Source of the DNA: Candidatus Poseidoniales archaeon
GTDB lineage: Archaea; Thermoplasmatota; Poseidoniia; Poseidoniales; Poseidoniaceae
Direction: 5' to 3'
Length of the DNA stretch: 64,000 bases
NCBI GenBank assembly: GCA_038110525.1
Contig: JAYNJV010000001.1
Coordinates: forward strand, 126,130-190,129
Program-made: the position numbers and the translations under genes
Part shown: positions 1 to 64,000 of the stretch, piece after piece
How positions within the stretch are numbered: the stretch's first letter is position 1
Layout: the number at the start of each line of letters is the position of its first letter
The notes under the pieces: model-generated
What the model was told of the DNA's origin: nothing
Database searches by the model: none
The model's input: the letters and a program-made list of their open reading frames with translations, nothing else

Positions 1-327
1 GCTTCGAAGCGCATCTGTCTCGCCTTCAGAAATAAAAGAAAGGTTTTCGTCCTGAAGTGAAGAATACATAACATTCAACTTTGAATTTTCGAAGTATATT
101 TCAAATTCTGAAGAGTCCAAATTGGTTTGAATCTCAATACTTAATTCCATGAGCTCACGCTCTTCAGCTTCAGACTCGAGCAAGACTGGAAATAGAATAA
201 AAAGTACAGGAAAAAGAAGTAAAGGTATCACAAGGATAGCGAGTATAGTTCTCCAATCCCGTGCAAATTCGATTAATTCCTTCTTCGCAATCGTTCGAAT
301 GCGTTGACCAGATTTACTCACTTTCAT
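1..327 (-). CDS. ABC transporter permease (NatB/ABC-2 type), 5' part only, runs off the window edge
   Basis: Not in the ORF track; hand translation from ATG at 327 gives MKVSKSGQRIRTIAKKELIEFARDWRTILAILVIPLLLFPVLFILFP..., the typical ABC-2 permease N-terminus, open to position 1. GGAG precedes the ATG and the start overlaps the stop of the upstream ABC ATPase. Confidence 0.85.
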   Translation of the reverse strand, partial: MKVSKSGQRIRTIAKKELIEFARDWRTILAILVIPLLLFPVLFILFPVLLESEAEERELMELSIEIQTNLDSSEFEIYFENSKLNVMYSSLQDENLSFISEGETDALRS

Positions 328-1156
328 CAACTCCTTTCACCGTAGGGGGAAGTTTCCCAGTGAAGAGTTGCCTCCACCATGAAGAAATTTTAGTAGATTT
401 TTCTTCTGCCTCAAATCTTGGTCGTGCATCATCTTTTGTCAAATGCACATAAGCACCCTCAAGTGTGGTTTGTTGAGTCGCTTCCAAAATTTCCTGAACT
501 GTGCCGTTCCCTCGGATATCTCCATTATGGATGATGACAATTCGGGTACATATTTGCTCCGCTTCAGCAAGTTGATGCGTTGAATAAACAACTGTTCCTC
601 CTTCATCCTTTAATTTTAGAATTAATTTTTTCAATGTTCTTGCACTTGTAATATCCAAACCAGCAGTTGGTTCATCGAGGAGCAGCAAATGAGGAGAATG
701 TGCAAGTGCACGAAGTAATGCGGTTTTTTGCCTCATTCCTCGAGAGAAACCCTTGGTGTGTCTTGCGAGTGCATCGGTCATCCCAAGTGGTGATGCAAGT
801 TGAGAAGTCCTCCGCCATGCAAATTCGTCTGAAACGCCATACAATCGACTGTGGTATCGAATATTTTCCCATGCGGTGAGACGAGAATAAAGCCCAGTTG
901 ATTCAGGAACGACGCCAATTCTTTGTCTTGCTTTTTCAATTGATTCACCATTTTCAAACCGAATTTCGCCTTCTGATGGTAAATACACTCCGGATAACAG
1001 CCGCAACAATGTGGTTTTTCCTGCACCGTTTGAACCGACAAGACCTATAATCTCACCTTTTTGAATATCCAAATCTATTGAATTCAAAACCCTCAAATCA
1101 CCGAATTGTTTTGATACATTTCGGGCGGTTAGTAATATTTCAACCATTGAGTTCAA
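314..1156 (-). CDS. ABC transporter ATP-binding protein (NatA/CcmA-like)
   Basis: Walker A GSNGAGKTT, signature FSRGMRQK, Walker B LLLLDEPT, H-loop STH. Confidence 0.95.
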   Translation of the reverse strand: MNSMVEILLTARNVSKQFGDLRVLNSIDLDIQKGEIIGLVGSNGAGKTTLLRLLSGVYLPSEGEIRFENGESIEKARQRIGVVPESTGLYSRLTAWENIRYHSRLYGVSDEFAWRRTSQLASPLGMTDALARHTKGFSRGMRQKTALLRALAHSPHLLLLDEPTAGLDITSARTLKKLILKLKDEGGTVVYSTHQLAEAEQICTRIVIIHNGDIRGNGTVQEILEATQQTTLEGAYVHLTKDDARPRFEAEEKSTKISSWWRQLFTGKLPPTVKGVDESE

Positions 1157-1497
1157 CTCGCCCTTCCTTGCTCAATAGCAAGGTTGAGGCCAGGGTGTTT
1201 ACTTTCCAATCTCATAGCACGTTCCAATTGTGATTGAAGATTTTGATGAATTTCAGATTGGTGAACACCGACCTCGACTAAATTTGCAATCATTTCAATT
1301 GCTCCTTGAATAGCTCCAGCATCGAGATATGCTTCATTTGAAATTATACGCTTGATTCTCAACTCATCAAGTCGTTGAGCGATGAAATCAGCTTCCTGTT
1401 TCAACCTTGGTCCATCAATGTGAGGTAAGGCAAGCAAGTGGTCTATGCATGTTCTCATATGAACACTCAAACAATTTTCCAATATATTAGTTGGCAT
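1153..1497 (-). CDS. Hypothetical helical protein (114 aa)
   Basis: Fills the gap exactly between mce and the ABC ATPase (abuts mce, 4-nt overlap with the ATPase start); no motif recognised. Confidence 0.7.
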   Translation of the reverse strand: MPTNILENCLSVHMRTCIDHLLALPHIDGPRLKQEADFIAQRLDELRIKRIISNEAYLDAGAIQGAIEMIANLVEVGVHQSEIHQNLQSQLERAMRLESKHPGLNLAIEQGRAS

Positions 1498-1938
1498 TTA
1501 ATTTAATGATTCATGTTGAGATAATTCCACCAAAACACCACCAGTTGAGGAGGGATGGACAAATGCAATTTTACAACCACTTGCACCCCTTTTTGGTGTT
1601 TCATCAATCATTCGGATCCCATTGGCCATGAGGTACTCAATCATCGCAATGATATCATCGACTCGAAAACAAATTTGCTGTACGCCGGGACCACGTTTTT
1701 CGAGAAATCGACCGATTGGAGAATCTGGGGATTGTGGTTCTAAAAGTTCAATTCGTGGTGCAATTGGATTACCGGCGTTTCCATCTGTTGAAAAAAAACG
1801 TATATTCACCCCTTGTTCATCATTGGCCTCATCTTGCTCACTTTGAATCAAACCAATGAGATTCCAAAAATGACCACCCTCATCCAATGAATGTGCCGCA
1901 ATACCAATATGGTCAAGATAGATGTTGCCAATTTTCAT
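1498..1938 (-). CDS. mce: Methylmalonyl-CoA epimerase (VOC/glyoxalase fold)
   Basis: DHIGIA, IELLEP, FLEKRGPGVQQICFRVDDI, IAFVHPSSTGGVLVEL motifs; directly downstream of the mutase. Confidence 0.93.
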   Translation of the reverse strand: MKIGNIYLDHIGIAAHSLDEGGHFWNLIGLIQSEQDEANDEQGVNIRFFSTDGNAGNPIAPRIELLEPQSPDSPIGRFLEKRGPGVQQICFRVDDIIAMIEYLMANGIRMIDETPKRGASGCKIAFVHPSSTGGVLVELSQHESLN

Positions 1939-1947
1939 AAAATCACC

Positions 1948-3570
1948 TTAAAACCCCGACGGAGACATATATTCTCCAAACTCTCTTTTCATTGAATCCA
2001 TAATCTCACCGAGTGTTGCTCTTAATCTTACAGCATTGATGACAAGGGGAAAGAGATTTTCACCAGAGCGTGATGCCATTTGAATTTCATTCAACATCTT
2101 GTCGACCTCTTTTTGATTTCTCGTCGCACGTAATTCTTTCAATTTTCTTTCTTGTTCATGTTGAAGGTTGGCATCAATTTTCGTTGTAGGTATCGTTTGG
2201 TCCTCATTCATTTCTCCATAATTTACGCCAACGATTCTTCTGGAATTTTGCTCGATTTCTCGTAAGTATTTGTAAGCCGACAAATGAATTTCTTTTTGTT
2301 GCCAACCAGATTCAATCGCCCTTAGTGCCCCACCCATCTCCAAAATTTCATGAATAACATCTTTTGATTTATTGTACATTTCCTGAGTCAAAAATTCAAC
2401 ATGATACGAACCACCAAGTGGGTCGACAACGTCAGCGACACCGGACTCTTCAGCAATAATTTGTTGTGTTCGCAAGGCTACGGTTGCAGATGACTCTGTC
2501 GGCAAACCGAGTGCTTCATCGTAAGAATTGGTATGAAGCGATTGTGTTCCTCCAAGAACTGAAGCAAGTGCTTGAATGGTAACCCGTGAAATATTATTCA
2601 ATGGCTGCTGTGCAGTAAGACTCACACCTGCCACCTGTGTATGGAAACGTAGCATCGATGAACGAGGGTTTTTAGGAGAATATCGATCTTGTACAATGTC
2701 GTGCCATAAGGTTCTTGCAGCTCTAAACTTTGCAATTTCTTCAAAGAAATCATTGTGACAATTGAAGAAAAATGAAACTCTAGGTGCAACTTCATCAATG
2801 TTCAAACCTACGCCTATGGCTGCATCGAGATACTCAATTGCATTTGCTAATGTAAATGCCAATTCTTGAACGGCCGTCGAACCTGCTTCCCGAATATGGT
2901 ATCCTGAAATCGAAATGGTATTCCACAGAGGTACATGTTGTTTACAATATTGAAACACATCTGTAATCAACCTCATACTGGGTTTTGGTGGAAATACATG
3001 AGTGCCGCGAGCAATATATTCTTTGAGGATATCATTCTGGATAGTACCTTGTAATTGATTGGACTCAATACCCTGTTCCTCAGCTGCAACAATGTACATT
3101 GCCAACAGTATCATGGCAGGTGAATTAATGGTCATCGATGTACTCACTTCATCCATCGGAATTCCATCAAAAAGCTGCTTCATATCCTCTACTGAGGAAA
3201 TTGAAACACCTACTTTGCCTACCTCACCAAATGCAAGCTCATGATCAGCATCAATTCCGAGTTGCGTAGGTAAATCAAATGCTACAGACAGACCTTTTTG
3301 GCCTTGTTCAAGCAGGTACTTAAATCTCGAATTGGTCTCTGAAGCACTTGAAAATCCAGCGTACTGTCTCATGGTCCAAAGTCGACTTCGATACATGGTC
3401 TCATGAATCCCTCTTGTGTATGGTGGGGTACCAGCTTCCCCTTGAATATTGAGTAGTCCTTCAACATCTTTTGAAGTCACAATATTGTGGGGTAAATCTA
3501 CACCACTCAGTGTCTTCCACTCTTCTTTTCTCATCGGCTTCATATGAGGGAAGGTGAGGTTGTTCATCAA
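1948..3570 (-). CDS. mcmA: Methylmalonyl-CoA mutase, large (substrate-binding) subunit; no B12-binding domain
   Basis: PPYTRG, WTMRQYAGF, GLSVAFDLPTQ, QNDILKEY, ISISGYHIREAG, HTNSYDEAL, DPLGGSY motifs; ends without the DxHxxG cobalamin domain. Confidence 0.95.
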   Translation of the reverse strand: MMNNLTFPHMKPMRKEEWKTLSGVDLPHNIVTSKDVEGLLNIQGEAGTPPYTRGIHETMYRSRLWTMRQYAGFSSASETNSRFKYLLEQGQKGLSVAFDLPTQLGIDADHELAFGEVGKVGVSISSVEDMKQLFDGIPMDEVSTSMTINSPAMILLAMYIVAAEEQGIESNQLQGTIQNDILKEYIARGTHVFPPKPSMRLITDVFQYCKQHVPLWNTISISGYHIREAGSTAVQELAFTLANAIEYLDAAIGVGLNIDEVAPRVSFFFNCHNDFFEEIAKFRAARTLWHDIVQDRYSPKNPRSSMLRFHTQVAGVSLTAQQPLNNISRVTIQALASVLGGTQSLHTNSYDEALGLPTESSATVALRTQQIIAEESGVADVVDPLGGSYHVEFLTQEMYNKSKDVIHEILEMGGALRAIESGWQQKEIHLSAYKYLREIEQNSRRIVGVNYGEMNEDQTIPTTKIDANLQHEQERKLKELRATRNQKEVDKMLNEIQMASRSGENLFPLVINAVRLRATLGEIMDSMKREFGEYMSPSGF

Positions 3571-3584
3571 ATTACGGTAGGGAA

Positions 3585-4082
3585 TCAGTGATGATGATGT
3601 CCGCCGGGTCCATGTGCGTGGCCGTGTGCTTTTTCTTCCTCGGTTGCAGCACGAACTTCAACGACCTCAACTGAAAAGTGGAGTGATTTACCTGCAAGCT
3701 CATGATTAAAGTCTGCAGTAACCATTTCTTCACCAATTTCAGTGATAATAAATGGTGCAGGACCTTGAGGCATTTGAGCAACAAGTTGAATGCCTACTTC
3801 CAATACACCTTCTTTCTCCAATTCATCAAAATTTGACTTTTCAATTTGCAATAAGGCGTTTTCATCACGCTCTCCGTATGCTCTTTCTGGTTCGAGGGTA
3901 AATTCACGGCGCTCTCCTACTTCTGCTCCGAGCATTTCTTCTTCAAATCCAGGAATCATTTGACCATGACCAACCAAAAATGTCAATGGGTCACGACCTT
4001 CACTTGAATCAAAGACTTCGCCTGAATCTGGATGTGTTCCTGTGTAATGTACTGATGCTACTGTATCTTGTTCTATTTTCAT
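3585..4082 (-). CDS. slyD: FKBP-type peptidyl-prolyl isomerase, SlyD type, with His-rich tail
   Basis: VHYTG, PLTFLVGHGQMIPGFEE, PERAYG, DFNHELAGKSLHF; C-terminus AHGHAHGPGGHHHH. Confidence 0.93.
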   Translation of the reverse strand: MKIEQDTVASVHYTGTHPDSGEVFDSSEGRDPLTFLVGHGQMIPGFEEEMLGAEVGERREFTLEPERAYGERDENALLQIEKSNFDELEKEGVLEVGIQLVAQMPQGPAPFIITEIGEEMVTADFNHELAGKSLHFSVEVVEVRAATEEEKAHGHAHGPGGHHHH

Positions 4083-4084
4083 AT

Positions 4085-4990
4085 TTATCTCCTCGTCGTC
4101 ATTTCTTTGACCAATGTTTTCATTTGTTGACCAATGTCTTGACTCAAAATACCTTCATTGATTTTTTCATCAATAAACGCAATGGCTATGTCAATTCCCA
4201 TTCGCTCACCTTTTGCCCATACTTGTCCCAATATATTTGACCGGTGAATTTCTGCAACACTTGGGTTATCTAAAATATCTCTCGCAGCGAATCGATATTC
4301 GATGCTTCGTTTCGAGTCGAGTTTCTTTTCTTTTTTCTGTGAACCACCGCCTCGTTGCTCATTCCTGCGCTTTGATCGTCGTTTGTCGGTTGTTTCTACA
4401 ACCTTTGTTTCAATCTTCTTGAACACATCTTTTCGAGAAGTCTTTCTTCTTTTCTTCCCGTCTTCAAATTCATCATCGAAATCTCCATCTTCATCAAGAG
4501 AAAGTCCTTCTTCAGTTGATACATCCTTCTCAACAGGGCCTTTTAATTTCTCAAGGTTCGACTCAACTCGAACAACTTCGGTTTTTGACACTTCAGTGAT
4601 GACTTGGACTTCTTTCTTTAAGGATTTAGATTGTTCAGATAATATCGCCCTTCGTTCTTCGGTTGTGAGAATTTTCGGTCGTCTTGAATCCTCTTCTTTC
4701 TCAATATGCTTGGGAATTTGTTGCGTTTTAGGAACAACAGTTGCTGGTTGTTCTACAAATTTGGTTTGAGTGACATCGCCCTGTTCTTGTAGTTGTTGTT
4801 TGGATTCTGCCTGACGTTGTTGAAGAGTTTTTTGAGTTGGCTCAACTGGAGATTGAGGAAGCCTTTGTTCAGGCCTTTTTTGTTGCGGAGGTCGCGATTC
4901 TTGCCGTCGCTTGCGTTCCTGTGCAGCATTGGGAGCGAACGGATTGAACGGCTCACTTTTCTTCCGATTCGAAATTAGGCACTCCCCCAA
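4085..4990 (-). CDS. Hypothetical protein with long charged low-complexity N-terminus and a compact C-terminal domain
   Basis: 301-aa ORF filling the kae1-slyD gap on the same strand; Q/E/K/R-rich; start codon uncertain. Confidence 0.75.
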   Translation of the reverse strand: MGECLISNRKKSEPFNPFAPNAAQERKRRQESRPPQQKRPEQRLPQSPVEPTQKTLQQRQAESKQQLQEQGDVTQTKFVEQPATVVPKTQQIPKHIEKEEDSRRPKILTTEERRAILSEQSKSLKKEVQVITEVSKTEVVRVESNLEKLKGPVEKDVSTEEGLSLDEDGDFDDEFEDGKKRRKTSRKDVFKKIETKVVETTDKRRSKRRNEQRGGGSQKKEKKLDSKRSIEYRFAARDILDNPSVAEIHRSNILGQVWAKGERMGIDIAIAFIDEKINEGILSQDIGQQMKTLVKEMTTRR

Positions 4991-5034
4991 TCAAAACCGT
5001 ATGCTGACCGTTTAAAATGTGTATGGCTTTCACT

Positions 5035-6042
5035 CTATGTCCAAACAATAGGTGTTTGGTCAGTTCGAAGGTATTGGTCAATTGCACTTTGGTGCAATTT
5101 TGTGGTTCTCTTTTCGAGTTCCAGCCAACCAAGGCGAGCAATCATGGTTCCATTGTCAATGCAATACATCTTGGGTGGAACAAATGATTTGCCTCCCCTT
5201 TCTTCTGCCATCAAATTTGACATTGTTCGCATTCTCTCATTGCAAGCAACTCCTCCTCCGAGCAACACTTCCGACTTCCCTGTGTGTGCGAGTGCTCGTT
5301 CTGCAACTTCTATGCAAGCTGCGAAGGCATGTTCTTGGAGTGACCAACATACAGCATCAAGTGGTTGGCCATTTTCGACGAGTCGCTGGGCTGCAGTCAT
5401 GAGACCAGAAAATGCAAGATCCATACCACGTACTGCATACGGCAATTCAAGTCCTTCCAATGTAGGTTCAGGTACACGTTCGAGATATTGCAATGCCAAT
5501 TTTTCAATGACTGGGCCGCCGGGGAATGGAATCCCATTCGATCTTGCAAACTTATCAAGCATATTGCCAATGCCGATGTCAAGAGTTTCGCCAAGAACTC
5601 TGTATCTACCGTTTAATCTTGCAATGACTTGAGTATTTCCTCCAGAAACGTAGAGCAAAACTGGGTCATCACAACCACATTGCTGTCGACCAATTTCAAT
5701 GTGAGCTACACAATGATTGACTCCGATAAGAGGGACATTGAGTGCTGTTGAAAGACTCCTCGCAACTGCGGCACCAACGCGTAGACACGGCCCCAAACCT
5801 GGTCCTTGTGAGTATGAAATTGCAGATATGTCGTCAATTCTCAAATTTTGACTTTCCAAGGCGCCGCGGAAGAGCTGTGCAGCCAAATCCTTGTGGTGGT
5901 CAGCGGCTTCTCGAGGGTGGATGCCCCCCTTTTCTGGTTTTATGGTATCAGAGGTTGAGGGATATGGAATTCCTTCTGGGTCCACCAAACCAAATGAAAA
6001 GGTGTGCGCAGTGGTTTCAATGCCAACAGTCCATCCGTTCAT
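5035..6042 (-). CDS. kae1: tRNA N6-threonylcarbamoyltransferase Kae1 (KEOPS), not fused to Bud32
   Basis: GIETTAH, GGIHPREAADHH, SQGPGLGPCL, VNHCVAHIE, VSGGNTQ, ETLDIGIGNMLDKFAR, GGGVACN, DNGTMIA. Confidence 0.97.
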   Translation of the reverse strand: MNGWTVGIETTAHTFSFGLVDPEGIPYPSTSDTIKPEKGGIHPREAADHHKDLAAQLFRGALESQNLRIDDISAISYSQGPGLGPCLRVGAAVARSLSTALNVPLIGVNHCVAHIEIGRQQCGCDDPVLLYVSGGNTQVIARLNGRYRVLGETLDIGIGNMLDKFARSNGIPFPGGPVIEKLALQYLERVPEPTLEGLELPYAVRGMDLAFSGLMTAAQRLVENGQPLDAVCWSLQEHAFAACIEVAERALAHTGKSEVLLGGGVACNERMRTMSNLMAEERGGKSFVPPKMYCIDNGTMIARLGWLELEKRTTKLHQSAIDQYLRTDQTPIVWT

Positions 6043-6066
6043 GCATAGTCGTGAAACCCATCATTC

Positions 6067-7338
6067 TTGAACTCTCATGTCTTGGAGCCAATGATGAGGC
6101 AGGTGTTTTTGAATTGTGGGTCCATCGCTCACATGCAAAATTCATTGGATGAATATATGCCTTCTCCTGAAAGTAATGTTTATTCTGCTGGAAAGGCAAT
6201 TGTTGTAAATTCATCAATTGTTGAAACAATCAAAGATTCCACAGAAGTTGAAGAAGAATTCTCAGGTTCGAATGAGGTGCAATTGATCGACGTTCAAGGG
6301 CGAAGCATTATTCCTGGTCTCATCGATACGCACACCCATTTATTGTGGGCTGGTGACCGAACTCAAGAAATTCGCTATCGTCTTGAAGGCAAAACATACG
6401 CTGAAATCGAACAAATGGGCGGGGGAATTGCCCTCACAACATCGTTGACTCGCTCAGCATCCCGTGAAGAGTTGATTGAATCTGGATATGTTCGTTTAAG
6501 AACAGCATTGTCACATGGTACAACTCACATCGAAGCTAAAAGTGGATATGGATTAAATGCTGAAACTGAATTAAAACTTTTAGATTGTGGAAATGTATTG
6601 TCAAAATCAAAACATTTACCTTCTATTGAGCAAACATGGTTGGGTGCTCACTCCTTTCCAAATGAATCCACAAAGGAAGAGTACATGGACGACTTATTGA
6701 GCAATCAACTGCCAAAAATCGTCGACCAAGGATTTGCAAAATCTGCTGATGTGTTTTGTGAACCTGGGTGGTTTTCAGTTGAACAATCAGAAGATATTTT
6801 GAGGCAATCTCGCAAATTAGGCCTTGAATTGAGAATGCATATTGATGAATTTGAAGATGGTGGAGGTGCCGATTTAGCTTCTGAACTTCATGTTAATACT
6901 GCAGACCATGCCTACTTTACTCCACATGAGTCGAGATTACGAATGAAAGATTCAGGTGTTAATACGGGTTGTTTACCGGGGGCCCCTTTTGTTCTCGGCC
7001 AACAAATGCATGATTATTCAAGGCTCATAAAAGAAGAAATCCCATTCACACTAGCAACTGACTTCAATCCCAACTGCCAGTTTTTATCTTTGCCACTCAT
7101 TGGTTCATTTGCAGTTCAACGTTCTGGTTTACATCCTTTGAAGGCTCTGAAATGTATGACCTCTCAGGCTGCACAGATATCAAACTTAGACTCTCAACAT
7201 TCACAGGGTACAATTCAAGAAGGTCGCATTGCGACATTCAATATTCTCAACTCTCCACATTGGGAAAGTTGGTGTCAAACTCCTGGCCATTCACCGATTC
7301 ATTCAACACAACTTGAAGGAAAGTACATTGTCCATTGA
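6067..7338 (+). CDS. hutI: Imidazolonepropionase
   Basis: PGLIDTHTH metal motif, EAKSGYGL, WLGAH, DVFCE, HIDE, TADH, ATDFNP. Confidence 0.95.
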   Translation: MNSHVLEPMMRQVFLNCGSIAHMQNSLDEYMPSPESNVYSAGKAIVVNSSIVETIKDSTEVEEEFSGSNEVQLIDVQGRSIIPGLIDTHTHLLWAGDRTQEIRYRLEGKTYAEIEQMGGGIALTTSLTRSASREELIESGYVRLRTALSHGTTHIEAKSGYGLNAETELKLLDCGNVLSKSKHLPSIEQTWLGAHSFPNESTKEEYMDDLLSNQLPKIVDQGFAKSADVFCEPGWFSVEQSEDILRQSRKLGLELRMHIDEFEDGGGADLASELHVNTADHAYFTPHESRLRMKDSGVNTGCLPGAPFVLGQQMHDYSRLIKEEIPFTLATDFNPNCQFLSLPLIGSFAVQRSGLHPLKALKCMTSQAAQISNLDSQHSQGTIQEGRIATFNILNSPHWESWCQTPGHSPIHSTQLEGKYIVH

Positions 7339-7389
7339 TTAAGTAGTAATTGACTTTTGAACCAAATTAAATATAAATTCAGTGATAAT

Positions 7390-7725
7390 ATGTATTGGGT
7401 AGAAACTGTAGTTTGTTCTGGACAAGTTGGTAAAGATGCAAGACTCATGCGAATGCTTGAACTTCGTCAAGAATTCAAGCGTCGCCAAGAAGGTTGTATT
7501 ACTGCTTGGATTGCTCGGAATCCAGATCAGAAGGAATTGTTCCTTGTACATTCAGTATTTGTTTCTCAAGAAGCGTGGAGAGAGATTTCACAAAAAGCCT
7601 TGGATCAACTTGATGCAAAGGACGGGGGAATTGAGTCATTATTAGCTGGGCCACCACTTGTTGGGGTGTTTGAGGCTAAACCAGAACATTTCGTCAATAA
7701 TACCAATGATGGTAACGTCGCATAA
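7390..7725 (+). CDS. Hypothetical protein, possibly ABM/dimeric alpha-beta barrel fold
   Basis: ATG at 7390 after GTGA; beta-alpha-beta pattern (GCITAWIARN...LFLVHSVFVSQEAW) resembling ABM-family proteins; fold call tentative. Confidence 0.65.
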   Translation: MYWVETVVCSGQVGKDARLMRMLELRQEFKRRQEGCITAWIARNPDQKELFLVHSVFVSQEAWREISQKALDQLDAKDGGIESLLAGPPLVGVFEAKPEHFVNNTNDGNVA

Positions 7726-7949
7726 TGTATGTTATGCGACAATGTTTGGGTATCAACATTGAACAATAAGTTCGAAAATAACTCAATTGGTTCGACGTCC
7801 ACGTATTTTTGCAAACTGTCTAACAGTATATTCTGAAAAAATCATATTTTTTTGCCTTGAGGGTAGCCTAAGGGGTTGGAAATTGGCAAAAACTGATAAT
7901 TATTCCGAAGTCTTGAAAAAACATGAATCGAAGGCCAACATGATAAGCG

Positions 7950-8102
7950 ATGAGTGGAGTGGAAGGATTCTGCCTTAAGTGCAAAACCTACGGGCCAATT
8001 CGAGATGGGCAACTCGTACAAATGAATAATGGCCGTACAAGGATGGCGGGATTTTGTTCTCAAAGCGGCTGCAATGGAAAGATTTCCAAAATCGTGAAAT
8101 AA
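7950..8102 (+). CDS. 50-aa Cys4 zinc-finger microprotein, DUF5679-like
   Basis: Hand translation: MSGVEGFCLKCKTYGPIRDGQLVQMNNGRTRMAGFCSQSGCNGKISKIVK*; CxxC, MxNGR, G-x-C pattern matches the DUF5679 consensus as I recall it; below the 60-aa cutoff of the ORF track. Confidence 0.8.
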   Translation: MSGVEGFCLKCKTYGPIRDGQLVQMNNGRTRMAGFCSQSGCNGKISKIVK

Positions 8103-8127
8103 TTTTTACGAAATTTTACCGAATCGG

Positions 8128-8135
8128 TTTAATAC
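8128..8135 (+). promoter_or_regulatory. Probable archaeal TATA box for the tRNA-Val gene
   Basis: TTTAATAC ending about 27 nt upstream of the mature tRNA 5' end. Confidence 0.5.
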
Positions 8136-8161
8136 ACTCTGTTGGTGGCTTTACTTGCGTC

Positions 8162-8237
8162 GGGCTCGTGGTCTAGGGGTTATGACGTCGCCTTGACATG
8201 GCGAAGATCGAGAGTTCAATTCTCTCCGAGCCCACCA
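8162..8237 (+). tRNA. tRNA-Val(GAC), intronless, CCA encoded
   Basis: GGGCTCG/CGAGCCC acceptor stem, D-arm GTGGTCTAGGGGTTATGAC, anticodon arm TCGCC-TTGACAT-GGCGA, T-arm GAGAG-TTCAATT-CTCTC, discriminator A plus CCA. Confidence 0.97.
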
Positions 8238-8274
8238 ATGAATATGGAGTATTCATTTTCTGAAAGGTATTTAT

Positions 8275-8655
8275 TTAATTTTCAGAAATGATTTCATCTT
8301 CGGGTAGTGTTATGTTTTCATGTTTCAATTGAAGTGGAACATCTTCGTCCTCGAAGCTGAAATCTGAATTGCCCCCTTCCCAGTCAACCACATCTTCCGA
8401 CTCCACGAATTTTTCATTTGGCATCGATTGATCAGGTCGGATAGAATAATTCGCCGGGTCGATAATTGGAGTCGAATACTGCTCTATCTCTTCAGGCGTT
8501 GGTGCTTTTCTTTCTTCGAGGATTTTACCAGAATGGAACGTTCCACATTCAGGACATCTTGAGGTCCCAGAAAATTCTAAGCAACCACAAACTGGACATT
8601 GCACTACATTTTTGAATGAGGAAATGCGGTCGGATTCTTCATTCAATGTGATCAC
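8275..8655 (-). CDS. Zinc-ribbon protein with acidic C-terminal tail
   Basis: CPVCG...CPECG double-CxxC motif; GTG start overlaps the TGA stop of the upstream EF-hand gene (GTGA). Confidence 0.85.
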   Translation of the reverse strand: MITLNEESDRISSFKNVVQCPVCGCLEFSGTSRCPECGTFHSGKILEERKAPTPEEIEQYSTPIIDPANYSIRPDQSMPNEKFVESEDVVDWEGGNSDFSFEDEDVPLQLKHENITLPEDEIISEN

Positions 8656-10862
8656 TCTTCAGGGAAGAATGCATCTTCAGTGTATCCAGTTATCTCGTCA
8701 CCGGTTTCATCTTCTTCGATGGTGACCATGCCTTCAGCATCATCAAATTCAACAATCGTTCCGTATACTTCCTCTACTTCTTCTCCGTCTTCGTCATACA
8801 GTACGAGTCCAATATAATCTCCAATTTGGAAATCATCTTCGTGTATTTCACCCTCTTGTTCGCCATCATCATGTTCTTCGTAATCTGAACGGATTCCCAT
8901 GTCAAGTGCAAGAATGGCATCAATGAACTCCTCAGCATCGATTTTACCACTTCCATCTTCATCGAGAGTTTCAAGGATGGCTTGAACATGTTGTGGAGAC
9001 AAGGAGTCACCTGCGATTGACTCAAGCCCTTTCTGGAATTCTGGCCCATCAATTTCCTGATTGTGATCAGCATCCATAGCCTCAAAAACTTCCCGAATGG
9101 TTAGGTTTTGCTCGACCATGAGTTCTCCTAATTTCACAAAGGCATCATCAAAATCACGTGCATCTGCATGATCATCTTGTACTTCTTTCATTGCTCTCAT
9201 GCGTGCTCGCCAGGAAGGTGCCAATACAAAGTGCAATGTGATTGAAGAAATGAGTCCTGCAACCGACAAAATGAGTCCTAAAATGCCGTCCCAGTAAAAT
9301 CCTTTAGGCATAGAACTTGCTTCACCAGCAAGTGGAGTCAATGAATTTGCACAACCCCCAATTTGAATATCCTTGTCGCACGGATATATCGTACCGTCCA
9401 ATCTCGATTCAGTAGGCGAAATAGGGTAAACTCCAGCTTCTGTTTCTTGGGCAACAAGTCCACCTGATCCGTCGACTGGACCGACGAGTGCATTGACTAA
9501 CAATAGGACGATGAGAAGTCCAAACATGGTATGTATAATTGGGTACATAATGTCATTCCAACTCTTTGACATGAATCTTCTTTGCCATACTGTTGGAAAT
9601 TCCTTTTCTTTCTTCGCCTTGAGTTCTTCGGCTTCAATTTGTTCATCGAATTCTTCTATGGACTGAATGAATTCATGAAGGTCAATTTTACCATCTCCAT
9701 CTTGGTCCAAATCAGCCATGAGGTCGGTAATGTCATCTTCTGACAAAACTCCGTCAAGTTCATTTTGAATAGCACTCATTAGTTCTTCATGACTGAGTTG
9801 GCCATCGCCATTCTTGTCAAGATTGTTGAAAAATCGACTTACGGAAACACCTTCATCGTCCATCACAGCAATTAATTTTTCAAATGCAGCTTTTTTGTGA
9901 ATTCCTGGAACAAAATCGACTTCGTCAGATTCTTCATCTTCCTCAATGTCAGCATCCTCATCCTCGTCTTCAGATTCATCATCTCCATCAGCATGAATTT
10001 CTTCTTCATCATCAAATTCTTCTTCCTCGTCGATCCGATCGTCATCATCGTCGGAATCATCCGTGGATTCCATTTCTCCGTCCTCTTCGATTTCAGGTTC
10101 TTCTTCAAAATCTGACTCTTCCTCGACATCCTCATCTTCAACAGATTCTTCATCTTCAAGTTCTTCTTGAATATCACTTTCTTCATCTATCGAAGCATCA
10201 TGGTCTTCCTTCACATCATCTTCGACGACTGGACTCTCATTTTGAACATACAGCGCAGCGGCTTTCTTGAGTTCAGATTCTTTCAAATAACGATTTTGAT
10301 CTTCATCCATTTTGGATGCAAATGCAAGAAAATCATCCTTCTTTTCTATGTTGAATGATGACATGACTCTGTCAAGAACAGATTCAGCATACCCCAATTC
10401 TTGAGCTTGTTCTCCTGCAATGATAACTTCCAATTCCCCTAAATCTATCTCTCCGTCACCATTTTCATCGATGACTTCGACCAATCTTTGAATTTGACTT
10501 GGAGGCAAATCAGCAAGATTTAGATCGAGAAGCCCGTTTCTCAATTCATCGGAATCGATTATTCCATTTCCATCAGCATCAAATCGTTCAAACAATTGTA
10601 AAACGGAGATGCCAGTTTTTGATAACCATGAACGCAAAACATCAACGACATCATCTGCAACGAATACTACACCACATTCAGGGCATTTCGTAGAATCGAT
10701 AGGTACGAGTTTATTACATGCACCACATTCACCCAAGGCTTCATCGGATACCCCAGAAAACGACACACCACATGCTGGACATTGTGAAGAATCTATAGGG
10801 ATGAGTTCTCGGCAAGCACCACATTCGGCCATTGAGCCATTGCGAATATCTTCATCTGTCAT
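8652..10862 (-). CDS. Multi-EF-hand membrane protein: two N-terminal zinc ribbons, 7 EF-hand loops, acidic tract, 2 TM helices
   Basis: Start taken at ATG 10862 (AGGTG upstream). Loops DADGNGIIDSDE, DENGDGEIDLGE, DEDQNRYLKESE, DKNGDGQLSHEE, DQDGDGKIDLHE, DADHNQEIDGPE, DEDGSGKIDAEE; hydrophobic segments IMYPIIHTMFGLLIVLLLVNALV and GILGLILSVAGLISSITLHFVL. Confidence 0.9.
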   Translation of the reverse strand: MTDEDIRNGSMAECGACRELIPIDSSQCPACGVSFSGVSDEALGECGACNKLVPIDSTKCPECGVVFVADDVVDVLRSWLSKTGISVLQLFERFDADGNGIIDSDELRNGLLDLNLADLPPSQIQRLVEVIDENGDGEIDLGELEVIIAGEQAQELGYAESVLDRVMSSFNIEKKDDFLAFASKMDEDQNRYLKESELKKAAALYVQNESPVVEDDVKEDHDASIDEESDIQEELEDEESVEDEDVEEESDFEEEPEIEEDGEMESTDDSDDDDDRIDEEEEFDDEEEIHADGDDESEDEDEDADIEEDEESDEVDFVPGIHKKAAFEKLIAVMDDEGVSVSRFFNNLDKNGDGQLSHEELMSAIQNELDGVLSEDDITDLMADLDQDGDGKIDLHEFIQSIEEFDEQIEAEELKAKKEKEFPTVWQRRFMSKSWNDIMYPIIHTMFGLLIVLLLVNALVGPVDGSGGLVAQETEAGVYPISPTESRLDGTIYPCDKDIQIGGCANSLTPLAGEASSMPKGFYWDGILGLILSVAGLISSITLHFVLAPSWRARMRAMKEVQDDHADARDFDDAFVKLGELMVEQNLTIREVFEAMDADHNQEIDGPEFQKGLESIAGDSLSPQHVQAILETLDEDGSGKIDAEEFIDAILALDMGIRSDYEEHDDGEQEGEIHEDDFQIGDYIGLVLYDEDGEEVEEVYGTIVEFDDAEGMVTIEEDETGDEITGYTEDAFFPEE
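9920..10235 (-). repeat. Asp/Glu low-complexity tract (about 100 codons) inside the EF-hand protein
   Basis: Protein stretch EDDVKEDHDA...EEDEESDEVD; DNA on the + strand is dominated by TCT/TCA/TTC/ATC triplets. Boundaries approximate. Confidence 0.85.
10660..10832 (-). repeat. Tandem duplicated zinc-ribbon unit
   Basis: AECGACRELIPIDSSQCPACGVSF followed by GECGACNKLVPIDSTKCPECGVVF. Boundaries approximate. Confidence 0.85.
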
Positions 10863-10960
10863 ATGCACACCTATGACTCCTACGAAGAAGAATATTATAT
10901 ACATTCATCGCATTGAGGATTGAATTTAACCTAAATTTGATAGATTGTCGCAAAGGGTGG

Positions 10961-11812
10961 ATGAATATGGATGACATTTCCAAACCAGTATTGAGTTTGG
11001 AATTTTCCAACTATGCATCCGCCTTTGAAGAATTAGAAGAACGATTCTCAACTTCCAAATTCACCCTCCTCATTTCAAGATTAGACCACAGAACTTTGGC
11101 CACATACATCGGATTTGACAGAATGAAAGTCTTTTGGTTGACAAAAAGATTGGGCCAGTTAACAATCTTACCTGACATTTCAGATCTTGAAAATTGTATT
11201 CTCGACCATTTGACAGATTCTGAACTTATTGTTTTCGAGGGGGTCGATTGGCTGTTTGAAATTTATGAGGAACAAGATGTGTATCAATTCATTGCACGAT
11301 TGCAGGATGTCTTACAATCCCATCATCAGTGCATTATCTTGTATCAGCCCCTCACATTATCTCCAATTCAATATGCCAGAATCCGACGATTAGCGCCAAG
11401 TGCGACCACCAAAATTTTGAGCCCTGAAGTTACCCCTACAAGAAAATCAACCATCGAACATTCAGTGCCGTTGAATACTGATGAGAGTGAAACAAACTTG
11501 AGAATGCTTACGACATTACCTAAGTTGGGATTTAGTAAAGACCACGTTGCAAAAAGAATTCTTCAATGGAAACGCATGGGTTTTGATGTATCATCATTGC
11601 AACCTGCATTGTCGATGAGAAACATTGACGATGCCTATCAACTCTATCTTCATACCGAAGAAAAGATTCGCCGGGCCATTGAATTACTGAGAGAAGTAGA
11701 TTCACGGTCGAATGATTTATCCGCTAAAATTCTTCAACGCTCAAGATATAATTTGTATCAACTTGAAAACTTTGAAGATGTCGAAAAGTGGCTCATTCAG
11801 CCCACGTACTAA
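10961..11812 (+). CDS. DUF835-like (inactivated RecA/KaiC-fold) protein with helical C-terminal domain
   Basis: LLISR...KVFWLT...LIVFEGVDWL...FIARLQD pattern typical of DUF835; C-terminal WKRMGFDVSSL motif; start at ATG 10961 or 10967 after GGGTGG. Confidence 0.75.
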   Translation: MNMDDISKPVLSLEFSNYASAFEELEERFSTSKFTLLISRLDHRTLATYIGFDRMKVFWLTKRLGQLTILPDISDLENCILDHLTDSELIVFEGVDWLFEIYEEQDVYQFIARLQDVLQSHHQCIILYQPLTLSPIQYARIRRLAPSATTKILSPEVTPTRKSTIEHSVPLNTDESETNLRMLTTLPKLGFSKDHVAKRILQWKRMGFDVSSLQPALSMRNIDDAYQLYLHTEEKIRRAIELLREVDSRSNDLSAKILQRSRYNLYQLENFEDVEKWLIQPTY

Positions 11813-11838
11813 TTCAATGCATTTTTTATCTCAAAGTT

Positions 11839-13383
11839 TTAAATTAATCCGTGCATTGAGGTAATGGTCGATAACCATGTTCCTTCTTTAATGAATGATG
11901 CAATTGTGATGATGGATTCAGATGTCGACTCGTCACCATTTCGAACCGAATATATCATTCGCGTACACTTTCGAAGTTCTTCAATGATTGGACTCGATTG
12001 TTCGTGATGAAAATCCAAAGCATCGATTGCAATAACGAGTTCACAAGCCAGAATCTCAGAAATTCTATCAATGGCGACTTTCAAGTTAAATGACGAGGTT
12101 GCACCCATTGAAACATGGTCCTCTTGTCCAGCAGAAGTAGAAGTTGAGAATGCTGTACGAGGCAAAGTTTGTCCATGAATTTCTGCAAGTGCGGCCCCTG
12201 CTACATACTGGACAATCATCAAGCCAGATTCTAACCCCGCATCCTTTGCTAAAAATGGCTGTGGTGCTCTTTTGTTAACATCGAGTAATTGATCCATTCT
12301 GCGTTCACTTATACTTCCAAGTTCAAAGAGAGCAAGCACCATTGCATCGGCAACAAGACCGATAATTTCACCGTGGAAATTTCCTTGAGAAACTATTTCG
12401 TGAGGTCCAGGATTTCTTGTGTCGGGAAAGACCAGAGGGTTATCGGTTGAACTGTTGAGTTCAATTGTGAGGGTATCAATCAGTTTTTGATATGATTCAT
12501 GAACTGCACCATGAACTTGTGGAGCACAACGAAAAGAATAGGCATCTTGGACTCTATCACAGTTTTTGTGCGAGTTTAAAATTTGAGAATGTTCTATAAT
12601 TTTTCTCATCCGTTTTGCTACTAATTTTTGTCCAGGATGTGGACGTATGTTGTGGACTTGTTCAATAAGGGGCGTTGCACTTCCTTTCGCTGCATCCAAG
12701 GATGCACAATAGATAATATCTGCAAGTGGAAGAATTTGAGATAATTCGTAGGCTGATAATGCGAGGTATGCAGTCATTTGGCTTGTTCCGTTAATGAGCG
12801 ATAATCCATCTTTTGCCCTCAATTCTACTGGTACAAGCCCATTTTCTTGAAGAATTTCTTTGGTCTTCATTTTCACTCCGTCTTTAATGACATGTCCTTC
12901 TCCAATCAAAGAAAGTGCCAAATGTGACAATGGTGCTAAATCACCACTTGCTCCAAGTGACCCGATTCTTGGAATATATGGAATGATATTGAGGTTAAGA
13001 AATGCTACCAACTGATACATAACATCCGGGTGAGCCCCCGAATAGCCTTTGCATAATGAGTTGAGGCGAATTAACATCATGGCACGTACTTCAGGTTCTT
13101 GCATAGGCTCTCCAATAGCCGTTGCATGGGAGCGAATAAGATTGAGCTGAAGTTGTTTTACTTGGTCATTGTCAATTCTGGTGTTGACCAAAGAACCAAA
13201 GCCTGTATTCACGCCGTACACAGTTTCATTTCCTCTGAGAATTCGTTCGATGACTCCTCTGGAGGCGAGAATTTTGGACCAAGCATCTGAAGCGACTTCT
13301 ACTTTCACATGGTGGTGGGCTACCATAAAGACATCAGTTAGGGATAATGTTTCCCCGTCAACATACACCACAGTATCAGTCAT
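11839..13383 (-). CDS. hutH: Histidine ammonia-lyase
   Basis: VYGVNTGFG, NLIRSHA, SLGASGDLAPL (MIO-forming ASG), KDGLSLING, VQDAYSFRC, DNPLVF, GNFHG, QEDHVSMG. Confidence 0.97.
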   Translation of the reverse strand: MTDTVVYVDGETLSLTDVFMVAHHHVKVEVASDAWSKILASRGVIERILRGNETVYGVNTGFGSLVNTRIDNDQVKQLQLNLIRSHATAIGEPMQEPEVRAMMLIRLNSLCKGYSGAHPDVMYQLVAFLNLNIIPYIPRIGSLGASGDLAPLSHLALSLIGEGHVIKDGVKMKTKEILQENGLVPVELRAKDGLSLINGTSQMTAYLALSAYELSQILPLADIIYCASLDAAKGSATPLIEQVHNIRPHPGQKLVAKRMRKIIEHSQILNSHKNCDRVQDAYSFRCAPQVHGAVHESYQKLIDTLTIELNSSTDNPLVFPDTRNPGPHEIVSQGNFHGEIIGLVADAMVLALFELGSISERRMDQLLDVNKRAPQPFLAKDAGLESGLMIVQYVAGAALAEIHGQTLPRTAFSTSTSAGQEDHVSMGATSSFNLKVAIDRISEILACELVIAIDALDFHHEQSSPIIEELRKCTRMIYSVRNGDESTSESIITIASFIKEGTWLSTITSMHGLI

Positions 13384-15410
13384 CGTATTTCCTCCACAAT
13401 GTTCTCGATAAGGTCATCATCAGCAATATTTGGGATTGTCACCTGCAAACCCTCGATGTTTTCGCACGCCCTATGGATAGCATTGATTGCACCTTGATTT
13501 CGTGCCCAAGACCTTCGGGCAATTCCATTATTGACATCCCACATTAGCATTGATTGAAGTTTTCTTTCAGCCTCATCTGAACCATCAAGAACCAAGCCGA
13601 ATCCTCCATTGATGACTTCACCCCAGCCGACCCCTCCACCGTTGTGAATACTAATCCATGTAGCACCACGACAAGCATCTCCTAGGACATTTTGAATCGC
13701 CATATCCGCTGTAAACATCGACCCGTCTCGAATATTTGCGGTTTCACGATATGGGCTATCAGTACCAGATACATCATGATGGTCTCTTCCTAAAACAATT
13801 GGTGCGGAAATGATTCCATCTGCGATTGCCTTGTTGAGTGCTGAGGCAATCATTCGTCGTCCTTGATCGTCAGCATACAAGATCCTCGCTTGACTTCCGA
13901 CGACCATTTGATTCTCCCCCGCATTTTCAATCCATCGAATATTATCAGCAATTTGTTGATGAATTTCTTGAGGTGCTGTTTTTAACATATTGAGGAGTAC
14001 ATCTCTTGCGATGCTGTCTGAGCATTTCAAATCGCTTGATAGCCCACTGGTGCAAACCCAACGAAACGGACCAAAACCATAGTCGAAACACATCGGACCC
14101 ATGATATCTTCAACATATGAAGGATAGCGAAACGTACCATCCTCCAAAACCACATCCGCCCCAACTCTTGAAGCTTCAAGAAGAAATGCATTGCCATAAT
14201 CCCAGAAATACATGCCTTTTTCTGATAATGCATTAATTGAACGAACATGTCTTTGAAGTGTATCTTGAACTTCAGATTTGAATTGAACTGGATTCTTTGC
14301 CATCATCTCCGTTGACTCTTCGTAGGAATATCCAGCAGGAAAATAACCGCCTTGGTATGGATTATGCAAACTCGTTTGGTCGCTACCCAAATGTGGAACT
14401 ACGTTTCGCTCAAGACATCTTTCCCACAATTCTACGATGTTTCCTACATAACCAATTGATATTGGTTTATTGTTCTGAGCATTCTCCACCATTATTGAAA
14501 TGGCTTCATCAACATCTTTGGTGACAAGATGAAGCCAGCCTTGCTCATGACGCTTTTGTGCAGCATGTTCATTCATTTCTGCAATAATTGAAGACGCACC
14601 AGCAATCGTTGCGGCTTTTGCTTGGGCCCCCGACATTCCACCGAGTCCGGAAGAAATGAACATCATACCACGCAAGTCTTTATCACTTTCAAGTCCAAAT
14701 TTCATTCGTGCTGCATTAAGAATTGTTATTGTCGTTCCATGAACAATTCCCTGTGGACCAATGTACATGTACGAGCCAGCAGTCATTTGGCCATATTGTG
14801 TTACGCCCATCGCATTCATTCGTTCGTAATCGTCTTGTGATGAGTAATTTGGAATCACCATGCCGTTGGTGACGATGACACGAGGGGCATCAGAACTTGA
14901 AGGAAAAAGTCCTAATGGGTGCCCAGAGTACATTACTAAAGTTTGATTATCGGTCATCTCACTTAGGTACTTCATCACAAGGCGATACTGTGCCCAATTT
15001 TGGAACACTGACCCATTTCCCCCATAGGTGATGAGCTCATGTGGGAATTGTGCCACCTTTGGGTCAAGATTGTTTTGAATCATGAGCATAATAGATGCTG
15101 CATGTTTCGAATTGGTTCGATATTGGCTGATTGGTCGTGCATGCATTTCGTATTCAATCGGACGAAATCTATGCATGTAAATACGACCGTGCACATCTAA
15201 TTCTTGAAGAAATTCTTTTCCCAAGAGTTCATGGTGTTGTTTTTCAAAATAACGCAGTGCGTTTTTGATGGCAAGACGCTTTTCCTTGACGGTCAAGATT
15301 TGCCTCCTTGAGGGGGCATGGTCGACATCTTGTGAAAGTCCAGGATGATTTGGCAACTCCGATGGGATGCCTTCGGAGAGATGAGCATTAAATTGAGCAA
15401 CATCCTCCAT
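13380..15410 (-). CDS. hutU: Urocanate hydratase, long (eukaryote/Bacteroidetes-like) form
   Basis: GRIYMHRFRP, IMLMIQNNLDPKVAQFPHELITYGGNG, YGQMTAGSYMYIGPQGIVHGT, SGLGGMSGAQ, SDQTSLHN, WDYGNAF, GRDHHDVSG, HNGGGVG; ATG 15410 chosen as start; stop overlaps the hutH start. Confidence 0.97.
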   Translation of the reverse strand: MEDVAQFNAHLSEGIPSELPNHPGLSQDVDHAPSRRQILTVKEKRLAIKNALRYFEKQHHELLGKEFLQELDVHGRIYMHRFRPIEYEMHARPISQYRTNSKHAASIMLMIQNNLDPKVAQFPHELITYGGNGSVFQNWAQYRLVMKYLSEMTDNQTLVMYSGHPLGLFPSSSDAPRVIVTNGMVIPNYSSQDDYERMNAMGVTQYGQMTAGSYMYIGPQGIVHGTTITILNAARMKFGLESDKDLRGMMFISSGLGGMSGAQAKAATIAGASSIIAEMNEHAAQKRHEQGWLHLVTKDVDEAISIMVENAQNNKPISIGYVGNIVELWERCLERNVVPHLGSDQTSLHNPYQGGYFPAGYSYEESTEMMAKNPVQFKSEVQDTLQRHVRSINALSEKGMYFWDYGNAFLLEASRVGADVVLEDGTFRYPSYVEDIMGPMCFDYGFGPFRWVCTSGLSSDLKCSDSIARDVLLNMLKTAPQEIHQQIADNIRWIENAGENQMVVGSQARILYADDQGRRMIASALNKAIADGIISAPIVLGRDHHDVSGTDSPYRETANIRDGSMFTADMAIQNVLGDACRGATWISIHNGGGVGWGEVINGGFGLVLDGSDEAERKLQSMLMWDVNNGIARRSWARNQGAINAIHRACENIEGLQVTIPNIADDDLIENIVEEIR

Positions 15411-15503
15411 GAGACGACTTACTGTGGTCAATTTTTCATTGTTGTTATTCCAATTTTTGCAACCAACGGTCAACCTCAAGATGTATCAAGTACTGGAAGG
15501 AGC

Positions 15504-17408
15504 ATGGCCGATGAGGTGGTGATTGCCGAACTCGTTGAGCCAGATTGGAAAGCCTATCAACAACGGGATTCGAAACCATCCAAAGAGTTCAATTCAGTTC
15601 TCGCCTCAACCATAGCACTTGCCATTGTATTTCTTTTCCTTTCTATGACATTTGAATCGATTGTTACGGACGACATTCATCAACAAAATTCTGGTGAAAT
15701 TCGAGTACCAGTATGGGATAGGCATTTGTTAAATTATGTGACTGATGAAAATTATTCGTATGTTATGGAATTTGGAGAATACGAACTTCTCCCTACTGAA
15801 AATGAGTGGAATTCAACGCATTATTTCGTCGAGTATGATTTGCCTCTGAGTGAAGGCGGTGCTGCTCCGAATGGCTTGATAAGTCTCGCGGTTTGGAGAC
15901 CAAATGTACCTGAGGGTGTCAAAGTACCAGTCATTGCTGAAATCGGCCCGTATTTTCAAGAACCCTCTGTTCAAACACCCACGATTGAAGTGCCGGGCTC
16001 ATGGCTTGGTCAAATGATCATAGATCAAATCCTTCCTCATGGATTTGCTTTTGCTCAAATATCAGTTTCGGGAACGGGTAGGTCAAACCATTGCATGGAT
16101 TTGATGGGTAATGCAGAACAGTTGGGGAATAATGCTGCGGTAAAATGGCTTGGAGAGCAAGATTGGTCTAACGGTGCCGTTGCATTGATTGGTAAATCAT
16201 ACGACGGAAGTACACCTTGGCAGGCAGCAATGTTTGGTTCTGAACATAATTATCTCAAAACTATTGTTCCAATCTCGGGATTAATTGGTGTCAAGGAATT
16301 GATGTGGAGAAACGGTTCTTCCGAAGCTCGAGCACCAATTATGCACAATGGCGTGTATGGTAGTTATGGACTCGACGGCGATGAGGAAGATTATCAGAAT
16401 ATTTGCCCTGATTATGTCATTGGTCCAGGAACTGGTATGAGCGCATATATCCTTGGTGAAGAATATGCAGGAACATATTGGGAGGAGCGATATTTTCTCG
16501 ATAGGGTGATTGAAAATTATCAAGGAAGCGTCTATCTAATCCAAGGATTTCATGATTGGAATGTCGATCCGCACATGGCTGTTCCTACAATAAATCGTCT
16601 TATCGATAATGGAATTGAAGCAAGAGGACTATTTGGCCAATGGGACCACGATTATCCTGATAGACCAATTCAACTTGACGACCGTTCTGATTTAGGTGGT
16701 TGGGGTGGAGAAGCGTTCCCCGATATGATTCGACTAGATTGGATGCAGGATTTGCTCGAATGGTTTGATTACTATCTTCGTGATCTCGGACCTCAGCCTG
16801 GCCAATGGATAGAAGTTCAATCGAATCTTGGGGAGTGGCGAATTGAAACAAGATATCCACCTGCTGACACCGAAGTACTCATGTTATCCCTTGGTAATGA
16901 GCTATCAAATGTTGGCGGTACATTGACCGTACTACCCGATGCTGATTCCGGACCTGTGTGGGAGTCAGTGCCTTTTGAAACTGATGTATACATAGCAGGA
17001 ACTCCTCGTTTGCATGTCGATGTCCAAACTCTAACATACGGTGGCCAACTCTATGCGTTATTGGAATCATGTTCAGTAGATGATCTGTGTATCCACATTG
17101 CACATGCAATTATGGATTTGCGTTATCACGAAGGCGGCAGCCAACCTCAAACTTGGATTCCAGCGGTTGAAACTATCAATGCAAAAATGGAATTTTTCCC
17201 CATGGATGCTCAAATACCGGCTGGTCATCGAATTCGACTGTCACTTACCTCTACAGGAATGGATTACCTTCCTGCTTCGACATCATCTGTTGTGTTTATT
17301 GAAGAAGGCGTGACATCTACGTTGCAGCTTGATACTTTTAATCCAGAATCAAAACTCTATTTCACACCACCTATTTGTACCCATGAACGATGTATCGCAG
17401 CTTCTTAA
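15504..17408 (+). CDS. Membrane-anchored CocE/NonD (Xaa-Pro dipeptidyl-peptidase, S15-like) hydrolase
   Basis: N-terminal TM VLASTIALAIVFLFLSMTF; nucleophile GKSYDG; QGFHDWNV; GQWDH; C-terminal beta-sandwich. Start at ATG 15504 after GGAAGGAG. Confidence 0.88.
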   Translation: MADEVVIAELVEPDWKAYQQRDSKPSKEFNSVLASTIALAIVFLFLSMTFESIVTDDIHQQNSGEIRVPVWDRHLLNYVTDENYSYVMEFGEYELLPTENEWNSTHYFVEYDLPLSEGGAAPNGLISLAVWRPNVPEGVKVPVIAEIGPYFQEPSVQTPTIEVPGSWLGQMIIDQILPHGFAFAQISVSGTGRSNHCMDLMGNAEQLGNNAAVKWLGEQDWSNGAVALIGKSYDGSTPWQAAMFGSEHNYLKTIVPISGLIGVKELMWRNGSSEARAPIMHNGVYGSYGLDGDEEDYQNICPDYVIGPGTGMSAYILGEEYAGTYWEERYFLDRVIENYQGSVYLIQGFHDWNVDPHMAVPTINRLIDNGIEARGLFGQWDHDYPDRPIQLDDRSDLGGWGGEAFPDMIRLDWMQDLLEWFDYYLRDLGPQPGQWIEVQSNLGEWRIETRYPPADTEVLMLSLGNELSNVGGTLTVLPDADSGPVWESVPFETDVYIAGTPRLHVDVQTLTYGGQLYALLESCSVDDLCIHIAHAIMDLRYHEGGSQPQTWIPAVETINAKMEFFPMDAQIPAGHRIRLSLTSTGMDYLPASTSSVVFIEEGVTSTLQLDTFNPESKLYFTPPICTHERCIAAS

Positions 17409-17424
17409 TTCATTCAAAATTGCA

Positions 17425-19725
17425 TTATTCTTCATGAGCCTTTAAACTACATTCAATCCATTTTGAAGTAGGCGTGTTGGATATATCTGCAGTTGATTCA
17501 AGTGGAACAAGGACGTTTGCTTCAGGAAAGTAGGACGCTAGATTACCTCTTGGAATTGGATAAGCCACAATTGACCATCGTTTTGATTCGATTGTTGAAT
17601 TACCGTAATGGCTGGTGATATCAACGAACTGACGTGATTTCCAACCCCGTTGCGCCATATCCTCTGCATTCATGAGAATGACGCGTCGATTTCCGCCTAT
17701 CCCTCTATATCGGTCTTGCAAGCCATAAATTGTAGTGTTGTATTGGTCATGGCTTCGGATTGTCATCATAACATATCTGCCTGGTTCAACTTCTAAGCGT
17801 GGGAGTGGATTTGAACTAAAATGGGCTTTTCCAGAACTTGTTGAGAAGGTGAGTGAATCACGTGGAGGATTAGGTAAAGAAAAACCCGATGCCTTACGAA
17901 CACGTTCATTGTATCGTTCGAATCCGTGTATCGAATTTTCTATTAAATCACGAATTTTATCGTAGTCATTTGCAAAGTTTTCCCAATCAAAATCGTCGTT
18001 GGGAAATGTTTTGGCCCCAATTGAACATATGATTGATACTTCACTTTTCAATTGGTCTGAAATTGGGTTCAATGAACCTTTGGACATATGAACGATACCC
18101 ATTGAATTCTCGACGGTTACAAATTGTGGTTCACCTTTTTGTATATCGATCTCAGTTCGTCCAAGACATGGCAATATCAATGCTGTTTTTCCTGTGATGA
18201 GATGACTTCGATTTAGTTTTGTGGATACTTGAACTGTAAAATCTACATTTTGAATGGCTTCTCCTGTCCTTCTTGTCTGTGGTGAAGCCGACAAAAAATT
18301 ACCACCCATGCAAAAGAAGAAATCAACATCTCCGTTTTCCATAGCATGGATTGAATTGACAACATCATATCCATGTTGACGTGGTACATCAAAACCTAAG
18401 GCTTCTTCTAACCTCTCTAGAAAAGCTTCAGGCGGTGCTTCCCAGATACCCATGGTTCTGTCACCTTGAACATTTGAATGCCCACGAACCGGACATAGTC
18501 CCGCTCCCTTTTTGCCGATATGGCCACCAAGAAGCATGAGATTCACAACTTCTTGAATCACTTGCACCCCGTTTCGGTGTTGTGTAAGCCCCATTGCCCA
18601 GCATGATATTGTCGATTTAGAATCAATACAAAGTGATGCGAGTGATTGAATTTGGGCAACACTAATTCCAGCTTGTAGTGAAAGGTCTTCGAGGTCAACA
18701 TTGCTAAGGCTTGACTTGAATGCTTCAAAATCAAGGCAATTGTTTTCGATAAAATTCACATCGTGACCATTTCTAGATATAATGACTTTCGAAATGGCTT
18801 GCAACAAAGCAGCATCCCCACCGATTTTGACTGGTACGAACATGTCAGCGAGTTGTGTCGAGGCAAAATTAGCCTTCATGTAATCTTGAGGATGCTTAAA
18901 TCGTTGCAATCCTGCTTCTGGGAGCGGATTGATGCTGACAATTTTAGCGCCGTTCTTTTTGGCAGATTCTAATGCTGATAACATTCGTGGATGATTTGTT
19001 CCCGGATTTTGTCCAATGACGAGAATAAGGTCGGCGTGATCAAAGTCATTTAACGTAACAGTGCCCTTTCCAATGCCGATGGTGCTCGATAGTGCTTTAC
19101 CACTCGATTCATGACACATATTGGAACAATCAGGGAGATTATTGGTTCCGAATTTTCGCACAAATGCTTGGTAAAGAAATGCGGCTTCATTGCTCGTACG
19201 ACCAGAGGTGTAGAAAACGGCACGATTTGGATTATCAAGCTCGTTAAGGCGATTTGAAATCATTTCAAAGGCTTCATTCCATGATATTTTTTCGTAATGG
19301 TCGCTCCCTTCTTTCAATACCATTGGGTGACTCAATCGCCCACTTGCGTTGAGTTCATAGTCAGACCATGAAAGTAGTTGGGAAACAGAATGTGTCTCAA
19401 AAAAATCTGGGCCGAGTGTCTTCGTCATTGCTTCATCAGCAACAGCCTTAGCGCCATTTTCACAAAACTCGAATGATGACCTGTGCTCTGGGTCTGGCCA
19501 TGCACATCCTGGGCAATCAAACCCCTCATTTTGATTGACAAGGCCTAAGGTTTTGACTGTTCGCGTTACACCCATTTTCCGAATTGAGTGATTGAATGAT
19601 GAGACGATAGCGGGAATTCCTGCGGCCTGACTTTTTGGCTTTTTTATTTTTAGATTCGCACTATCAGGCGGCGTTTCCGATATCTTTCGAATTGACATTC
19701 CGTTCACCTTTGGTATTCTGCTCAT
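17425..19725 (-). CDS. FdhF/YdeP-family molybdopterin oxidoreductase
   Basis: GFDCPGCAWPD, FEFCENGAKA, YTSGRTSNEAAF, NNLPDCSNMCHE, GQNPGTNHPRM, PVRGHSNVQGDRTMG, TIRSHDQYNTTIYG. Confidence 0.93.
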   Translation of the reverse strand: MSRIPKVNGMSIRKISETPPDSANLKIKKPKSQAAGIPAIVSSFNHSIRKMGVTRTVKTLGLVNQNEGFDCPGCAWPDPEHRSSFEFCENGAKAVADEAMTKTLGPDFFETHSVSQLLSWSDYELNASGRLSHPMVLKEGSDHYEKISWNEAFEMISNRLNELDNPNRAVFYTSGRTSNEAAFLYQAFVRKFGTNNLPDCSNMCHESSGKALSSTIGIGKGTVTLNDFDHADLILVIGQNPGTNHPRMLSALESAKKNGAKIVSINPLPEAGLQRFKHPQDYMKANFASTQLADMFVPVKIGGDAALLQAISKVIISRNGHDVNFIENNCLDFEAFKSSLSNVDLEDLSLQAGISVAQIQSLASLCIDSKSTISCWAMGLTQHRNGVQVIQEVVNLMLLGGHIGKKGAGLCPVRGHSNVQGDRTMGIWEAPPEAFLERLEEALGFDVPRQHGYDVVNSIHAMENGDVDFFFCMGGNFLSASPQTRRTGEAIQNVDFTVQVSTKLNRSHLITGKTALILPCLGRTEIDIQKGEPQFVTVENSMGIVHMSKGSLNPISDQLKSEVSIICSIGAKTFPNDDFDWENFANDYDKIRDLIENSIHGFERYNERVRKASGFSLPNPPRDSLTFSTSSGKAHFSSNPLPRLEVEPGRYVMMTIRSHDQYNTTIYGLQDRYRGIGGNRRVILMNAEDMAQRGWKSRQFVDITSHYGNSTIESKRWSIVAYPIPRGNLASYFPEANVLVPLESTADISNTPTSKWIECSLKAHEE

Positions 19726-19735
19726 CTACTCAAAC

Positions 19736-20521
19736 TTATGGCATAATTTTCGATGCTCCTGCACCAATAATGACGCAAGAAGTTTCTTTCAGAAAAGAAA
19801 CGATTGTCATGTTACAACTTCTTGCTGCATCTACCGCAAGACTTGAAGCAGCACCTAAACCAAAAATGAATTCAATGTTCCTTCGGCCAGCTTTTGCAAC
19901 AATGTCCCAGCCGATTCTTCCCGAGACCAACAAAGCTGAAACTTGACTGCTGTACTTCATTAATATTGAATGGCCAAGAGCTTTGTCAACAGCATTGTGC
20001 CTGCCGATGTCTTCTTTGACCACCTGAAGCACACCGTCGGTTGTGATTAGACCTGCTGAATGCATGCCTCCTGTTTTAGCAAAACCATCTGCGTTTAGAA
20101 AATGAGTTTGGTAAATTTCGTAGATATTTTTCATTGAAACATGTTCAATTTTAGATTCTACATATGGAATACTCGAGATTAAACCTTCAATTGAGGGGGA
20201 ATTACAACCTCCACATGAAGTAGTGACAATTCTCGGCATCACTGGGACTTGGATTTGTTGTTGATGTTGCAACCGAATCGAACAATGGTTTCCATGGTTG
20301 TTAACAGAAACCTCGTTTTCATTGGATAATAGGAGATCGTATTCAGTTGCCAAATGTCCAACAGTTAATTCTACAAGTGAGTCGTTTGAGGCAAGGAGTT
20401 GTGTTAACAAAGCGTCTCCTACTTGAATCGAAACAAGTGATTCGTCTGCTAATTGTTCCTCAAAAGGTGTAGAAGAATGATTATTCCATTGATGGGCCAG
20501 TACTGTTGAATACAGTGCCAT
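19736..20521 (-). CDS. fdhD: Formate dehydrogenase accessory sulfurtransferase FdhD
   Basis: TTSCGGC, FAKTGGMHSAG, EDIGRHNAVDKALG, VSGR; adjacent to the YdeP-type gene. Confidence 0.93.
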   Translation of the reverse strand: MALYSTVLAHQWNNHSSTPFEEQLADESLVSIQVGDALLTQLLASNDSLVELTVGHLATEYDLLLSNENEVSVNNHGNHCSIRLQHQQQIQVPVMPRIVTTSCGGCNSPSIEGLISSIPYVESKIEHVSMKNIYEIYQTHFLNADGFAKTGGMHSAGLITTDGVLQVVKEDIGRHNAVDKALGHSILMKYSSQVSALLVSGRIGWDIVAKAGRRNIEFIFGLGAASSLAVDAARSCNMTIVSFLKETSCVIIGAGASKIMP

Positions 20522-20529
20522 AGAAATGA

Positions 20530-21099
20530 CTAATCGACATCGTTTTTAATTTCATTTGTTTCAAGGATGTCTAGGTCGAAGAATTCGAATTGTAAATTAA
20601 CCAATTCTTCACTAGAGGTCGCCTTTGCATAAGCTTCCAACGGTTCCTGATTTAATTCAAAAAATCGCTTCCCCCATCGAAATGCTCCGAGAGTTTGTTC
20701 GGCTTGTTGTTTGTTACCAACTAAATACAGGGTTGCAGCAATGGCTTCCATGGTTGTTAAACGTGAAGGCTTTCCCCAGTTTACTGGATTTGCGGCGAGG
20801 AGCAATGGTAGCATTCGGGGGACTAAACGAGTTGTTTTTGTAACGAGTTCGACACTTTTTTCAATTTGAGCCCAGGAACAATCAAGGCCAACAAGATGTC
20901 CATTTTTTTCAAGAAGAATATGATGGTCTTCGGGCCCAAATACCTTTCCAGATAGAGGTTCAAGCAAGATGCCCTTTTTTGGTAATGTTTTCATTTTCTT
21001 GTGAAGTACAATATCATCCCTTTTGCTTGCAATAACAGCGGTGTTCTTTTTTGGATCATCTTGTGCTAACCAAATAGCATGAAGTGGAATGACCGTCAT
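20530..21099 (-). CDS. tsr3: 16S rRNA aminocarboxypropyltransferase Tsr3 (DUF367)
   Basis: QDDPKKNT, GLDCSW, RMLPLLLAANPVNWGKP, LTTMEAIAA, FRWGKRFFELN. Confidence 0.93.
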   Translation of the reverse strand: MTVIPLHAIWLAQDDPKKNTAVIASKRDDIVLHKKMKTLPKKGILLEPLSGKVFGPEDHHILLEKNGHLVGLDCSWAQIEKSVELVTKTTRLVPRMLPLLLAANPVNWGKPSRLTTMEAIAATLYLVGNKQQAEQTLGAFRWGKRFFELNQEPLEAYAKATSSEELVNLQFEFFDLDILETNEIKNDVD

Positions 21100-21573
21100 T
21101 TACTCACCAAGGTCATTGAGATAATCACCGAGTGTGAGGCCTCTTCCCATTGATGATGATAACAAATTGTTTTGGTCATCATTCGATTCAATCATTAAAG
21201 AAATTTCAAGAATTTTTTCAAATTTTGAAATGACAGAGTCAGTTGGTCGTTTTCCCGCCTCAGCTGATTTAACAACATTCACGGTTTCAGCCATTTTTTT
21301 TCCCAGTTCTTGAACAGTCCAGTTTTTTCGCTTTCTCGCTTTCATAATTCTTTTACCAAAATCGGGAGCAAGTTCAGTGGACTGTTTTCTCATGATGTCA
21401 TGCGATGGTCGAGGCTTAAATGAACTTGAATTCGAAGGCCGAGAAAGAGTTGAAGATTTCTTTTGGACATCAAACCGCTCGGAACACCTCATACATGCCA
21501 TTACAGAAGCTCTTCCAGTTTTTACTTCCCTGGTGGAGACTTTCATTGCCCCACACAATTCACAATCGCCCAT
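21100..21573 (-). CDS. mbf1: Archaeal multiprotein bridging factor 1 (zinc ribbon plus HTH)
   Basis: MGDCELCG...CMRC N-terminal zinc ribbon; HTH ARKRKNWTVQELGKKMAET...AEAG; C-terminal LTLGD; divergent from pan, a known archaeal neighbourhood. Confidence 0.92.
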   Translation of the reverse strand: MGDCELCGAMKVSTREVKTGRASVMACMRCSERFDVQKKSSTLSRPSNSSSFKPRPSHDIMRKQSTELAPDFGKRIMKARKRKNWTVQELGKKMAETVNVVKSAEAGKRPTDSVISKFEKILEISLMIESNDDQNNLLSSSMGRGLTLGDYLNDLGE

Positions 21574-21686
21574 GCCATCCCCACCTATCTTAGGATGGAG
21601 GTAAATTTGAATCCTTCGATTTGAAATAATTTGAGAAAATAAATGCTTTATTCTTATAGGGTTGATGTGTAGCGACATATGAGAGC

Positions 21687-22910
21687 ATGAGTACAGAAGT
21701 CGATGAAAAAAATGCAGAAATTACTGCAAAATCTGATGATGCACTTCGATCATTAGAGCAAAGTTACAAAATACTTCAAGAAGAAACTCAACTTCTCATC
21801 AATGATCGTACTCATTTAGAAAATGAATTAAGACAAATGCGAAGGAAAGTTGAGAAATTGCAAGAAAATATTCAGATCCTCAAATTACCTCCACTCATTG
21901 TTGGTTTTTTGCAAGATAAACTCGACTCAGAAAGTGCCATTGTACGTTCTTCGAATGGGACCGTCTTCCAAGTCGGGATTAATCCCCTCATAGACCCGGA
22001 ACGATTGAAGCCTGGCACAAGAGTTGCTTTGAACCAAGATACTCTATCAGTAGTTGAAGTACTTTCAGATGCTTGGGACCCGATGGTTAGCGGCGCAGAA
22101 GTCGTGGAAAAACCTGGTGTGAAGTATGAGGATGTAGCCGGCGTTGATGAACAACTTGATTCTGTTCGAGAGGCTGTTGAATTGCCGCTTACACATCCAG
22201 AATTATTCACAAAAGTAGGAGTCCAACCACCCAAAGGTGTTCTTCTTGTTGGACCTCCAGGTTGTGGTAAGACGCTTATTGCGAAGGCAGTTGCACACCA
22301 TACCGATGCTACATTTATTCGAATGGTCGGTAGTGAATTGGCCCAAAAATACATCGGTGAAGGTGGAAGATTAGTACGTGAATTATTTTCCTTAGCAGTT
22401 TCCAAAGCTCCAGCAATTATATTCCTTGATGAGATTGATGCGATAGGTGCAAAACGCCTTGATAGTTCTACAAGCGGAGATAGGGAGGTTCAACGTACGC
22501 TTATGCAACTGTTAGCAGAATTAGACGGTTTTGATTCCCTTCATGATGTCAAGATTATTGCAGCCACAAATCGACCAGATATTCTTGATGATGCACTGTT
22601 AAGGCCCGGAAGGTTTGATAGAATTGTCGAGATACCATTGCCTGATGATCAAGCAAGAAAGAGTATTTTAGAAGTCCACCTTTCAAAAATGAATACAAAA
22701 AGAGTAAAAATTTCTTCTTTAATTGAAAAAACGAAGGGCTACTCTGGAGCGGATTTGAAGGCCTTGTGTGTTGAATCTGGTATGATTGCGATTCGAAATA
22801 AAAGGTCATTCATCGAACAAAAAGACCTCAATGATGCTTGTGTCGTTATCGATAAGAAAAAAGAGACTGGAACGCGCTTGACATCCTCGCCTCATGCTTT
22901 GTATTCATGA
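21687..22910 (+). CDS. pan: Proteasome-activating nucleotidase
   Basis: N-terminal coiled coil, PPLIVG, GPPGCGKT, GSELAQKYIGEG, FLDEID, EVQRTLMQLLAELDGF, ALLRPGRFDR; C-terminal LYS matches the HbYX motif. Confidence 0.97.
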   Translation: MSTEVDEKNAEITAKSDDALRSLEQSYKILQEETQLLINDRTHLENELRQMRRKVEKLQENIQILKLPPLIVGFLQDKLDSESAIVRSSNGTVFQVGINPLIDPERLKPGTRVALNQDTLSVVEVLSDAWDPMVSGAEVVEKPGVKYEDVAGVDEQLDSVREAVELPLTHPELFTKVGVQPPKGVLLVGPPGCGKTLIAKAVAHHTDATFIRMVGSELAQKYIGEGGRLVRELFSLAVSKAPAIIFLDEIDAIGAKRLDSSTSGDREVQRTLMQLLAELDGFDSLHDVKIIAATNRPDILDDALLRPGRFDRIVEIPLPDDQARKSILEVHLSKMNTKRVKISSLIEKTKGYSGADLKALCVESGMIAIRNKRSFIEQKDLNDACVVIDKKKETGTRLTSSPHALYS

Positions 22911-22960
22911 GGGGACATGTCAACATTCAAGGAGTGGATTGCTACCCTTGATTTGATACA

Positions 22961-24001
22961 ATGTATATTGAGTGTGTTCCAAATATTTCAGAGGGCATTG
23001 ACCTTGACAAGATTGAGTCCATTGTGAATGCCGCCAGAACAGTCGACGGATGTGTCGTCTTAGGGGTTGAGCCAGATGCAGATTATAACCGAACAGTGAT
23101 TACATTAGCAGGCTTACCTGAGAATGTGTATGAAGGTACGAAAGCGCTTGTCATCAAAGCAATTCATGAAATTGACATGCGACAGCATAAAGGCGAACAT
23201 CCAAGATTGGGAGCGGTTGATGTCTGTCCATTCGTGCCTTTGGAATCATCAATGAAATCTACTTGCATTAAACTTGCCAAAAGGCTTGCAAAAGAAATTC
23301 ATGAAGAGTCAAAAGTTTGCACCTATCTCTATGGATTTGCTGCTCAACACGAGGCTAAGATTATGCTATCAGACATCCGAAAAGGGCAATATGAAGGTCT
23401 TCAAGACAGATTTGGACCCAATGCTCAAAACTTGCCAGATGAAATTGTTAAACCTGATTTTGGTCAACCACAATGGAATGAAGTTACAGAAAAATCGGGC
23501 TGTATCACCATCGGGGCACGAGATATTCTGATTGCCTACAATGTGAATGTGCATGAGCAGGATGCCTCCATATCGAAGAAAATAGGTTCGTTGGTCAGAA
23601 GTTCGGGTCGACCAATAAAAAACGGACAGGGGCAAACCATTCGTCTACCAGGTTTGTTGAGTAAGGTGCAAGGCATGGGTGTTCAACTTGAAAGAATGGG
23701 TATTAGTCAGGTTTCAATGAACATACTCGATAGGCATGCCACACCGATTCATACTGCATTTTTGGTTTGCCAAACCTTAGGCGAGGACCATGGGGTGAAG
23801 GTTGCAGGTAGTGAAATAGTAGGCCTAATACCCCTTCAAACTATGCTGGAAGCTGGTGAATTTTTTGCTAAAAATGATGGATTATCTGAGCATGATTTGG
23901 TTGAAGCAGCCATTGAGGGTTTGGGTTTGCGAGAATTTCATGATTTTGATCCTGCCATCCGAATCATCGAATGGGCAATAGCAAAGGAGTTGACACAATG
24001 A
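22961..24001 (+). CDS. ftcD: Glutamate formimidoyltransferase (FtcD N-terminal part)
   Basis: ECVPNISEG, DADYNRTVIT, IDMRQHKGEHPRLGAVDVCPFVPL, IRKGQYEGL, GARDILIAYNVN, QVSMN, SEIVGLIP. Confidence 0.95.
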   Translation: MYIECVPNISEGIDLDKIESIVNAARTVDGCVVLGVEPDADYNRTVITLAGLPENVYEGTKALVIKAIHEIDMRQHKGEHPRLGAVDVCPFVPLESSMKSTCIKLAKRLAKEIHEESKVCTYLYGFAAQHEAKIMLSDIRKGQYEGLQDRFGPNAQNLPDEIVKPDFGQPQWNEVTEKSGCITIGARDILIAYNVNVHEQDASISKKIGSLVRSSGRPIKNGQGQTIRLPGLLSKVQGMGVQLERMGISQVSMNILDRHATPIHTAFLVCQTLGEDHGVKVAGSEIVGLIPLQTMLEAGEFFAKNDGLSEHDLVEAAIEGLGLREFHDFDPAIRIIEWAIAKELTQ

Positions 24002-24624
24002 CCTTCATGGATAAAACACTTAGAGAATTTCAAATGATGTTAGCCTCAGAACAACCTACTCCCGGCGGTGGAACGGCTTCAGCGGTGGCTTTAGGTCAAG
24101 CTGCTGCACTTACATGCATGGTTTCAAAATTAACACTCTCCAGTGAAAAATGGGAAAGGGGGTGGGATATCTCACGGCAAAGTCTTGCAATTGCAGAACC
24201 ACTTCTTGAGAAGGCTGGCCAACTTGCTCAACAGGATAGTGATGCTTTTGATGAAGTCATGCGAAGTTACCGATTACCAAAGTTGTCTGATAAGGAAATT
24301 CAAATTCGACGGAGCCAGATTGAAAGTTCAACCTTGACCGCGACTAAAGTGCCGCTGGAGACATCAATTCTTGCAGTTAAATTACTGGAAGTCTTACCTC
24401 AATTGGCCTTGTTAGGAAATTCTAATGCTGTCACTGACGTAGGCGTTGCGGGACTACTCGCAAGCGCAGCAGCAAAAGGGGCTTTGTTCAATGTTTCAAT
24501 CAATGTTGGAGGATTATCTGCTGAGCATCGGAAGGATATCGAACCTCAAATCGAAACTTTGACCGAAAAAGCAAGGTTATTATCAAGAGAAATAATGGAA
24601 AATGTAAGAACTTCAATGACTTAA
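23998..24624 (+). CDS. Formiminotetrahydrofolate cyclodeaminase
   Basis: PTPGGGTASA, DSDAFDEVM, ATKVPL, GNSNAVTDVGVA, FNVSIN; ATGA overlap with the upstream formiminotransferase and AAGGAG RBS. Confidence 0.93.
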   Translation: MTFMDKTLREFQMMLASEQPTPGGGTASAVALGQAAALTCMVSKLTLSSEKWERGWDISRQSLAIAEPLLEKAGQLAQQDSDAFDEVMRSYRLPKLSDKEIQIRRSQIESSTLTATKVPLETSILAVKLLEVLPQLALLGNSNAVTDVGVAGLLASAAAKGALFNVSINVGGLSAEHRKDIEPQIETLTEKARLLSREIMENVRTSMT

Positions 24625-26897
24625 CGAACTTTTGAGCCAGGTGCAATGTTAGATTCTAAAGTTAAGATAGAAACAGAACCTTGACCATCATCTGCAGCAA
24701 GAATCATGCCCTCAGAATTTACTCCTCGAAGAGGGCGTGGTTTCAAATTTGCAACAAATACAATTTGTTTTCCTTCAAGTTGTTCAATGGAATAATATTC
24801 TTTCAATCCTGCACAAATTGTTCTTCCCGTGGTGGTGCCGTCATCAATGGTTAACACATACAATTTGTCTGCGTTGGGATGGTTTTCAGCTTTCGATATA
24901 ATGCCTGTCCGTAAATCTACGGACAAGAACGTCTCAAAGTCTAGGTATGTTATGCCTTCAGTTTCTTCCAATGTATCTCCACCTTTCTTCTTCTTTTTTC
25001 CACCTTTTACTGCGTGAGTTATGTTCTCATTTGAAAGGGTGTCTTCTTCAATCAAATCTTGCTCTCTTGCTAAAATTTCTTCCAAGTCAAGTCTTGAAAA
25101 GAGAGGTGTGGGTTGCTCAGTATTCCATGTTCTATCAGCCTTCCAATCAATTGCACTTTCCCAAGTCTGTGATGAGACTTGCGTTGTGTAACCCAGTGAT
25201 TCCCACAATCGTTGTGCACTTGCAGGCATAAATGGATGAGTAGCAATGGCCATCGTTCGAGCAACCCTCCAACCAAATGCCAATGTCGAAATGCTCTTTT
25301 GATATCCTTCATCATTTGGATTTTTCATATATTTCCATGGTTCTGCGGCCTGAAGCATTTGATTGCCATATTGAGCAATATTCATGATGTGGCGAAGTGA
25401 TTCCTTGAAGCGATGTTTCTCAAGTGATTCTGTGGCAAGATGAAACAATTGTTCTACTTCTTGTTTTTCATCTTCTAATTCATTGTTGTCAAATGGAGCA
25501 AATGGATCACTTGAATTCTCTTTAAGCCGATGACCTAATGTAAGCACCCTGTGTACAAAATTTCCATATGTTGCAATGAGTTCGGAATTAATTTTTTCAA
25601 CGAAATCCGGCCAATTAAAGTCAGTATCATGATTCTCCGGCATGTTAATACTAAGATAATAACGTAAAGTATCTGGATCGTATTGTTCCAAAAATGATGG
25701 CAACCAAACCGCGTGTTTCCTTGATTTGGAAAATTGACCCCCTGCTAAGAGGAGATAATGCATTGCAGGAACATTATGACCTAAGGCCAAATCACCTGGC
25801 TGTTGATCGAAAGTGATATCTTGGGCGTGAGATGTACGATTTGCCGCATTCAGCCCCATGATAAGTGCTGGCCAAATTATTGTGTGAAAGGGGATGTTGT
25901 CTTTTCCTAAGAAATATAGATGTCGTGGTATTTGACCATCTTCTGACACTTTCCACCAATTTTCCCATGCATCTATTCCATTTGGATGATCTGAAGCAAA
26001 ACGTTCTGCCCAAATTTGCGCACAAGTGAGGTACCCTTGAACAGCTTCAAACCACACATAAACGCACTTTCCTTGCCATTCATCATCATCAAATGGTATT
26101 GATATGCCCCAATTCAAATCTCGGGTCACCGCCCTTGGTCGTAGTTCAGCCTCTAATTGTTGCTTTGTCATCGCCTTTACATTTGAATTCCAAAACTCCT
26201 GTCGATTTGCAGCATATTGTTCCAAGGCATTTTGAAACATTTCCAGTCTGTAAAATAGATGTTGAGTATCACGAATTTCTATTGAAGAATTTGGAGTTAA
26301 TTTAGAGCGTGGTTCCTTTAATTCAAGGGCTTCATAGGTTGCACCACATGAATCACACTGGTCGCCTCTTGCATCTTTTGCTTGACAGTTTGGGCAAGTT
26401 CCCTCAACATATCTATCGGGTAGAAACCGTCCTTCACCCTCTTTGAGAACTTCATAGAATTGTTTGGTTGTCTTCGATTCGAATAATCCAGCATGAAACA
26501 AACTTGAGAAGTTTTGTTGAACTTTCATTTTATGGTCAATATCGCTCGTTCTGTTGAATAATGAACCACCAAATTCTACACCTCTATGGTCAATGTTTGG
26601 TTCCCAAGAACATCCTAAATCAAGGAGAGCCTTTTTGTTGATTGCATGATACTTGTCAACAACTTCTTGCGGGCTTAGTCCATCCTGTTCTGCTGTAATT
26701 GTAATCGGAGTTCCGTGCTCGTCGCTTCCAGAAACCATCAGCACTCTATTTCCCTTCGCCCTTTCAAAACGTGCTTGAATATCCGGCGGGAGATAGCAAC
26801 CAGCAACATGGCCAAGGTGCAATGGGCCATTTGCATATGGCCAAGCTACACAAATCAGTACATGTTCACCAGCCATGTCGCTCATTACTTCCTGCAA
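24621..26897 (-). CDS. metG: Methionyl-tRNA synthetase with C-terminal tRNA-binding (Trbp111/EMAP) domain
   Basis: AWPYANGPLHLGH, GSDEHGTPI, Zn knuckles CPNC/CDSC, YVWFEA, GKDNIPFH, FSKSR, C-terminal HPNADKL...LKPRPLRGVNSEGM. Confidence 0.97.
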   Translation of the reverse strand: MQEVMSDMAGEHVLICVAWPYANGPLHLGHVAGCYLPPDIQARFERAKGNRVLMVSGSDEHGTPITITAEQDGLSPQEVVDKYHAINKKALLDLGCSWEPNIDHRGVEFGGSLFNRTSDIDHKMKVQQNFSSLFHAGLFESKTTKQFYEVLKEGEGRFLPDRYVEGTCPNCQAKDARGDQCDSCGATYEALELKEPRSKLTPNSSIEIRDTQHLFYRLEMFQNALEQYAANRQEFWNSNVKAMTKQQLEAELRPRAVTRDLNWGISIPFDDDEWQGKCVYVWFEAVQGYLTCAQIWAERFASDHPNGIDAWENWWKVSEDGQIPRHLYFLGKDNIPFHTIIWPALIMGLNAANRTSHAQDITFDQQPGDLALGHNVPAMHYLLLAGGQFSKSRKHAVWLPSFLEQYDPDTLRYYLSINMPENHDTDFNWPDFVEKINSELIATYGNFVHRVLTLGHRLKENSSDPFAPFDNNELEDEKQEVEQLFHLATESLEKHRFKESLRHIMNIAQYGNQMLQAAEPWKYMKNPNDEGYQKSISTLAFGWRVARTMAIATHPFMPASAQRLWESLGYTTQVSSQTWESAIDWKADRTWNTEQPTPLFSRLDLEEILAREQDLIEEDTLSNENITHAVKGGKKKKKGGDTLEETEGITYLDFETFLSVDLRTGIISKAENHPNADKLYVLTIDDGTTTGRTICAGLKEYYSIEQLEGKQIVFVANLKPRPLRGVNSEGMILAADDGQGSVSILTLESNIAPGSKVR

Positions 26898-27011
26898 ACT
26901 ACACTTTTTGAGTTTGACTCCAATCAGTCTTCTTTTCTATTGAATCCTCCGTCATTTTCAAAAGGAACACCCTTGTAGGACTCATTATCACAATCGGAGC
27001 ATTGACTCTTC

Positions 27012-28064
27012 ATGGCTGATTATACTCTTCTTATTCTCTATTGCAGTTTGGCACTTGGAGTGTCATTCTTATGCTCTATTTTAGAAGCTGTAACATTATC
27101 CTTACCTCAAACTTATGTCGTATCTTTGGAAAAGAATGCCACACGAAGTGGAAAACTCTGGTCAAAACTGAAATCTGACGACGCAGTAGGGCCACTTACC
27201 GCAATTCTCACCCTCAATACCATAGCGCATACGATGGGAGCTGCTGGAGTTGGAAGTCAAATTCAAACAATTTACGGTGAAGAAATGTTGACCTTTGGGT
27301 CAATTATTTTGACAATTGCAGTACTGTTTTTATCAGAAATTATTCCGAAGACATTGGGTTCGGCGTATTGGAAGCAATTAGCACTGCCATCCGCTTACGT
27401 ATTATTGTGGCTCACTCGATTCATGTTTGTTCTCATTGCTCCGATTCAAATTATGAAATCTTTATTTCCTCAAGGCAAAAAGAATACCGTTACAAGAGAT
27501 GACGTTGCAGCAATTGCCGATATTGGTGAAGAAGAAGGAATTCTCGACCCAGATGAAGAACGAGTCATCCATAATTTATTGCAACTCAGGGATATCAAAG
27601 TCGAGACGATTATGACTCCAAGGGTTGTTGTGTATGGACTCGAAATTGATTCAAATGTAAAAGATGTTTTAGAAGAAAATTCCATTATTCGGTTTTCACG
27701 CATACCTGTGTATAATGAATCGCTCGATGATATACAAGGCATTGTGATACGTTCCGAATTACTCATGTCTGCAGGCCGTGGAGAATGGGAAAACACGATG
27801 ACAGACCTAATGAAGCCCCATTTGACCGTTCAACTCGATTCAACTGCAGAAAATGTGCTGGATTTATTTCTTGAAGAAAAGCAACAATTCGCTATTGTTC
27901 AGGATGAATTCGGGGGAACCTCTGGAATTGTCACCATGGAAGATGTCATTGAAACTCTGCTCGGAAAAGAGATTATGGATGAATTAGATGAGGTTGAAGA
28001 TATGCGAGAACTTGCTCGAACGACCTTGGCTAATGGCTCAGTTGACAACAGCTCTGAAGAATAA
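27012..28064 (+). CDS. CNNM/CorC-family (DUF21 plus CBS pair) membrane protein, likely Mg2+/Co2+ transport
   Basis: SFLCSILEA, ILTLNTIAH, SEIIPK, IMTPR, FSRIPVY, DEFGGTSGIVTMEDVIE. Confidence 0.92.
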   Translation: MADYTLLILYCSLALGVSFLCSILEAVTLSLPQTYVVSLEKNATRSGKLWSKLKSDDAVGPLTAILTLNTIAHTMGAAGVGSQIQTIYGEEMLTFGSIILTIAVLFLSEIIPKTLGSAYWKQLALPSAYVLLWLTRFMFVLIAPIQIMKSLFPQGKKNTVTRDDVAAIADIGEEEGILDPDEERVIHNLLQLRDIKVETIMTPRVVVYGLEIDSNVKDVLEENSIIRFSRIPVYNESLDDIQGIVIRSELLMSAGRGEWENTMTDLMKPHLTVQLDSTAENVLDLFLEEKQQFAIVQDEFGGTSGIVTMEDVIETLLGKEIMDELDEVEDMRELARTTLANGSVDNSSEE

Positions 28065-29060
28065 TCAACAAAGTTTGAGTTTCTTGAGATAATTCTGAAT
28101 GAGTGTCGATCGCTCAATATTATCATCTCCGCCTGAATGCGAGAGTGAGGATATCAAATGGCTCTCGGCATCTACCGAAGGTGATCTTTTCAATTCAATC
28201 AATAAATCATTGTAATGGAGTCGGCCAAGTTGAGTGTCTGTTTCTGCTTGTACAACCAAAACTGGGCAAATTGGCATGCCCCACATTGGAATATCTGCCT
28301 CTTGAATTGAGTTGAAGTCTGCAGACACCGTATGTAATCGGTTGACCGTCGAAAAGATTCTACGAGTTAAAACAGGCTGCAAAAATTTTGGGACACTCAA
28401 ATATCGATATGTTCTCTCTAAAATGTATGAATATTTTGTCATAGGAGATTCCAAAATAAGTGCTTCCAAATTCATATTGTTTAGCCACTCATTTTTTCTT
28501 TTACACAATCGAATTGTGATGAATGCTCCAATACTATGTCCATAAATGACCAATTGTTTATTTCTTTGAGAAGCATCTATCGATTTTAAAATTTCAATAA
28601 TGCATGTTGTCGAAAACTCAGCACTCCATTTCTTGACTGCATCCGACCCACCGTGATTTGGTAAATCAGCAGCACAAATTGACCAATCAAGGTCTAGAAA
28701 TTGCTGAATTCTATTGGTCATTCGACCTGAGCTGGACCTCCACCCATGCAAAAAAAAGATGAGTGGTTTGTCTTTGTGCCCCTGCCTTATATGATATTGA
28801 ATATTGTATGAGTTAACATTGATGATTTGACTTTCCCATCCACTTAATTGCAATGATTGTTTTCGGAACTTTTCTGGACGTTGAAAAATGAAATATTCTA
28901 ATATGTCAAAGTATAGTCTTACAAAAAATAGCCCTATAAAAAACCAAGCCATTTGATGGAAATTTAACTGGAAAACTGCATAGGATGAGCCACATAATAA
29001 GATGAGATCGAAAAAAATATCTCCATAAACTCGATTAGGAAACAAAGAACGAAGTATCAT
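28065..29060 (-). CDS. Membrane-anchored alpha/beta hydrolase
   Basis: N-terminal hydrophobic segments; FFLHGW, DLPNHGGS, GHSIG nucleophile elbow, D and H candidates near the C-terminus. Confidence 0.85.
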   Translation of the reverse strand: MILRSLFPNRVYGDIFFDLILLCGSSYAVFQLNFHQMAWFFIGLFFVRLYFDILEYFIFQRPEKFRKQSLQLSGWESQIINVNSYNIQYHIRQGHKDKPLIFFLHGWRSSSGRMTNRIQQFLDLDWSICAADLPNHGGSDAVKKWSAEFSTTCIIEILKSIDASQRNKQLVIYGHSIGAFITIRLCKRKNEWLNNMNLEALILESPMTKYSYILERTYRYLSVPKFLQPVLTRRIFSTVNRLHTVSADFNSIQEADIPMWGMPICPVLVVQAETDTQLGRLHYNDLLIELKRSPSVDAESHLISSLSHSGGDDNIERSTLIQNYLKKLKLC

Positions 29061-29081
29061 TCTCGTTCAACACTTGACAAA

Positions 29082-29945
29082 TCATTCTTTATTTTCTTCT
29101 TCAGAAGGGTCATCTTCAGAAGCCTTTTCTAATTTCTTTTGCTTCTTATCTTCTTGCCTTTGTATGAGTTTGTCTCCAAAACTACCCATGTTTTCCAATC
29201 GGGCAAAAATACCAGTTGCTTTGTCAGTCTCTGCAGGGATAAATTTGACTTCGTAGGCTCCAAACATCAAATCGAACATGCCTTGATTCAATTCACTGCC
29301 ATTTCGGATGTATCGGTTGATGAACCACGTAAGGACAAAAATAGTTCCAACAATGGTAAAAATCAATGCATTTGAATTGTCGTCGTCACCAATTTGTGAA
29401 ACCTGAGTGATAATGAGCCAGAATCCGATCAATGAGAATATTCCTACTGTGTTGACCAAGATGCCATGCAAGAAGAACGGGTTAGAACCATCGCCTTTGA
29501 CATACTTCGTTTTAGAGGTAAATTGGCCTAAGTTTCTGCTAAACTTCATGGGGATAACAAAGATATTGAGGAACAAAACGATAATTGCAGCTCCAAATAA
29601 ATAGGTATAAATTCCGATACCTGAACTACCACCGGTCAGGATATTCATGACAATCCCTGCTATAAGGAATCCGAAATTTACAATGAAATTAATCAGCCAA
29701 TTGATACGTCGATTCATATCACTTGCGAGTTCAAATTCCGATGAAAGCCCCTTTGGTCTTGCTTTTGGTTGTGATGCCTTTTGTTTCTTGGCTTCTTTCT
29801 TTGTTGGTGCTGGTGCCACTTCCGCAACTGGTGCTGCGACAGGTGTGGCAGCTACCTCTTTGGTTTTTGGCTCAAAGACTTTTTTTGCTGGTTGGACGGT
29901 TTCCTTTGATTCATTCACTTTGTCAAGTAATCCCATATTTTTCAC
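29082..29945 (-). CDS. Hypothetical membrane protein (4 TM, RDD-like)
   Basis: Charged N-terminus then four hydrophobic segments; ELASDMNRRINWLINF resembles the RDD N-terminal motif; GTG start overlaps the stop of the upstream Pro-rich gene. Confidence 0.75.
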   Translation of the reverse strand: MKNMGLLDKVNESKETVQPAKKVFEPKTKEVAATPVAAPVAEVAPAPTKKEAKKQKASQPKARPKGLSSEFELASDMNRRINWLINFIVNFGFLIAGIVMNILTGGSSGIGIYTYLFGAAIIVLFLNIFVIPMKFSRNLGQFTSKTKYVKGDGSNPFFLHGILVNTVGIFSLIGFWLIITQVSQIGDDDNSNALIFTIVGTIFVLTWFINRYIRNGSELNQGMFDLMFGAYEVKFIPAETDKATGIFARLENMGSFGDKLIQRQEDKKQKKLEKASEDDPSEEENKE

Positions 29946-30985
29946 CTCGAGTATTTTATGACCACTTCTTTGTATATTTCAAAATCAGAAGATTGGGTAA
30001 ATGCGCCTAAATCTGATTCTCCAATGTTTTCAAGCAGTTTGTCTATCATTGAAACAAATTCTGAACGCTGTGCGTTCGTCGTTTCAGAAAAGTTTTGACC
30101 AATCAACATGTAAAGGCCAAAATCTTCGCTTTCAATGAATGACTGAGCAATGTGTTCAGGAAGTGAAGATTCGAGCAATGAGTCGACAATAGAAAAGAAT
30201 TGCAAGAATACCTGGTCGTCTTCATCATTGCTGGGTTTTGCGACCGTCGGTTCCATCATTGCCTTTCGTTGTTGAAGCAAGTTCTGTAATGTTGCTTTCA
30301 ATTGCTGTTCATCATCGCTTTGCCCATTTTCTTTAGCTCTTTGATAAAGCGGCTTCAGCCTACGAATTTCTTGTTCGATATCTTCGAGTGATAATAATTC
30401 GGAATCATTTTCAAGTTGGCCTTCTTCTTCAAGCAGAGTTACTGTAGGTGCTTCACGGATAACAGCTACTTTCTTTTCGTGTTCATTTTTTCTCAAAACG
30501 ATAATCTCTCTGTCGAGCGAATGGCCAAATCTATCAGCGTATCGATCAAGCAAGGAGCCTGCATCGGCATTACTGATTCGGTCGATATGTCCATAGATTT
30601 GTTGGAGGGGCTTTTCAGAACGTTTTGCCCATAATTTTTGATAATCATTTGAAGTTTCAACGGGTTCAGCAACTGCAGGTGAAGGAGTAACAGGTGCTGG
30701 AAGTGGCGCTGGCAATGGAGTTGTTGCTTCGGGCACTGGGACAGGTGGCAGAACAGGTTCTGGAACTGGTGCCGCTGGTGCAGGTTCAGGAGGTAACGCT
30801 GCTGGTGGAACAATTGGCGCAGGAACATTTGATTGAGGCAGAGGAGGCATTGGAGGCATTGTTACTCCTGGAACTGGTTGAAGTGGTGGAGCAGGCATTC
30901 CCGGAGCTGGAGGCATAGGAGGCATAGGCATGCCAGGAGCAGGTGGGAGAACAGGGTTTGATTTTGACTTGTCTTTACGTGACAA
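29942..30985 (-). CDS. Proline-rich hypothetical protein with central conserved block, coiled coil and helical C-terminal domain
   Basis: TTG start at 30985 preceded by AGGTGGT; about 95 residues of P/A/M/V-rich sequence then YQKLWAKRSEKPLQQIYGHIDRI. Confidence 0.8.
   Translation of the reverse strand: MSRKDKSKSNPVLPPAPGMPMPPMPPAPGMPAPPLQPVPGVTMPPMPPLPQSNVPAPIVPPAALPPEPAPAAPVPEPVLPPVPVPEATTPLPAPLPAPVTPSPAVAEPVETSNDYQKLWAKRSEKPLQQIYGHIDRISNADAGSLLDRYADRFGHSLDREIIVLRKNEHEKKVAVIREAPTVTLLEEEGQLENDSELLSLEDIEQEIRRLKPLYQRAKENGQSDDEQQLKATLQNLLQQRKAMMEPTVAKPSNDEDDQVFLQFFSIVDSLLESSLPEHIAQSFIESEDFGLYMLIGQNFSETTNAQRSEFVSMIDKLLENIGESDLGAFTQSSDFEIYKEVVIKYSR
30690..30960 (-). repeat. Pro-rich low-complexity repeats (PPAPGMP, PAP, PVP)
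   Basis: PPAPGMPMPPMPPAPGMPAPP...PAPLPAPVTPSP in the translation. Boundaries approximate. Confidence 0.8.
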
Positions 30986-31067
30986 AAATGACCACCTAAA
31001 GCGTAGGAACAGCCCTCTACCCTTGAACCTTACCACGAAATGATGTGAATTCTTGGTAAAAAAATCC

Positions 31068-32288
31068 TTAATTTAACTGCTGAGCCCAACCTTTTAACAC
31101 AAGAAATGTAGCACCTGATTCACTCGTTTCAATCACATCCCCCCGAGTTGCATCAATGAATTGTGAACCAATTTTTGCCCGAATATCTTCTTTTATAATT
31201 TCAACTCGTTGTGTTTGCTCCATTCCAAATACATAGCATTCATCGAGCGGATGAAAACGATTTGAACTATCTGGGTCCAATTGAGAGAGGGGGAATTCGG
31301 TGACTCGCATTCCTGATTTGCCATGCAATGAAGAAGGCCAACGAATCTGCCTTCGAACATCAATTGTGACGACTTCATCTGTTTCTCCAGCATTTCCCAA
31401 AACAATCGATTTGTCAGAACGAAGAAGATTAAGGAATAGTTCTTGGTACTGTCCAAGAACTTCAAACTTTGACTCTTCCTTCAATCTACGAATCTTTTCT
31501 GGATGATTCATCAGTTGGGCTAATTTTCGAATCGAATTTGCTGTACGTTGGGATTGAAGAGGTTCCCTTTCATGCATTGCCTTTAGACCTGCTTCCAGAC
31601 GCTTAAGTTCCCTTGATGCATGTTCAACTTGGTTGTCGATATCAACGAGAGAATCAACAAGGTCACCCATTCCATTCTTTAGACGTCGTGTCCAACCTTT
31701 TGCATCACGCTGAGTAAACCTGGCCAATGCACCAGCAACATCAACTCCTTCTCCCCGAATGTGGGAAACCATTTCTCTTCTTGCTTCGGAGTCGATGTGG
31801 TGAAATGATGGGTCCCGGTAATGAAGGTGAAAACCTCTGTGGCCAGAAAATGTTACTTGAAGAAACTCTTCAGAAAAACCGAATTCTGGCTGTAAAAAAT
31901 CATTCCAAAGTGACCAGGCTTGCTCTTGAATGACATCGATCATCGCCGGAAAATCATTGTCGGATATTCCTGGCAAATGATCTCCATCCAAATCAAAAAT
32001 TAAATCTGCACCTTGCCATTCCTTGTCAATCATTTTCGTCTCATTGGGCTTATTCCAATATGCAGTTGAATAGAAGCACGAATGCATAGTTTTCGTCGAA
32101 ACAAATTGCCTCACATCCTGAATTCGATGGAAACCTATGTGGCGTAAAGGGGGTGCACCACCAAACGGAATGAACATCCATTCACGTTGTTCGATTCGTG
32201 GAGGTGTCCAAAGTCTTGAATGCTGATAGTATTGTTGAAACTTGCGGGCAAAGTGTGCCCAACCTGTCAGCATGGTCATTGCTAACAT
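31068..32288 (-). CDS. priS: DNA primase small (catalytic) subunit
   Basis: REWMF, FYSTAYW, ADLIFDLDGDHL (DxD), FSGHRGFHLH, DEVVTIDVRRQIRWPSSLHGKSG. Confidence 0.93.
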   Translation of the reverse strand: MLAMTMLTGWAHFARKFQQYYQHSRLWTPPRIEQREWMFIPFGGAPPLRHIGFHRIQDVRQFVSTKTMHSCFYSTAYWNKPNETKMIDKEWQGADLIFDLDGDHLPGISDNDFPAMIDVIQEQAWSLWNDFLQPEFGFSEEFLQVTFSGHRGFHLHYRDPSFHHIDSEARREMVSHIRGEGVDVAGALARFTQRDAKGWTRRLKNGMGDLVDSLVDIDNQVEHASRELKRLEAGLKAMHEREPLQSQRTANSIRKLAQLMNHPEKIRRLKEESKFEVLGQYQELFLNLLRSDKSIVLGNAGETDEVVTIDVRRQIRWPSSLHGKSGMRVTEFPLSQLDPDSSNRFHPLDECYVFGMEQTQRVEIIKEDIRAKIGSQFIDATRGDVIETSESGATFLVLKGWAQQLN

Positions 32289-32314
32289 TGAGGGATTAGA
32301 GTCTTTTTGAATGC

Positions 32315-32521
32315 TTATTCTTTCATCCAGAATCGTTGTTCGGATTCAGAAACTACTGAAGATGAATCTGCCCCAGTCCGTTCAACATAATGTTCCCAAC
32401 AGAGGTAAATATTTTCGAAAACCATTGCATTGCCGAACGTCATACGTACTCCACAAGCGTCACATCTTGGTCCTATCTCCCCGTTAGGAGCCTGTGCTAA
32501 CTGGATGTGTTCATGGGGCAT
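32315..32521 (-). CDS. Small CxxC...CxxH zinc-finger protein (68 aa)
   Basis: RCDACG and YLCWEHY; GAGG upstream of the ATG; sits in the co-oriented cluster between the DOHH-like gene and priS. Confidence 0.75.
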   Translation of the reverse strand: MPHEHIQLAQAPNGEIGPRCDACGVRMTFGNAMVFENIYLCWEHYVERTGADSSSVVSESEQRFWMKE

Positions 32522-32574
32522 GTAGATTCCTCAATTTTGCCGAAAGCGAACGATTTATTGAACTTGAGGGTTGA

Positions 32575-33054
32575 TTATTCTGAAAAGTCTTCGAATTCAG
32601 CCGATTGAACCCAGTGCAGCAAATCAAGTGCGACGATACATGACTCTGCAATTTCAGGCTTAGGGTGATTCTTGAATTCTTCAAGTATGTTGATAATTGA
32701 TCTATCGCCGATGGCCCCCATTGCTTCGGCAGCCTCATGTCGAACCATCACATGTTCTTCCTCGTCCGAAAGTACTTCTATCAACTTGGGTAAGACCACA
32801 TTGTTTTGCATTTGACCAAGTACATATGCAATTTCATGTCTTAACAAAGCACTAGAACAATGAAATCCTTCACAAAGAGCAAGGGCAGCCTCATCTGAAC
32901 GAATATTACGTAAGGCAAATACTGCCCTCATTCGCTGAAACATTGGTATGTCGTTGTTCAATACATCATTTTTGTATGTGGAAATTTGACCTCCAAGTTG
33001 TGGAGGTGCGGGGTCAACACTTCCAAATTCACTCGCGGGAGGTTTCTTTTCCAT
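32575..33054 (-). CDS. HEAT-repeat protein equivalent to one half of deoxyhypusine hydroxylase (DOHH)
   Basis: SVDPAPP; FQRMRAVFALRN; EAALALCEGFHCSSALLRHEIAYVLGQMQ; MVRHEAAEAMGAIG; ESCIVALD. Start at ATG 33054, 4 nt after the mqnD stop. Confidence 0.88.
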   Translation of the reverse strand: MEKKPPASEFGSVDPAPPQLGGQISTYKNDVLNNDIPMFQRMRAVFALRNIRSDEAALALCEGFHCSSALLRHEIAYVLGQMQNNVVLPKLIEVLSDEEEHVMVRHEAAEAMGAIGDRSIINILEEFKNHPKPEIAESCIVALDLLHWVQSAEFEDFSE

Positions 33055-33058
33055 CTTC

Positions 33059-33937
33059 TCATGCTCCGATAAAGTCAATCGTGTTTGGGTCAAAATCATT
33101 GCGAATTAGCCCGAGTGCTTGCCCATCTGTGAGAAACTTTCGAATCGAAGAACGTCCATCATCCTGATAGTCAATCGTTCGTTCATTGACATACATCTGA
33201 ACAAAGGTTCGATTCGTATCATCATCAATACCTCTGCCCCATTGTTTGGCAAATTCTAATGCGGCTTTGGGATTAGATATGGCATATTCTATACTCATTT
33301 TGGTGTACTTTGTGACATCTTCCATGACAGATTGCCCTAAATCTCTTCTCACGACATTTCCACCAAGTGGCATTGGCCAACCATTGTTGGTGGAATTCCA
33401 CCATTTTCCAACATCGAGCAAAACGTCAAGCTCGTGATTTTTGTAAGTCAGTTGTCCTTCATGAATGATTAAACCAGAGGTTACTCGGCCATCTAAGATG
33501 TGGTCAATAATTTCATCAAATGGAACAACAACATAATCAAAATTTCCCCAAGCAAGACGAAGTCCGAGGAAAGCACTTGTTTTTGTTCCTGGTATGGCAA
33601 TAGGGTTCTTCTTTGCTTCTTCTTCAGTGGTACCCGTTTTTGCAACAATCATGGGTCCATATCCTTCACCCATAGATGCACCACAATTCATCAGAGCGTA
33701 ATCATCGGCAATTTCGGGATAAGCGTGTATTGAAACTGCGGATACTTCCAATTCTTTGTTCATGGCCCGATGATTTAATGTCTCAATATCTTGCAATTCA
33801 TGGACAAAGACATAACCTGGGGTAGGAAATGCTTGCGTTGTCATTGCATGGAACATAAAAGCGTCATCTGGATCTGGACTGTGGCCTATTCGAATTATCT
33901 TGTTTCCTTGTTCATCGGTGGGCAATTGTGCGTGCAT
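33059..33937 (-). CDS. mqnD: 1,4-dihydroxy-6-naphthoate synthase MqnD
   Basis: GHSPDPDDAFMF, DIETLN, GASMGEGYGP, AIPGTKTSA, GLIIHEGQLTY, PMPLGGN, FVQMYVN. Confidence 0.93.
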   Translation of the reverse strand: MHAQLPTDEQGNKIIRIGHSPDPDDAFMFHAMTTQAFPTPGYVFVHELQDIETLNHRAMNKELEVSAVSIHAYPEIADDYALMNCGASMGEGYGPMIVAKTGTTEEEAKKNPIAIPGTKTSAFLGLRLAWGNFDYVVVPFDEIIDHILDGRVTSGLIIHEGQLTYKNHELDVLLDVGKWWNSTNNGWPMPLGGNVVRRDLGQSVMEDVTKYTKMSIEYAISNPKAALEFAKQWGRGIDDDTNRTFVQMYVNERTIDYQDDGRSSIRKFLTDGQALGLIRNDFDPNTIDFIGA

Positions 33938-33949
33938 GTTATCTTCTCC

Positions 33950-34774
33950 TTACATTGTTTGCTCAACAAGATGTTTCTTGGTTTGAAACATCATGAATTC
34001 AGCGTTACTACCTTGTCCAAAGATTGTGTTCAAAAACTCATTCAATCCAAAGATATGTTCTTCGTCAAGTCGGTTGAAAACTTCACCAAAATAACGCTGC
34101 AACCGTTCAATGGTCAAATGTGATTTCATCGCAGATGTATGTACGACCATTTCGCGAATGTTTATTGAATTTTCAAAGTCTTCTAGATTCTTCAAAAGGA
34201 GGTGATGTGCTTGTTCAATATCGCTCATTGGCGTGTCTTTTCTCGCAGCGAAGACGCCAAAAACCATTGGAAGCGAAGTGTGTTCAAACCATTCTTGGCC
34301 TAAATCGAAGACTACAGAATGCACGCCTTCCTTTGTTGCTTGAAGAGCACGGTCCCCGATGAGTAATGCAGCATCGCATGTTTCCAACATTGCATCAATA
34401 TCTGGGCCCATTTCAAAATAATCAACATCGACTCCCTTTAACTTTAGAATATGTTTGCACAAAACAATGGATGTCGCGGAATCAGAAGGTAATGCAACAG
34501 TCTTGATTTCAGAAAGAGTTTTGTTGCTAAACAGTAAAACACTGCCAACTTCTCCCTTTGAGCATATGCCAATGTCTGGAATGAGAATTAATTCATCTCG
34601 ATGCTTTGCGTAATCAGCCGCTGGAATCGGGGCTACAATACAATCTCTTCGTAAGATGTGCCCCGTAAGCCATGAGGGTGGTGCTGCCAATACGTTCCAA
34701 TTGTTTGGAATTGAATGAAATAATGGCTCGCAATTGAGGAATGCAACCCTACCAATTGTATTTTTCCAACTCAT
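33950..34774 (-). CDS. mqnA: Chorismate dehydratase MqnA
   Basis: GRVAFLNCEP, GEVGSVLLF, SATSIVL, AALLIGDRAL, DLGQEW, LPMVFGVF; start at ATG 34774 just after the upstream stop. Confidence 0.9.
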   Translation of the reverse strand: MSWKNTIGRVAFLNCEPLFHSIPNNWNVLAAPPSWLTGHILRRDCIVAPIPAADYAKHRDELILIPDIGICSKGEVGSVLLFSNKTLSEIKTVALPSDSATSIVLCKHILKLKGVDVDYFEMGPDIDAMLETCDAALLIGDRALQATKEGVHSVVFDLGQEWFEHTSLPMVFGVFAARKDTPMSDIEQAHHLLLKNLEDFENSINIREMVVHTSAMKSHLTIERLQRYFGEVFNRLDEEHIFGLNEFLNTIFGQGSNAEFMMFQTKKHLVEQTM

Positions 34775-34778
34775 TCTT

Positions 34779-35987
34779 TCACCCCTGAACAACTGGTAAT
34801 TGTATTCTTCGAGGAATCTCTGGCCTGATGAATGGCTGTGCTCTATCGTATGTTGTATTTCTTCGTACGGGGATAGAATCTGAATTTTCAATCAATTTTG
34901 CCAACATGGTATTGTCCAGTTCCAAGAGCGCATTCGAACCCGCAGAATGCATAATGGATTCCTTTTGAACAATTCCATCGATATCATCAGCACCGTATTG
35001 GAGTGCCAATTCTGCAAGATGATCGCCAATATTCATTCTGTAAGCTTTGATGTGAGGTACATTCGTCATCATAATTCTCGATATACTAATCATTCTAAGT
35101 ATTTCTTGACCCGTAGCGAGTTGTGCCTCTGGAAGACGAGTATTATCTTGAAGGAAGGGGTATGGTACAAAGCACTGGAAACCATTGGTATCACTTTGTA
35201 AGTTTCTCAATTGAAGAAGATGTTGAATTCTTTGTTCAGGAGTTTCAATTGTTCCAAAGAGCATGGTACAATTGGTCGGTATGCCCAATTTATGGGCCTC
35301 CCGATGGATGTCCAAATATTCCTTTGAACTCTCTTTACCATTGCAAATGATTGCCCTTACCTCATCATTGAGAATTTCTGCTCCACCACCTGGTAAAGAT
35401 GTTAATCCCGAATTCTTTAGACGTTTTAAGACTTCAGCAACTGAAATATTTGATTGTTGAGAAAGATGTTTAATTTCAACTGCTGAAAGTGATTTAATTG
35501 AAATGTGAGGGAATTTCTTTTTGACTGTAGTAAATAATTCTTCGTAGTACTCAATTGTCCAATCAGGGTGGAGGCCTCCGACTGTGTGAACTTCATCTAC
35601 GACGTCTTTGTAAGTTTCAAGTTCGTTCACAAAGTCTTCGACTGAATATTCATACGCGTCTTTCGATTTAGGCCCTCTCCTAAATGCACAAAATTTGCAT
35701 GCCAAGACACAAACGTTCGTTTGATTGATGTGGACATTCGAATTAAAGAACACATTCTTGCCATACATTGCATGTTTCACACCGTACGCAATTGCCCCTA
35801 TTTGTGACAATGAAGGGTGGTGAAATAATAATACACCATCGTTTTCATTTAATTCATTTCCATCAATTATTTTTTGAATAATCGTATGCAATTCTTCATC
35901 GAATTGAAGTGTCGATATATTCTGTGAGAAAATGCCACGCCACTCAGGATGGGGGCTCGCCAATGGTGAAATTGGCAATTCTTCCAT
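34779..35987 (-). CDS. mqnE: Radical SAM enzyme of the CofH/MqnC/MqnE family, most likely aminofutalosine synthase MqnE
   Basis: TNVCVLACKFCAF, GGLHPDW, IKSLSAVEI, SLPGGGAEI, HIKAY, LQYGADDIDG; context with mqnA and mqnD. MqnC cannot be fully excluded. Confidence 0.8.
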   Translation of the reverse strand: MEELPISPLASPHPEWRGIFSQNISTLQFDEELHTIIQKIIDGNELNENDGVLLFHHPSLSQIGAIAYGVKHAMYGKNVFFNSNVHINQTNVCVLACKFCAFRRGPKSKDAYEYSVEDFVNELETYKDVVDEVHTVGGLHPDWTIEYYEELFTTVKKKFPHISIKSLSAVEIKHLSQQSNISVAEVLKRLKNSGLTSLPGGGAEILNDEVRAIICNGKESSKEYLDIHREAHKLGIPTNCTMLFGTIETPEQRIQHLLQLRNLQSDTNGFQCFVPYPFLQDNTRLPEAQLATGQEILRMISISRIMMTNVPHIKAYRMNIGDHLAELALQYGADDIDGIVQKESIMHSAGSNALLELDNTMLAKLIENSDSIPVRRNTTYDRAQPFIRPEIPRRIQLPVVQG

Positions 35988-36035
35988 ATGTTTTCCTAAA
36001 TGCGTATCATTTTAGAATCTGTGCATAAGACCATG

Positions 36036-38933
36036 TCATCTGCGCACAGCAAAAAAGTTAGAAGAAATCAAAAATTTCCTAAATTCTTCAATGATGAGTA
36101 CGCTACTGGAAATGGCCATAATAACAATCCAGTCTGCTTGAGTGAGTTGAGTGGTTGAAAGCAAATCTCCAATTCCAATACCGATGAACGGTATTGTAGT
36201 TGATGCAAAATGGACGATGATGAACAACAATGATAGCGAAATGAGAAGAGCCAAATTGATTGAACGGTTTGAAAACAGACCCAATTTCATCACACTATCT
36301 TCACTCGATCTACAATTCATGACATTGAATAATTGGAACACCACAAAGACAGCAAAAGTCATCGTTTGTGCTTTTTCGAAATTCAAATCGGCATAAATTT
36401 GCCAATCATTGAGAGCTTGTTCATGATAAATATTTGTTGCATCTTTACAGGCTTCGACGTTAAACGAAGCAACCGTGTCGTAGGGTCGGAGTTCACACTG
36501 CTCTATCCCTCCTCCTGCAAGGTAAAAGACCATGAGGGAGCCTGCTACCATTACTAATCCCAAATACAACATGAGCAGTTTGTCCGATGCATTTGGTAGT
36601 TTTTCATCCACTGGGCGAGGAGGTTTATCCATAACTTTCCCATGTTTCGTTTCAACGCCTAAGGCGACCGCGGGTGGACCGTCCATGAGTATGTTGATGA
36701 CCAGAATTTGAGTTGCAGTAAGTGGTAAGTTCCATCCAAAGATGAATGTCGACACGACGATCAAAAGGACTGCCGCAACATTTGTTGAAACCTGATATCT
36801 CACAAAGTTACGAATATTTTGGTATATTTTTCTCCCTTCTTCGACGGCATGGACAATATTTGCAAAGTTATCATCTTGCAAAACCATGTCAGCCGCATCT
36901 TTTGCAACATCAGTTCCTTCGATACCCATGGCAATTCCAATATTTGCCCTTGAAAGGGCAGGTGCATCGTTCACACCATCGCCGGTCATAGCAACGACTT
37001 CTCCAGTGGATTGTAATGCTGTGACAATACGCATTTTGTCATCAGGAGTGACCCTGCTAAAAATTGAGGTTGATTGGGCGATTTTGACTAAATCTTCATC
37101 ACTGATTTGTGATAAGTCTCTTCCATTGATGCCCATGTAATCTTTCCTGCAAATGTTAAGTTCATGACCGATAGAAACAGCCGTTTTTTGTTGGTCTCCC
37201 GTAATCATTTTGACTCGAATTCCTGCTTTTTGACATGTAAGGATGGCATCGAAGACTTCTGGTCGTGGAGGGTCAATAATGCCTACACTCCCCAAATAAA
37301 CTAAGTCTTGTTCCAAAAGATCCCACTGATCCAAATTCTCTGTACCATGAACCTCTCTAGCTGCTAATGTAATGATTCGGCGTGCTTTTCCTGCAAGTTC
37401 ATCATGTTTCGACCGAATGACTTCAACATCTTCTGGGGTGAGTTCAATGAGTTCATCACCGTCATATTTGTATTTTAATCGGGATTCTAAAACGAAAAAT
37501 GCACCCTTTGTAAACAACCATCGCTCATTGTCTCTTGAATGAATGACTGACATTCTCTTTTTGTCACTATTGAACGTCATCTCTGCAAGCCTCGGATGGG
37601 CTTTTCTGAATTCTTTGAGAGCGCCATTCAATTTCCACCCCAATACTGCACAGGCTTGGTCAGTAGGGTCACCAGTAGCCGACCAATTGTTATCATCATC
37701 TTGGTTTATGCTTGAATTATGACACAAGGATAAACAATCTGCGAGAACTTTGTATTCGCGTGTTTTCATGAGTGAAGATAATTCCGAAGATTTGATTTGC
37801 TCGTCGTTGATAAATAAAGTTCCTACTGGTGCAATACCTTCTCCACTCACAGTATATGTTTGTTTCAAGGTAACTAAATCTTTCACAGTCATTTGATTTG
37901 TTGTGAGTGTACCCGTTTTGTCCGAGCAAATAACTGTCGTTGAACCTAATGTCTCAACTGCCTTCATACGGCGAATGATTGCTTTATGCCGAGCCATATT
38001 CCTCATTCCTAAGGACAAGGTAATCACGAGGATAATAGGCAGTCCTTCAGGAACGATTGCCACAAATATTGCGATTGCGATGATAAATTGATCAATAGCT
38101 ACCTCTGTGAGTACAGCATCTGGGTCGCCTAAGGCGAATATCATCTTTACAACAACAAGGATGACTGCTACGATTAACGCAATAAAACCCAAGAATCGAC
38201 CGAGTTGTTCAAGTTTTAATTCTAAGGGGGTTTTTGGAGTTTCAGCCTCAGCAATATCTGCTGCTATTTTTCCCAACTCAGTTTGCATTCCGGTGTGAAC
38301 GACCAAACCTTTAGCTCTCCCACTCGATACAGTTGTGCCCATATAAGCCATGTTTTTTCGATCAGCAAGAAGCGTGTCTTCTTGGATTGAGTTTATTGTT
38401 TTACGAACGACCATCGCTTCTCCTGTGAGGGCAGATTCGTCAATTTTACAGTCTAAACTTTCGAAAATGCGAACATCAGCAGGAACGTTGAGTCCGGGTA
38501 CGAGCCAAACGACATCACCTGGGACCAATTCTGTTGTTGGTATTTCACTTTCAAAATCGTTTCTTATGACGATACAATTCGATATTGATAATTTTTTGAG
38601 TGAATCCATGGCTTTGTCGGCCTGACCTTCTTGCCAAAATCCAAAATATGCGTTGGCAGTTAAGACAATAAAAATGAAAATTGCATCAGCAGGTTGGTCT
38701 GGATGAATGAGTAGAGCTACTAAAGCAGCACCCATTAATAGATAATTGAGAGGGTCATTGTATTGACTCAAAAATCGAATAAATGGATGTGTTGGCAGGG
38801 TTTCTTTTAATTTATTTAATCCATATTTTTGTTGAAATTTCAATACATCATTTTGATTAATTCCATTTTCTGAAGATTCCAATGTATGAAAACAATCGTC
38901 TATCTCCATAGAATGCCATGATTCAACGGGCAT
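36036..38933 (-). CDS. P-type cation-transporting ATPase, P2A (SPCA/PMR1-like Ca2+/Mn2+)
   Basis: ESALTGEA, VPEGLP, CSDKTGTLT, KGA, DPPRPE, MITGD, TGDGVNDAPAL, QILVINILMDGPPAVALG. Confidence 0.93.
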   Translation of the reverse strand: MPVESWHSMEIDDCFHTLESSENGINQNDVLKFQQKYGLNKLKETLPTHPFIRFLSQYNDPLNYLLMGAALVALLIHPDQPADAIFIFIVLTANAYFGFWQEGQADKAMDSLKKLSISNCIVIRNDFESEIPTTELVPGDVVWLVPGLNVPADVRIFESLDCKIDESALTGEAMVVRKTINSIQEDTLLADRKNMAYMGTTVSSGRAKGLVVHTGMQTELGKIAADIAEAETPKTPLELKLEQLGRFLGFIALIVAVILVVVKMIFALGDPDAVLTEVAIDQFIIAIAIFVAIVPEGLPIILVITLSLGMRNMARHKAIIRRMKAVETLGSTTVICSDKTGTLTTNQMTVKDLVTLKQTYTVSGEGIAPVGTLFINDEQIKSSELSSLMKTREYKVLADCLSLCHNSSINQDDDNNWSATGDPTDQACAVLGWKLNGALKEFRKAHPRLAEMTFNSDKKRMSVIHSRDNERWLFTKGAFFVLESRLKYKYDGDELIELTPEDVEVIRSKHDELAGKARRIITLAAREVHGTENLDQWDLLEQDLVYLGSVGIIDPPRPEVFDAILTCQKAGIRVKMITGDQQKTAVSIGHELNICRKDYMGINGRDLSQISDEDLVKIAQSTSIFSRVTPDDKMRIVTALQSTGEVVAMTGDGVNDAPALSRANIGIAMGIEGTDVAKDAADMVLQDDNFANIVHAVEEGRKIYQNIRNFVRYQVSTNVAAVLLIVVSTFIFGWNLPLTATQILVINILMDGPPAVALGVETKHGKVMDKPPRPVDEKLPNASDKLLMLYLGLVMVAGSLMVFYLAGGGIEQCELRPYDTVASFNVEACKDATNIYHEQALNDWQIYADLNFEKAQTMTFAVFVVFQLFNVMNCRSSEDSVMKLGLFSNRSINLALLISLSLLFIIVHFASTTIPFIGIGIGDLLSTTQLTQADWIVIMAISSSVLIIEEFRKFLISSNFFAVRR

Positions 38934-39081
38934 ATGATGACCTATCCTAATCGGTCTTGGATTATTTGTAACTTATTATTTTGGTGGTGGATTACCAATA
39001 TCGGTATTGTAAAGCAAAATATGTTGAGTATGAGATTCAACCTTTACGATGAATTGACTTAGTAGGAAGGGGTCGAGGATA

Positions 39082-41133
39082 ATGATGGGGGCAGAACAAC
39101 CTTACATTTCTGCGGACCTAGAGCCCAAGGAGTTTACCCTGCGTGTAGTGATTGTCGGCATAGTTCTCGGAGTCCTTATGACTGCTGCAAATGCCTATCT
39201 TGGGCTGTATGCTGGAATGACCGTTTCTGCAAGTATTCCAGCTGCGGTAATGTCGATGATTATTCTACGTTCAAAATTTTTCAAGGATGTTTCGATCTTA
39301 GAAAATAATTCTGTTCAAACCATGGCTTCTGCAGGTGAATCTCTCGCTGCTGGCGTCATTTTTACGGTACCTGCCCTCCTTGTGATGAACATTTGGACGA
39401 GCATTCAGTGGTTCGAAACCCTTGTTATAGCCTCCATAGGTGGTCTACTCGGCACCATGTTTACCATCGCACTTCGAAGACTGTTCATCGTGGAAGAGGC
39501 GTTACCTTACCCCGAGGGTGTTGCTTGCAGGGAAGTACTTGTTGCAGGCGAGGAGGGTGGAGATGGGGCATTAGCAATATTGTATGCACTAGGCATAGGA
39601 GGAATTTACGGATTTATGGTCAAAGGATTTGAAATCACGCATCATACTGTTGAAGGTGCAATCGATTTTGCTGCTACTCGTTTGTACGCTGGAATTGACT
39701 TGTCAATAGCATTACTCAGTGTCGGATTTATTGTCGGAATACGAATTGCATCCTTCATCTTCCTCGGTGGTGTTATCGGCTTTGGGCTACTTGTTCCAAT
39801 GTATGGCTTGATTTACGGATGGCCAAATTCACCTAATTTAGTCGATGGATTCTATCTATTGTGGTCTTCTCAAATTCGATACGTTGGTGTAGGGGCAATG
39901 GTCGTTGGGGGCGTATACACGCTATGGTCAATGCGAAAGACAATTATCACAGGCCTCAGTAAAGCATTTGTTCAGACTTCAGGTAATGAACAAGATATTC
40001 TAAGAACTGAACAAGACATACCACTCAAATACGTTGCAGTTGCCTGTGGAGTTCTCGTTGTACTCACGTTCTTATTTTACTGGTGGGGCACAGGGTCATC
40101 AATTCTTGCATTGGCAGGTGCATTGTTTCTTGCCTGTGTAGCATTCTTTTTCGCTGCAGTTGCTGGATATATTGCAGGGGTCGTAGGCTCATCAAATTCC
40201 CCAGTGTCTGGGATGACGATTGCAACATTGTTGTTCACGGTTGGGCTTGTTTGGATCGTAGGTGACCTTTTGCTGGACATGAAAACTGCAGATCTAATGT
40301 ACGCAACGCTCCTCATCGCCGCCATAGTAGCCTCATCCGCAGCTATTGCGGGTGATGTGATGCAAGACCTAAAGACTGGTCACATGTTGGGTGCTACACC
40401 AAAAAAGCAACAATATGCAGAAATTGTCGGAGTATTGACTGGTGCAGTTGTCATTGGGCCAGTGCTTTCCCTTTTGCACGATGCATTTCGCATTTCTCCC
40501 ACGGCGTGTATGGCAAATCCTCTTCCAAGCGACCCCACATGCTCAAAGGCCTTGTTCGCACCTCAGGCGGAACTCATTGGAGCAATTGTCCAAGGGGCAT
40601 TTGGCGGTGAGTTAAATCTTCAAATGGTTTTCTTGGGTGCAGCTCTAGCTGTCGCTCTCATCAGATTAAAAATGCCAGTAATGAGCGTAGCAATCGGAAT
40701 TTATCTTCCCCTCGGACTTTCTGTACCTATTATGCTCGGAGGCATTTTGTCATATTTTGCTTTGCGAAGTGCTCATCTACGTATTGATGGTCACTTATCT
40801 GATGAACCTTCACAAGCCGCACAAGCGGCAGCAAAAGAAGTGGAAAGTCGAGGCGTGCTGATAGGTGCAGGCTTCATTGCAGGAGAATCTATCATGGGCG
40901 TTGTCATTGCTATCTTCATAGTAGCCAAGATTAATTTGCACGAAATTTTTGGTATTGGAACATTGGGAAACACTCTTTCTCTTGCATTTTTTGCTTGGTT
41001 TGTCTTTGTTTTCATGTGGCTGGTTACAAGGACTCTGCCTCGTGGCGGTTCGTTCTTGAGTGATTGTGCGATGATTTTTGTTCATAGTATTGGCCGATTA
41101 ATACGTTCATTTTCAAAAATTGGCAAAGCCTGA
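39082..41133 (+). CDS. OPT-family oligopeptide transporter
   Basis: YLGLYAGMTVSASIPAAV, ENNSVQTMASAGES, PYPEG, SNSPVSGM, QDLKTG, APQA motifs; many TM helices. Confidence 0.95.
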   Translation: MMGAEQPYISADLEPKEFTLRVVIVGIVLGVLMTAANAYLGLYAGMTVSASIPAAVMSMIILRSKFFKDVSILENNSVQTMASAGESLAAGVIFTVPALLVMNIWTSIQWFETLVIASIGGLLGTMFTIALRRLFIVEEALPYPEGVACREVLVAGEEGGDGALAILYALGIGGIYGFMVKGFEITHHTVEGAIDFAATRLYAGIDLSIALLSVGFIVGIRIASFIFLGGVIGFGLLVPMYGLIYGWPNSPNLVDGFYLLWSSQIRYVGVGAMVVGGVYTLWSMRKTIITGLSKAFVQTSGNEQDILRTEQDIPLKYVAVACGVLVVLTFLFYWWGTGSSILALAGALFLACVAFFFAAVAGYIAGVVGSSNSPVSGMTIATLLFTVGLVWIVGDLLLDMKTADLMYATLLIAAIVASSAAIAGDVMQDLKTGHMLGATPKKQQYAEIVGVLTGAVVIGPVLSLLHDAFRISPTACMANPLPSDPTCSKALFAPQAELIGAIVQGAFGGELNLQMVFLGAALAVALIRLKMPVMSVAIGIYLPLGLSVPIMLGGILSYFALRSAHLRIDGHLSDEPSQAAQAAAKEVESRGVLIGAGFIAGESIMGVVIAIFIVAKINLHEIFGIGTLGNTLSLAFFAWFVFVFMWLVTRTLPRGGSFLSDCAMIFVHSIGRLIRSFSKIGKA

Positions 41134-41195
41134 TAGCAAATGTTTGAAACACAAGTATCAAAGGCTTACCGACTCTTCATGAAGTTTGGATTTCA

Positions 41196-42014
41196 ATGTC
41201 AAGCATTGCAGAATTAGAAGAGGTCGCAAGAAAATGCAGGGTCCGAATTGTCGATATGGTGTACAATGCTCAAGCAGGTCACCCTGGAGGGTCTCTGTCT
41301 GAAATCGACATTCTCGTGGCATTGTATGGTACCACACTCAGGGTTGACCCTAAAAATCCAAGTTGGGAAGATCGAGACCGATTTATATTGTCCAAAGGGC
41401 ACGCGTCCCCCGGTATGTATGCCATTCTTGCTGAGCATGGCTTCATACAAGAACACGATTTAGCCTCATATCGGGTTTTAGGAGGCATCTGCCAAGGTCA
41501 TGTCGATGCAAAATGGTGCCCAGGTGTAGATTTTTCAGCCGGATCGCTCGGCATGGGGCTCTCATTTGGCATGGGAACTGCTCTTGCTGCACGACTTGAT
41601 GGTAGCCAAAGGCAAGCATACGTGATGCTCGGGGACGGCGAGATCCAAGAAGGCAGTGTTTGGGAAGCTGCGATGGCAGCCGTTCACCATGAACTTGGAA
41701 ATCTCAATGTGATTCTAGATTGTAATGGTATTCAAAATGATGATTTTTGTGATGAACAAATGAGAATGTTTGACATCCCCAAAAAATGGGAGGCATTTGG
41801 CTGGAATGTGAAGATAATTGATGGTCACGATATGGGTGAAATTCTTGAGGGTTTGGAATTTCTGAAGAATTCAAACCAAAAGCCCAACATTTTAATCGCA
41901 AATACTGTCAAAGGAAAAGGGGTTTCGTTTATGGAAAACAATCCATCATTTCATGGAGCAGCACCAAACGACGAACAATATGCACTTGCAATGAAAGAAT
42001 TGGGGGTAGAATGA
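41196..42014 (+). CDS. Transketolase, N-terminal (TPP-binding) subunit
   Basis: GHPGGSLS, DRFILSKGHA, QGH, GSLGMG, GDGEIQEGSVWEA...N, TVKGKG, HG. Confidence 0.95.
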   Translation: MSSIAELEEVARKCRVRIVDMVYNAQAGHPGGSLSEIDILVALYGTTLRVDPKNPSWEDRDRFILSKGHASPGMYAILAEHGFIQEHDLASYRVLGGICQGHVDAKWCPGVDFSAGSLGMGLSFGMGTALAARLDGSQRQAYVMLGDGEIQEGSVWEAAMAAVHHELGNLNVILDCNGIQNDDFCDEQMRMFDIPKKWEAFGWNVKIIDGHDMGEILEGLEFLKNSNQKPNILIANTVKGKGVSFMENNPSFHGAAPNDEQYALAMKELGVE

Positions 42015-42946
42015 TGGTTCGAATGGCTGCAACTCGTGACGGATATGGGGATGCTTTACTTGAACTCGCAGGAAACGAAAGGGTCGTTGTCCTCGAAGCA
42101 GATTTGGGTAAATCAACCAAATCCCTTCATTTTAGAAAACAATTTCCTCAACGAACAATTTCTTGTGGGATTGGAGAACAAAACATGTTTCTTGTTGGTG
42201 CAGGATTAGCAGCATCTGGTTACATTCCTTTTGCGAGTACATTTGCAATCTTCACTGAACGTGGATTCGAGCAAATGAGAAACGGTATTGCAAGACCAAA
42301 TTTGGCTGTTCATGTTTGTGGCAGTCATGGTGGAACGCATACAGGAACCGACGGTTCATCAGCCCAATCCATTGAAGATCTTGCCATTTATAGAACACTA
42401 CCCAATGTGACAGTTTTGCACCCGTGCGATGATGTTTCTACAAAAATTCTCACCAAACAACTCGTTAATTCAAACTCACCTTCTTACACAAGAACGGCTC
42501 GAAATAAATCCCCAGTACTTTACGAAGGGAGGGAAGATGAAATTGAAATTGGTAAAGGCGTAATTCATCGAGATGGAAACGATGCAGCCATTATCGCATG
42601 TGGCATTCTTGTATCAGAAGCCTTGCAAGCGGCCGAAGAACTTTCATCCGAAGGAATTGAAGTAACAGTCATTGATATGCATACGATTAAACCACTTGAC
42701 GAAGCACTTGTCCTTGATATAGCAAAAAAATGTGGCAAAATCGTCACTGCAGAAGACCATAGCATTATCGGAGGACTTGGTGGTGCAGTTTCTGAATACC
42801 TAATCGAAAACTATCCGATTCCGATGAAAAGAATCGGCGTTGCAGATCGCTTTGGTGAATCTGGTGAATCCGATGAAATGCTCAATTTACTGGGGCTGTC
42901 AGCACCTTTCATTGCAGAAGCTGTACGAAAACTCATGAATTCGTGA
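42011..42946 (+). CDS. Transketolase, C-terminal subunit
   Basis: ADLGKST, GIGEQNM, DGSSAQSIED, DMHTIKPLD, EDHSIIGGLG, DRFGESG; overlaps the N-subunit stop. Confidence 0.95.
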   Translation: MMVRMAATRDGYGDALLELAGNERVVVLEADLGKSTKSLHFRKQFPQRTISCGIGEQNMFLVGAGLAASGYIPFASTFAIFTERGFEQMRNGIARPNLAVHVCGSHGGTHTGTDGSSAQSIEDLAIYRTLPNVTVLHPCDDVSTKILTKQLVNSNSPSYTRTARNKSPVLYEGREDEIEIGKGVIHRDGNDAAIIACGILVSEALQAAEELSSEGIEVTVIDMHTIKPLDEALVLDIAKKCGKIVTAEDHSIIGGLGGAVSEYLIENYPIPMKRIGVADRFGESGESDEMLNLLGLSAPFIAEAVRKLMNS

Positions 42947-42995
42947 CATATTCGTGAATGGAAGCATTGATAGAATTCTTTGATTTGCGAGATTC

Positions 42996-43655
42996 ATGGA
43001 ATTCTTTCTGGACACCGCTGATGTTGATGAAATTCGAGAAATAGCCGCATGGGGTATTCTCGATGGAGTCACAACAAATCCTTCGCTCATCAAAAAATCT
43101 GGTCGAGATTTTAAACAAGTTGTCCGCGAAATCGCTGAAATTTGTTCTGGCCCTATATCCGCCGAAGTTACAGCAATGGATACGGAAGGAATGGTCGAAC
43201 AAGGTGTGGCCTTGAAAAATGAATTACCTCCTAATGTCATCATCAAAGTGCCATGCACGCCAGAAGGCCTTGCTGCTACAAAAATTTTGACAGAAAAGGG
43301 TATAGACACAAATGTAACCCTGATTTTTTCAGCATCTCAAGCACTCATGGCCGCAAAAGCCGGTGCAACCTACGTTTCACCCTTCGTCGGCCGAATTGAT
43401 GATACCGGCCATGATGGGATGGAACTTATAGCACAAATCATGGCTGCATGGGATCATTATCAACCTTCAACCAAAGTATTAGCGGCATCTATTCGCCACC
43501 CTACTCATGTTCTACAATGCATGCAATTAGGGGCCCACACAGCAACAATGCCCGCCAAAATTTTTCGTCAATTGTTACAACATCCGCTAACAGACAAAGG
43601 AATTGATAGTTTCATGAAAGATTGGGCTGATGTAGAAGCTGCAGGAAATGCATGA
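42996..43655 (+). CDS. tal: Transaldolase (FSA/TalC family)
   Basis: [49 protein letters not shown]; follows transketolase. Confidence 0.92.
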
Positions 43656-43720
43656 CTTCCGTAGCCAAAAGAAGCCTTCATCAAGGTGTTGGTCAAGGGC
43701 AAACCAACGGGGGAAGTCTG

Positions 43721-44284
43721 ATGGTAAGTACATACGAGAAATTGCAACAACTTCTCGATGGCGAACTTAATATGGATGAGTTGGAAAAAGACCCCGCTCT
43801 TGCAAGTCTTGCCAATCGTTTGTATGGGATTAAAATTGCAACCGTCACGCCACAAAAAACGAGGGATATTCCTCAAGAATCTGCATCCTTCCCACAACCA
43901 ACAGAACCTTCGGATTTGTACATTGAAACCATTGCTCCAGCTTTTCCGGCTGCACCAGCACCGCTCCCTATGAATGACCTACCGCCTCTTCCACAAACCT
44001 CAACCAAAAAAGGCAATCTTCTATCGAAGTTGTTTTTCTTGGGCTTCATCATTTCAGTATCGAATGTTCTTGGCCTCATTGGAATGCTGACCAACAGCCC
44101 CTGTAATCCTAACCATTATTGCCCAGTAGATGGTTACACTCGATTTAATTACCTCTATATTTTTGACATGAACGAAGGATATGCTTGGTCTCAACCAATA
44201 TTGGATGGGTCCTATGGAATTCCAGATCTTGTCGCAATTTTTTGTAGTTTGATTTTATACATGTGGTTTCGTGGGAAAAAATAG
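43721..44284 (+). CDS. Hypothetical membrane protein with Pro-rich linker and two TM helices
   Basis: ATG 43721 after GGGGAAG; TM segments flank a loop with CNPNHYC. Confidence 0.7.
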   Translation: MVSTYEKLQQLLDGELNMDELEKDPALASLANRLYGIKIATVTPQKTRDIPQESASFPQPTEPSDLYIETIAPAFPAAPAPLPMNDLPPLPQTSTKKGNLLSKLFFLGFIISVSNVLGLIGMLTNSPCNPNHYCPVDGYTRFNYLYIFDMNEGYAWSQPILDGSYGIPDLVAIFCSLILYMWFRGKK

Positions 44285-44310
44285 GTATACTCATCGAGGC
44301 GGAGGTGTGA

Positions 44311-45837
44311 TTGGTGTCCCATGATAAAGCGAAACGAGGGATACCTTCCAAACATGACCAGTTTAATGAATGGTATCCATTCATTGTAGAAGCTGCAGAT
44401 TTGGTTGACAAACGGTATCCAATAAAAGGTATGGACGTTTGGAGACCTTATGGCTGGAAAGCCATGAAACTTATCGATGCATTAACCCATATTGAAATGG
44501 AAAATACAGGCCATGAGGAAGTGAATTTTCCACTTCTGATCCCTGAGAATCTATTGGAAAAAGAGAATGCACTTGTGGCGAGGCTAAAGAGAGCTCGAGA
44601 AGAAGATGTCGACCCTGACTCACTTCGAATGGAGGAGGAAGAAGCCGGTTTCAAAAAAGAGGTGTATTGGGTAAAGCATGCAGGTGAAAATGAGTTGGAC
44701 ATCCCAATGTTTTTACGTCCTACGAGTGAAACAGCAATGTACACAATGTTTCCTTTGTGGATTCGTTCTCACAAAGATTTACCATTAAAAATTTATCAGA
44801 TGGTAAACACATTTCGATATGAAACGAAACAAACAAGGTCGTTTATTCGCGTTCGAGAAATCCATTTCTTTGAAGCACATACGGCTCATGTCGATGAAGA
44901 TGATGCAACACAACAGATCAAAGAAGACCTTGAAATCGTCGATCGGCTTATGCATGAATTATGTTTGCCAGTCATTAAAGCAAAACGACCTGTATGGGAC
45001 ACATTCCCTGGAGCATGGTACACCATAGGTATCGATGCGATAATGCCCAATGGTAGAACACTACAAGTAGCATCATGTCACCATTACAGGGACCAATGGG
45101 CAAAAGCATTTGACATCTCATACGAAAATATTGACGCAGAGCAATCCTATGTTCATCAAACAACATACGGAATGTCCGAACGCTTACTCGGAGCCATCGT
45201 TGGTATGCATGGAGATGATAGTGGGCTCATCATGCCTCCCTCAATTGCTCCAATTCAAGTTGTCCTTTGCCCAATGATTCGAAAGAACGCAACAGTCGAT
45301 ACGATATCAGTTGCAAATGAAATCGCTTCAACACTTCGCAATTCTGGATTAAGAGTCAAGGTGGATGATAGAGATTTACATCCCGGTCAGAAATACTATG
45401 ACTGGGAAATTAAAGGAGTTCCATTACGATTGGATATTGGTCCAAGGGATATCGAACAAGGAACTGCTTTTGCTGCAAAAAGAACTGGTGGGAAAGAACC
45501 CATCCTCATTTCGAACATAGCTAATGAATGTTTGCGGCTCCTTCAACAAGTATCCGAAGAATTGAGAGAGAGGGCCCATCTACACATGGAGCATGTTATC
45601 CAACCTCTTCCTCCAATCTCAAAAGTTGAAGATGATTGGGCCTTTGAGGGTGAAATTTTAGACGGTCACATTTACGAGTTGGCATTTGATGGTAGCGACG
45701 CCCATGCTGAAATTATTGAACGATTGGGAGGCTTGTCCTTTTTGGGAGACGCTACTGAACCGTATGAAAATTCAAGACCTTGCCATATGACTGGAAACCC
45801 AACAACTCGTAGAGTCTTGTTGTCAAAGAGTTACTGA
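44311..45837 (+). CDS. proS: Prolyl-tRNA synthetase, archaeal/eukaryotic type
   Basis: FNEWY, YPIKG, LRPTSET, FRYETK...FIRVREIHFFEAHT, QTTYGMSER, WEIKGVPLRLDIGPRD; GGAGGTG RBS. Confidence 0.97.
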   Translation: MVSHDKAKRGIPSKHDQFNEWYPFIVEAADLVDKRYPIKGMDVWRPYGWKAMKLIDALTHIEMENTGHEEVNFPLLIPENLLEKENALVARLKRAREEDVDPDSLRMEEEEAGFKKEVYWVKHAGENELDIPMFLRPTSETAMYTMFPLWIRSHKDLPLKIYQMVNTFRYETKQTRSFIRVREIHFFEAHTAHVDEDDATQQIKEDLEIVDRLMHELCLPVIKAKRPVWDTFPGAWYTIGIDAIMPNGRTLQVASCHHYRDQWAKAFDISYENIDAEQSYVHQTTYGMSERLLGAIVGMHGDDSGLIMPPSIAPIQVVLCPMIRKNATVDTISVANEIASTLRNSGLRVKVDDRDLHPGQKYYDWEIKGVPLRLDIGPRDIEQGTAFAAKRTGGKEPILISNIANECLRLLQQVSEELRERAHLHMEHVIQPLPPISKVEDDWAFEGEILDGHIYELAFDGSDAHAEIIERLGGLSFLGDATEPYENSRPCHMTGNPTTRRVLLSKSY

Positions 45838-45890
45838 ACCACGAACTTGAATGTTCATTCATCTATTGAATGAGGTTTTGCTGAAGAAAA

Positions 45891-47270
45891 TTACATTCCA
45901 AAGGATGACGGGTCAATATCAAAATCACCGTCTTTCATCATCTTTCTCATTTGTTTGTTCAATTGTCGGTTTCCACCCATGCCCTTCATCATTTTCCTTG
46001 AACGATTCCATTGACCTATTAATTCACGTACATCCTTTTCTCGGACACCAGAACCTCTTGCAATTCTTCGGATTCGGTCAACTTTGATCTTTGCGGGTTC
46101 ATTCTTTTCCCAATTTGTCATTGAATCCATAATGGTACGATATCGGTCAAGGTTTTTCTGCATGCCTTCCTTTTGTGCCTTTGACATGGCACCCATTCCA
46201 CCAAGAAACGAACCAGGTAAAAACGACATTAATTTGTCAATTGTTCCCACTTTCGACATCATTTCCATTTGTTTGTACATGTCATTCAAAGTGAACCTAC
46301 CACTCATGAGTCGTTGAGTGAGTCGTAAAGCTTCTTCTTCATCAAGGTCCTCAGGTGCGAGGTCAATGAGGCCCTGAATATCCCCCATTCCGAGCAGTCG
46401 AGAAATGAAACGATTTGATTCGAATTTCTCAATATCTTGAATTTTTTCCCCCACACCAATATGGACAATTGGGGCCCCAGTGGCGGCTACAGCGGATAGT
46501 GCACCACCTCCTCGTGCGGTTCCGTCAAGTTTGGTTATGACGATACCAGTTACCCCTGCCAACCCATGGAAAGAGGCGGCTACTGGTCCTGCGGCTTGAC
46601 CTACTTGTGCATCAATGACAAGCCATCTTTCAGAGGCCCTTGTCAAATCTGACAGATGCTCGAGTTCAACTACCAGTTCATCGTCAAGTTGATGCCGCCC
46701 TGCAGTATCAACAATAATGAGGTCAGCGGCTTTGCATTTCTCCAAACCATTTCGAACAATTGTGACGGCATCTTTAGTTTCTGGTTCACCATAGACTTCA
46801 ACCGAACTGTCCTCAAGCAGTTGTTGAAGTTGGGCATAGGCACCAGGTCTGTGCACGTCGGCTTCGATCACCGCTACTTTCAATGAATGCTTTTTTCGAT
46901 ACCACTCTGCCAATTTGGCCGTGGTTGTGGTTTTCCCTTGTCCATACAATCCAACAAGAAGGAGTGTGGCTCCCCGTGGTTGAAACTCATGTGGAGGGCC
47001 TAAAATACGAACAAGTTCAAGATAAAGAATATTCAATGCATGGGTTTGAAGTGTTATTCCAGGTCGAGGTTCTTCTTCTCTTAATCTCTGCTCCAATCTA
47101 TCGACAATTTCTTTGGTTTGCCTAATGTTAAAATCTGCTTCTTGGAGTGCTCTTCGGAGACTACGAGTCATTTCTTTAAGTTCATCTTCATCGAGTTTTC
47201 GCTTATTCTTGAGTAATCCGAGTGAACGAAAAATTCCCTTTGATAGGTTTTCAAGGGCCATCTCATGCAT
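45891..47270 (-). CDS. srp54: Signal recognition particle 54-kDa protein
   Basis: GLYGQGKTTT, DVHRPGA, DTAGRH, TKLDGTARGGGALS, Met-rich M domain with RIARGSG. Confidence 0.97.
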   Translation of the reverse strand: MHEMALENLSKGIFRSLGLLKNKRKLDEDELKEMTRSLRRALQEADFNIRQTKEIVDRLEQRLREEEPRPGITLQTHALNILYLELVRILGPPHEFQPRGATLLLVGLYGQGKTTTTAKLAEWYRKKHSLKVAVIEADVHRPGAYAQLQQLLEDSSVEVYGEPETKDAVTIVRNGLEKCKAADLIIVDTAGRHQLDDELVVELEHLSDLTRASERWLVIDAQVGQAAGPVAASFHGLAGVTGIVITKLDGTARGGGALSAVAATGAPIVHIGVGEKIQDIEKFESNRFISRLLGMGDIQGLIDLAPEDLDEEEALRLTQRLMSGRFTLNDMYKQMEMMSKVGTIDKLMSFLPGSFLGGMGAMSKAQKEGMQKNLDRYRTIMDSMTNWEKNEPAKIKVDRIRRIARGSGVREKDVRELIGQWNRSRKMMKGMGGNRQLNKQMRKMMKDGDFDIDPSSFGM

Positions 47271-48531
47271 CCTCCTCTATGTCAGCATCTTCTCCTCGAG
47301 GTATCTTTATTTTCAATGTATCACCTTCGAAGGATGCTTTGATTGTGCTTTTTCTTGCTGGATATCGAGTCAATATTTCTTGTTCCCGCCCATGAATACT
47401 TACATACAGATGTCCCGTTTCACATCGAAGTTGGAATGACTGTTTTTCAGTATCTGGAATGTGTAATGATACAGTTTCTTCGTCATCATCAAATGTTGAA
47501 ACCATTCCCCTGTGAATAGAATGATGTAATTTATCACCGAAAGAATGCGGGCCTATTGTCTGTTCAAATTCTAAGGAAGGCCCATACAAGATAGTTCCAA
47601 ACTCCCTTAAAGCATCAAGTCCATTGATTTCAGTTTCAAAGACTTCAATTGTAGCAACTTGAACTTCGGATAAGATAGTGGTAAGTTCATGGATTCGCTT
47701 TTGTTCTTCCTTGTATCTCTTTTCGATAAACGGGTGGTCGATGTTAGGGGTCATTCGATTCACTAAACAAGAGGGGACATGAAGGTTGTACCTCTTTAAG
47801 GCACTATAGGCCCTTGACGTTTCATTGATTCCCATTCGTTCTGGAATGGTCACCAGTGTGAATGAACTTGAATTCGGATTACTTAATATTCTTCGAATAT
47901 GCAGAACTCGATTTCTAAATCGTTCAATTTCCTCTTTCAAATCATCACTTTGTTTTCGACCAAACAGCATCGAACGAATTCCGCCAGAAATTCGCAACAT
48001 TCGGAGTAGGCGGTCTGTCCAAGTATCGATGATTTCAGGAAGAGATAAGAAACGAAGTGTGTGACCTGTCGGAGCGGTGTCAAAAATCACAACATCCCAA
48101 TAGGGATTTTCCATGTGGCGCAACAGTTCATCGAATGCCAAAGCTTCATCGAGACCAGGAAACAAAAGTTCGTCCGATTGAATTTCAGATTTCATCGAAT
48201 TTAATTCTTCGCGGGCTCCAGGGTCCATAAACATGGATAGCCCAGACAATTGTGGGCTGCTCATTCCTTGGATTGCAGTATCTAATTTTGGCAAAAGATC
48301 CCCCAATCTACCCTCAGGATTCATCTCAACACCGTAGAGTGATGTTGTTCCTTCAACGAGTGTTGGTTCTGATGAAAGGTGAACCCCAAGTGAATCAGAA
48401 GTCGAGTGTGCTGGGTCGCTTGAAACAAGCAATACTTTCAGTCCGCAATCCGCGAGCCATAATGCGGTAGCAGCAGAAGTTGTCGTTTTACCAACGCCTC
48501 CCTTTCCCCCAAAGAGTAGGAGTCTCGCCAT
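47263..48531 (-). CDS. ArsA/Get3-family ATPase with C-terminal HSP20-like domain
   Basis: GGKGGVGKTT, SSDPAHSTSD, FPGLDEA, DTAPTGHTLRFL, VTIPE, VNR; about 90-aa beta-rich tail ending ASFEGDTLKIKIP. Confidence 0.9.
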   Translation of the reverse strand: MARLLLFGGKGGVGKTTTSAATALWLADCGLKVLLVSSDPAHSTSDSLGVHLSSEPTLVEGTTSLYGVEMNPEGRLGDLLPKLDTAIQGMSSPQLSGLSMFMDPGAREELNSMKSEIQSDELLFPGLDEALAFDELLRHMENPYWDVVIFDTAPTGHTLRFLSLPEIIDTWTDRLLRMLRISGGIRSMLFGRKQSDDLKEEIERFRNRVLHIRRILSNPNSSSFTLVTIPERMGINETSRAYSALKRYNLHVPSCLVNRMTPNIDHPFIEKRYKEEQKRIHELTTILSEVQVATIEVFETEINGLDALREFGTILYGPSLEFEQTIGPHSFGDKLHHSIHRGMVSTFDDDEETVSLHIPDTEKQSFQLRCETGHLYVSIHGREQEILTRYPARKSTIKASFEGDTLKIKIPRGEDADIEEDA

Positions 48532-48596
48532 AACACGCCGACAAACTGAAACCGTTTGAACTCAACGCTTACACCTAAAGGTATGTAAATTGAAAG

Positions 48597-49373
48597 TTGT
48601 TGGTTTCAACCGTGGCATCCGAAGTCGTTCTGTCTCAAATCGCCATCATCTTACCACTTGTTGGCATGAGTTTTGGCTGGAAAGGCGTTATGACAAAATA
48701 TGCTGGATTTTATGACACTCAGACAGCTTGGAATCAAGTATTTTGGGGACTTTTGCTCGGAGCCATGTATGGGTTACTTGCAAGTTCATTTATTCTTGAG
48801 CCTGCTCTTGCGGGCGCCTACAATGGGATAGAAGGTGAATTCAATATTTTTAACGTGGTCATTATCGTTTTACTTGTGAGCATTGGAGCACATTTCATGC
48901 TCATCCGGAAAAAAGTTCGCCATCATCATTCCCAACCAACCAGCGGTTGGGCTTTGGGATTGTCGCTGGGTGCCATGGTTGCAATGTTTTTTGTTGCGAG
49001 AATGTTTTTGGAGGCTGGGTTAACAAGTTCATCATTCCTTAATGCTGTGGTCTTTTGTATCGTTTCACCACGGGCAGAAGCTCTAATCACTTGTTATCAT
49101 GGTCATTTAATGCTTCAAGGTCGTCGTTGGGGGGCAGTGATTCGTACTATGGCATGGAGAATGGTTCTCATTGTACTCCTCGTCAGTGCAATCGATTTTT
49201 ATTACACTTGGCTCTTCATTCTCCCGTTTTTATTTCTCTTTCAATCAAATGCAAATTCTTGGATCTGGGATTCAATCCCAAAAGAATCAAGACGAAGATT
49301 ACGTCGTATTTGGGCCCAACAATCAAGGCAATCAAAACAAAAAATCAACTTCTCAAGCCATGAAGAAGAGTGA
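48597..49373 (+). CDS. Hypothetical integral membrane protein (about 7 TM)
   Basis: TTG start; multiple hydrophobic helices; basic C-terminal tail. Confidence 0.75.
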   Translation: MLVSTVASEVVLSQIAIILPLVGMSFGWKGVMTKYAGFYDTQTAWNQVFWGLLLGAMYGLLASSFILEPALAGAYNGIEGEFNIFNVVIIVLLVSIGAHFMLIRKKVRHHHSQPTSGWALGLSLGAMVAMFFVARMFLEAGLTSSSFLNAVVFCIVSPRAEALITCYHGHLMLQGRRWGAVIRTMAWRMVLIVLLVSAIDFYYTWLFILPFLFLFQSNANSWIWDSIPKESRRRLRRIWAQQSRQSKQKINFSSHEEE

Positions 49374-49416
49374 AAAATTGAGCAATTGTTATACAATTGG
49401 TGCATAAGCATCGTCC

Positions 49417-51006
49417 ATGGCATCTTGCCGTTATTGTAACAGCGTCACTTTACCGGGTGACAAAATATGTTATAATTGCGGTAGAGTCATCGCCTCCAAC
49501 CGTGAAGGAGGATATAGGTTAGAACAACAATTCGACGAGGGAAGTAAAGATTCTACCTTCATGATGGCAAAGCAGCCAAGGCAAAAAGGCATTGTGATGA
49601 CAACATCAGGCAGAGAGCGAAATATCTTCAAGCGCCGAAAAAATCGGTTCAGAAGCTTAGCACTTGTTGCATTCATTGCATTCGTCTTACTATCCCCACA
49701 AGCAAGAGAAGCCTTGCTTGGGGAGTTTGACAGTATTGATGAGTTCATCGCATCAGCAACTGCGACCTACCTGCCCTATCCGGTTGATGCGACGTACACT
49801 GTATCGAAAACGAGCATTGTCAAAGAATTTGAAGGATATGGTGCGGAACGAATTGTATTACCGCCCAAACTAACGAGTAACATGAATTCGAATGCTTTGT
49901 TTCAATACGAGGATGGCAGTACTGAAGAAAGTCTCGTCATCCAAGAGACGCTCAAAATTGAAGTCATTGTCGGTTCTGAACGATATAACATCCCCGTCAA
50001 TGGTGTCCCTCATACATATTACGACGGACTTGGTTCTTCATCCCCAATTACCGCATCCGATGGAACCAAAATTTGGCATCCAGGCGTCTTCGATGAATCA
50101 ATGCCTCCTGAAGATGAAAAATATTATTGTAATGTTGCAAATTGCATTATGATTCAACCTGCATTCAACGGAGCAGTGACTGCATCGTATACTTTTGAGG
50201 CAACAATTTCCGCAACATCGTATTCTTGGTGGGACCATTCAAGAGTCGATAGTCGAGTACCTGGCCCAGAATTTGGCATCAATGTAGACAATTCGGGAAC
50301 AATATCGGATTATGCATTACGTTCAAGTGGCTTAGCCGCTGATTTTTCGAACAGTCAACATTATCCAAACAGTTATGGTGAATACAAAATCGATTCCAAC
50401 CCACAAGAAATTGTTTTTGCATCTGCACAAATTTCACAACGAATTCCAGAAGGTTTGCAGGATAATGCATATGCATTTGCAAGGGCTACGTTTGATTTTT
50501 TACATGAAAAAGTAGCCTATGATAAATTCGCCCCAGTTGAAGATCCTCGGTCAGGAGCCGAATGTTTAGCAGCATCCAAAGGGGATTGTGATGAACAAAC
50601 CAATGCGTTCTTGAGCATACTCCGTACAAAGGGCATTCCCGGTTGGTATGTATTTGGCTTACTGAATGATTACACTTTTAGTGATATTGGTTGGGAAGCC
50701 CATGCTTGGGGTTATATTCAATTGCCGTTGAGCGATGAATGGTGCGAAAACAAGGGCATCACCCTCGCAAGTTGTTTTGTGAATGCACAGGTCGATGTCG
50801 TGAACAATAAATGGCTCCTATCCACAACCACCGCATATGTCGATTGGGTTGAAGAATTTGAATCAATAGATGCTGAAAATGTATACAATTATTATCGCCC
50901 TAAATACCCAGGAAGTTTTGATCGAGACAGGATTTTTTCCACAGTAGGCAATGTTGATTTTGCACAAGGCAGTTTCCAAGTCAAAAAATACCCTGAATAT
51001 TTCTAA
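49417..51006 (+). CDS. Transglutaminase-like domain protein with N-terminal zinc ribbon and TM anchor
   Basis: CRYC/CYNC, TM LALVAFIAFVLL, GDCDEQ (Cys), AHAWG (His), VDV (Asp) catalytic triad spacing. Confidence 0.85.
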   Translation: MASCRYCNSVTLPGDKICYNCGRVIASNREGGYRLEQQFDEGSKDSTFMMAKQPRQKGIVMTTSGRERNIFKRRKNRFRSLALVAFIAFVLLSPQAREALLGEFDSIDEFIASATATYLPYPVDATYTVSKTSIVKEFEGYGAERIVLPPKLTSNMNSNALFQYEDGSTEESLVIQETLKIEVIVGSERYNIPVNGVPHTYYDGLGSSSPITASDGTKIWHPGVFDESMPPEDEKYYCNVANCIMIQPAFNGAVTASYTFEATISATSYSWWDHSRVDSRVPGPEFGINVDNSGTISDYALRSSGLAADFSNSQHYPNSYGEYKIDSNPQEIVFASAQISQRIPEGLQDNAYAFARATFDFLHEKVAYDKFAPVEDPRSGAECLAASKGDCDEQTNAFLSILRTKGIPGWYVFGLLNDYTFSDIGWEAHAWGYIQLPLSDEWCENKGITLASCFVNAQVDVVNNKWLLSTTTAYVDWVEEFESIDAENVYNYYRPKYPGSFDRDRIFSTVGNVDFAQGSFQVKKYPEYF

Positions 51007-51019
51007 CAGAGGAATGTAT

Positions 51020-52426
51020 ATGCGAATTATCATTGGTGGGGCAGGGCGAATTGGTTTCGAACTTGCACGAACATTGAGACTACAAAATCATGATGTTGTT
51101 CTTATTGACAACGATGCAAGGGCAATCAAGAATGCTCAACAGCTCGATGTACTTGTCATTAATGGTGACATTACAGCCAGAGAAAAGTTGCAAGAAGCTG
51201 GCATTAATACGGCAAGAGTGTTTATTGCAACCACAGAATCAGATGAAACGAATTTGATTGCCTCGATGCTCGCGGAACATGAGCATAATCTCACAGATGT
51301 CAATAAGCAACTTCTAAGTATAGTCCGAGTAAAAAATCAAAAATATGTTGCCGAACAAAATCAAGGTTATCTAGTCGAATGGGCAAAAGTCAACTATGTT
51401 ATTGATCCAACTGATATTATGATTGAACGCTTACATGCAGGTCTAACTTCTGGACAAGCAGACCAAGTCGTTCATTTTGGTCACGGAGCATACATTGTAG
51501 AGATAGACGTAGCACAAAATGCTACCCACCTTTTTGGTTTATCGAACAGAGAAATCAAAGAAAATTCGGATGTCGATATGCCACCTATTCTTGCAGTGAA
51601 GAAAAGAGACGGTAGAATGATGTTGTATGATTCATCGTATCGCTATGAATACGGCGATACCTTGGCTGTATCGACGGTTGGGATAGATTCACTCAATACC
51701 ATCATGACCGTGTATGGTCATGAATCACAACCTTATCCAGACACGCCTAAAGTCGTCATTTTTGGTGCTGGAAATATGGGGCAGAAAATAGCTGCTGATT
51801 GGTTAGACCAGGGTGCCAAAGTGACAGTAATTGAACGGAATTTGCATCTTGCAAATCAACTCGTTGCGTCCGATTCGGGGATGAATCAGGACCTTGAAGT
51901 GATTCATGGCGACCATTTGGACAAGACAATTTTGTCCGAAATTTCAATAGAAAACTTTGACTTCGCTATATCTGCTTTGGAAGACGACCATGATAACATT
52001 GCAGCATGTTTGTTAGCTGCAGACAAGGGTGTAACTCGCACAGGATTAGTGTTGTTTGATTCCGACCTTGTCCGCGTAACAAAACGAATGGGCATCACCT
52101 TTGCAGTCGATCGAAGTCAAGTAGCCGTTGACCAAATTCTTAACATCATCCATACAAAGGCAAGCGGTTCATTTGGTAAATTGTCGGAAATTAGCGACTA
52201 CGCTGGCCTAAGCGTCACGATGAATGAATCATCAAATATGGCAGGTAAACCAATTGAAGAAATCAAAAAATTGGATTGGATGCGGTTGGCATTTATTCAA
52301 AGAAGAAATCTTGCAGGTGAATGGGAATCGTTCCTTCCAAAAGACAAGAAATCTATCATCGAAGGTGACCGACTTGTTGTCTTCACATCTCACGCAAAAG
52401 CAAACGACGTTCAAAAGAAAATTTAG
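51020..52426 (+). CDS. trkA: Trk K+ uptake system NAD-binding subunit TrkA (two RCK pairs)
   Basis: GGAGRIG and GAGNMG Rossmann motifs, INGD, ATTESDETN, GDRLVV; GAGGA RBS. Confidence 0.93.
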   Translation: MRIIIGGAGRIGFELARTLRLQNHDVVLIDNDARAIKNAQQLDVLVINGDITAREKLQEAGINTARVFIATTESDETNLIASMLAEHEHNLTDVNKQLLSIVRVKNQKYVAEQNQGYLVEWAKVNYVIDPTDIMIERLHAGLTSGQADQVVHFGHGAYIVEIDVAQNATHLFGLSNREIKENSDVDMPPILAVKKRDGRMMLYDSSYRYEYGDTLAVSTVGIDSLNTIMTVYGHESQPYPDTPKVVIFGAGNMGQKIAADWLDQGAKVTVIERNLHLANQLVASDSGMNQDLEVIHGDHLDKTILSEISIENFDFAISALEDDHDNIAACLLAADKGVTRTGLVLFDSDLVRVTKRMGITFAVDRSQVAVDQILNIIHTKASGSFGKLSEISDYAGLSVTMNESSNMAGKPIEEIKKLDWMRLAFIQRRNLAGEWESFLPKDKKSIIEGDRLVVFTSHAKANDVQKKI

Positions 52427-52434
52427 GTGTCATC

Positions 52435-54060
52435 ATGCGAACAGATGTCCTGAACATGATTCTTGGCTATACACTTGCCTTGCTCACAATACCAATTGTG
52501 TTGATAGGTGTGGTTTCATGCTTCATCGATTCTTGGCAGTTTGCTGCTGTTACATTTGGCATCCCAGCCTTGATGTGTGGATCACTAGCAGGATTGATGA
52601 TTGGAACATTTACCCGAACTGATTCTAAAAATCGTGTTCGAGATCGAGAAGCCTTTGTCGCTGTCGGACTGATGTACCCAATTGCAGTCCTCATTAGCGC
52701 TATTCCTTTTTGGTTTGGAGGCATGTTTGTTGGACCATTTGAGGACGGTGCGACACTGAACGAAATGTTGCAAGGCGCTGCATTTTCTTGGTTTGAAGCC
52801 ATGTCAGGATACACGACGACAGGGGCAACTGTCATCGACATTTCCACCAGTCCAATGTGTTTTACTATGACCGCTGCAGATGACTGCATTTTTGCTCAAT
52901 CTCGAGGTTTGCTTCTTTGGAGGTCGATGACCCAATGGCTTGGTGGCATGGGAATCATTATGCTTGGTATGATGATTTTGTCTTCTAAAATCGGGGGTGG
53001 AATGGCATTAGCAAGAGCTGAATTAACAGGTCCAACCGTTTCCAAACTCCACCCGTCTTTTCGTCAAACTGCCTATGCCTTGTGGGGTTTGTACTTTATT
53101 TGCACCATGATGCTTTTTCTTCTGTTGTTTGGCATTGGTGATTTGAGTTTTTTCGATGCAGTCAATCACGCATTAACAACAATGCCTACTGGAGGATTTT
53201 CAGTTCATGATGATAGCATTGGGTTTTACAATTCCGCAATCGTTGAGACGATTATTATCGTGTTCATGGTGATTGCAGGAATCAATTTTACATTGATTTG
53301 GCTTTTGACTCACAAAAGAGCAAAAGAGGCAATTTCTGATGAGGAATTAAAATCCTTTATTCTTTACCTGTTCACAGCGACAACAATCATATTTTTGGTT
53401 CTCTACAAATGGCAGGGAGATTGGCAAGGATCAATTCGTTCTGGGCTGTTTAATGTTGTCTCAATCGGAACATCAACAGGTTTTGGCACCGATGATTATG
53501 TGCTTTGGCCAGTAGCAACACACGTCATTCTTTTCTTTTTAATGATCATCGGTGCTTCAGCAGGTTCAACTGGTGGTGGTCTCAAAATTCTAAGAATTGG
53601 TCTCGCTGCAAAACTTGCTCGAAGAGAAATATCAAAAATAGCACAGCCAAGAAAGGTTCACCAAATTCGGTATAACAACAAACCAATTGATGACTCATAT
53701 CTTAGCCTCATCATTGGAATGCTTTTGGTGTGGGTAGGATTGTTTGCATTTTCAAGTCTCATTTTAGCATTTTATATGCCGGACTCATCTTTGGAAACAA
53801 TTGTTTCCATTGTTGCATCAAGCTTAGGAAATACTGGCCCAGCATTAGGCGACTATGGACCAAGTTCAACATGGGAATCAATGCCAATACCAGTCTTAAT
53901 CTTCACTTCAATTCTAATGTGGTTTGGTCGTCTCGAATTACTTACCGCAATTCTCCTCTTGAGTTTCAAAACCTGGAAAAAAGAAGCAAAGTCTGATGCT
54001 GAAATACAAGGCGTAGCCCTTGTCAAAAAGATACTCCAAGGTAAAGAAAATAACGATTAA
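52435..54060 (+). CDS. trkH: Trk K+ uptake membrane subunit TrkH
   Basis: FEAMSGYTTTGAT, TQWLGGMG, TMPTGGFS, SIGTSTGF, GSTGGGLKILR, SLGNTGPAL, MWFGRLE. Confidence 0.96.
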   Translation: MRTDVLNMILGYTLALLTIPIVLIGVVSCFIDSWQFAAVTFGIPALMCGSLAGLMIGTFTRTDSKNRVRDREAFVAVGLMYPIAVLISAIPFWFGGMFVGPFEDGATLNEMLQGAAFSWFEAMSGYTTTGATVIDISTSPMCFTMTAADDCIFAQSRGLLLWRSMTQWLGGMGIIMLGMMILSSKIGGGMALARAELTGPTVSKLHPSFRQTAYALWGLYFICTMMLFLLLFGIGDLSFFDAVNHALTTMPTGGFSVHDDSIGFYNSAIVETIIIVFMVIAGINFTLIWLLTHKRAKEAISDEELKSFILYLFTATTIIFLVLYKWQGDWQGSIRSGLFNVVSIGTSTGFGTDDYVLWPVATHVILFFLMIIGASAGSTGGGLKILRIGLAAKLARREISKIAQPRKVHQIRYNNKPIDDSYLSLIIGMLLVWVGLFAFSSLILAFYMPDSSLETIVSIVASSLGNTGPALGDYGPSSTWESMPIPVLIFTSILMWFGRLELLTAILLLSFKTWKKEAKSDAEIQGVALVKKILQGKENND

Positions 54061-55595
54061 AACAAGGTCATTTGACCTGTTGAAGAGCCATCATCTTCAT
54101 CGCTTGATTCATCAGGTACTTCAATATCTTCAATTTCAAGTTCCACGGCCTCTTGCACAACTTTTTCAACGTTATTTTGATTGTAAAGAAGATATATTTC
54201 CTTCGCAGATTGTCGATTTGAGGGGATATCAGTAAGAGCCACATGCTCTTCAGCAGTTAATCCAAGTTCATAAGAGAATGAAAACTGATTCGGATTTCCA
54301 ATTTGGTGAGTTGATGAATGCAATATTGAAAGGAGGGGAAGTAATTCCTCAATTGCTGTATTATCAGACATTCCACTCAATTTGCTTAATTGTTCTATCA
54401 AATTTGGTTTAATGGAATGAAAACGATTTGAAAGATATGTTGGATAACGAGGATACAACTTTTGTTGCAACGATGTTGAATTTGCTACACTTGCAGACAG
54501 AGAGGTTAGGTGTTGAGACCAATATGTTGACCTGTGGGCAGTATTTCTATAACGACTTGAAAATGCTTTATCGGATTTAATCAATGCTTTATCGGCTCTA
54601 TGAATTGATTTATATTCTTTGAAAAATTGTGAATTGTTCCAATGGACCCAATCAATAAATGTTGATTCATCTTTATCTATGGTCCTTAAAATTCGCACTG
54701 CTTCTTTGCAGGTGTTAGATTTGTATAATGCCTCTAATCCTGGAAATAATTCAATGGATAAATCCCTTGGATTTGACATGACATAATTTTGTACATCTGC
54801 TGCTTGTAGTTTTGATTCAAGTCCCTCTGTAAGGACTTGTAAATCTCGTACAAGTGCCCTAAGATCGCCTGGATTGTATTTCACCAATATTTCTATGGAT
54901 TCATCTGTAAAATCGACGTGTTCATCTCGTAAAATTTTCTTTGCAATTCGTCGTAAGGATTCTTTGCTCACTCGCTTAAATTTAATAATTTCAAGATGCT
55001 TCGAAAATCGTTCCTTTGCAGATCTCCAATTCGATTTTCCCCAGAATCGTTGTTCATCATTACATGCTAAAATGACGGGTTGTTGAGTTTTTTCAAGCAA
55101 ATGAAGAAGTTCTGCTTTTCCCCCTGAATCACCTTGTTGGATGCCTTCAATTCTTGATTCAAGCATTTCTGATGATACTCTTTTTTCGCTAGCCCTTCGA
55201 AGTCCACCAGTGAGGTGGTCAACTTCATCAAGAAGAATAAGTGTCTTTTGTTGAGGTTGATGAGGGTCGTGGAACAAAGAGCGGTGAGTTGAACCAAGTG
55301 TTGCGGCTTTTCGTATCGCTGTAGCATTCCGTGAATCGCTTGCATTTAATTCGATAACTGTCCAGCCCATATCTTGAGCTATCGCTCTTGCAATCGATGT
55401 CTTTCCTACACCCGGTGGGCCAATGAGGAGGATGCCCTTTTTCTTCGGTGAACCGTTTTTCCATTTGTCCAACCATTGTCTAATTTTGGTTCGTTCAGGT
55501 TCATTGCCTTCAAGTTCAAGTTCTGTTCGTGGTCGATGTCGTTCGGTCCAATCACTTGCGACATCCATGATGGAACCAAATAGTCGACAGTTCAT
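54057..55595 (-). CDS. rfcL: Replication factor C large subunit
   Basis: WTERHRP, GPPGVGKTS, IELNASDSR, LLDEVD, GDLRALVRDLQ; true start probably ATG 55568. Confidence 0.93.
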   Translation of the reverse strand: MNCRLFGSIMDVASDWTERHRPRTELELEGNEPERTKIRQWLDKWKNGSPKKKGILLIGPPGVGKTSIARAIAQDMGWTVIELNASDSRNATAIRKAATLGSTHRSLFHDPHQPQQKTLILLDEVDHLTGGLRRASEKRVSSEMLESRIEGIQQGDSGGKAELLHLLEKTQQPVILACNDEQRFWGKSNWRSAKERFSKHLEIIKFKRVSKESLRRIAKKILRDEHVDFTDESIEILVKYNPGDLRALVRDLQVLTEGLESKLQAADVQNYVMSNPRDLSIELFPGLEALYKSNTCKEAVRILRTIDKDESTFIDWVHWNNSQFFKEYKSIHRADKALIKSDKAFSSRYRNTAHRSTYWSQHLTSLSASVANSTSLQQKLYPRYPTYLSNRFHSIKPNLIEQLSKLSGMSDNTAIEELLPLLSILHSSTHQIGNPNQFSFSYELGLTAEEHVALTDIPSNRQSAKEIYLLYNQNNVEKVVQEAVELEIEDIEVPDESSDEDDGSSTGQMTLF

Positions 55596-55609
55596 AATAT
55601 TGGTTTCGA

Positions 55610-57313
55610 TTATTGAATCGAAGCTACTTGCTTCAATAAGTCATCGATGTTTATTCGCTCTTGAGAACCATCATCTCGATGCCGTATGGTAAAGGACGAA
55701 TCTTCAATGGTTTGGTGGTCAATGGTGATACAATAAGGGACCCCAATTTCATCAGCACGGGCATACCTTCTTCCGATTGACCCACTTCCATCATATGTTG
55801 CAAAAACCCCAGTTTGAGAAAGAAGTTTTCTGTGAATATCCTTAGCGATTTCATCCATGCCATCCTTTTCAAAAAGTGGTAAAACGCAAACATCTATGGG
55901 TGCAACAGACGGTTCAAATCGAAAATAAGTGTACTCCTCTCCTTCTTTTTCTGTTTCATCATACGCATGATCGAGGATGTGCCATATAATTCGGTCGATA
56001 CCGAAGGCGGGTTCTACAACATGAGGCGTAAACCATTCTCCTGATACCTTCTCTTCTCTTTGGTCCCTCTTCACATGTTCCTCCATAATAGTCAAAACTG
56101 TTCCATCATCGGTGGTGAATTCGATTGGAAATGTGCAATCGGAAGATAAGTCCAGAATCATCGAATTCACTTCTTGAGCGTATTGTCGAAAAGCTGGACC
56201 AGCAGTGGCCATATTCATTGCCCAACCATCGATGACCTGAGTTTGTGGGGTCTCAAATTCTCTTCTTGCCCGAAGTTGTTTTCCCGTATATGTTTCATGA
56301 GCCTCGAGGTCAAAACAACCTCGATGGGCAATACCAACACATTCTACCCACCCGAATGAACCAAAAATTTCTGCGTCCCAACAATCCTGGGCATAATGTG
56401 CCATTTCGTTTTTCTTATGTTGTCGAAAACGTAGAAGAGAATCATGTATTCCCACATGATGTAAGAAATTGTATGTCTGTATCATAAAATGGGCGACGGT
56501 TGGATGGCGAATGATACCACGTTCAAGAGCATCTCCAACGCTCATTTGGAGTTCGCCATGTTCATCCGAAATGAGTACAAGTGTTTGTGCTTGCGAAGAA
56601 CTGAAATCATAGGAGTATGTGCTATCAGGATCAATAAAATACTCTAACTCAGCCATATTGAATTCTCTTAATCGAATCATCCCCTGACGAGGGGAAATTT
56701 CATTCCTGTAACCTTTTCCAATTTGAACTGCACCGAACGGCAATTTTTCTCTGAAGTGCCTGTATAATGTAGGAAAAAGAGTGAACATACCTTGTGCTGT
56801 TTCTGGCCTCAAAAACCCTGCTTTTCCAGAACTCCCCACACCGATTGAGGTATTGAACATGAGATTTTGAGCTCGAATATCAGACCATGTTGATTGACCA
56901 CAATCTGGGCATGTGGGAGAGAGTTGGCTAAAAATTGATTGAAGGTCGCCAAGGGATAGGGCGTCTGCATCAAGTACATGCTCTTCGATTAGCGTATCTG
57001 CCCTAGATGCTTCACCGCAATGTTTGCAATCAACCATGAAGTCAGTAAATTCTGAAACATGGCCGCTTGCTTCTAAAACTGAATAGGGCGTTATTGTAGG
57101 AGAAGAAATTTCGACAATATCACCTTGGGAGAGCCAATGATGTAGCCATTGTTGCTGTATTTTGTTTCGAAGACGACCTCCAACTGGGCCAAAATCGAAT
57201 AGACCTTTGCTTCCTCCGTGAATTTCAAATGCAGGGAGAATGACACCTCTTCTCTTGAGCAATCCTTGAAGGCGCTCGAGCCTTTCTTCAGAGAATGTAG
57301 ATGTGTCGGGCAC
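55610..57313 (-). CDS. glyS: Glycyl-tRNA synthetase (alpha2, archaeal/eukaryotic type)
   Basis: FDFGPVG, ASGHV, LRPETAQG, FRNEISPRQG-like YRNEISPRQGMIRLREF, QHKKNEMAHYA, EPAFGIDR, SIGRRYARADEIG. Confidence 0.97.
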   Translation of the reverse strand: MPDTSTFSEERLERLQGLLKRRGVILPAFEIHGGSKGLFDFGPVGGRLRNKIQQQWLHHWLSQGDIVEISSPTITPYSVLEASGHVSEFTDFMVDCKHCGEASRADTLIEEHVLDADALSLGDLQSIFSQLSPTCPDCGQSTWSDIRAQNLMFNTSIGVGSSGKAGFLRPETAQGMFTLFPTLYRHFREKLPFGAVQIGKGYRNEISPRQGMIRLREFNMAELEYFIDPDSTYSYDFSSSQAQTLVLISDEHGELQMSVGDALERGIIRHPTVAHFMIQTYNFLHHVGIHDSLLRFRQHKKNEMAHYAQDCWDAEIFGSFGWVECVGIAHRGCFDLEAHETYTGKQLRARREFETPQTQVIDGWAMNMATAGPAFRQYAQEVNSMILDLSSDCTFPIEFTTDDGTVLTIMEEHVKRDQREEKVSGEWFTPHVVEPAFGIDRIIWHILDHAYDETEKEGEEYTYFRFEPSVAPIDVCVLPLFEKDGMDEIAKDIHRKLLSQTGVFATYDGSGSIGRRYARADEIGVPYCITIDHQTIEDSSFTIRHRDDGSQERINIDDLLKQVASIQ

Positions 57314-57388
57314 AGTATTTCGACTGGTCCGTTGCCTATCAATTTGACCTTAAATTTGCCAATCATTTGAAGAATTACATAGAATTAA

Positions 57389-57727
57389 ATGGAGGTTCAA
57401 CTTTCAAAGTTCATGGGACAGTCCATGGTTGCCATCACGATGGATATGTGTACCGGATGCGATATGTGTATTCCTCACTGCCCATTTGAAGCCTTGTTGC
57501 CTCTTGCAAAAAATCCAGGGCATCGCAAGCACCAAAAACGACCCGTCATCGTTGTAGAAAATCATTGCGTAGGTTGCCTTTCATGTATTGGATCCTGCCC
57601 AACCAATGCTTTGTATGAAATTGAAATACCTGTTGCAGCGAGTGGAAGTCCGCTTCTACATGATTCAAGTCAACCTGATGTTGAGCAAATTCAACGTTGG
57701 AAACGGAATGGACTCGGTGTCGCTTGA
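57389..57727 (+). CDS. 2x[4Fe-4S] ferredoxin-like protein
   Basis: CTGCDMCIPHCP and CVGCLSCIGSCP. Confidence 0.9.
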   Translation: MEVQLSKFMGQSMVAITMDMCTGCDMCIPHCPFEALLPLAKNPGHRKHQKRPVIVVENHCVGCLSCIGSCPTNALYEIEIPVAASGSPLLHDSSQPDVEQIQRWKRNGLGVA

Positions 57728-57816
57728 CATTCTACCTAATTTGTTTGAATACAAAGGCATCATCTTCATATATTCCTTTCGTCCGCTCAACAACAACGGA
57801 TAAGGCGGGAAAAAAA

Positions 57817-60800
57817 TTGGCAAAAGTAGAATATCTCAATGATTCTCTTTCGACCGAGGTATTGCTTGCTGAGTTATCCCAACCCGTTCGTAATTGGTTC
57901 AAAGATACATTTCCAGATTTTACGGCTCCTCAAAAATTGGCTATTCCGTCAATTATGAACGGTGACCACCTTTTGCTTTGTTCACCAACTGGTTCAGGAA
58001 AAACACTTACCGCCTTTTTATCCATCATTGATAAATTGGTTCGCCTTGCTTTGGATAATAAACTTGAAAACCAAATTTATGCTGTTTACATTTCACCAAT
58101 TAAGGCATTAGCGAATGACATTCAGAGGAATCTTATAGGTCCACTCAAAGAAATTTCTGAAAAATATTTACCAGATCGAGCCCAAGAAATTCGCGTTGGC
58201 CTGCGAACAGGAGACACATCGCAATCAGAAAGGCAAAAGATGCTGACAAAACCACCTCATATTCTGATCACAACTCCCGAAAGTTTAGCCATAGCCATTA
58301 CAAGTGCTAAATTTCAACCGATTATTTCGAATGTCGAATACATTATTCTCGATGAACTCCATTCACTCGTACCTACGAAACGTGGCGTTCATTTGTCGCT
58401 TACCCTATCTTTGCTCGATACCTTGTTGCTTCAGCCAGTGCAAAGAATTGGTATCTCAGCGACTATGGAGCCCTTAGAGACAGTTGCAGAGTATCTTATC
58501 TCCAGCCAAGATGACACCACAAGGGGAAAGGAGAACAATGTAAAAATTGCTAAAATTTCTGGTTCAAGGGAATTGGATTTAGACATCTTGATAACTCATC
58601 CAAAGTTTAGTGACTTACCTGTTCTCAAAATTTTGGATTCAAATGTAGAGGCCATCGCCGACCTCATTTCGGCACATACAACGACTTTGGTTTTTGCAAA
58701 TACTCGTAAAATGACTGAGACATTGGTTCAAAGATTACGACCTTTCTTGGGAGATTTGGTCGCTGGCCACCATGGTTCAATGGACAAAAAAATACGCTTA
58801 GATGTTGAAAGGAAACTAAAGTATGGACATTTGAGAGCTGTCGTTACTTCTTCTTCTCTCGAAATGGGTATTGATATTGGGTCTGTTGATTTGGTCGTAC
58901 AAGTAGGTTCACCTGGAGATATCGCTACAGCACTACAACGAATCGGCCGAGCAGGTCACCATGTTGGTGGAATACCAAGAGCTCGATTTTTACCAACGAG
59001 CGTCGATGACCTCATCGAATTGGCAGCCTTGCAAGCCGCAATTCAAACTGGTGACATGGACCTTCTTGATTTCCCAGAAAACTGCTTGGATGTTGTAGCA
59101 CAATTTGTCCTTGGGCTTGTCATTATCAATGACTTAGATATTGATGAGGCATTTGAAATTATCAGCAATTCTTGGTCATATCGAAATTTTGAGTATGATG
59201 ATTTTATTGAAGTTCTTGATATGCTTGAGGATGAACGACGCATTTGGGTGGATTGGGAAGAAAATATCTATGGTAAAAGAGGCTATTCTCGAATGATTTA
59301 CTACACAAATGTAGGAACCATTGCACCAGATAATTCGTACCTCGTCTTCAATGCAGAAGGTTCAATTTTAGGCCAGTTGTCTGGCTCATTTGTTGCCAAT
59401 TTGAGAAATGGAGACGTCATTCTATTGGGTGGTTCCACCTATCGAGTTACGAATATTCTTGGAACGAGGGTAAACGTTGCTTCCGTTACAGGACATAGGC
59501 CTACGATTCCATCTTGGTCCGGAGAAGCACGGTCTCGTAGCAGGGAGTTGTCAAATTCACTCTTGCAACTTATTCATCATTGCATTGTTGCGTTAAGGCG
59601 ACAAAACGATCCGCGGCTTGTTCTTCGGGATGCATATGGACTTTCAAATGAAGTAGCAAATGCAATAGCAAGACATCTTGAAGAACATAGTCTCGATTCT
59701 TACCAAGTACCAGATACTGAAAGAATATTGGTTGAACAAGTTATCTCTGGACCTTACCCCACCTATGTCATCACGACATGTCGAGGTCGTGGATTTAATA
59801 CAGCATTGGGTTATTTCATGGCGGGGTTGGCTGAATCTCAGAATATCAACGTCATTGAAATGTCCTTCGATGAAAACGGCTTACTTGTAAAAACATCTGC
59901 AGACATTGACCCTAACTCAATGTATCATTCTTTCACATCGAATAATCATATCGAAGTCATCGAGAGATATGTATTGAATTCCCAAGTGTTCAACAAAAGG
60001 TTCAGAGAAGTTGCAGGACGTTCGCTTATTGTTCCAAAACGTATAGGTGCAGATGAATTAAGTCCTCAACAATTTCAACAAAGAACCGATGCTTTGCTTA
60101 CGAAACATCGTACAATTGAAGATAGTTTACTCATCAAAGAGGCAAGAAATGAAATTATGTTCTCAGATATTGATATGAAGAGCCTGACTGATTTCCTCAA
60201 CGCCTGTGATGAAGGGAGAGCAAGAATAGTACACACCCGTGTAACTATCCCCTCTCGTTTGGGAATGTCGCTCTATATGTCTGCATTTGAAGATTTATTG
60301 GCAATGAAAACCAGAGCATTTTTGGTTAAAGATATCGACCCAGAAATTTTACAACGGCTCCTTGGTACCAGATCGCTGGCAACGCAACTCAATCAAGAAG
60401 AATTAACTCAATTTTTCATCGAAAAAACTCCAGTTCCAGTCAATGCAAAAGGTCTTCTCCATCTTATGAATCATGGAGGCGGTCTCGACAGAGAATTCCA
60501 GAATCCTCTTTATCGAGAAAAATTACAAGGTATAGAAATTGAAACTATTCGTGGCTGGGTGGAAGAACTTTGTCAAATTGGAAAAATAACAAAGTTGGAT
60601 GGCACGGGTGCTAGTGAACTCGACGGTAAGTGGTTTAGCAATTTCATGGCTGAAATTCATGGGACATTGGGGTGCCTTGTTTCAAATGGTGGTAAAGAAG
60701 TTGATGATTTAACTGAATTACAAACCCGAGGTTTGACCTATAAAGTGGCAATTTCTTTTGATAAGACAACTCCTACGAAATGGAGAGACGAAACATTAGG

Positions 60801-63096
60801 TGACCCGAAGGAAGCCATCCGAGTCAAAATTATCGAAATGTTAGGTTCCGAAGGACCCAAAAAACTTGATGAGTTGGTCGACCGACTACCGTTTCCTCAA
60901 TCACTTGTCGAGAAATTGCTGTATGAATTGGAAATGAAAAATGTCATTTCAATAGGTTTCTATCGTCAAACAGAAGATGCAGAATATATATTGAAAATCG
61001 ACGAGCATCGTTTAACCGGAGGAGAAGAAGAAGTCATTGAATATAGATATGTGCAAAATATGATTTTGGACAAATCCTTTACGATGTACTCAGATTCTTC
61101 GATTTTCGAAAATCATGTATTCTTTCAAAAACAACAAGAACTTCTCTACCGAATTCATGATTTTTCATTTGCTGATTGGAATGACATGCAAATGGATAGT
61201 GATGTCATCATGGGACGAGTGCTCCATAACCGAATAGGTTACACAACGAAATCCAACATTCCGATGCTTTTAGGACTCAAGCCAGACCCATGGATTGGCC
61301 CAATGGAACAAGAATTGTTGGACAGATTACCGGAACATGAAAATATTACCCGCCAAGAATGGCTCGCGGATTTTCCCAAAGGTGACGACTTCAAAAATCT
61401 CCAACGTGAAATAAAAAATGCCATTCTAAATTTGGAACGGCAAATGCTTGTCGTGAAACAATTTGAAGAAGTTCAAGGTAGAAGAAGACGGTTATCTCTA
61501 TTCCACAAAGTACATCAAAATTACAAACCACTCTCATTCGGTGACGCACTTATTGATATCATTCGCAGAATGGGGCCTATTAAAGCCAACACGCTTCGAT
61601 TTTACATTTCAAGAAGTTTTGAAGAATTGGTGATGGAACTCAATACCCTTGAATCATCTGGCAAGATATCTCGAGTTATGGCATTGGTACCCGAGCCGGA
61701 AGCGTTTTTTTGTATTCCGAGTGATGTCGAAATACTCTATCAGCCAAGAAGAGAAGATAGAACAATGCGTATTTTGACACAATCTGACCCGTATGTATCA
61801 CGATTCATCTGGGATGTACGAGCAACATTGGACAAAGGTTGGTATCTTCCAGTGTTCAAAGGAGTTGATCCTGTAGGAAAGGTGCTTATGTTCAAAGTCA
61901 ATGACTATCTCGAGATTAAAGATGTTCACATGCCTACTGCATATGTGGAAGAATTTTGTGAAGTATTTGAACAGTTATTGTTTAATTATTCATCTCAACT
62001 TATTGATGTTGCAGTTATCACAAATTTCAATGGAGAACCCATTACGGAAGCTGAAGAAAATATCATACAATCGCTTAACAATATTGGATTTAAAATCACC
62101 GGGGAACGAATGATTCGTGGTGCTGTCGTTGACCCGCAACCTCGAGAAATTGCAGAAAGAGCACTCTTTTATCAACATAATATACATCAAACAACACGAT
62201 TGGAACACGAAATGGCTGCATTAAAGAAAATTGAAGAAATTCGAGATGACTTTGGTTTGCGTGGAAGATGTGAAGTTTATCGAGTCGACCTCAAAAGTAT
62301 GGCGAACGCCAATCGCCTGCATCAAGGTATTAACCTACGTGGTCACCAAGTTTGGGCTTCCTACGAACACTTCCAAAAACTCCTAATGATACGCAATGAA
62401 AATCCAGAAGAAGATTTGTGGGACATTGTAGATTTCTTCAAAACAAATACCGATCCTAATATTTTCAAAGAACGTCATGCGTTAACTCAATCAGAATTCC
62501 GAAAATTGGTTCAACCACTCATTCGCACTGGTCATTTGGTACAAGATTTTCGAGGGGGCTTTAGAACAGTCCAACCAATACCAAAAACAGACCCAAGTGA
62601 ACTTCGCAAAGAATACATTCGAGATCTTGTGTCAGAGTACCCTGTTATCACCTTGAAACAACTTATCCGATTAGCAGGAACTCCGTTCAAACCAGAGGAA
62701 TTAAAGGCAGTTCTCAATGAATTTGAACATGACGAAACACTCATCAAGGGTTTTCTCATCGAGGGTGTGCATGAAGTTTGTTGGGGTCGAAAAGAAATGC
62801 TTTCCGAAGCTAAAAATATTCCACCGATTCGAGATTTTGTTTTGCCCCCATCAGACCCCATAGCACCATATTTTGCAGATGTATTGAAAGAAAAATTCGG
62901 TTTCGGTTCGGCCTATTTGGTATTTAAGAATGCAGAACCGGTTGCTGCATTTAAAGCAAATACAAGAAATAAAATCATCGAAATTAAAGATTATGAAGGC
63001 TCAGAAAAAGCGTGGAGAATCGTAAAAGAATTCGCTTGGGAACATCAAATGCCACTTGAATCAGAGATCAGAATCGGTGGAAAACGATTGCAATAA
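57817..63096 (+). CDS. lhr: Lhr-family SF2 helicase, very long form (about 1760 aa)
   Basis: SPTGSGKT, SPIKAL, RTGDT, TTPESL, DELH, SAT, HHGS, SLEMGIDIG, QRIGRAGH; TTG start at 57817 after AGGCGGG. Confidence 0.92.
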   Translation: MAKVEYLNDSLSTEVLLAELSQPVRNWFKDTFPDFTAPQKLAIPSIMNGDHLLLCSPTGSGKTLTAFLSIIDKLVRLALDNKLENQIYAVYISPIKALANDIQRNLIGPLKEISEKYLPDRAQEIRVGLRTGDTSQSERQKMLTKPPHILITTPESLAIAITSAKFQPIISNVEYIILDELHSLVPTKRGVHLSLTLSLLDTLLLQPVQRIGISATMEPLETVAEYLISSQDDTTRGKENNVKIAKISGSRELDLDILITHPKFSDLPVLKILDSNVEAIADLISAHTTTLVFANTRKMTETLVQRLRPFLGDLVAGHHGSMDKKIRLDVERKLKYGHLRAVVTSSSLEMGIDIGSVDLVVQVGSPGDIATALQRIGRAGHHVGGIPRARFLPTSVDDLIELAALQAAIQTGDMDLLDFPENCLDVVAQFVLGLVIINDLDIDEAFEIISNSWSYRNFEYDDFIEVLDMLEDERRIWVDWEENIYGKRGYSRMIYYTNVGTIAPDNSYLVFNAEGSILGQLSGSFVANLRNGDVILLGGSTYRVTNILGTRVNVASVTGHRPTIPSWSGEARSRSRELSNSLLQLIHHCIVALRRQNDPRLVLRDAYGLSNEVANAIARHLEEHSLDSYQVPDTERILVEQVISGPYPTYVITTCRGRGFNTALGYFMAGLAESQNINVIEMSFDENGLLVKTSADIDPNSMYHSFTSNNHIEVIERYVLNSQVFNKRFREVAGRSLIVPKRIGADELSPQQFQQRTDALLTKHRTIEDSLLIKEARNEIMFSDIDMKSLTDFLNACDEGRARIVHTRVTIPSRLGMSLYMSAFEDLLAMKTRAFLVKDIDPEILQRLLGTRSLATQLNQEELTQFFIEKTPVPVNAKGLLHLMNHGGGLDREFQNPLYREKLQGIEIETIRGWVEELCQIGKITKLDGTGASELDGKWFSNFMAEIHGTLGCLVSNGGKEVDDLTELQTRGLTYKVAISFDKTTPTKWRDETLGDPKEAIRVKIIEMLGSEGPKKLDELVDRLPFPQSLVEKLLYELEMKNVISIGFYRQTEDAEYILKIDEHRLTGGEEEVIEYRYVQNMILDKSFTMYSDSSIFENHVFFQKQQELLYRIHDFSFADWNDMQMDSDVIMGRVLHNRIGYTTKSNIPMLLGLKPDPWIGPMEQELLDRLPEHENITRQEWLADFPKGDDFKNLQREIKNAILNLERQMLVVKQFEEVQGRRRRLSLFHKVHQNYKPLSFGDALIDIIRRMGPIKANTLRFYISRSFEELVMELNTLESSGKISRVMALVPEPEAFFCIPSDVEILYQPRREDRTMRILTQSDPYVSRFIWDVRATLDKGWYLPVFKGVDPVGKVLMFKVNDYLEIKDVHMPTAYVEEFCEVFEQLLFNYSSQLIDVAVITNFNGEPITEAEENIIQSLNNIGFKITGERMIRGAVVDPQPREIAERALFYQHNIHQTTRLEHEMAALKKIEEIRDDFGLRGRCEVYRVDLKSMANANRLHQGINLRGHQVWASYEHFQKLLMIRNENPEEDLWDIVDFFKTNTDPNIFKERHALTQSEFRKLVQPLIRTGHLVQDFRGGFRTVQPIPKTDPSELRKEYIRDLVSEYPVITLKQLIRLAGTPFKPEELKAVLNEFEHDETLIKGFLIEGVHEVCWGRKEMLSEAKNIPPIRDFVLPPSDPIAPYFADVLKEKFGFGSAYLVFKNAEPVAAFKANTRNKIIEIKDYEGSEKAWRIVKEFAWEHQMPLESEIRIGGKRLQ

Positions 63097-63150
63097 TGAG
63101 TAAAGTCATTTTACCAACTGCTTAATAGCACCGGCATACAAGCAATATTC

Positions 63151-64000
63151 ATGGGAAGAAGTCACGTAAGTGGGTCAACTCACATTCGAATGGTACTTGT
63201 CGTTGCGTTGTTTTTATTCCTACCAATGAGTAACACCACGATATTGGAAGCAAAAGCAGGTGATATAACCGAAATCGAAGTTCTGCATACCGTCATCCAT
63301 CCAGATACAAACATCACCTACCATTTACTTTCTGAAGGTTCGTGGGAGGATTCGGCGAATGTTGCAAAGTCCTTGGGAGGTTTTCTTGTTACCATTGATA
63401 ATGAAACTGAGGAGCAGTGGATCTTCGATACGTTCGCGTTTTATGGAAATCAAACCCGTCACCTTTGGATAGGATTACACGATTCAAAAGTTGAAGGTGA
63501 ATTTGCTTGGCATGATGGCACTCCATTCATTTACAGAAATTGGGGGGAAGGTCAACCAAGTCAAGGTGGTGATGAAGACTACGTCCATATCACAGGCACC
63601 AACATGGGCAATATTGAACCAGGAACATGGAACGATTTGGAAAACGACCCTCAATACTTTCCTGTCTACGGTGTTGTCCAAATCGGACTAGCAGCTGATT
63701 ATTCTCTGCAATTTTCGGGTGAAGATTATATCGAAAGCGAGCCTCTCAACCTAACGTCATTGGATCATGAATTGACACTTTCTGCCGATATTTATCCTTA
63801 CAGTACCACCGCAACACAATTTATCTTCATGAATGCGGATTATGGATTTGGAATGTATTTGTCGAATGGCTATCTCGCTTATTCAGATGAATACTCATTA
63901 TCGAAAAACCCTAAAGCCAATGCGAATCTTAGTCACAAACTTCCAATCAACCAATGGTCAAATGTTGCAGTAACACTAACTGAAGGAGTCGGTGGAGGGT
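63151..64000 (+). CDS. Secreted/surface protein with C-type lectin domain followed by a probable LamG-like domain (partial, runs off the window)
   Basis: Not in the ORF track because it has no stop in the window. Hand translation: hydrophobic signal MVLVVALFLFLP, then SWEDSANVAKSLGGFLVTIDNETEEQWI, LWIGLHD, FAWHDG, YRNWGEGQPS, EDYV, TWND, then YSLQFSGEDYI...LTLSADIYP...QWSNVAVT. Confidence 0.88.
   Translation, partial: MGRSHVSGSTHIRMVLVVALFLFLPMSNTTILEAKAGDITEIEVLHTVIHPDTNITYHLLSEGSWEDSANVAKSLGGFLVTIDNETEEQWIFDTFAFYGNQTRHLWIGLHDSKVEGEFAWHDGTPFIYRNWGEGQPSQGGDEDYVHITGTNMGNIEPGTWNDLENDPQYFPVYGVVQIGLAADYSLQFSGEDYIESEPLNLTSLDHELTLSADIYPYSTTATQFIFMNADYGFGMYLSNGYLAYSDEYSLSKNPKANANLSHKLPINQWSNVAVTLTEGVGGG

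Follow-up and report, generated by a model that had tools for sequence, protein, structure and literature searches.

A Poseidoniales membrane-hairpin protein with seven predicted EF-hands as a candidate for archaeal Ca2+ sensing

Ca2+ is a textbook intracellular signal in eukaryotes, whilst its documentation in bacteria is only recent, with EfhP as the case in point, and Ca2+ signalling in archaea is to our knowledge almost unexplored. In the surface ocean, Poseidoniales count among the most abundant archaea, living in seawater with about 10 mM Ca2+; as they are uncultured, their biology has to be read mainly from lineage-specific genes. Calmodulin, troponin C and centrin are small, soluble proteins with four EF-hands and a central helix, and the targets of calmodulin are basic and amphipathic. 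In STIM1 an EF-hand sensor on the lumenal or extracytoplasmic side, accompanied by a SAM domain, is wired through one transmembrane helix to an output on the opposite side. Calsequestrin and the C-domain of calreticulin exhibit long D/E-rich stretches of low complexity that possibly bind Ca2+ weakly, and MthK and MCU-MICU combine two transmembrane helices per subunit with Ca2+-binding domains facing the cytoplasm or the matrix. EfhP (PA4107) from Pseudomonas aeruginosa is the best-characterised prokaryotic EF-hand Ca2+ sensor: a bacterial envelope protein with two EF-hands, now predicted to be periplasmic and to carry a signal peptide. It binds Ca2+ with a Kd of 13.7 uM and a conformational change (PMC9132961).

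The window analysed here, a stretch of 64,000 nucleotides from a Candidatus Poseidoniales archaeon, contains in its ORF list a 736-residue protein (Table 1) that has in common with calmodulin, troponin C and centrin paired helix-loop-helix units, canonical 12-residue loops and, as we propose below, a Ca2+-driven change in EF shape. Unlike these proteins, it spreads seven sites over its whole length, together with acidic spacers, zinc ribbons, a membrane hairpin and a barrel. As the protein is membrane-anchored and its lobes are split by spacers of 60–110 residues and by the hairpin, we rejected membership of the calmodulin family proper, whose members have about 150 aa and two lobes of two EF-hands each; the likeness does not go beyond the EF-hand superfamily. 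The protein and its small zinc-ribbon partner are acidic throughout, in contrast to calmodulin targets, which counts against a sensor of this kind. EfhP is without ribbon, hairpin and acidic tract. Compared with STIM1, for which a Pfam match (EF-hand_STIM1) was obtained in 1/31 homologues, the EF-hands are predicted to be cytoplasmic and the SAM domain is absent. Our best reading, to which we assign a probability of roughly 0.6, is that of a signalling protein specific to Poseidoniales, anchored in the membrane and facing the cytoplasm, that would bind Ca2+ and act as a membrane-tethered sensor and transducer.

Table 1. Predicted features of the locus, with positions in the window (AF2, AlphaFold2; residue numbers refer to the 736-residue protein)
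Feature	Position	Strand	Basis or remark
Small zinc-ribbon protein, 126 aa	8275..8655	-	predicted co-transcribed; GTG start overlaps upstream stop (GTGA)
EF-hand hairpin gene P0001	8652..10862	-	ORF, stop codon included; 736 aa
Tudor/SH3-like beta barrel, residues 676-736	8655..8837	-	AF2 strands and homologue model
EF6-EF7 pair, residues 573-656, 'GPEFQ' type	8895..9146	-	best Pfam EF-hand_1 stretch 626-650
TM2, residues 521-549	9216..9302	-	hydropathy, AF2, per-column conservation
Outer loop, residues 461-520	9303..9482	-	beta strands, CX8C pair, NSLTPLAGE..SSMP motif
TM1, residues 433-460	9483..9566	-	hydropathy; AF2 helix 433-459
EF4-EF5 pair, residues 338-416 (loops 349, 386)	9615..9851	-	best Pfam EF-hand_7 stretch, 343-400
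Disordered poly-D/E tract, residues 210-322	9897..10235	-	~66% D/E; pLDDT ~30
Pseudo-EF helix-loop-helix and EF3, residues 157-207 (loop 186, DEDQNRYLKESE)	10242..10394	-	AF2
EF1-EF2 pair, residues 84-154 (loops 95, 132)	10401..10613	-	Pfam EF-hand_7/EF-hand_6
Double zinc ribbon, residues 11-66	10665..10832	-	Pfam DZR match; 4 CxxC pairs
Putative divergent promoter region, ~100 bp	10863..10960	.	TATATAATA box and SD-like motifs for both genes
DUF835 (inactivated KaiC-like) gene	10961..11812	+	divergent; conserved C-terminal KRMLQW..GFD domain

The gene is real and strongly conserved in these Marine Group II ocean archaea. Its full ORF spans 8652..10904 (-), and the most upstream ATG (10904) falls within the TATA box TATATAATA. 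The start at 10862 (Met15 of this ORF), used in the preliminary description, is to be preferred, since it has an AGGTG Shine-Dalgarno-like motif 6 nt and the TATATAATA box ~40 nt on its 5' side and since the N-termini of more distant homologues are the equivalent MSDE...; the stretch between this start and the divergent neighbour probably serves as promoter region for both genes. The architecture is common to more than 1600 homologues and hence is not due to chance. The gene is single-copy and restricted to the order Poseidoniales, where most genomes of one family and a part of those of another carry it: the hairpin profile matched 85/100 sampled genomes of one family, with the absences mostly corresponding to incomplete assemblies. 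At NCBI the relatives go only by the name "EF-hand domain-containing protein". Conservation of ribbons, EF-hands and acidic tracts was counted over 121 homologues, and the Pfam scan of relatives covered 31.

The order of domains put forward in the preliminary description, from the ribbons to the C-terminal beta domain, was borne out by Pfam and AlphaFold2. Its two consecutive zinc ribbons correspond to four CxxC pairs (C14/17, C28/31, C46/49 and C60/63), in which 8/8 Cys are invariant and the spacing from C14 to C63 is fixed, and to short strands at 11-13, 20-22, 43-45 and 52-54 in the AlphaFold2 model. The Pfam DZR (PF12773) match of the protein itself (E=3e-5, 24.5 bits) falls just below the cut-off of 27.3 bits; DZR was found at E<=0.01 in 31/31 homologues, with divergent relatives scoring 31.6 and 27.3 bits. 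Seven EF-hands had likewise been proposed, and this assignment holds: AlphaFold2 places helices on either side of 7/7 loops (pLDDT mostly 73-89), EF-hand_1 (PF00036) was matched with E=5e-32 and 107.5 bits (cut-off 25.4) and EF-hand_7 (PF13499) with E=2e-28 and 98.8 bits (cut-off 30) over three pairs. The loops, beginning at residues 95, 132, 186, 349, 386, 597 and 634, exhibit the oxygen ligands at positions 1, 3, 5 and 12 and the hydrophobic position 8 of the EF-hand superfamily. Five of the seven are fully canonical; loop 597 (DADHNQEIDGPE) retains every ligand position with Q at position 6, and loop 186 retains positions 1, 3, 5 and 12 with R as its sixth and K as its ninth residue. The top Foldseek hits are calmodulin, troponin C and centrin, and calcyphosine was matched as well. 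Binding of Ca2+ by the protein through these EF-hands is thus strongly predicted.

The homologues divide the EF-hands into units of differing constraint. In EF1, EF2, EF4 and EF5 the ligands at positions 1 and 12 never vary and those at 3 and 5 are D or N (S in 3 sequences at EF5), whilst position 8 of the EF1-EF2 loops is Ile in 120-121/121. EF1-EF2, modelled with helices H87-94/H104-113 and H121-131/H141-154, lies at a fixed distance of 32 residues from the ribbons, and the spacings from EF1 to EF2, from EF4 to EF5 and within TM1 and TM2 are invariant or nearly so. EF3 keeps the loop pattern [DN]-x-[ND]-x-N-x-Y-L-[TK]-x-x-E in 108/121 homologues; given the modelled helices H160-169, H175-185 and H195-207, its partner may be the loop-less helix-loop-helix at 160-185. 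The exit helix of EF4-EF5 points towards TM1, with a distance from EF5 to F422 of 24-26 residues in 114/121 homologues and a fixed distance from F422 to P441. The EF6-EF7 pair (48.4 bits for EF-hand_7 in the genome scan) behaves as a mobile module: pairs of its type stand N-terminal of the hairpin in 93/121 homologues and C-terminal in 18/121, and are missing in 10/121.

The acidic tract of about 100 residues noted previously proved to comprise about 110, with D or E at ~70/106 positions of 211-316. It is the largest D/E-rich tract among the ~1467 ORFs of the genome in a crude ORF census, is not a DNA tandem repeat, and belongs to a protein in which 211/736 residues are D or E. In 121/121 homologues, windows with D/E at 50% or more cover 81-211 residues; these tracts do not align, and their composition alone is conserved. 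The C-terminal part had been described as a small acidic beta domain: a beta domain is indeed present, with four strands spanning 683-727 in the AlphaFold2 model and invariant G681, G685, G701, E705, F706 and D708, whilst its likely identity had been missed. The corresponding fragment of a homologue was modelled with a pLDDT of ~90 and superposes in Foldseek on Tudor/Agenet/KOW barrels (target-normalised TM 0.7-0.82, E from 3.5e-3), including those of SMN, TDRD3 and ADCP1 with an rmsd of 1.6-1.9 Å over 52-54 columns; the sequence profile gave a weak match to LSm5 (E ~0.4). The model thus describes the domain as an SH3-like barrel of Tudor/Agenet/KOW/Sm type.

Hydropathy and AlphaFold2 both place two transmembrane helices around a Cys-containing loop, as had been suggested, although the arrangement of the whole protein is modelled at low confidence (pTM 0.28). 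TM1 has invariant D437, P441, H444 and N457, and TM2 has invariant F522, Y523, D525 and G536, Q or H at 544 and a stripe of small residues (G526-(G/S/A)533-G536-(S/G)540). The outer loop contains strands at 469-494, a stretch of low confidence at 506-520 and an invariant Cys pair of fixed spacing, C495-X8-C504. No Pfam family and no PDB relative was found for loop and hairpin by Pfam, PDB sequence profile and Foldseek: the best match of the hairpin profile among all PDB sequences was an archaeal pilin at E=0.25, a NavAb chimera scored E=5.8, and the search of 1.84 billion representative proteins matched only 63 clusters, none of them a known family. The hairpin, a point absent from the preliminary description, is the family-defining module, one without recognisable relative. 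The earlier assignment of EF-hands and ribbons to the cytoplasm and of the Cys loop to the outside is sustained by the positive-inside rule (11 K/R in the 42 proposed inner residues flanking the hairpin as opposed to 3 in the 64-residue loop), by the lack of a signal peptide or hydrophobic segment in the sequence ahead of TM1 and by the occurrence of EF6-7-type pairs on either side of the hairpin; the eight invariant ribbon Cys count in the same direction. An N-in/C-in topology is thus strongly indicated. The inverse arrangement, in which EF-hands and acidic parts would serve an envelope protein as structural Ca2+ sites that are always loaded in seawater, would have a parallel in EfhP and similar characterised EF-hand proteins of bacteria, which are periplasmic (PMC9132961), and reduction of the loop Cys pair inside the cell is conceivable in principle. 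It is scarcely credible, however, as it contradicts the positive-inside rule, demands the export of a highly acidic N-terminal part of 430 residues and turns the ribbon Cys towards an oxidising medium.

Seven calmodulin-type sites on the cytoplasmic parts make the protein a good candidate for archaeal Ca2+ sensing, and three further explanations have to be weighed against this. The abundance of acidic residues and the seven binding loops could also suit a high-capacity, low-affinity buffer for Ca2+ or other divalent ions at the inner membrane face, taking up leak-in from seawater in the manner of calsequestrin or the calreticulin C-domain. We consider this unlikely: a buffer would have no need of strictly conserved ribbons, of the EF4-5-TM1 junction, of the outer loop or of the Tudor-like barrel, the gene is single-copy and shares an operon with a zinc-ribbon gene, buffering would call for high abundance, and the tracts are unalignable spacers linking conserved, folded modules. 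The thioredoxin-like domains of calsequestrin and the lectin domain of calreticulin are absent as well, and the calsequestrin-type buffer family, with which only the acidic composition is common, was rejected following Pfam and NCBIfam scans. Hence, of the sensor and buffer roles put forward in the preliminary description, that of a sensor is moderately favoured. Alternatively, ribbons and barrel could hold a nucleic-acid or transcription/translation factor at the membrane until Ca2+ releases it, similar to an anti-sigma factor. Protein or nucleic-acid binding is common among zinc ribbons and Tudor/KOW/Sm-like barrels, the Foldseek matches of the barrel include Spt5 KOW, NusG and LSm domains, and the co-translated zinc-ribbon partner bears a conserved linear motif. 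Such a tether is nonetheless very doubtful: Pfam and NCBIfam scans found no DNA-binding domain in the gene trio described below, the barrel matches are generic to the SH3 type with E values of 3.5e-3 or worse, and the strongly acidic character of barrel and partner argues against nucleic-acid binding.

The conservation of the hairpin bears on another possibility, in which oligomeric hairpins line an ion path and the EF pairs next to TM1 and TM2 gate it, resulting in a Ca2+-gated or Ca2+-conducting pore. The most conserved parts of the protein include hairpin and outer loop (32/155 columns invariant), the helices carry the polar D437, H444, N457, D525 and Q/H544 besides the small-residue stripe of TM2, the distance from EF5 to TM1 is nearly fixed, and pairing of hairpins is suggested by two relatives (P0149 and P0151) in which each chain contains two in tandem. 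With MthK/MCU the hairpin protein has in common the acidic and aromatic residues (FYWD) that are conserved where TM2 ends on the outer side. The resemblance to these channels is however one of layout only, as the TVGYG or DxxE filter and the RCK domain are lacking; known channels with two transmembrane helices (KcsA/MthK, MCU, MscL) were rejected after the PDB profile, Foldseek and Pfam comparisons described above. A dimerising anchor would explain the conservation pattern equally well, no known selectivity-filter motif is present and the structure model is of a monomer only, which leaves the pore improbable. Should the hairpin conduct ions, it would define a new channel family.

The gene is furthermore the core of a conserved trio, which the preliminary description had missed. 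On its 3' side, an ortholog of the small zinc-ribbon gene, whose product has the conserved C-terminal motif W-x-G-G-x-[ST]-D-F-x-[FMV] in the alignment, follows immediately in 10/10 related loci. At the junction, stop and start overlap or stand 4 nt apart in 9/10; the tenth locus (L020) has a masked stretch that truncates the upstream gene. The two genes are translationally coupled. The divergent neighbour matches Pfam DUF835 with 33.5 bits (cut-off 33.1), and its N-terminal domain gave a profile match to the KaiC-like FlaH (4yds, E=7.7e-4) over the strand-rich core; no Walker A GK[ST] motif is visible in its sequence. Pfam match and RecA/KaiC-like core without Walker A both correspond to DUF835/inactivated KaiC, which is listed as output domain of archaeal response regulators (Galperin et al. 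2018, PMC5847659). Likeness to archaeal KaiC-like and iKaiC proteins thus lies in this neighbour and not in the EF-hand protein; in contrast to the response regulators, the neighbour is without REC domain and has a conserved C-terminal domain of its own. The DUF835-like gene adjoins the hairpin gene in 10/10 loci, the trio spanning three families, and among 20 genomes it is present in 7/7 with the hairpin gene and absent from 13/13 without it. Since synteny throughout the order extends to the entire hut neighbourhood, adjacency by itself is weak evidence for a functional link, and the joint loss can reflect a single deletion of adjacent genes.

Within the preferred reading as membrane-tethered sensor, the hairpin would expose on the outside of the cell a short loop capable of forming a disulfide, whilst the cytoplasm would hold three units of fixed spacing (double zinc ribbon with EF1-EF2, pseudo-EF with EF3, and EF4-EF5 joined to TM1), the movable EF6-EF7 pair shortly past TM2 in this protein, the C-terminal Tudor/SH3-like barrel and disordered poly-acidic spacers in between. 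A rise in free cytoplasmic Ca2+ would lead the EF pairs to take up Ca2+ and shift in shape as in calmodulin. This change may be transmitted to the hairpin and affect the packing, the oligomeric state or the outer loop of the latter: that it reaches the hairpin is suggested by the EF5 exit helix running towards TM1 at nearly invariant spacing. Partners held by ribbons and barrel may change at the same time, the likely ones being the co-translated zinc-ribbon protein and the adjoining inactivated-KaiC-like protein. The output of the proposed sensor is only weakly identified, and a point against this reading is that the EF-hand hairpin protein has no output domain of known function.

If the sensor reading holds, an archaeal Ca2+ pathway would be defined. 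Here calmodulin-type sites are joined directly to a membrane module without known relatives and under strong constraint, and such a single-copy gene offers a concrete, tractable entry point. More speculatively, the trio could be a self-contained device for Ca2+ second-messenger signalling that goes back to the ancestor of Marine Group II, in which the hairpin, as a new kind of membrane module with two transmembrane helices, oligomerises into a pore or outward receptor gated directly by calmodulin-like lobes on both helices. This we regard as a long shot, but taken together with the EF pairs on an amino-acid permease and on a NuoL/Mrp-type subunit it would mean that one of the most abundant planktonic archaea runs eukaryote-style Ca2+ signalling. 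The earlier statement that paired EF-hands are uncommon in characterised archaeal proteins needs a qualifier, since they have expanded in the Poseidoniales lineage: the genome scan identified six EF-hand proteins, and of the five besides the hairpin protein three are polytopic membrane proteins: the permease and the NuoL/Mrp-type subunit just mentioned, and a third that belongs to no Pfam family. Poseidoniales-specific gene modules with Ca-binding domains have also been noted previously (PMC9258230). The genome additionally encodes two CaCA exchangers, and a stand-alone copy of the EF6-7-type module, 99 aa in length, occurs at G000:C7.

The composition that the preliminary description had read from the sequence of P0001 (EF-hands, two zinc ribbons, an acidic tract and two TM helices) was confirmed by Pfam, by an AlphaFold2 model and by an alignment of homologues. 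The HMM scan that it had proposed returned EF-hand_1 (5e-32), EF-hand_7 (2e-28, three pairs), EF-hand_6, EF-hand_5 and EF-hand_8, together with a DZR match of 24.5 bits, slightly under the cut-off of 27.3 bits. Through a pattern scan, 12-residue EF loops were located with start residues 95, 132, 186, 349, 386, 597 and 634, and in the AlphaFold2 model (input of 121 homologues; mean pLDDT 68.6, pTM 0.28) all seven are flanked by a helix on both sides, which is the structural check that had been suggested for them. Residues 160-185 form a further helix-loop-helix without an EF loop, which, judging from the model, probably pairs with EF3. Across the 121 aligned homologues, loop positions 1 and 12 are invariant in EF1, 2, 4 and 5, as are eight of the eight ribbon Cys residues; EF3, whose loop is ligand-complete though non-canonical, is kept in 108. 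Foldseek with the whole model matched calmodulin, troponin C, centrin and calcyphosine, and it is very probable that P0001 binds Ca2+ as predicted. The sole NCBIfam match, to the EF-hand effector XopAW, was rejected as generic EF-hand similarity (76.8 bits against a cut-off of 120 bits). No study of P0001 was found in the literature. Judged by its sequence, it is a putative EF-hand Ca2+-binding protein whose architecture is new and whose membrane module belongs to no family.

Searching 5.8 billion proteins with P0001 gave more than 1600 matches at E<=0.001, and the best 120 of these are 605-778 aa long and share an identical Pfam set; where a name is given, which is rare, it is either 'EF-hand domain-containing protein [Ca. 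Poseidoniaceae archaeon]' or 'hypothetical'. Several distances are constant or nearly so in the homologues: ribbon to EF1 (32 residues), EF1 to EF2, EF4 to EF5, F422 to P441, and those within TM1, the CX8C motif and TM2, with EF5 to F422 measuring 24-26 residues in 114 of 121. Lengths between these blocks differ greatly from one homologue to another. We therefore regard P0001 as a series of rigid blocks with variable spacers between them, the blocks predicted from sequence being ribbons-EF1-2, pseudo-EF-EF3, EF4-5-hairpin and the C-terminal barrel. The acidic spacers cannot be aligned, yet in each of the 121 homologues, windows with a D/E content of 50% or more cover 81-211 residues. In P0001, residues 210-322 are disordered in the model (pLDDT about 30). 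In a crude set of about 1467 ORFs from the genome, whose proteome is only mildly acidic (median pI 5.4), no D/E tract is larger than that of P0001. An origin of the tract in DNA slippage was rejected: TRF gave a single 18-nt match of 2.1 copies and no tandem repeat.

The TM helices of the hairpin were modelled at 433-459 and 521-568, and the outer loop between them contains beta strands at 469-494 and a stretch of low confidence at 506-520. Invariant residues are dense here (n=121): D437, P441, H444, N457, G465, G468, Y493, Q500, N506, P510, S517, M518, P519, F522, Y523, D525, G536, W551 and R552, in addition to the loop cysteines C495 and C504. No Pfam family matched the hairpin, and its profile found nothing significant among PDB sequences (best E=0.25): the matches to an archaeal type IV pilin (E=0.25), a taste receptor (E=0.43) and a NavAb chimera (E=5.8) were dismissed as hydrophobic-helix noise. 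Since the hits of the full-length Foldseek search were confined to EF-hand proteins and to long ciliary proteins, the rmsd of the latter being meaningless, we covered the parts outside Pfam by modelling the hairpin-to-C-terminus fragment of P0016, a homologue in which TM2 is not followed by an EF pair. With this fragment, Foldseek found no fold match for the hairpin. The C-terminal domain of P0016 (pLDDT about 90) superposes on the SMN and TDRD3 Tudor, Agenet and KOW domains with an rmsd of 1.6-1.9 A over about 52 columns (target-normalised TM 0.7-0.8, E from 3.5e-3), and the profile of the domain gave a weak match to LSm5 (E about 0.4). The corresponding part of P0001 is a four-strand domain (residues 683-727) with G681, G685, G701, E705, F706 and D708 invariant in the 121 aligned homologues; on the basis of these models we interpret it as a Tudor-like barrel of SH3 type.

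Four lines of evidence bear on the orientation of the protein in the membrane. The 42 residues flanking the hairpin (N-terminal side of TM1 and C-terminal side of TM2) hold 11 K/R, compared with 3 in the 64-residue loop; the sequence of P0001 has no N-terminal hydrophobic segment; and the eight zinc-ligand cysteines argue for a reducing compartment. Independently of these features, the EF pair of 'GPELQ' type that constitutes EF6-7 sits after TM2 in P0001 and in 18 of the 121 homologues, before TM1 in 93 and is absent from 10, and a pair of the same 'GPEL' type also occurs as a stand-alone protein elsewhere in the genome (see table). A module that works on either side of the hairpin implies that the two sides share a compartment. 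We conclude from these sequence features that P0001 is likely to be N-in/C-in with the Cys loop outside, which upholds the topology initially suggested, and outward-facing EF-hands are highly improbable.

Taken together, P0001 is best read as a membrane-tethered cytoplasmic Ca2+ sensor or transducer, to which we assign a probability of about 0.6; its output could lie in the hairpin itself or in partners that the ribbons and the barrel hold. The preliminary description, whose interpretation is upheld in part, had left the choice between sensor and buffer open, and of these the sensor is favoured: selection acts on modules and junctions of P0001 that a buffer would not need, and a buffering role is accordingly rated as unlikely. 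An attractive alternative is that hairpin oligomers form a pore, given the invariant polar residues within the TM helices, the stripe of small residues on TM2, the EF pairs abutting both helices in P0001 and the existence of relatives with tandem hairpins (P0149 and P0151); against this, neither the PDB profile search nor the fold search ties the hairpin to any known channel, and we hold this reading to be as unlikely as buffering. More improbable still, though less so than outward-facing EF-hands, is a role as an anti-sigma-like tether.

The orthologue survey across Poseidoniales that had been called for found the hairpin module as a single copy in 96 of 201 sampled genomes (13 of 24 genera), comprising most genomes of the family to which the window belongs and part of a second large family, with the gene absent from the small-genome genera of the latter. 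Elsewhere in the phylum the module is absent from about 300 genomes except for one 22-bit match, and the hairpin profile (A4) retrieved only 63 clusters from 1.84 billion representative proteins. Weak matches in three genomes of these small-genome genera (G029, G037, G039) were excluded as orthologues, being another EF-hand protein without ribbon, hairpin or barrel. The apparent absence from G028 proved to be an artefact: its orthologue (locus L020, G028:C1:48000-63000, at 6183-8068 (-)) is split by a masked N-run, and the profile missed it because in this genus the outer loop has diverged and become shorter, its cysteines forming a CX14C pair. The profile tallies therefore undercount the family. 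Ribbons and EF-hands accompany the hairpin in every full-length cluster checked except P0149 and P0151 (609-639 aa), in which two hairpins, each with the same Cys loop, stand in tandem; these two proteins have basic N- and C-terminal parts and neither EF-hands nor ribbons. Their loci (L021-L023) are short metagenome contigs beside a transaldolase gene; for P0149 these contigs measure only 3.6-4.3 kb, and the context is uninformative.

For the gene itself, ATG 10862 is the better choice of start: on the coding strand it is preceded by AGGTG at 6 nt and by TATATAATA at about 40 nt, and the equivalent of its MSDE... is the N-terminal start in more distant homologues. The first ATG, at 10904, falls within the TATA box TATATAATA, and the longer reading frame was ruled out, its extra codons being the TATA box translated. 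The 'MYIIFFF...' N-terminus (window 10863-10904 (-)) in database ORFs of the close relatives P0002, P0003, P0007, P0010 and P0012 is therefore translated promoter, and their annotation probably includes 14 residues too many at the N-terminus. A scan for promoters and terminators of bacterial type gave counts no higher than expected from shuffling.

Features of the P0001 neighbourhood (window coordinates) and Ca2+-related genes elsewhere in the genome (G000, outside the window)
Feature	Position	Strand	Remarks
P0001 gene	8652..10904	-	ORF of 750 codons; 736 aa from 10862
Small zinc-ribbon gene	8275..8655	-	126 aa; GTG start overlaps P0001 stop (GTGA)
DUF835 protein gene	likely start 10961		divergent, upstream of P0001 gene; Pfam DUF835
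tRNA-Val (GAC)	8162-8237	+	convergent with small zinc-ribbon gene
Amidohydrolase (position of hutI)	6067-7338	+	flanks trio
Aromatic amino-acid lyase (hutH-like)	11839-13383	-	flanks trio
Urocanase	13380-15479	-	flanks trio
Stand-alone EF pair	G000:C7:56324-56533		99 aa; 'GPEL' type
NuoL/Mrp-type Proton_antipo_M subunit	G000:C13 about 24.7-25.0 kb		846 aa; EF pair in loop
APC amino-acid permease	G000:C15 about 31.2 kb		C-terminal EF pair
Polytopic membrane protein	G000:C5 about 17.1 kb		no Pfam family; C-terminal EF pair
Soluble protein	G000:C8 about 41.4 kb		EF pair, QQWQQQP (Q-rich) repeats, C-terminal zinc ribbon
Two CaCA (Na+/Ca2+-exchanger-family) genes	G000:C4:43.4-44.4 kb; C5:57.0-58.0 kb

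The DUF835, P0001 and small zinc-ribbon genes (the trio) are adjacent in all 10 of the loci inspected, which represent three families, and invariably have hutH/hutU on one side and tRNA-Val/hutI on the other; adjacency alone proves little, because the whole neighbourhood is syntenic. Within the second family, a DUF835-like orthologue is present in all 7 genomes with the hairpin gene and absent from all 13 without it. A published list gives DUF835, as an inactivated KaiC, among the output domains of response regulators in archaea (PMC5847659). The profile of the neighbouring protein matched the KaiC-like FlaH (E=7.7e-4); a second conserved domain, not assigned to any type, lies at the C-terminus of this protein. 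Stop/start coupling to the zinc-ribbon gene is general. In the 126-residue product of that gene, a single zinc ribbon precedes an acidic, disordered tail, which carries the conserved motif W-x-GG-x-[ST]-DF-x-[FMV]. The order of amidohydrolase, lyase and urocanase around the trio is kept across three families of Poseidoniales, and the tRNA explains part of the ORF-free gap 7725-8275.

Besides P0001, the genome encodes five EF-hand proteins. In the NuoL/Mrp-type subunit, the EF pair is flanked by His-rich stretches (HHAHHHLHHDEHHHH) and lies in an apparently cytoplasmic loop; judging by its sequence, this antiporter-like subunit may be regulated by Ca2+ or metal. The EF pairs fused to the ends of the APC permease and of the polytopic membrane protein suggest Ca2+ regulation in the lineage, and the two CaCA exchangers are the expected Ca2+ extrusion machinery. 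Ca-binding domains in Poseidoniales-specific gene modules are mentioned in one sentence by Méheust et al. 2022 (PMC9258230).

What the first reader, a model, noticed from the sequence alone, without database searches (positions are those of the whole stretch)
32575..33054. Stand-alone half-size deoxyhypusine hydroxylase (DOHH) in an archaeon
Seen: a 159-aa ORF with SVDPAPP, then RMRAVFALRN, EAALALCEGFHCSSALLRHEIAYVLGQMQ, MVRHEAAEAMGAIG and ESCIVALD, i.e. four HEAT hairpins with two His-Glu motifs. Established: eukaryotic DOHH is a two-fold internal repeat whose four HE motifs (two per half) hold a di-iron centre, and SVDPAPP is its inter-domain linker. Hypusinated aIF5A is reported in some archaea, yet to my knowledge no archaeal DOHH orthologue is established. 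Against human DOHH as I recall it, this protein mixes C-half features (SVDPAPP, EAALAL.EG.HC.SAL, ESC.VALD) with N-half features (GQMQ, AIGD...IL, terminal W), as expected of a pre-duplication unit. The gene starts 4 nt after the mqnD stop, so there is no room for a missing half: it is complete as a half-enzyme. Inference: it homodimerises to rebuild the 4-HE di-iron site and may hydroxylate deoxyhypusine on aIF5A in an aerobic marine archaeon; it is either a relative of the ancestral DOHH or a eukaryote-to-archaeon transfer.
Basis: partly seen in the sequence, partly recalled or inferred. Interest (0 to 1): 0.9.

Follow-up and report, generated by a model that had tools for sequence, protein, structure and literature searches.

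The report
Half-size deoxyhypusine hydroxylase in marine archaea
This Marine Group II archaeon carries a well-conserved gene for one lobe of the two-lobed iron enzyme that eukaryotes use to finish the hypusine modification of translation factor 5A, an enzyme that published reviews say archaea lack.

Summary
Window 32575..33054 (minus strand) encodes a 159-aa protein that starts 4 nt after the mqnD stop.

- **Homology:** it matches human deoxyhypusine hydroxylase (DOHH, PDB 4D4Z) at E = 3e-66. It aligns to both lobes. The match to the C-lobe is better and includes the SVDPAPP segment.
- **Structure:** an AlphaFold model (pLDDT 93.5) superposes on one DOHH lobe at 1.3 Å.
- **Key residues:** both His-Glu motifs (H73-E74, H106-E107) and the substrate-binding Gly (G80) are invariant in 66 archaeal homologues.
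- **Genome:** there is a single copy and no second lobe. Two DHS homologues and aIF5A are present.
- **Distribution:** 116 of 151 sampled Poseidoniales genomes and at least eight other Thermoplasmatota families.
- **mqnD link:** adjacency to mqnD is specific to Poseidoniales, and the two genes occur independently across the phylum.

The likeliest mechanism is a homodimer that forms a di-iron site and hydroxylates deoxyhypusine on aIF5A. This is inferred, not shown.

The origin is unresolved. The archaeal proteins lie outside both eukaryotic lobe clades. AU tests do not reject the topology expected of a pre-duplication form (eukaryotic N- and C-lobes as sisters; p 0.41-0.46).

I found no paper describing this protein. 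It is a new variant of a known enzyme.

The parts
32575..33054 (-). Gene for the 159-aa single-lobe DOHH homologue (arm plus four HEAT hairpins), stop codon included
33001..33021 (-). N-terminal arm motif SVDPAPP (residues 12-18). It corresponds to the inter-lobe segment of eukaryotic DOHH. DPAP is invariant in 66 archaeal homologues, and D and P are invariant in 85 two-lobe C-lobes.
32833..32838 (-). First His-Glu motif, H73-E74, equivalent to human H56-E57 and H207-E208
   Evidence: PMC9117371
32815..32817 (-). G80 in LGQ, equivalent to human G63/G214, the substrate-binding glycine
   Evidence: PMC9117371
32734..32739 (-). Second His-Glu motif, H106-E107, equivalent to human H89-E90 and H240-E241
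33055..33058 (-). 4-nt spacer (GAAG) between the mqnD stop and the start codon. The layout suggests translational coupling.
33059..33937 (-). mqnD (PF02621, 221 bits), the upstream gene. This adjacency is conserved throughout Poseidoniales and in no other family.
33950..35987 (-). Further futalosine-pathway genes upstream: an MqnA-like PF02621 protein (33950-34891) and an MqnE/MqnC-type radical SAM protein (34779-35987). These are context only.
32315..32521 (-). Downstream 68-aa Cys/His-containing ORF, conserved between this gene and priS in Poseidoniales. This is context only.

Best explanation
The gene encodes a complete single-lobe member of the deoxyhypusine hydroxylase family. It has an N-terminal DPAP arm and four HEAT hairpins that carry two His-Glu motifs. 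By analogy with the two lobes of the eukaryotic enzyme, two copies would pair head to head. Each subunit would hold one iron with H73, H106 and E107, so that a di-iron centre forms on the dimer axis. [quoted passage not shown] Shown here: homology, fold, conservation of every catalytic and substrate-binding residue, single copy, presence of DHS and aIF5A, and vertical conservation across Thermoplasmatota. Inferred: dimerisation, iron binding, O2 chemistry and the identity of the substrate. The enzyme appears to be dispensable, as yeast Lia1 is, because several lineages have lost it.
For: The match to human DOHH is E = 3e-66, to both lobes (125 and 99 bits), against 2.7e-29 for the best generic HEAT protein. 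In 1.84 billion representatives, most of the best 150 hits are ~300-aa proteins that match the query twice, once per lobe. The AF2 model has pLDDT 93.5, and its best PDB match is 4D4Z at TM 0.86-0.88, rmsd 1.3 Å over 144-147 columns and TMt 0.48, which equals one lobe. H73, E74, G80, H106 and E107 are invariant in 66 archaeal sequences. They are shared with at least 98% of 85 N-lobes and 85 C-lobes but are absent from generic HEAT repeats, as are R41, F46, S68, L70, Q81 and C139. These positions are the iron ligands and deoxyhypusine-binding residues identified by mutagenesis (PMC9117371). In the published description each arm of the dyad provides one Fe site (PMC8153317). The genome holds only one copy, so four HE motifs require a homodimer. 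It also holds two DHS homologues and aIF5A with the KPGKHG loop. The gene is in 116 of 151 Poseidoniales genomes and in at least eight further families. Its GC content equals that of its flanks.
Against: No DHS or aIF5A gene lies within ±4 kb of the gene in any of 112 Thermoplasmatota loci. In Poseidoniales it is instead coupled to mqnD, and one genome has an in-frame MqnD fusion. About a quarter of the sampled Poseidoniales lack it, including all sampled genomes of three genera, and one genome keeps a decayed remnant. One phylum family of near-complete 1.3-2.0 Mb genomes that carry MqnD (f35, which I take to be Thermoplasma-type) lacks it. Thermoplasma acidophilum is nevertheless reported to contain hypusine (PMC9599864), and some archaea form hypusine without oxygen (PMC7432094). 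Archaeal hypusine therefore does not generally depend on this protein. The dimer could not be modelled with the tools available.
Confidence: 0.6

Rival explanations
1. It has the same fold and an iron site but acts on a different substrate. It would be an O2-dependent hydroxylase working on a quinone or futalosine-pathway intermediate, a polyamine or another protein, as its operon with mqnD might suggest.
For: The mqnD-to-gene adjacency, with a 4-nt spacer here, is conserved in every sampled Poseidoniales locus of both families, even where the flanks are rearranged. One genome (G015) has MqnD and this domain in a single 444-aa ORF. There is no genomic link to DHS or aIF5A.
Against: The two genes occur independently. 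At least 17 Poseidoniales genomes have MqnD but not this gene. Family f29 (18 genomes) and families f26, f28 and f33 have this gene but no MqnD (versus 41). Outside Poseidoniales the neighbours are folC-like and purH/purN genes. The fusion occurs in 1 of 116 loci. The residues that bind the deoxyhypusine side chain in the human enzyme (the E57/E208 and G63/G214 equivalents) are invariant. From general knowledge, the futalosine route to menaquinone has no known step that needs such a hydroxylase.
Confidence: 0.2
2. It is a non-catalytic HEAT-repeat protein, acting as a scaffold, an iron-binding or iron-sensing protein or a chaperone, that merely shares ancestry with DOHH.
For: Pfam sees only the generic HEAT_2 and HEAT_PBS families. 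A single lobe has only half of the di-iron site.
Against: All catalytic and substrate-binding positions are absolutely conserved over a whole phylum, which is hard to explain without catalysis. Similarity to DOHH is far above that to generic HEAT proteins. NCBIfam scores for NblB and CpcE are 22-25 bits against cut-offs of 300-330.
Confidence: 0.08
3. It is an artefact: eukaryotic contamination, a chimeric contig, or a truncated pseudogene left from a two-lobed gene.
For: The protein is 46-50% identical to eukaryotic DOHH, which is unusually high for a match between an archaeon and eukaryotes.
Against: The same gene sits at the same locus between mqnD and archaeal priS in genome after genome. 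GC content equals that of the flanks. The reading frame is intact in nearly all genomes. It diverges between MGIIa and MGIIb (about 55%) in step with its neighbours MqnD (59%) and PriS (46%). The archaeal sequences form their own clades outside the eukaryotic lobes.
Confidence: 0.01
4. Evolutionary rival: the archaeal proteins are C-lobe-type, not pre-duplication. Either a C-lobe with its linker was transferred from a stem eukaryote before the last eukaryotic common ancestor (LECA), or N-type and C-type units had already diverged and the archaea kept only the C-type.
For: The ML tree joins the non-marine Thermoplasmatota clade to the C-lobes (93/78 without an outgroup, 89/81 with one). With a generic-HEAT outgroup the root falls among the N-lobes. 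The DPAP arm is shared only with C-lobes. Identity to C-lobes (47%) is higher than to N-lobes (43%).
Against: AU tests do not reject N+C as sister lobes (p 0.459 and 0.41). N-lobes are the fastest-evolving group, so both the outgroup attachment and the A+C grouping are prone to long-branch attraction. The archaeal proteins are closer to both lobes than the lobes are to each other. A shared arm could simply be ancestral and lost at the free N-terminus of the N-lobe.
Confidence: 0.4

Closest known systems
Eukaryotic deoxyhypusine hydroxylase (human DOHH, PDB 4D4Z/4D50; yeast Lia1; EC 1.14.99.29)
   Same: It has the same HEAT-hairpin lobe fold (rmsd 1.3 Å) and 46-50% identity. The two His-Glu motifs per lobe, the LGQ glycine and the further signature residues R41, F46, S68, L70, Q81 and C139 are all present. 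The DPAP segment precedes the lobe. DHS and a/eIF5A are present in the genome.
   Different: It has one lobe (159 aa) instead of two (about 300 aa), so the four-HE di-iron site needs a homodimer. The host is an archaeon. The gene sits in an operon with mqnD. It has been lost in several lineages. Its activity and substrate are untested.
Generic PBS-lyase-type HEAT repeat proteins (Pfam HEAT_2 PF13646, HEAT_PBS PF03130; CpcE/NblB; natural templates of alphaRep)
   Same: They share the repeat type, and the Pfam gathering thresholds are passed (58 and 56.5 bits). The VR..AA.ALG.IG repeat pattern is shared.
   Different: Generic repeats lack the His-Glu pairs and the DOHH signature residues. Structural similarity is much lower (TM about 0.66 against 0.87). 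NblB and CpcE models score far below their cut-offs.
Archaeal deoxyhypusine pathway (DHS plus an agmatinase-like protein, Haloferax volcanii; PMC5178350)
   Same: The genome holds a canonical DHS and a second DHS-like gene that lies directly downstream of an arginase-family gene. This is the physical clustering described for haloarchaea.
   Different: That pathway stops at deoxyhypusine and has no hydroxylase. The gene studied here would add the eukaryote-type last step.

Membership tests
Deoxyhypusine hydroxylase (DOHH) | Best sequence match is to DOHH rather than to generic HEAT repeats | tested here: met
   E = 3e-66 to 4D4Z against 2.7e-29 for the next hit. Most of the best 150 representatives are ~300-aa proteins that match the query twice.
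Deoxyhypusine hydroxylase (DOHH) | Fold of a DOHH lobe (four HEAT hairpins) | tested here: met
   AF2 pLDDT 93.5 with eight helices. Foldseek against 4D4Z gives TMq 0.86-0.88 and rmsd 1.3 Å.
Deoxyhypusine hydroxylase (DOHH) | Strictly conserved His-Glu motifs at the iron-binding positions (two per lobe) | tested here: met
   H73-E74 and H106-E107 align with H56-E57/H207-E208 and H89-E90/H240-E241. They are invariant in 66 archaeal sequences and in the N- and C-lobes.
Deoxyhypusine hydroxylase (DOHH) | Residues that bind the deoxyhypusine side chain (the Glu of each HE motif and the Gly63/Gly214 equivalent) | tested here: met
   E74, E107 and G80 are invariant. Their roles are taken from PMC9117371.
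Deoxyhypusine hydroxylase (DOHH) | Eight HEAT repeats in one chain, forming a two-armed dyad with four HE motifs | tested here: not met
   The protein has a single lobe of 159 aa and starts 4 nt after the mqnD stop. The genome holds no second copy, even at E <= 10.
Deoxyhypusine hydroxylase (DOHH) | Di-iron centre (two Fe per holoenzyme), here requiring a homodimer | not testable with these tools
Deoxyhypusine hydroxylase (DOHH) | O2-dependent conversion of deoxyhypusine-IF5A to hypusine | not testable with these tools
   This is a biochemical assay.
Deoxyhypusine hydroxylase (DOHH) | Pathway partners present in the same genome (DHS and IF5A with the KxGKHG loop) | tested here: met
   DHS scores 299.6 bits and a second DHS-like gene 131 bits. 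aIF5A scores 108 bits and has the loop SKSKPGKHGSAKA.
Deoxyhypusine hydroxylase (DOHH) | Genomic association with DHS or aIF5A (supporting evidence, not a defining feature) | tested here: not met
   There are no DHS or aIF5A hits within ±4 kb in 112 loci. In the window's own genome aIF5A lies about 76 kb away.
Futalosine (mqn) menaquinone pathway accessory protein | Co-occurrence with mqnD across genomes | tested here: not met
   At least 17 genomes have MqnD without the gene. Families f29, f26, f28 and f33 have the gene without MqnD.
Phycobilisome-type HEAT proteins (CpcE, NblB) | Score above the NCBIfam equivalog cut-off | tested here: not met
   The scores are 24.6 bits against a cut-off of 300 and 22 bits against 330.

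The most novel reading that the evidence does not exclude
The Thermoplasmatota half-size proteins preserve the pre-fusion architecture of DOHH: an arm plus four HEAT hairpins, working as a C2 homodimer with the di-iron centre on the axis. The eukaryotic two-lobed enzyme would then have arisen from such an archaeal-type gene by head-to-tail duplication and fusion. The second copy's DPAP arm became the inter-lobe linker. Joining the archaeal C-terminal tail to its own N-terminus gives a W-to-DPAP spacing of about 25 residues, against 17-21 in eukaryotes. Marine Group II archaea would then make true hypusine by an O2-dependent, eukaryote-type route.
Probability: 0.3. Interest if true: 0.85.

Novelty: new variant of a known kind. 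Interest (0 to 1): 0.75.

Why it matters
Hypusine on IF5A is one of the most specific protein modifications known. How archaea hydroxylate deoxyhypusine has been an open question for decades. Reviews up to 2021-2022 state that no archaeal DOHH orthologue has been found (PMC5178350, PMC7432094, PMC8153317). This gene gives a concrete candidate that can be cloned, in one of the most abundant archaeal groups of the surface ocean. It also offers a natural 'half enzyme' with which to test how a di-iron oxygenase site can be built across a symmetric interface of a non-enzymatic repeat scaffold (compare PMC9040561). It gives a handle on where the eukaryotic enzyme came from. It does not solve archaeal hypusination in general, because lineages reported to contain hypusine (Thermoplasma, Sulfolobus) are not covered by it. 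Automatic KO-based annotation at JGI already labels some members 'deoxyhypusine monooxygenase', so the novelty lies in recognising and interpreting the protein, not in first detecting the similarity.

Tried and rejected
- **Menaquinone-linked function.** I compared the presence of MqnD and of this gene in the same 401 genomes of the phylum. The two are uncoupled, so this reading was downgraded.
- **Second lobe elsewhere in the genome.** None was found, even at E <= 10.
- **DHS or aIF5A near the gene.** Neither occurs within ±4 kb in any Thermoplasmatota locus.
- **Conserved neighbours outside Poseidoniales.** Only folC-like and purH/purN genes recur, which says nothing about function. Spurious long antisense ORFs in the GC-rich genomes confuse the clustering.
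- **More MqnD fusions.** Only 1 of 116 loci is a real fusion. Nine other long open frames are GC-rich read-through upstream of the true start or artefacts of the motif search.
- **Viral carriers.** No relative was found in 2.9 million viral contigs.
- **Rooting the lobe tree with generic HEAT segments.** The root fell inside the N-lobes without support, which I regard as long-branch attraction. AU tests were indecisive.
- **A relic DPAP arm on eukaryotic N-lobes.** Only 1 of 85 has one (P0176), which is too rare to argue from.
- **Distribution beyond Thermoplasmatota.** The GTDB scan returned 402 matches but lists only the best 80, all Thermoplasmatota-type MAGs, one of them deposited under a Proteobacteria label. 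Other phyla could not be checked. Notes from earlier agents of this scan report half-size forms in Nitrososphaerota and DPANN, some next to DHS. I did not test these.
- **Primary DOHH papers** (Han 2015, Park 2006, Kim 2006). These are not held in the library, so residue roles are cited from reviews.

Full report
**Observation.** The ORF lies on the minus strand at 32575..33054 and encodes 159 aa. The mqnD stop (TGA, 33059-33061) is followed by GAAG and then the ATG at 33054, with a GGAG 10 nt upstream. A longer 174-aa reading from 33099 is possible. Orthologues are 159-162 aa and begin shortly before S[EQ][FY]GSVDPAPP, so the 159-aa start is preferred. GC content (0.41-0.43) equals that of the flanks.

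**What it is.** Pfam sees only the generic HEAT_2 and HEAT_PBS families, and NCBIfam gives sub-threshold hits to NblB and CpcE.
- A direct comparison with solved structures gives human deoxyhypusine hydroxylase (4D4Z) at E = 3e-66. The next hit, a synthetic alphaRep, is at 2.7e-29.
- Residues 4-147 align with the C-lobe (143-286, 125 bits), including SVDPAPP. Residues 33-151 align with the N-lobe (21-139, 99 bits).
- An exhaustive search of 1.84 billion representatives finds 349 proteins at E <= 1e-30. Most of the best 150 are ~300-aa proteins that match the query twice, once per lobe. The few that carry names are eukaryotic (Nematocida, Caenorhabditis). Most of the others looked up sit on short (1-9 kb) contigs.
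- An AlphaFold2 model built on 66 archaeal homologues has pLDDT 93.5 and eight helices. Its best PDB match is 4D4Z, with TM 0.86-0.88 normalised to the query, 0.48 normalised to the target, rmsd 1.3 Å over 144-147 columns and 46% identity. AlphaRep proteins follow at TM about 0.66.
- The model therefore equals one DOHH lobe, including the arm.

**Catalytic residues.** Mutagenesis and the crystal structure assign H56, H89, E90, H207, H240 and E241 to the di-iron centre. [quoted passage not shown]
- The enzyme is described as a symmetrical dyad in which each arm provides one Fe site (PMC8153317).
- The equivalents here are H73, E74, G80, H106 and E107. They are invariant in 66 archaeal sequences and in at least 98% of 85 N-lobes and 85 C-lobes. 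Generic HEAT repeats have other residues at the His-Glu positions, though they too usually have Gly at the G80 position.
- Further positions shared by all three groups but not by generic repeats are R41, F46, S68, L70, Q81 and C139.

**Genome context and distribution.** The window's genome (1.9 Mb, 89% complete) has one copy and no other relative, even at E <= 10.
- It has a canonical DHS (300 bits) and a second DHS-like gene (131 bits) that lies directly downstream of an arginase-family gene.
- It has aIF5A with the loop SKSKPGKHGSAKA. No spermidine synthase was found.
- The gene is present in 116 of 151 sampled genomes of the order, in 18 of 22 genera and in all three families.
- Across the phylum it is present in at least eight further families, always half-size, at 37-57% identity.
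- A scan of one genome per GTDB species found 402 matches. The 80 listed are all Thermoplasmatota-type MAGs, one of them deposited under a Proteobacteria label: Poseidoniales, Thalassarchaeaceae, and soil, groundwater and sediment lineages.
- No viral copies were found.
- Losses are real. One genome keeps a 49-residue remnant after mqnD, and its relatives have a clean deletion.

**The mqnD link.** In every sampled Poseidoniales locus the gene directly follows mqnD, even where the surrounding genes are rearranged. One genome has an in-frame MqnD-HEAT fusion of 444 aa, the only one among 116 loci.
- The two genes are nevertheless independent across the phylum. At least 17 Poseidoniales genomes have MqnD without this gene.
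- Family f29 (18 genomes) and families f26, f28 and f33 have the gene without MqnD.
- Outside Poseidoniales the neighbours are folC-like and purine genes.
- I therefore treat the operon as an inherited arrangement rather than evidence of a role in quinone synthesis, and keep a different-substrate rival at about 0.2.
- Equally, no locus shows DHS or aIF5A nearby. Context gives no positive support for the aIF5A assignment. That assignment rests on residue conservation.

**Mechanism.** With one lobe and one gene copy, a four-HE di-iron site requires a homodimer. Each subunit would give a two-His, one-Glu site to one iron, as each lobe does in the eukaryotic enzyme.
- The DPAP arm is as conserved in the archaeal proteins as in eukaryotic C-lobes, and the monomer model places it with pLDDT 78-87. 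It is therefore a functional part of the unit, not a mere linker.
- Dimerisation, metal binding, O2 chemistry and the substrate are all inferred.
- Dispensability in some lineages parallels the viability of yeast lia1Δ (PMC8153317).
- One phylum family of near-complete 1.3-2.0 Mb genomes that carry MqnD (f35, which I take to be Thermoplasma-type) lacks the gene. Thermoplasma acidophilum is reported to contain hypusine (PMC9599864), so this protein cannot be the general archaeal solution.

**Origin.** Identities over the 114 core columns shared by all lobes are as follows.

| Comparison | Mean identity |
|---|---|
| Archaeal vs eukaryotic N-lobes | 43% |
| Archaeal vs eukaryotic C-lobes | 47% |
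| N-lobes vs C-lobes | 38% |
| N-lobes vs N-lobes | 42% |
| C-lobes vs C-lobes | 49% |

- The archaeal proteins therefore sit near the centre of the family.
- An ML tree (130 rows, LG+C20) recovers four clades: N-lobes (99/97), C-lobes (100/89), MGII plus f29 (99/82) and the other Thermoplasmatota (100/96). The last clade joins the C-lobes at 93/78.
- The archaeal proteins are thus not nested within eukaryotic diversity.
- Divergence between MGIIa and MGIIb (about 55%) tracks that of the neighbouring genes (MqnD 59%, PriS 46%).
- A recent transfer from a eukaryote is therefore excluded.
- Whether they predate the N/C duplication cannot be decided. The AU test does not reject archaeal monophyly, which is equivalent to N and C being sisters (p = 0.459).
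- With generic HEAT segments as outgroup the root falls, unsupported, among the fast-evolving N-lobes. N+C monophyly is again not rejected (p = 0.41).

**Literature and novelty.** Full-text searches found no paper that describes an archaeal or half-size DOHH.
- Reviews and primary papers state that none has been identified (PMC5178350, PMC7432094, PMC8153317).
- JGI's automatic annotation already names some members 'deoxyhypusine monooxygenase', while NCBI calls them HEAT repeat proteins.
- Earlier agents of this scan reached similar conclusions on orthologues in other genomes. They also reported more divergent half-size forms in other archaeal phyla, some next to DHS. I did not test those leads.
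- I classify the finding as a new variant of a known kind.

Noticed in passing
L034 4008-5339 (-) (genome G015, Thalassarchaeaceae-type family f3): MqnD and the half-DOHH are joined in one 444-aa ORF (Pfam VitK2_biosynth plus HEAT_PBS/HEAT_2). This is the only such fusion among 116 loci. It could be a real fusion or a lost stop codon.
   Followed up: partly
L003 1-1018 and 1422-2418 (own genome, contig C17): A second, divergent DHS-like gene (131 bits) lies directly downstream of an arginase-family (agmatinase-like) gene. This is the clustering that PMC5178350 linked to aIF5A modification in haloarchaea. The genome has no detectable spermidine synthase (PF01564), so the aminobutyl donor may not be spermidine.
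   Followed up: partly
window 32315-32521 (-): A 68-aa ORF with Cys/His residues (CDACG...LCWEHY) is conserved between the half-DOHH gene and priS across Poseidoniales (36-94% identity). It has no Pfam family.
   Followed up: no
L116 1356-1496 (genome G062): A decayed 49-residue N-terminal remnant of the gene sits after mqnD in a genus-g2 genome that lacks the gene. The relatives G026 and G046 have a clean deletion at the same place.
   Followed up: partly
P0176 (312-aa two-lobe DOHH, unnamed source), residues 1-20: Its N-lobe begins with two DPAP motifs (MSAEDPAPKPEQARDPAPL...). It is the only one of 85 two-lobe proteins with an arm-like motif on the N-lobe. This may be a relic of an ancestral arm, or chance.
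   Followed up: no
window 29942-31036 (-): A 364-aa ORF has a very proline-rich N-terminal half (PPMPPAPGMPAPP...) in a local GC peak (0.50 against about 0.40).
   Followed up: no
L036 (JAJPHT010000023.1): The record is titled 'Proteobacteria bacterium' but is identical to a contig of genome G247, which the genome search places in the window's phylum (Thermoplasmatota). The deposited name is probably wrong. Several binchicken MAGs that carry the gene are labelled 'Halobacteriales' in the same doubtful way.
   Followed up: no
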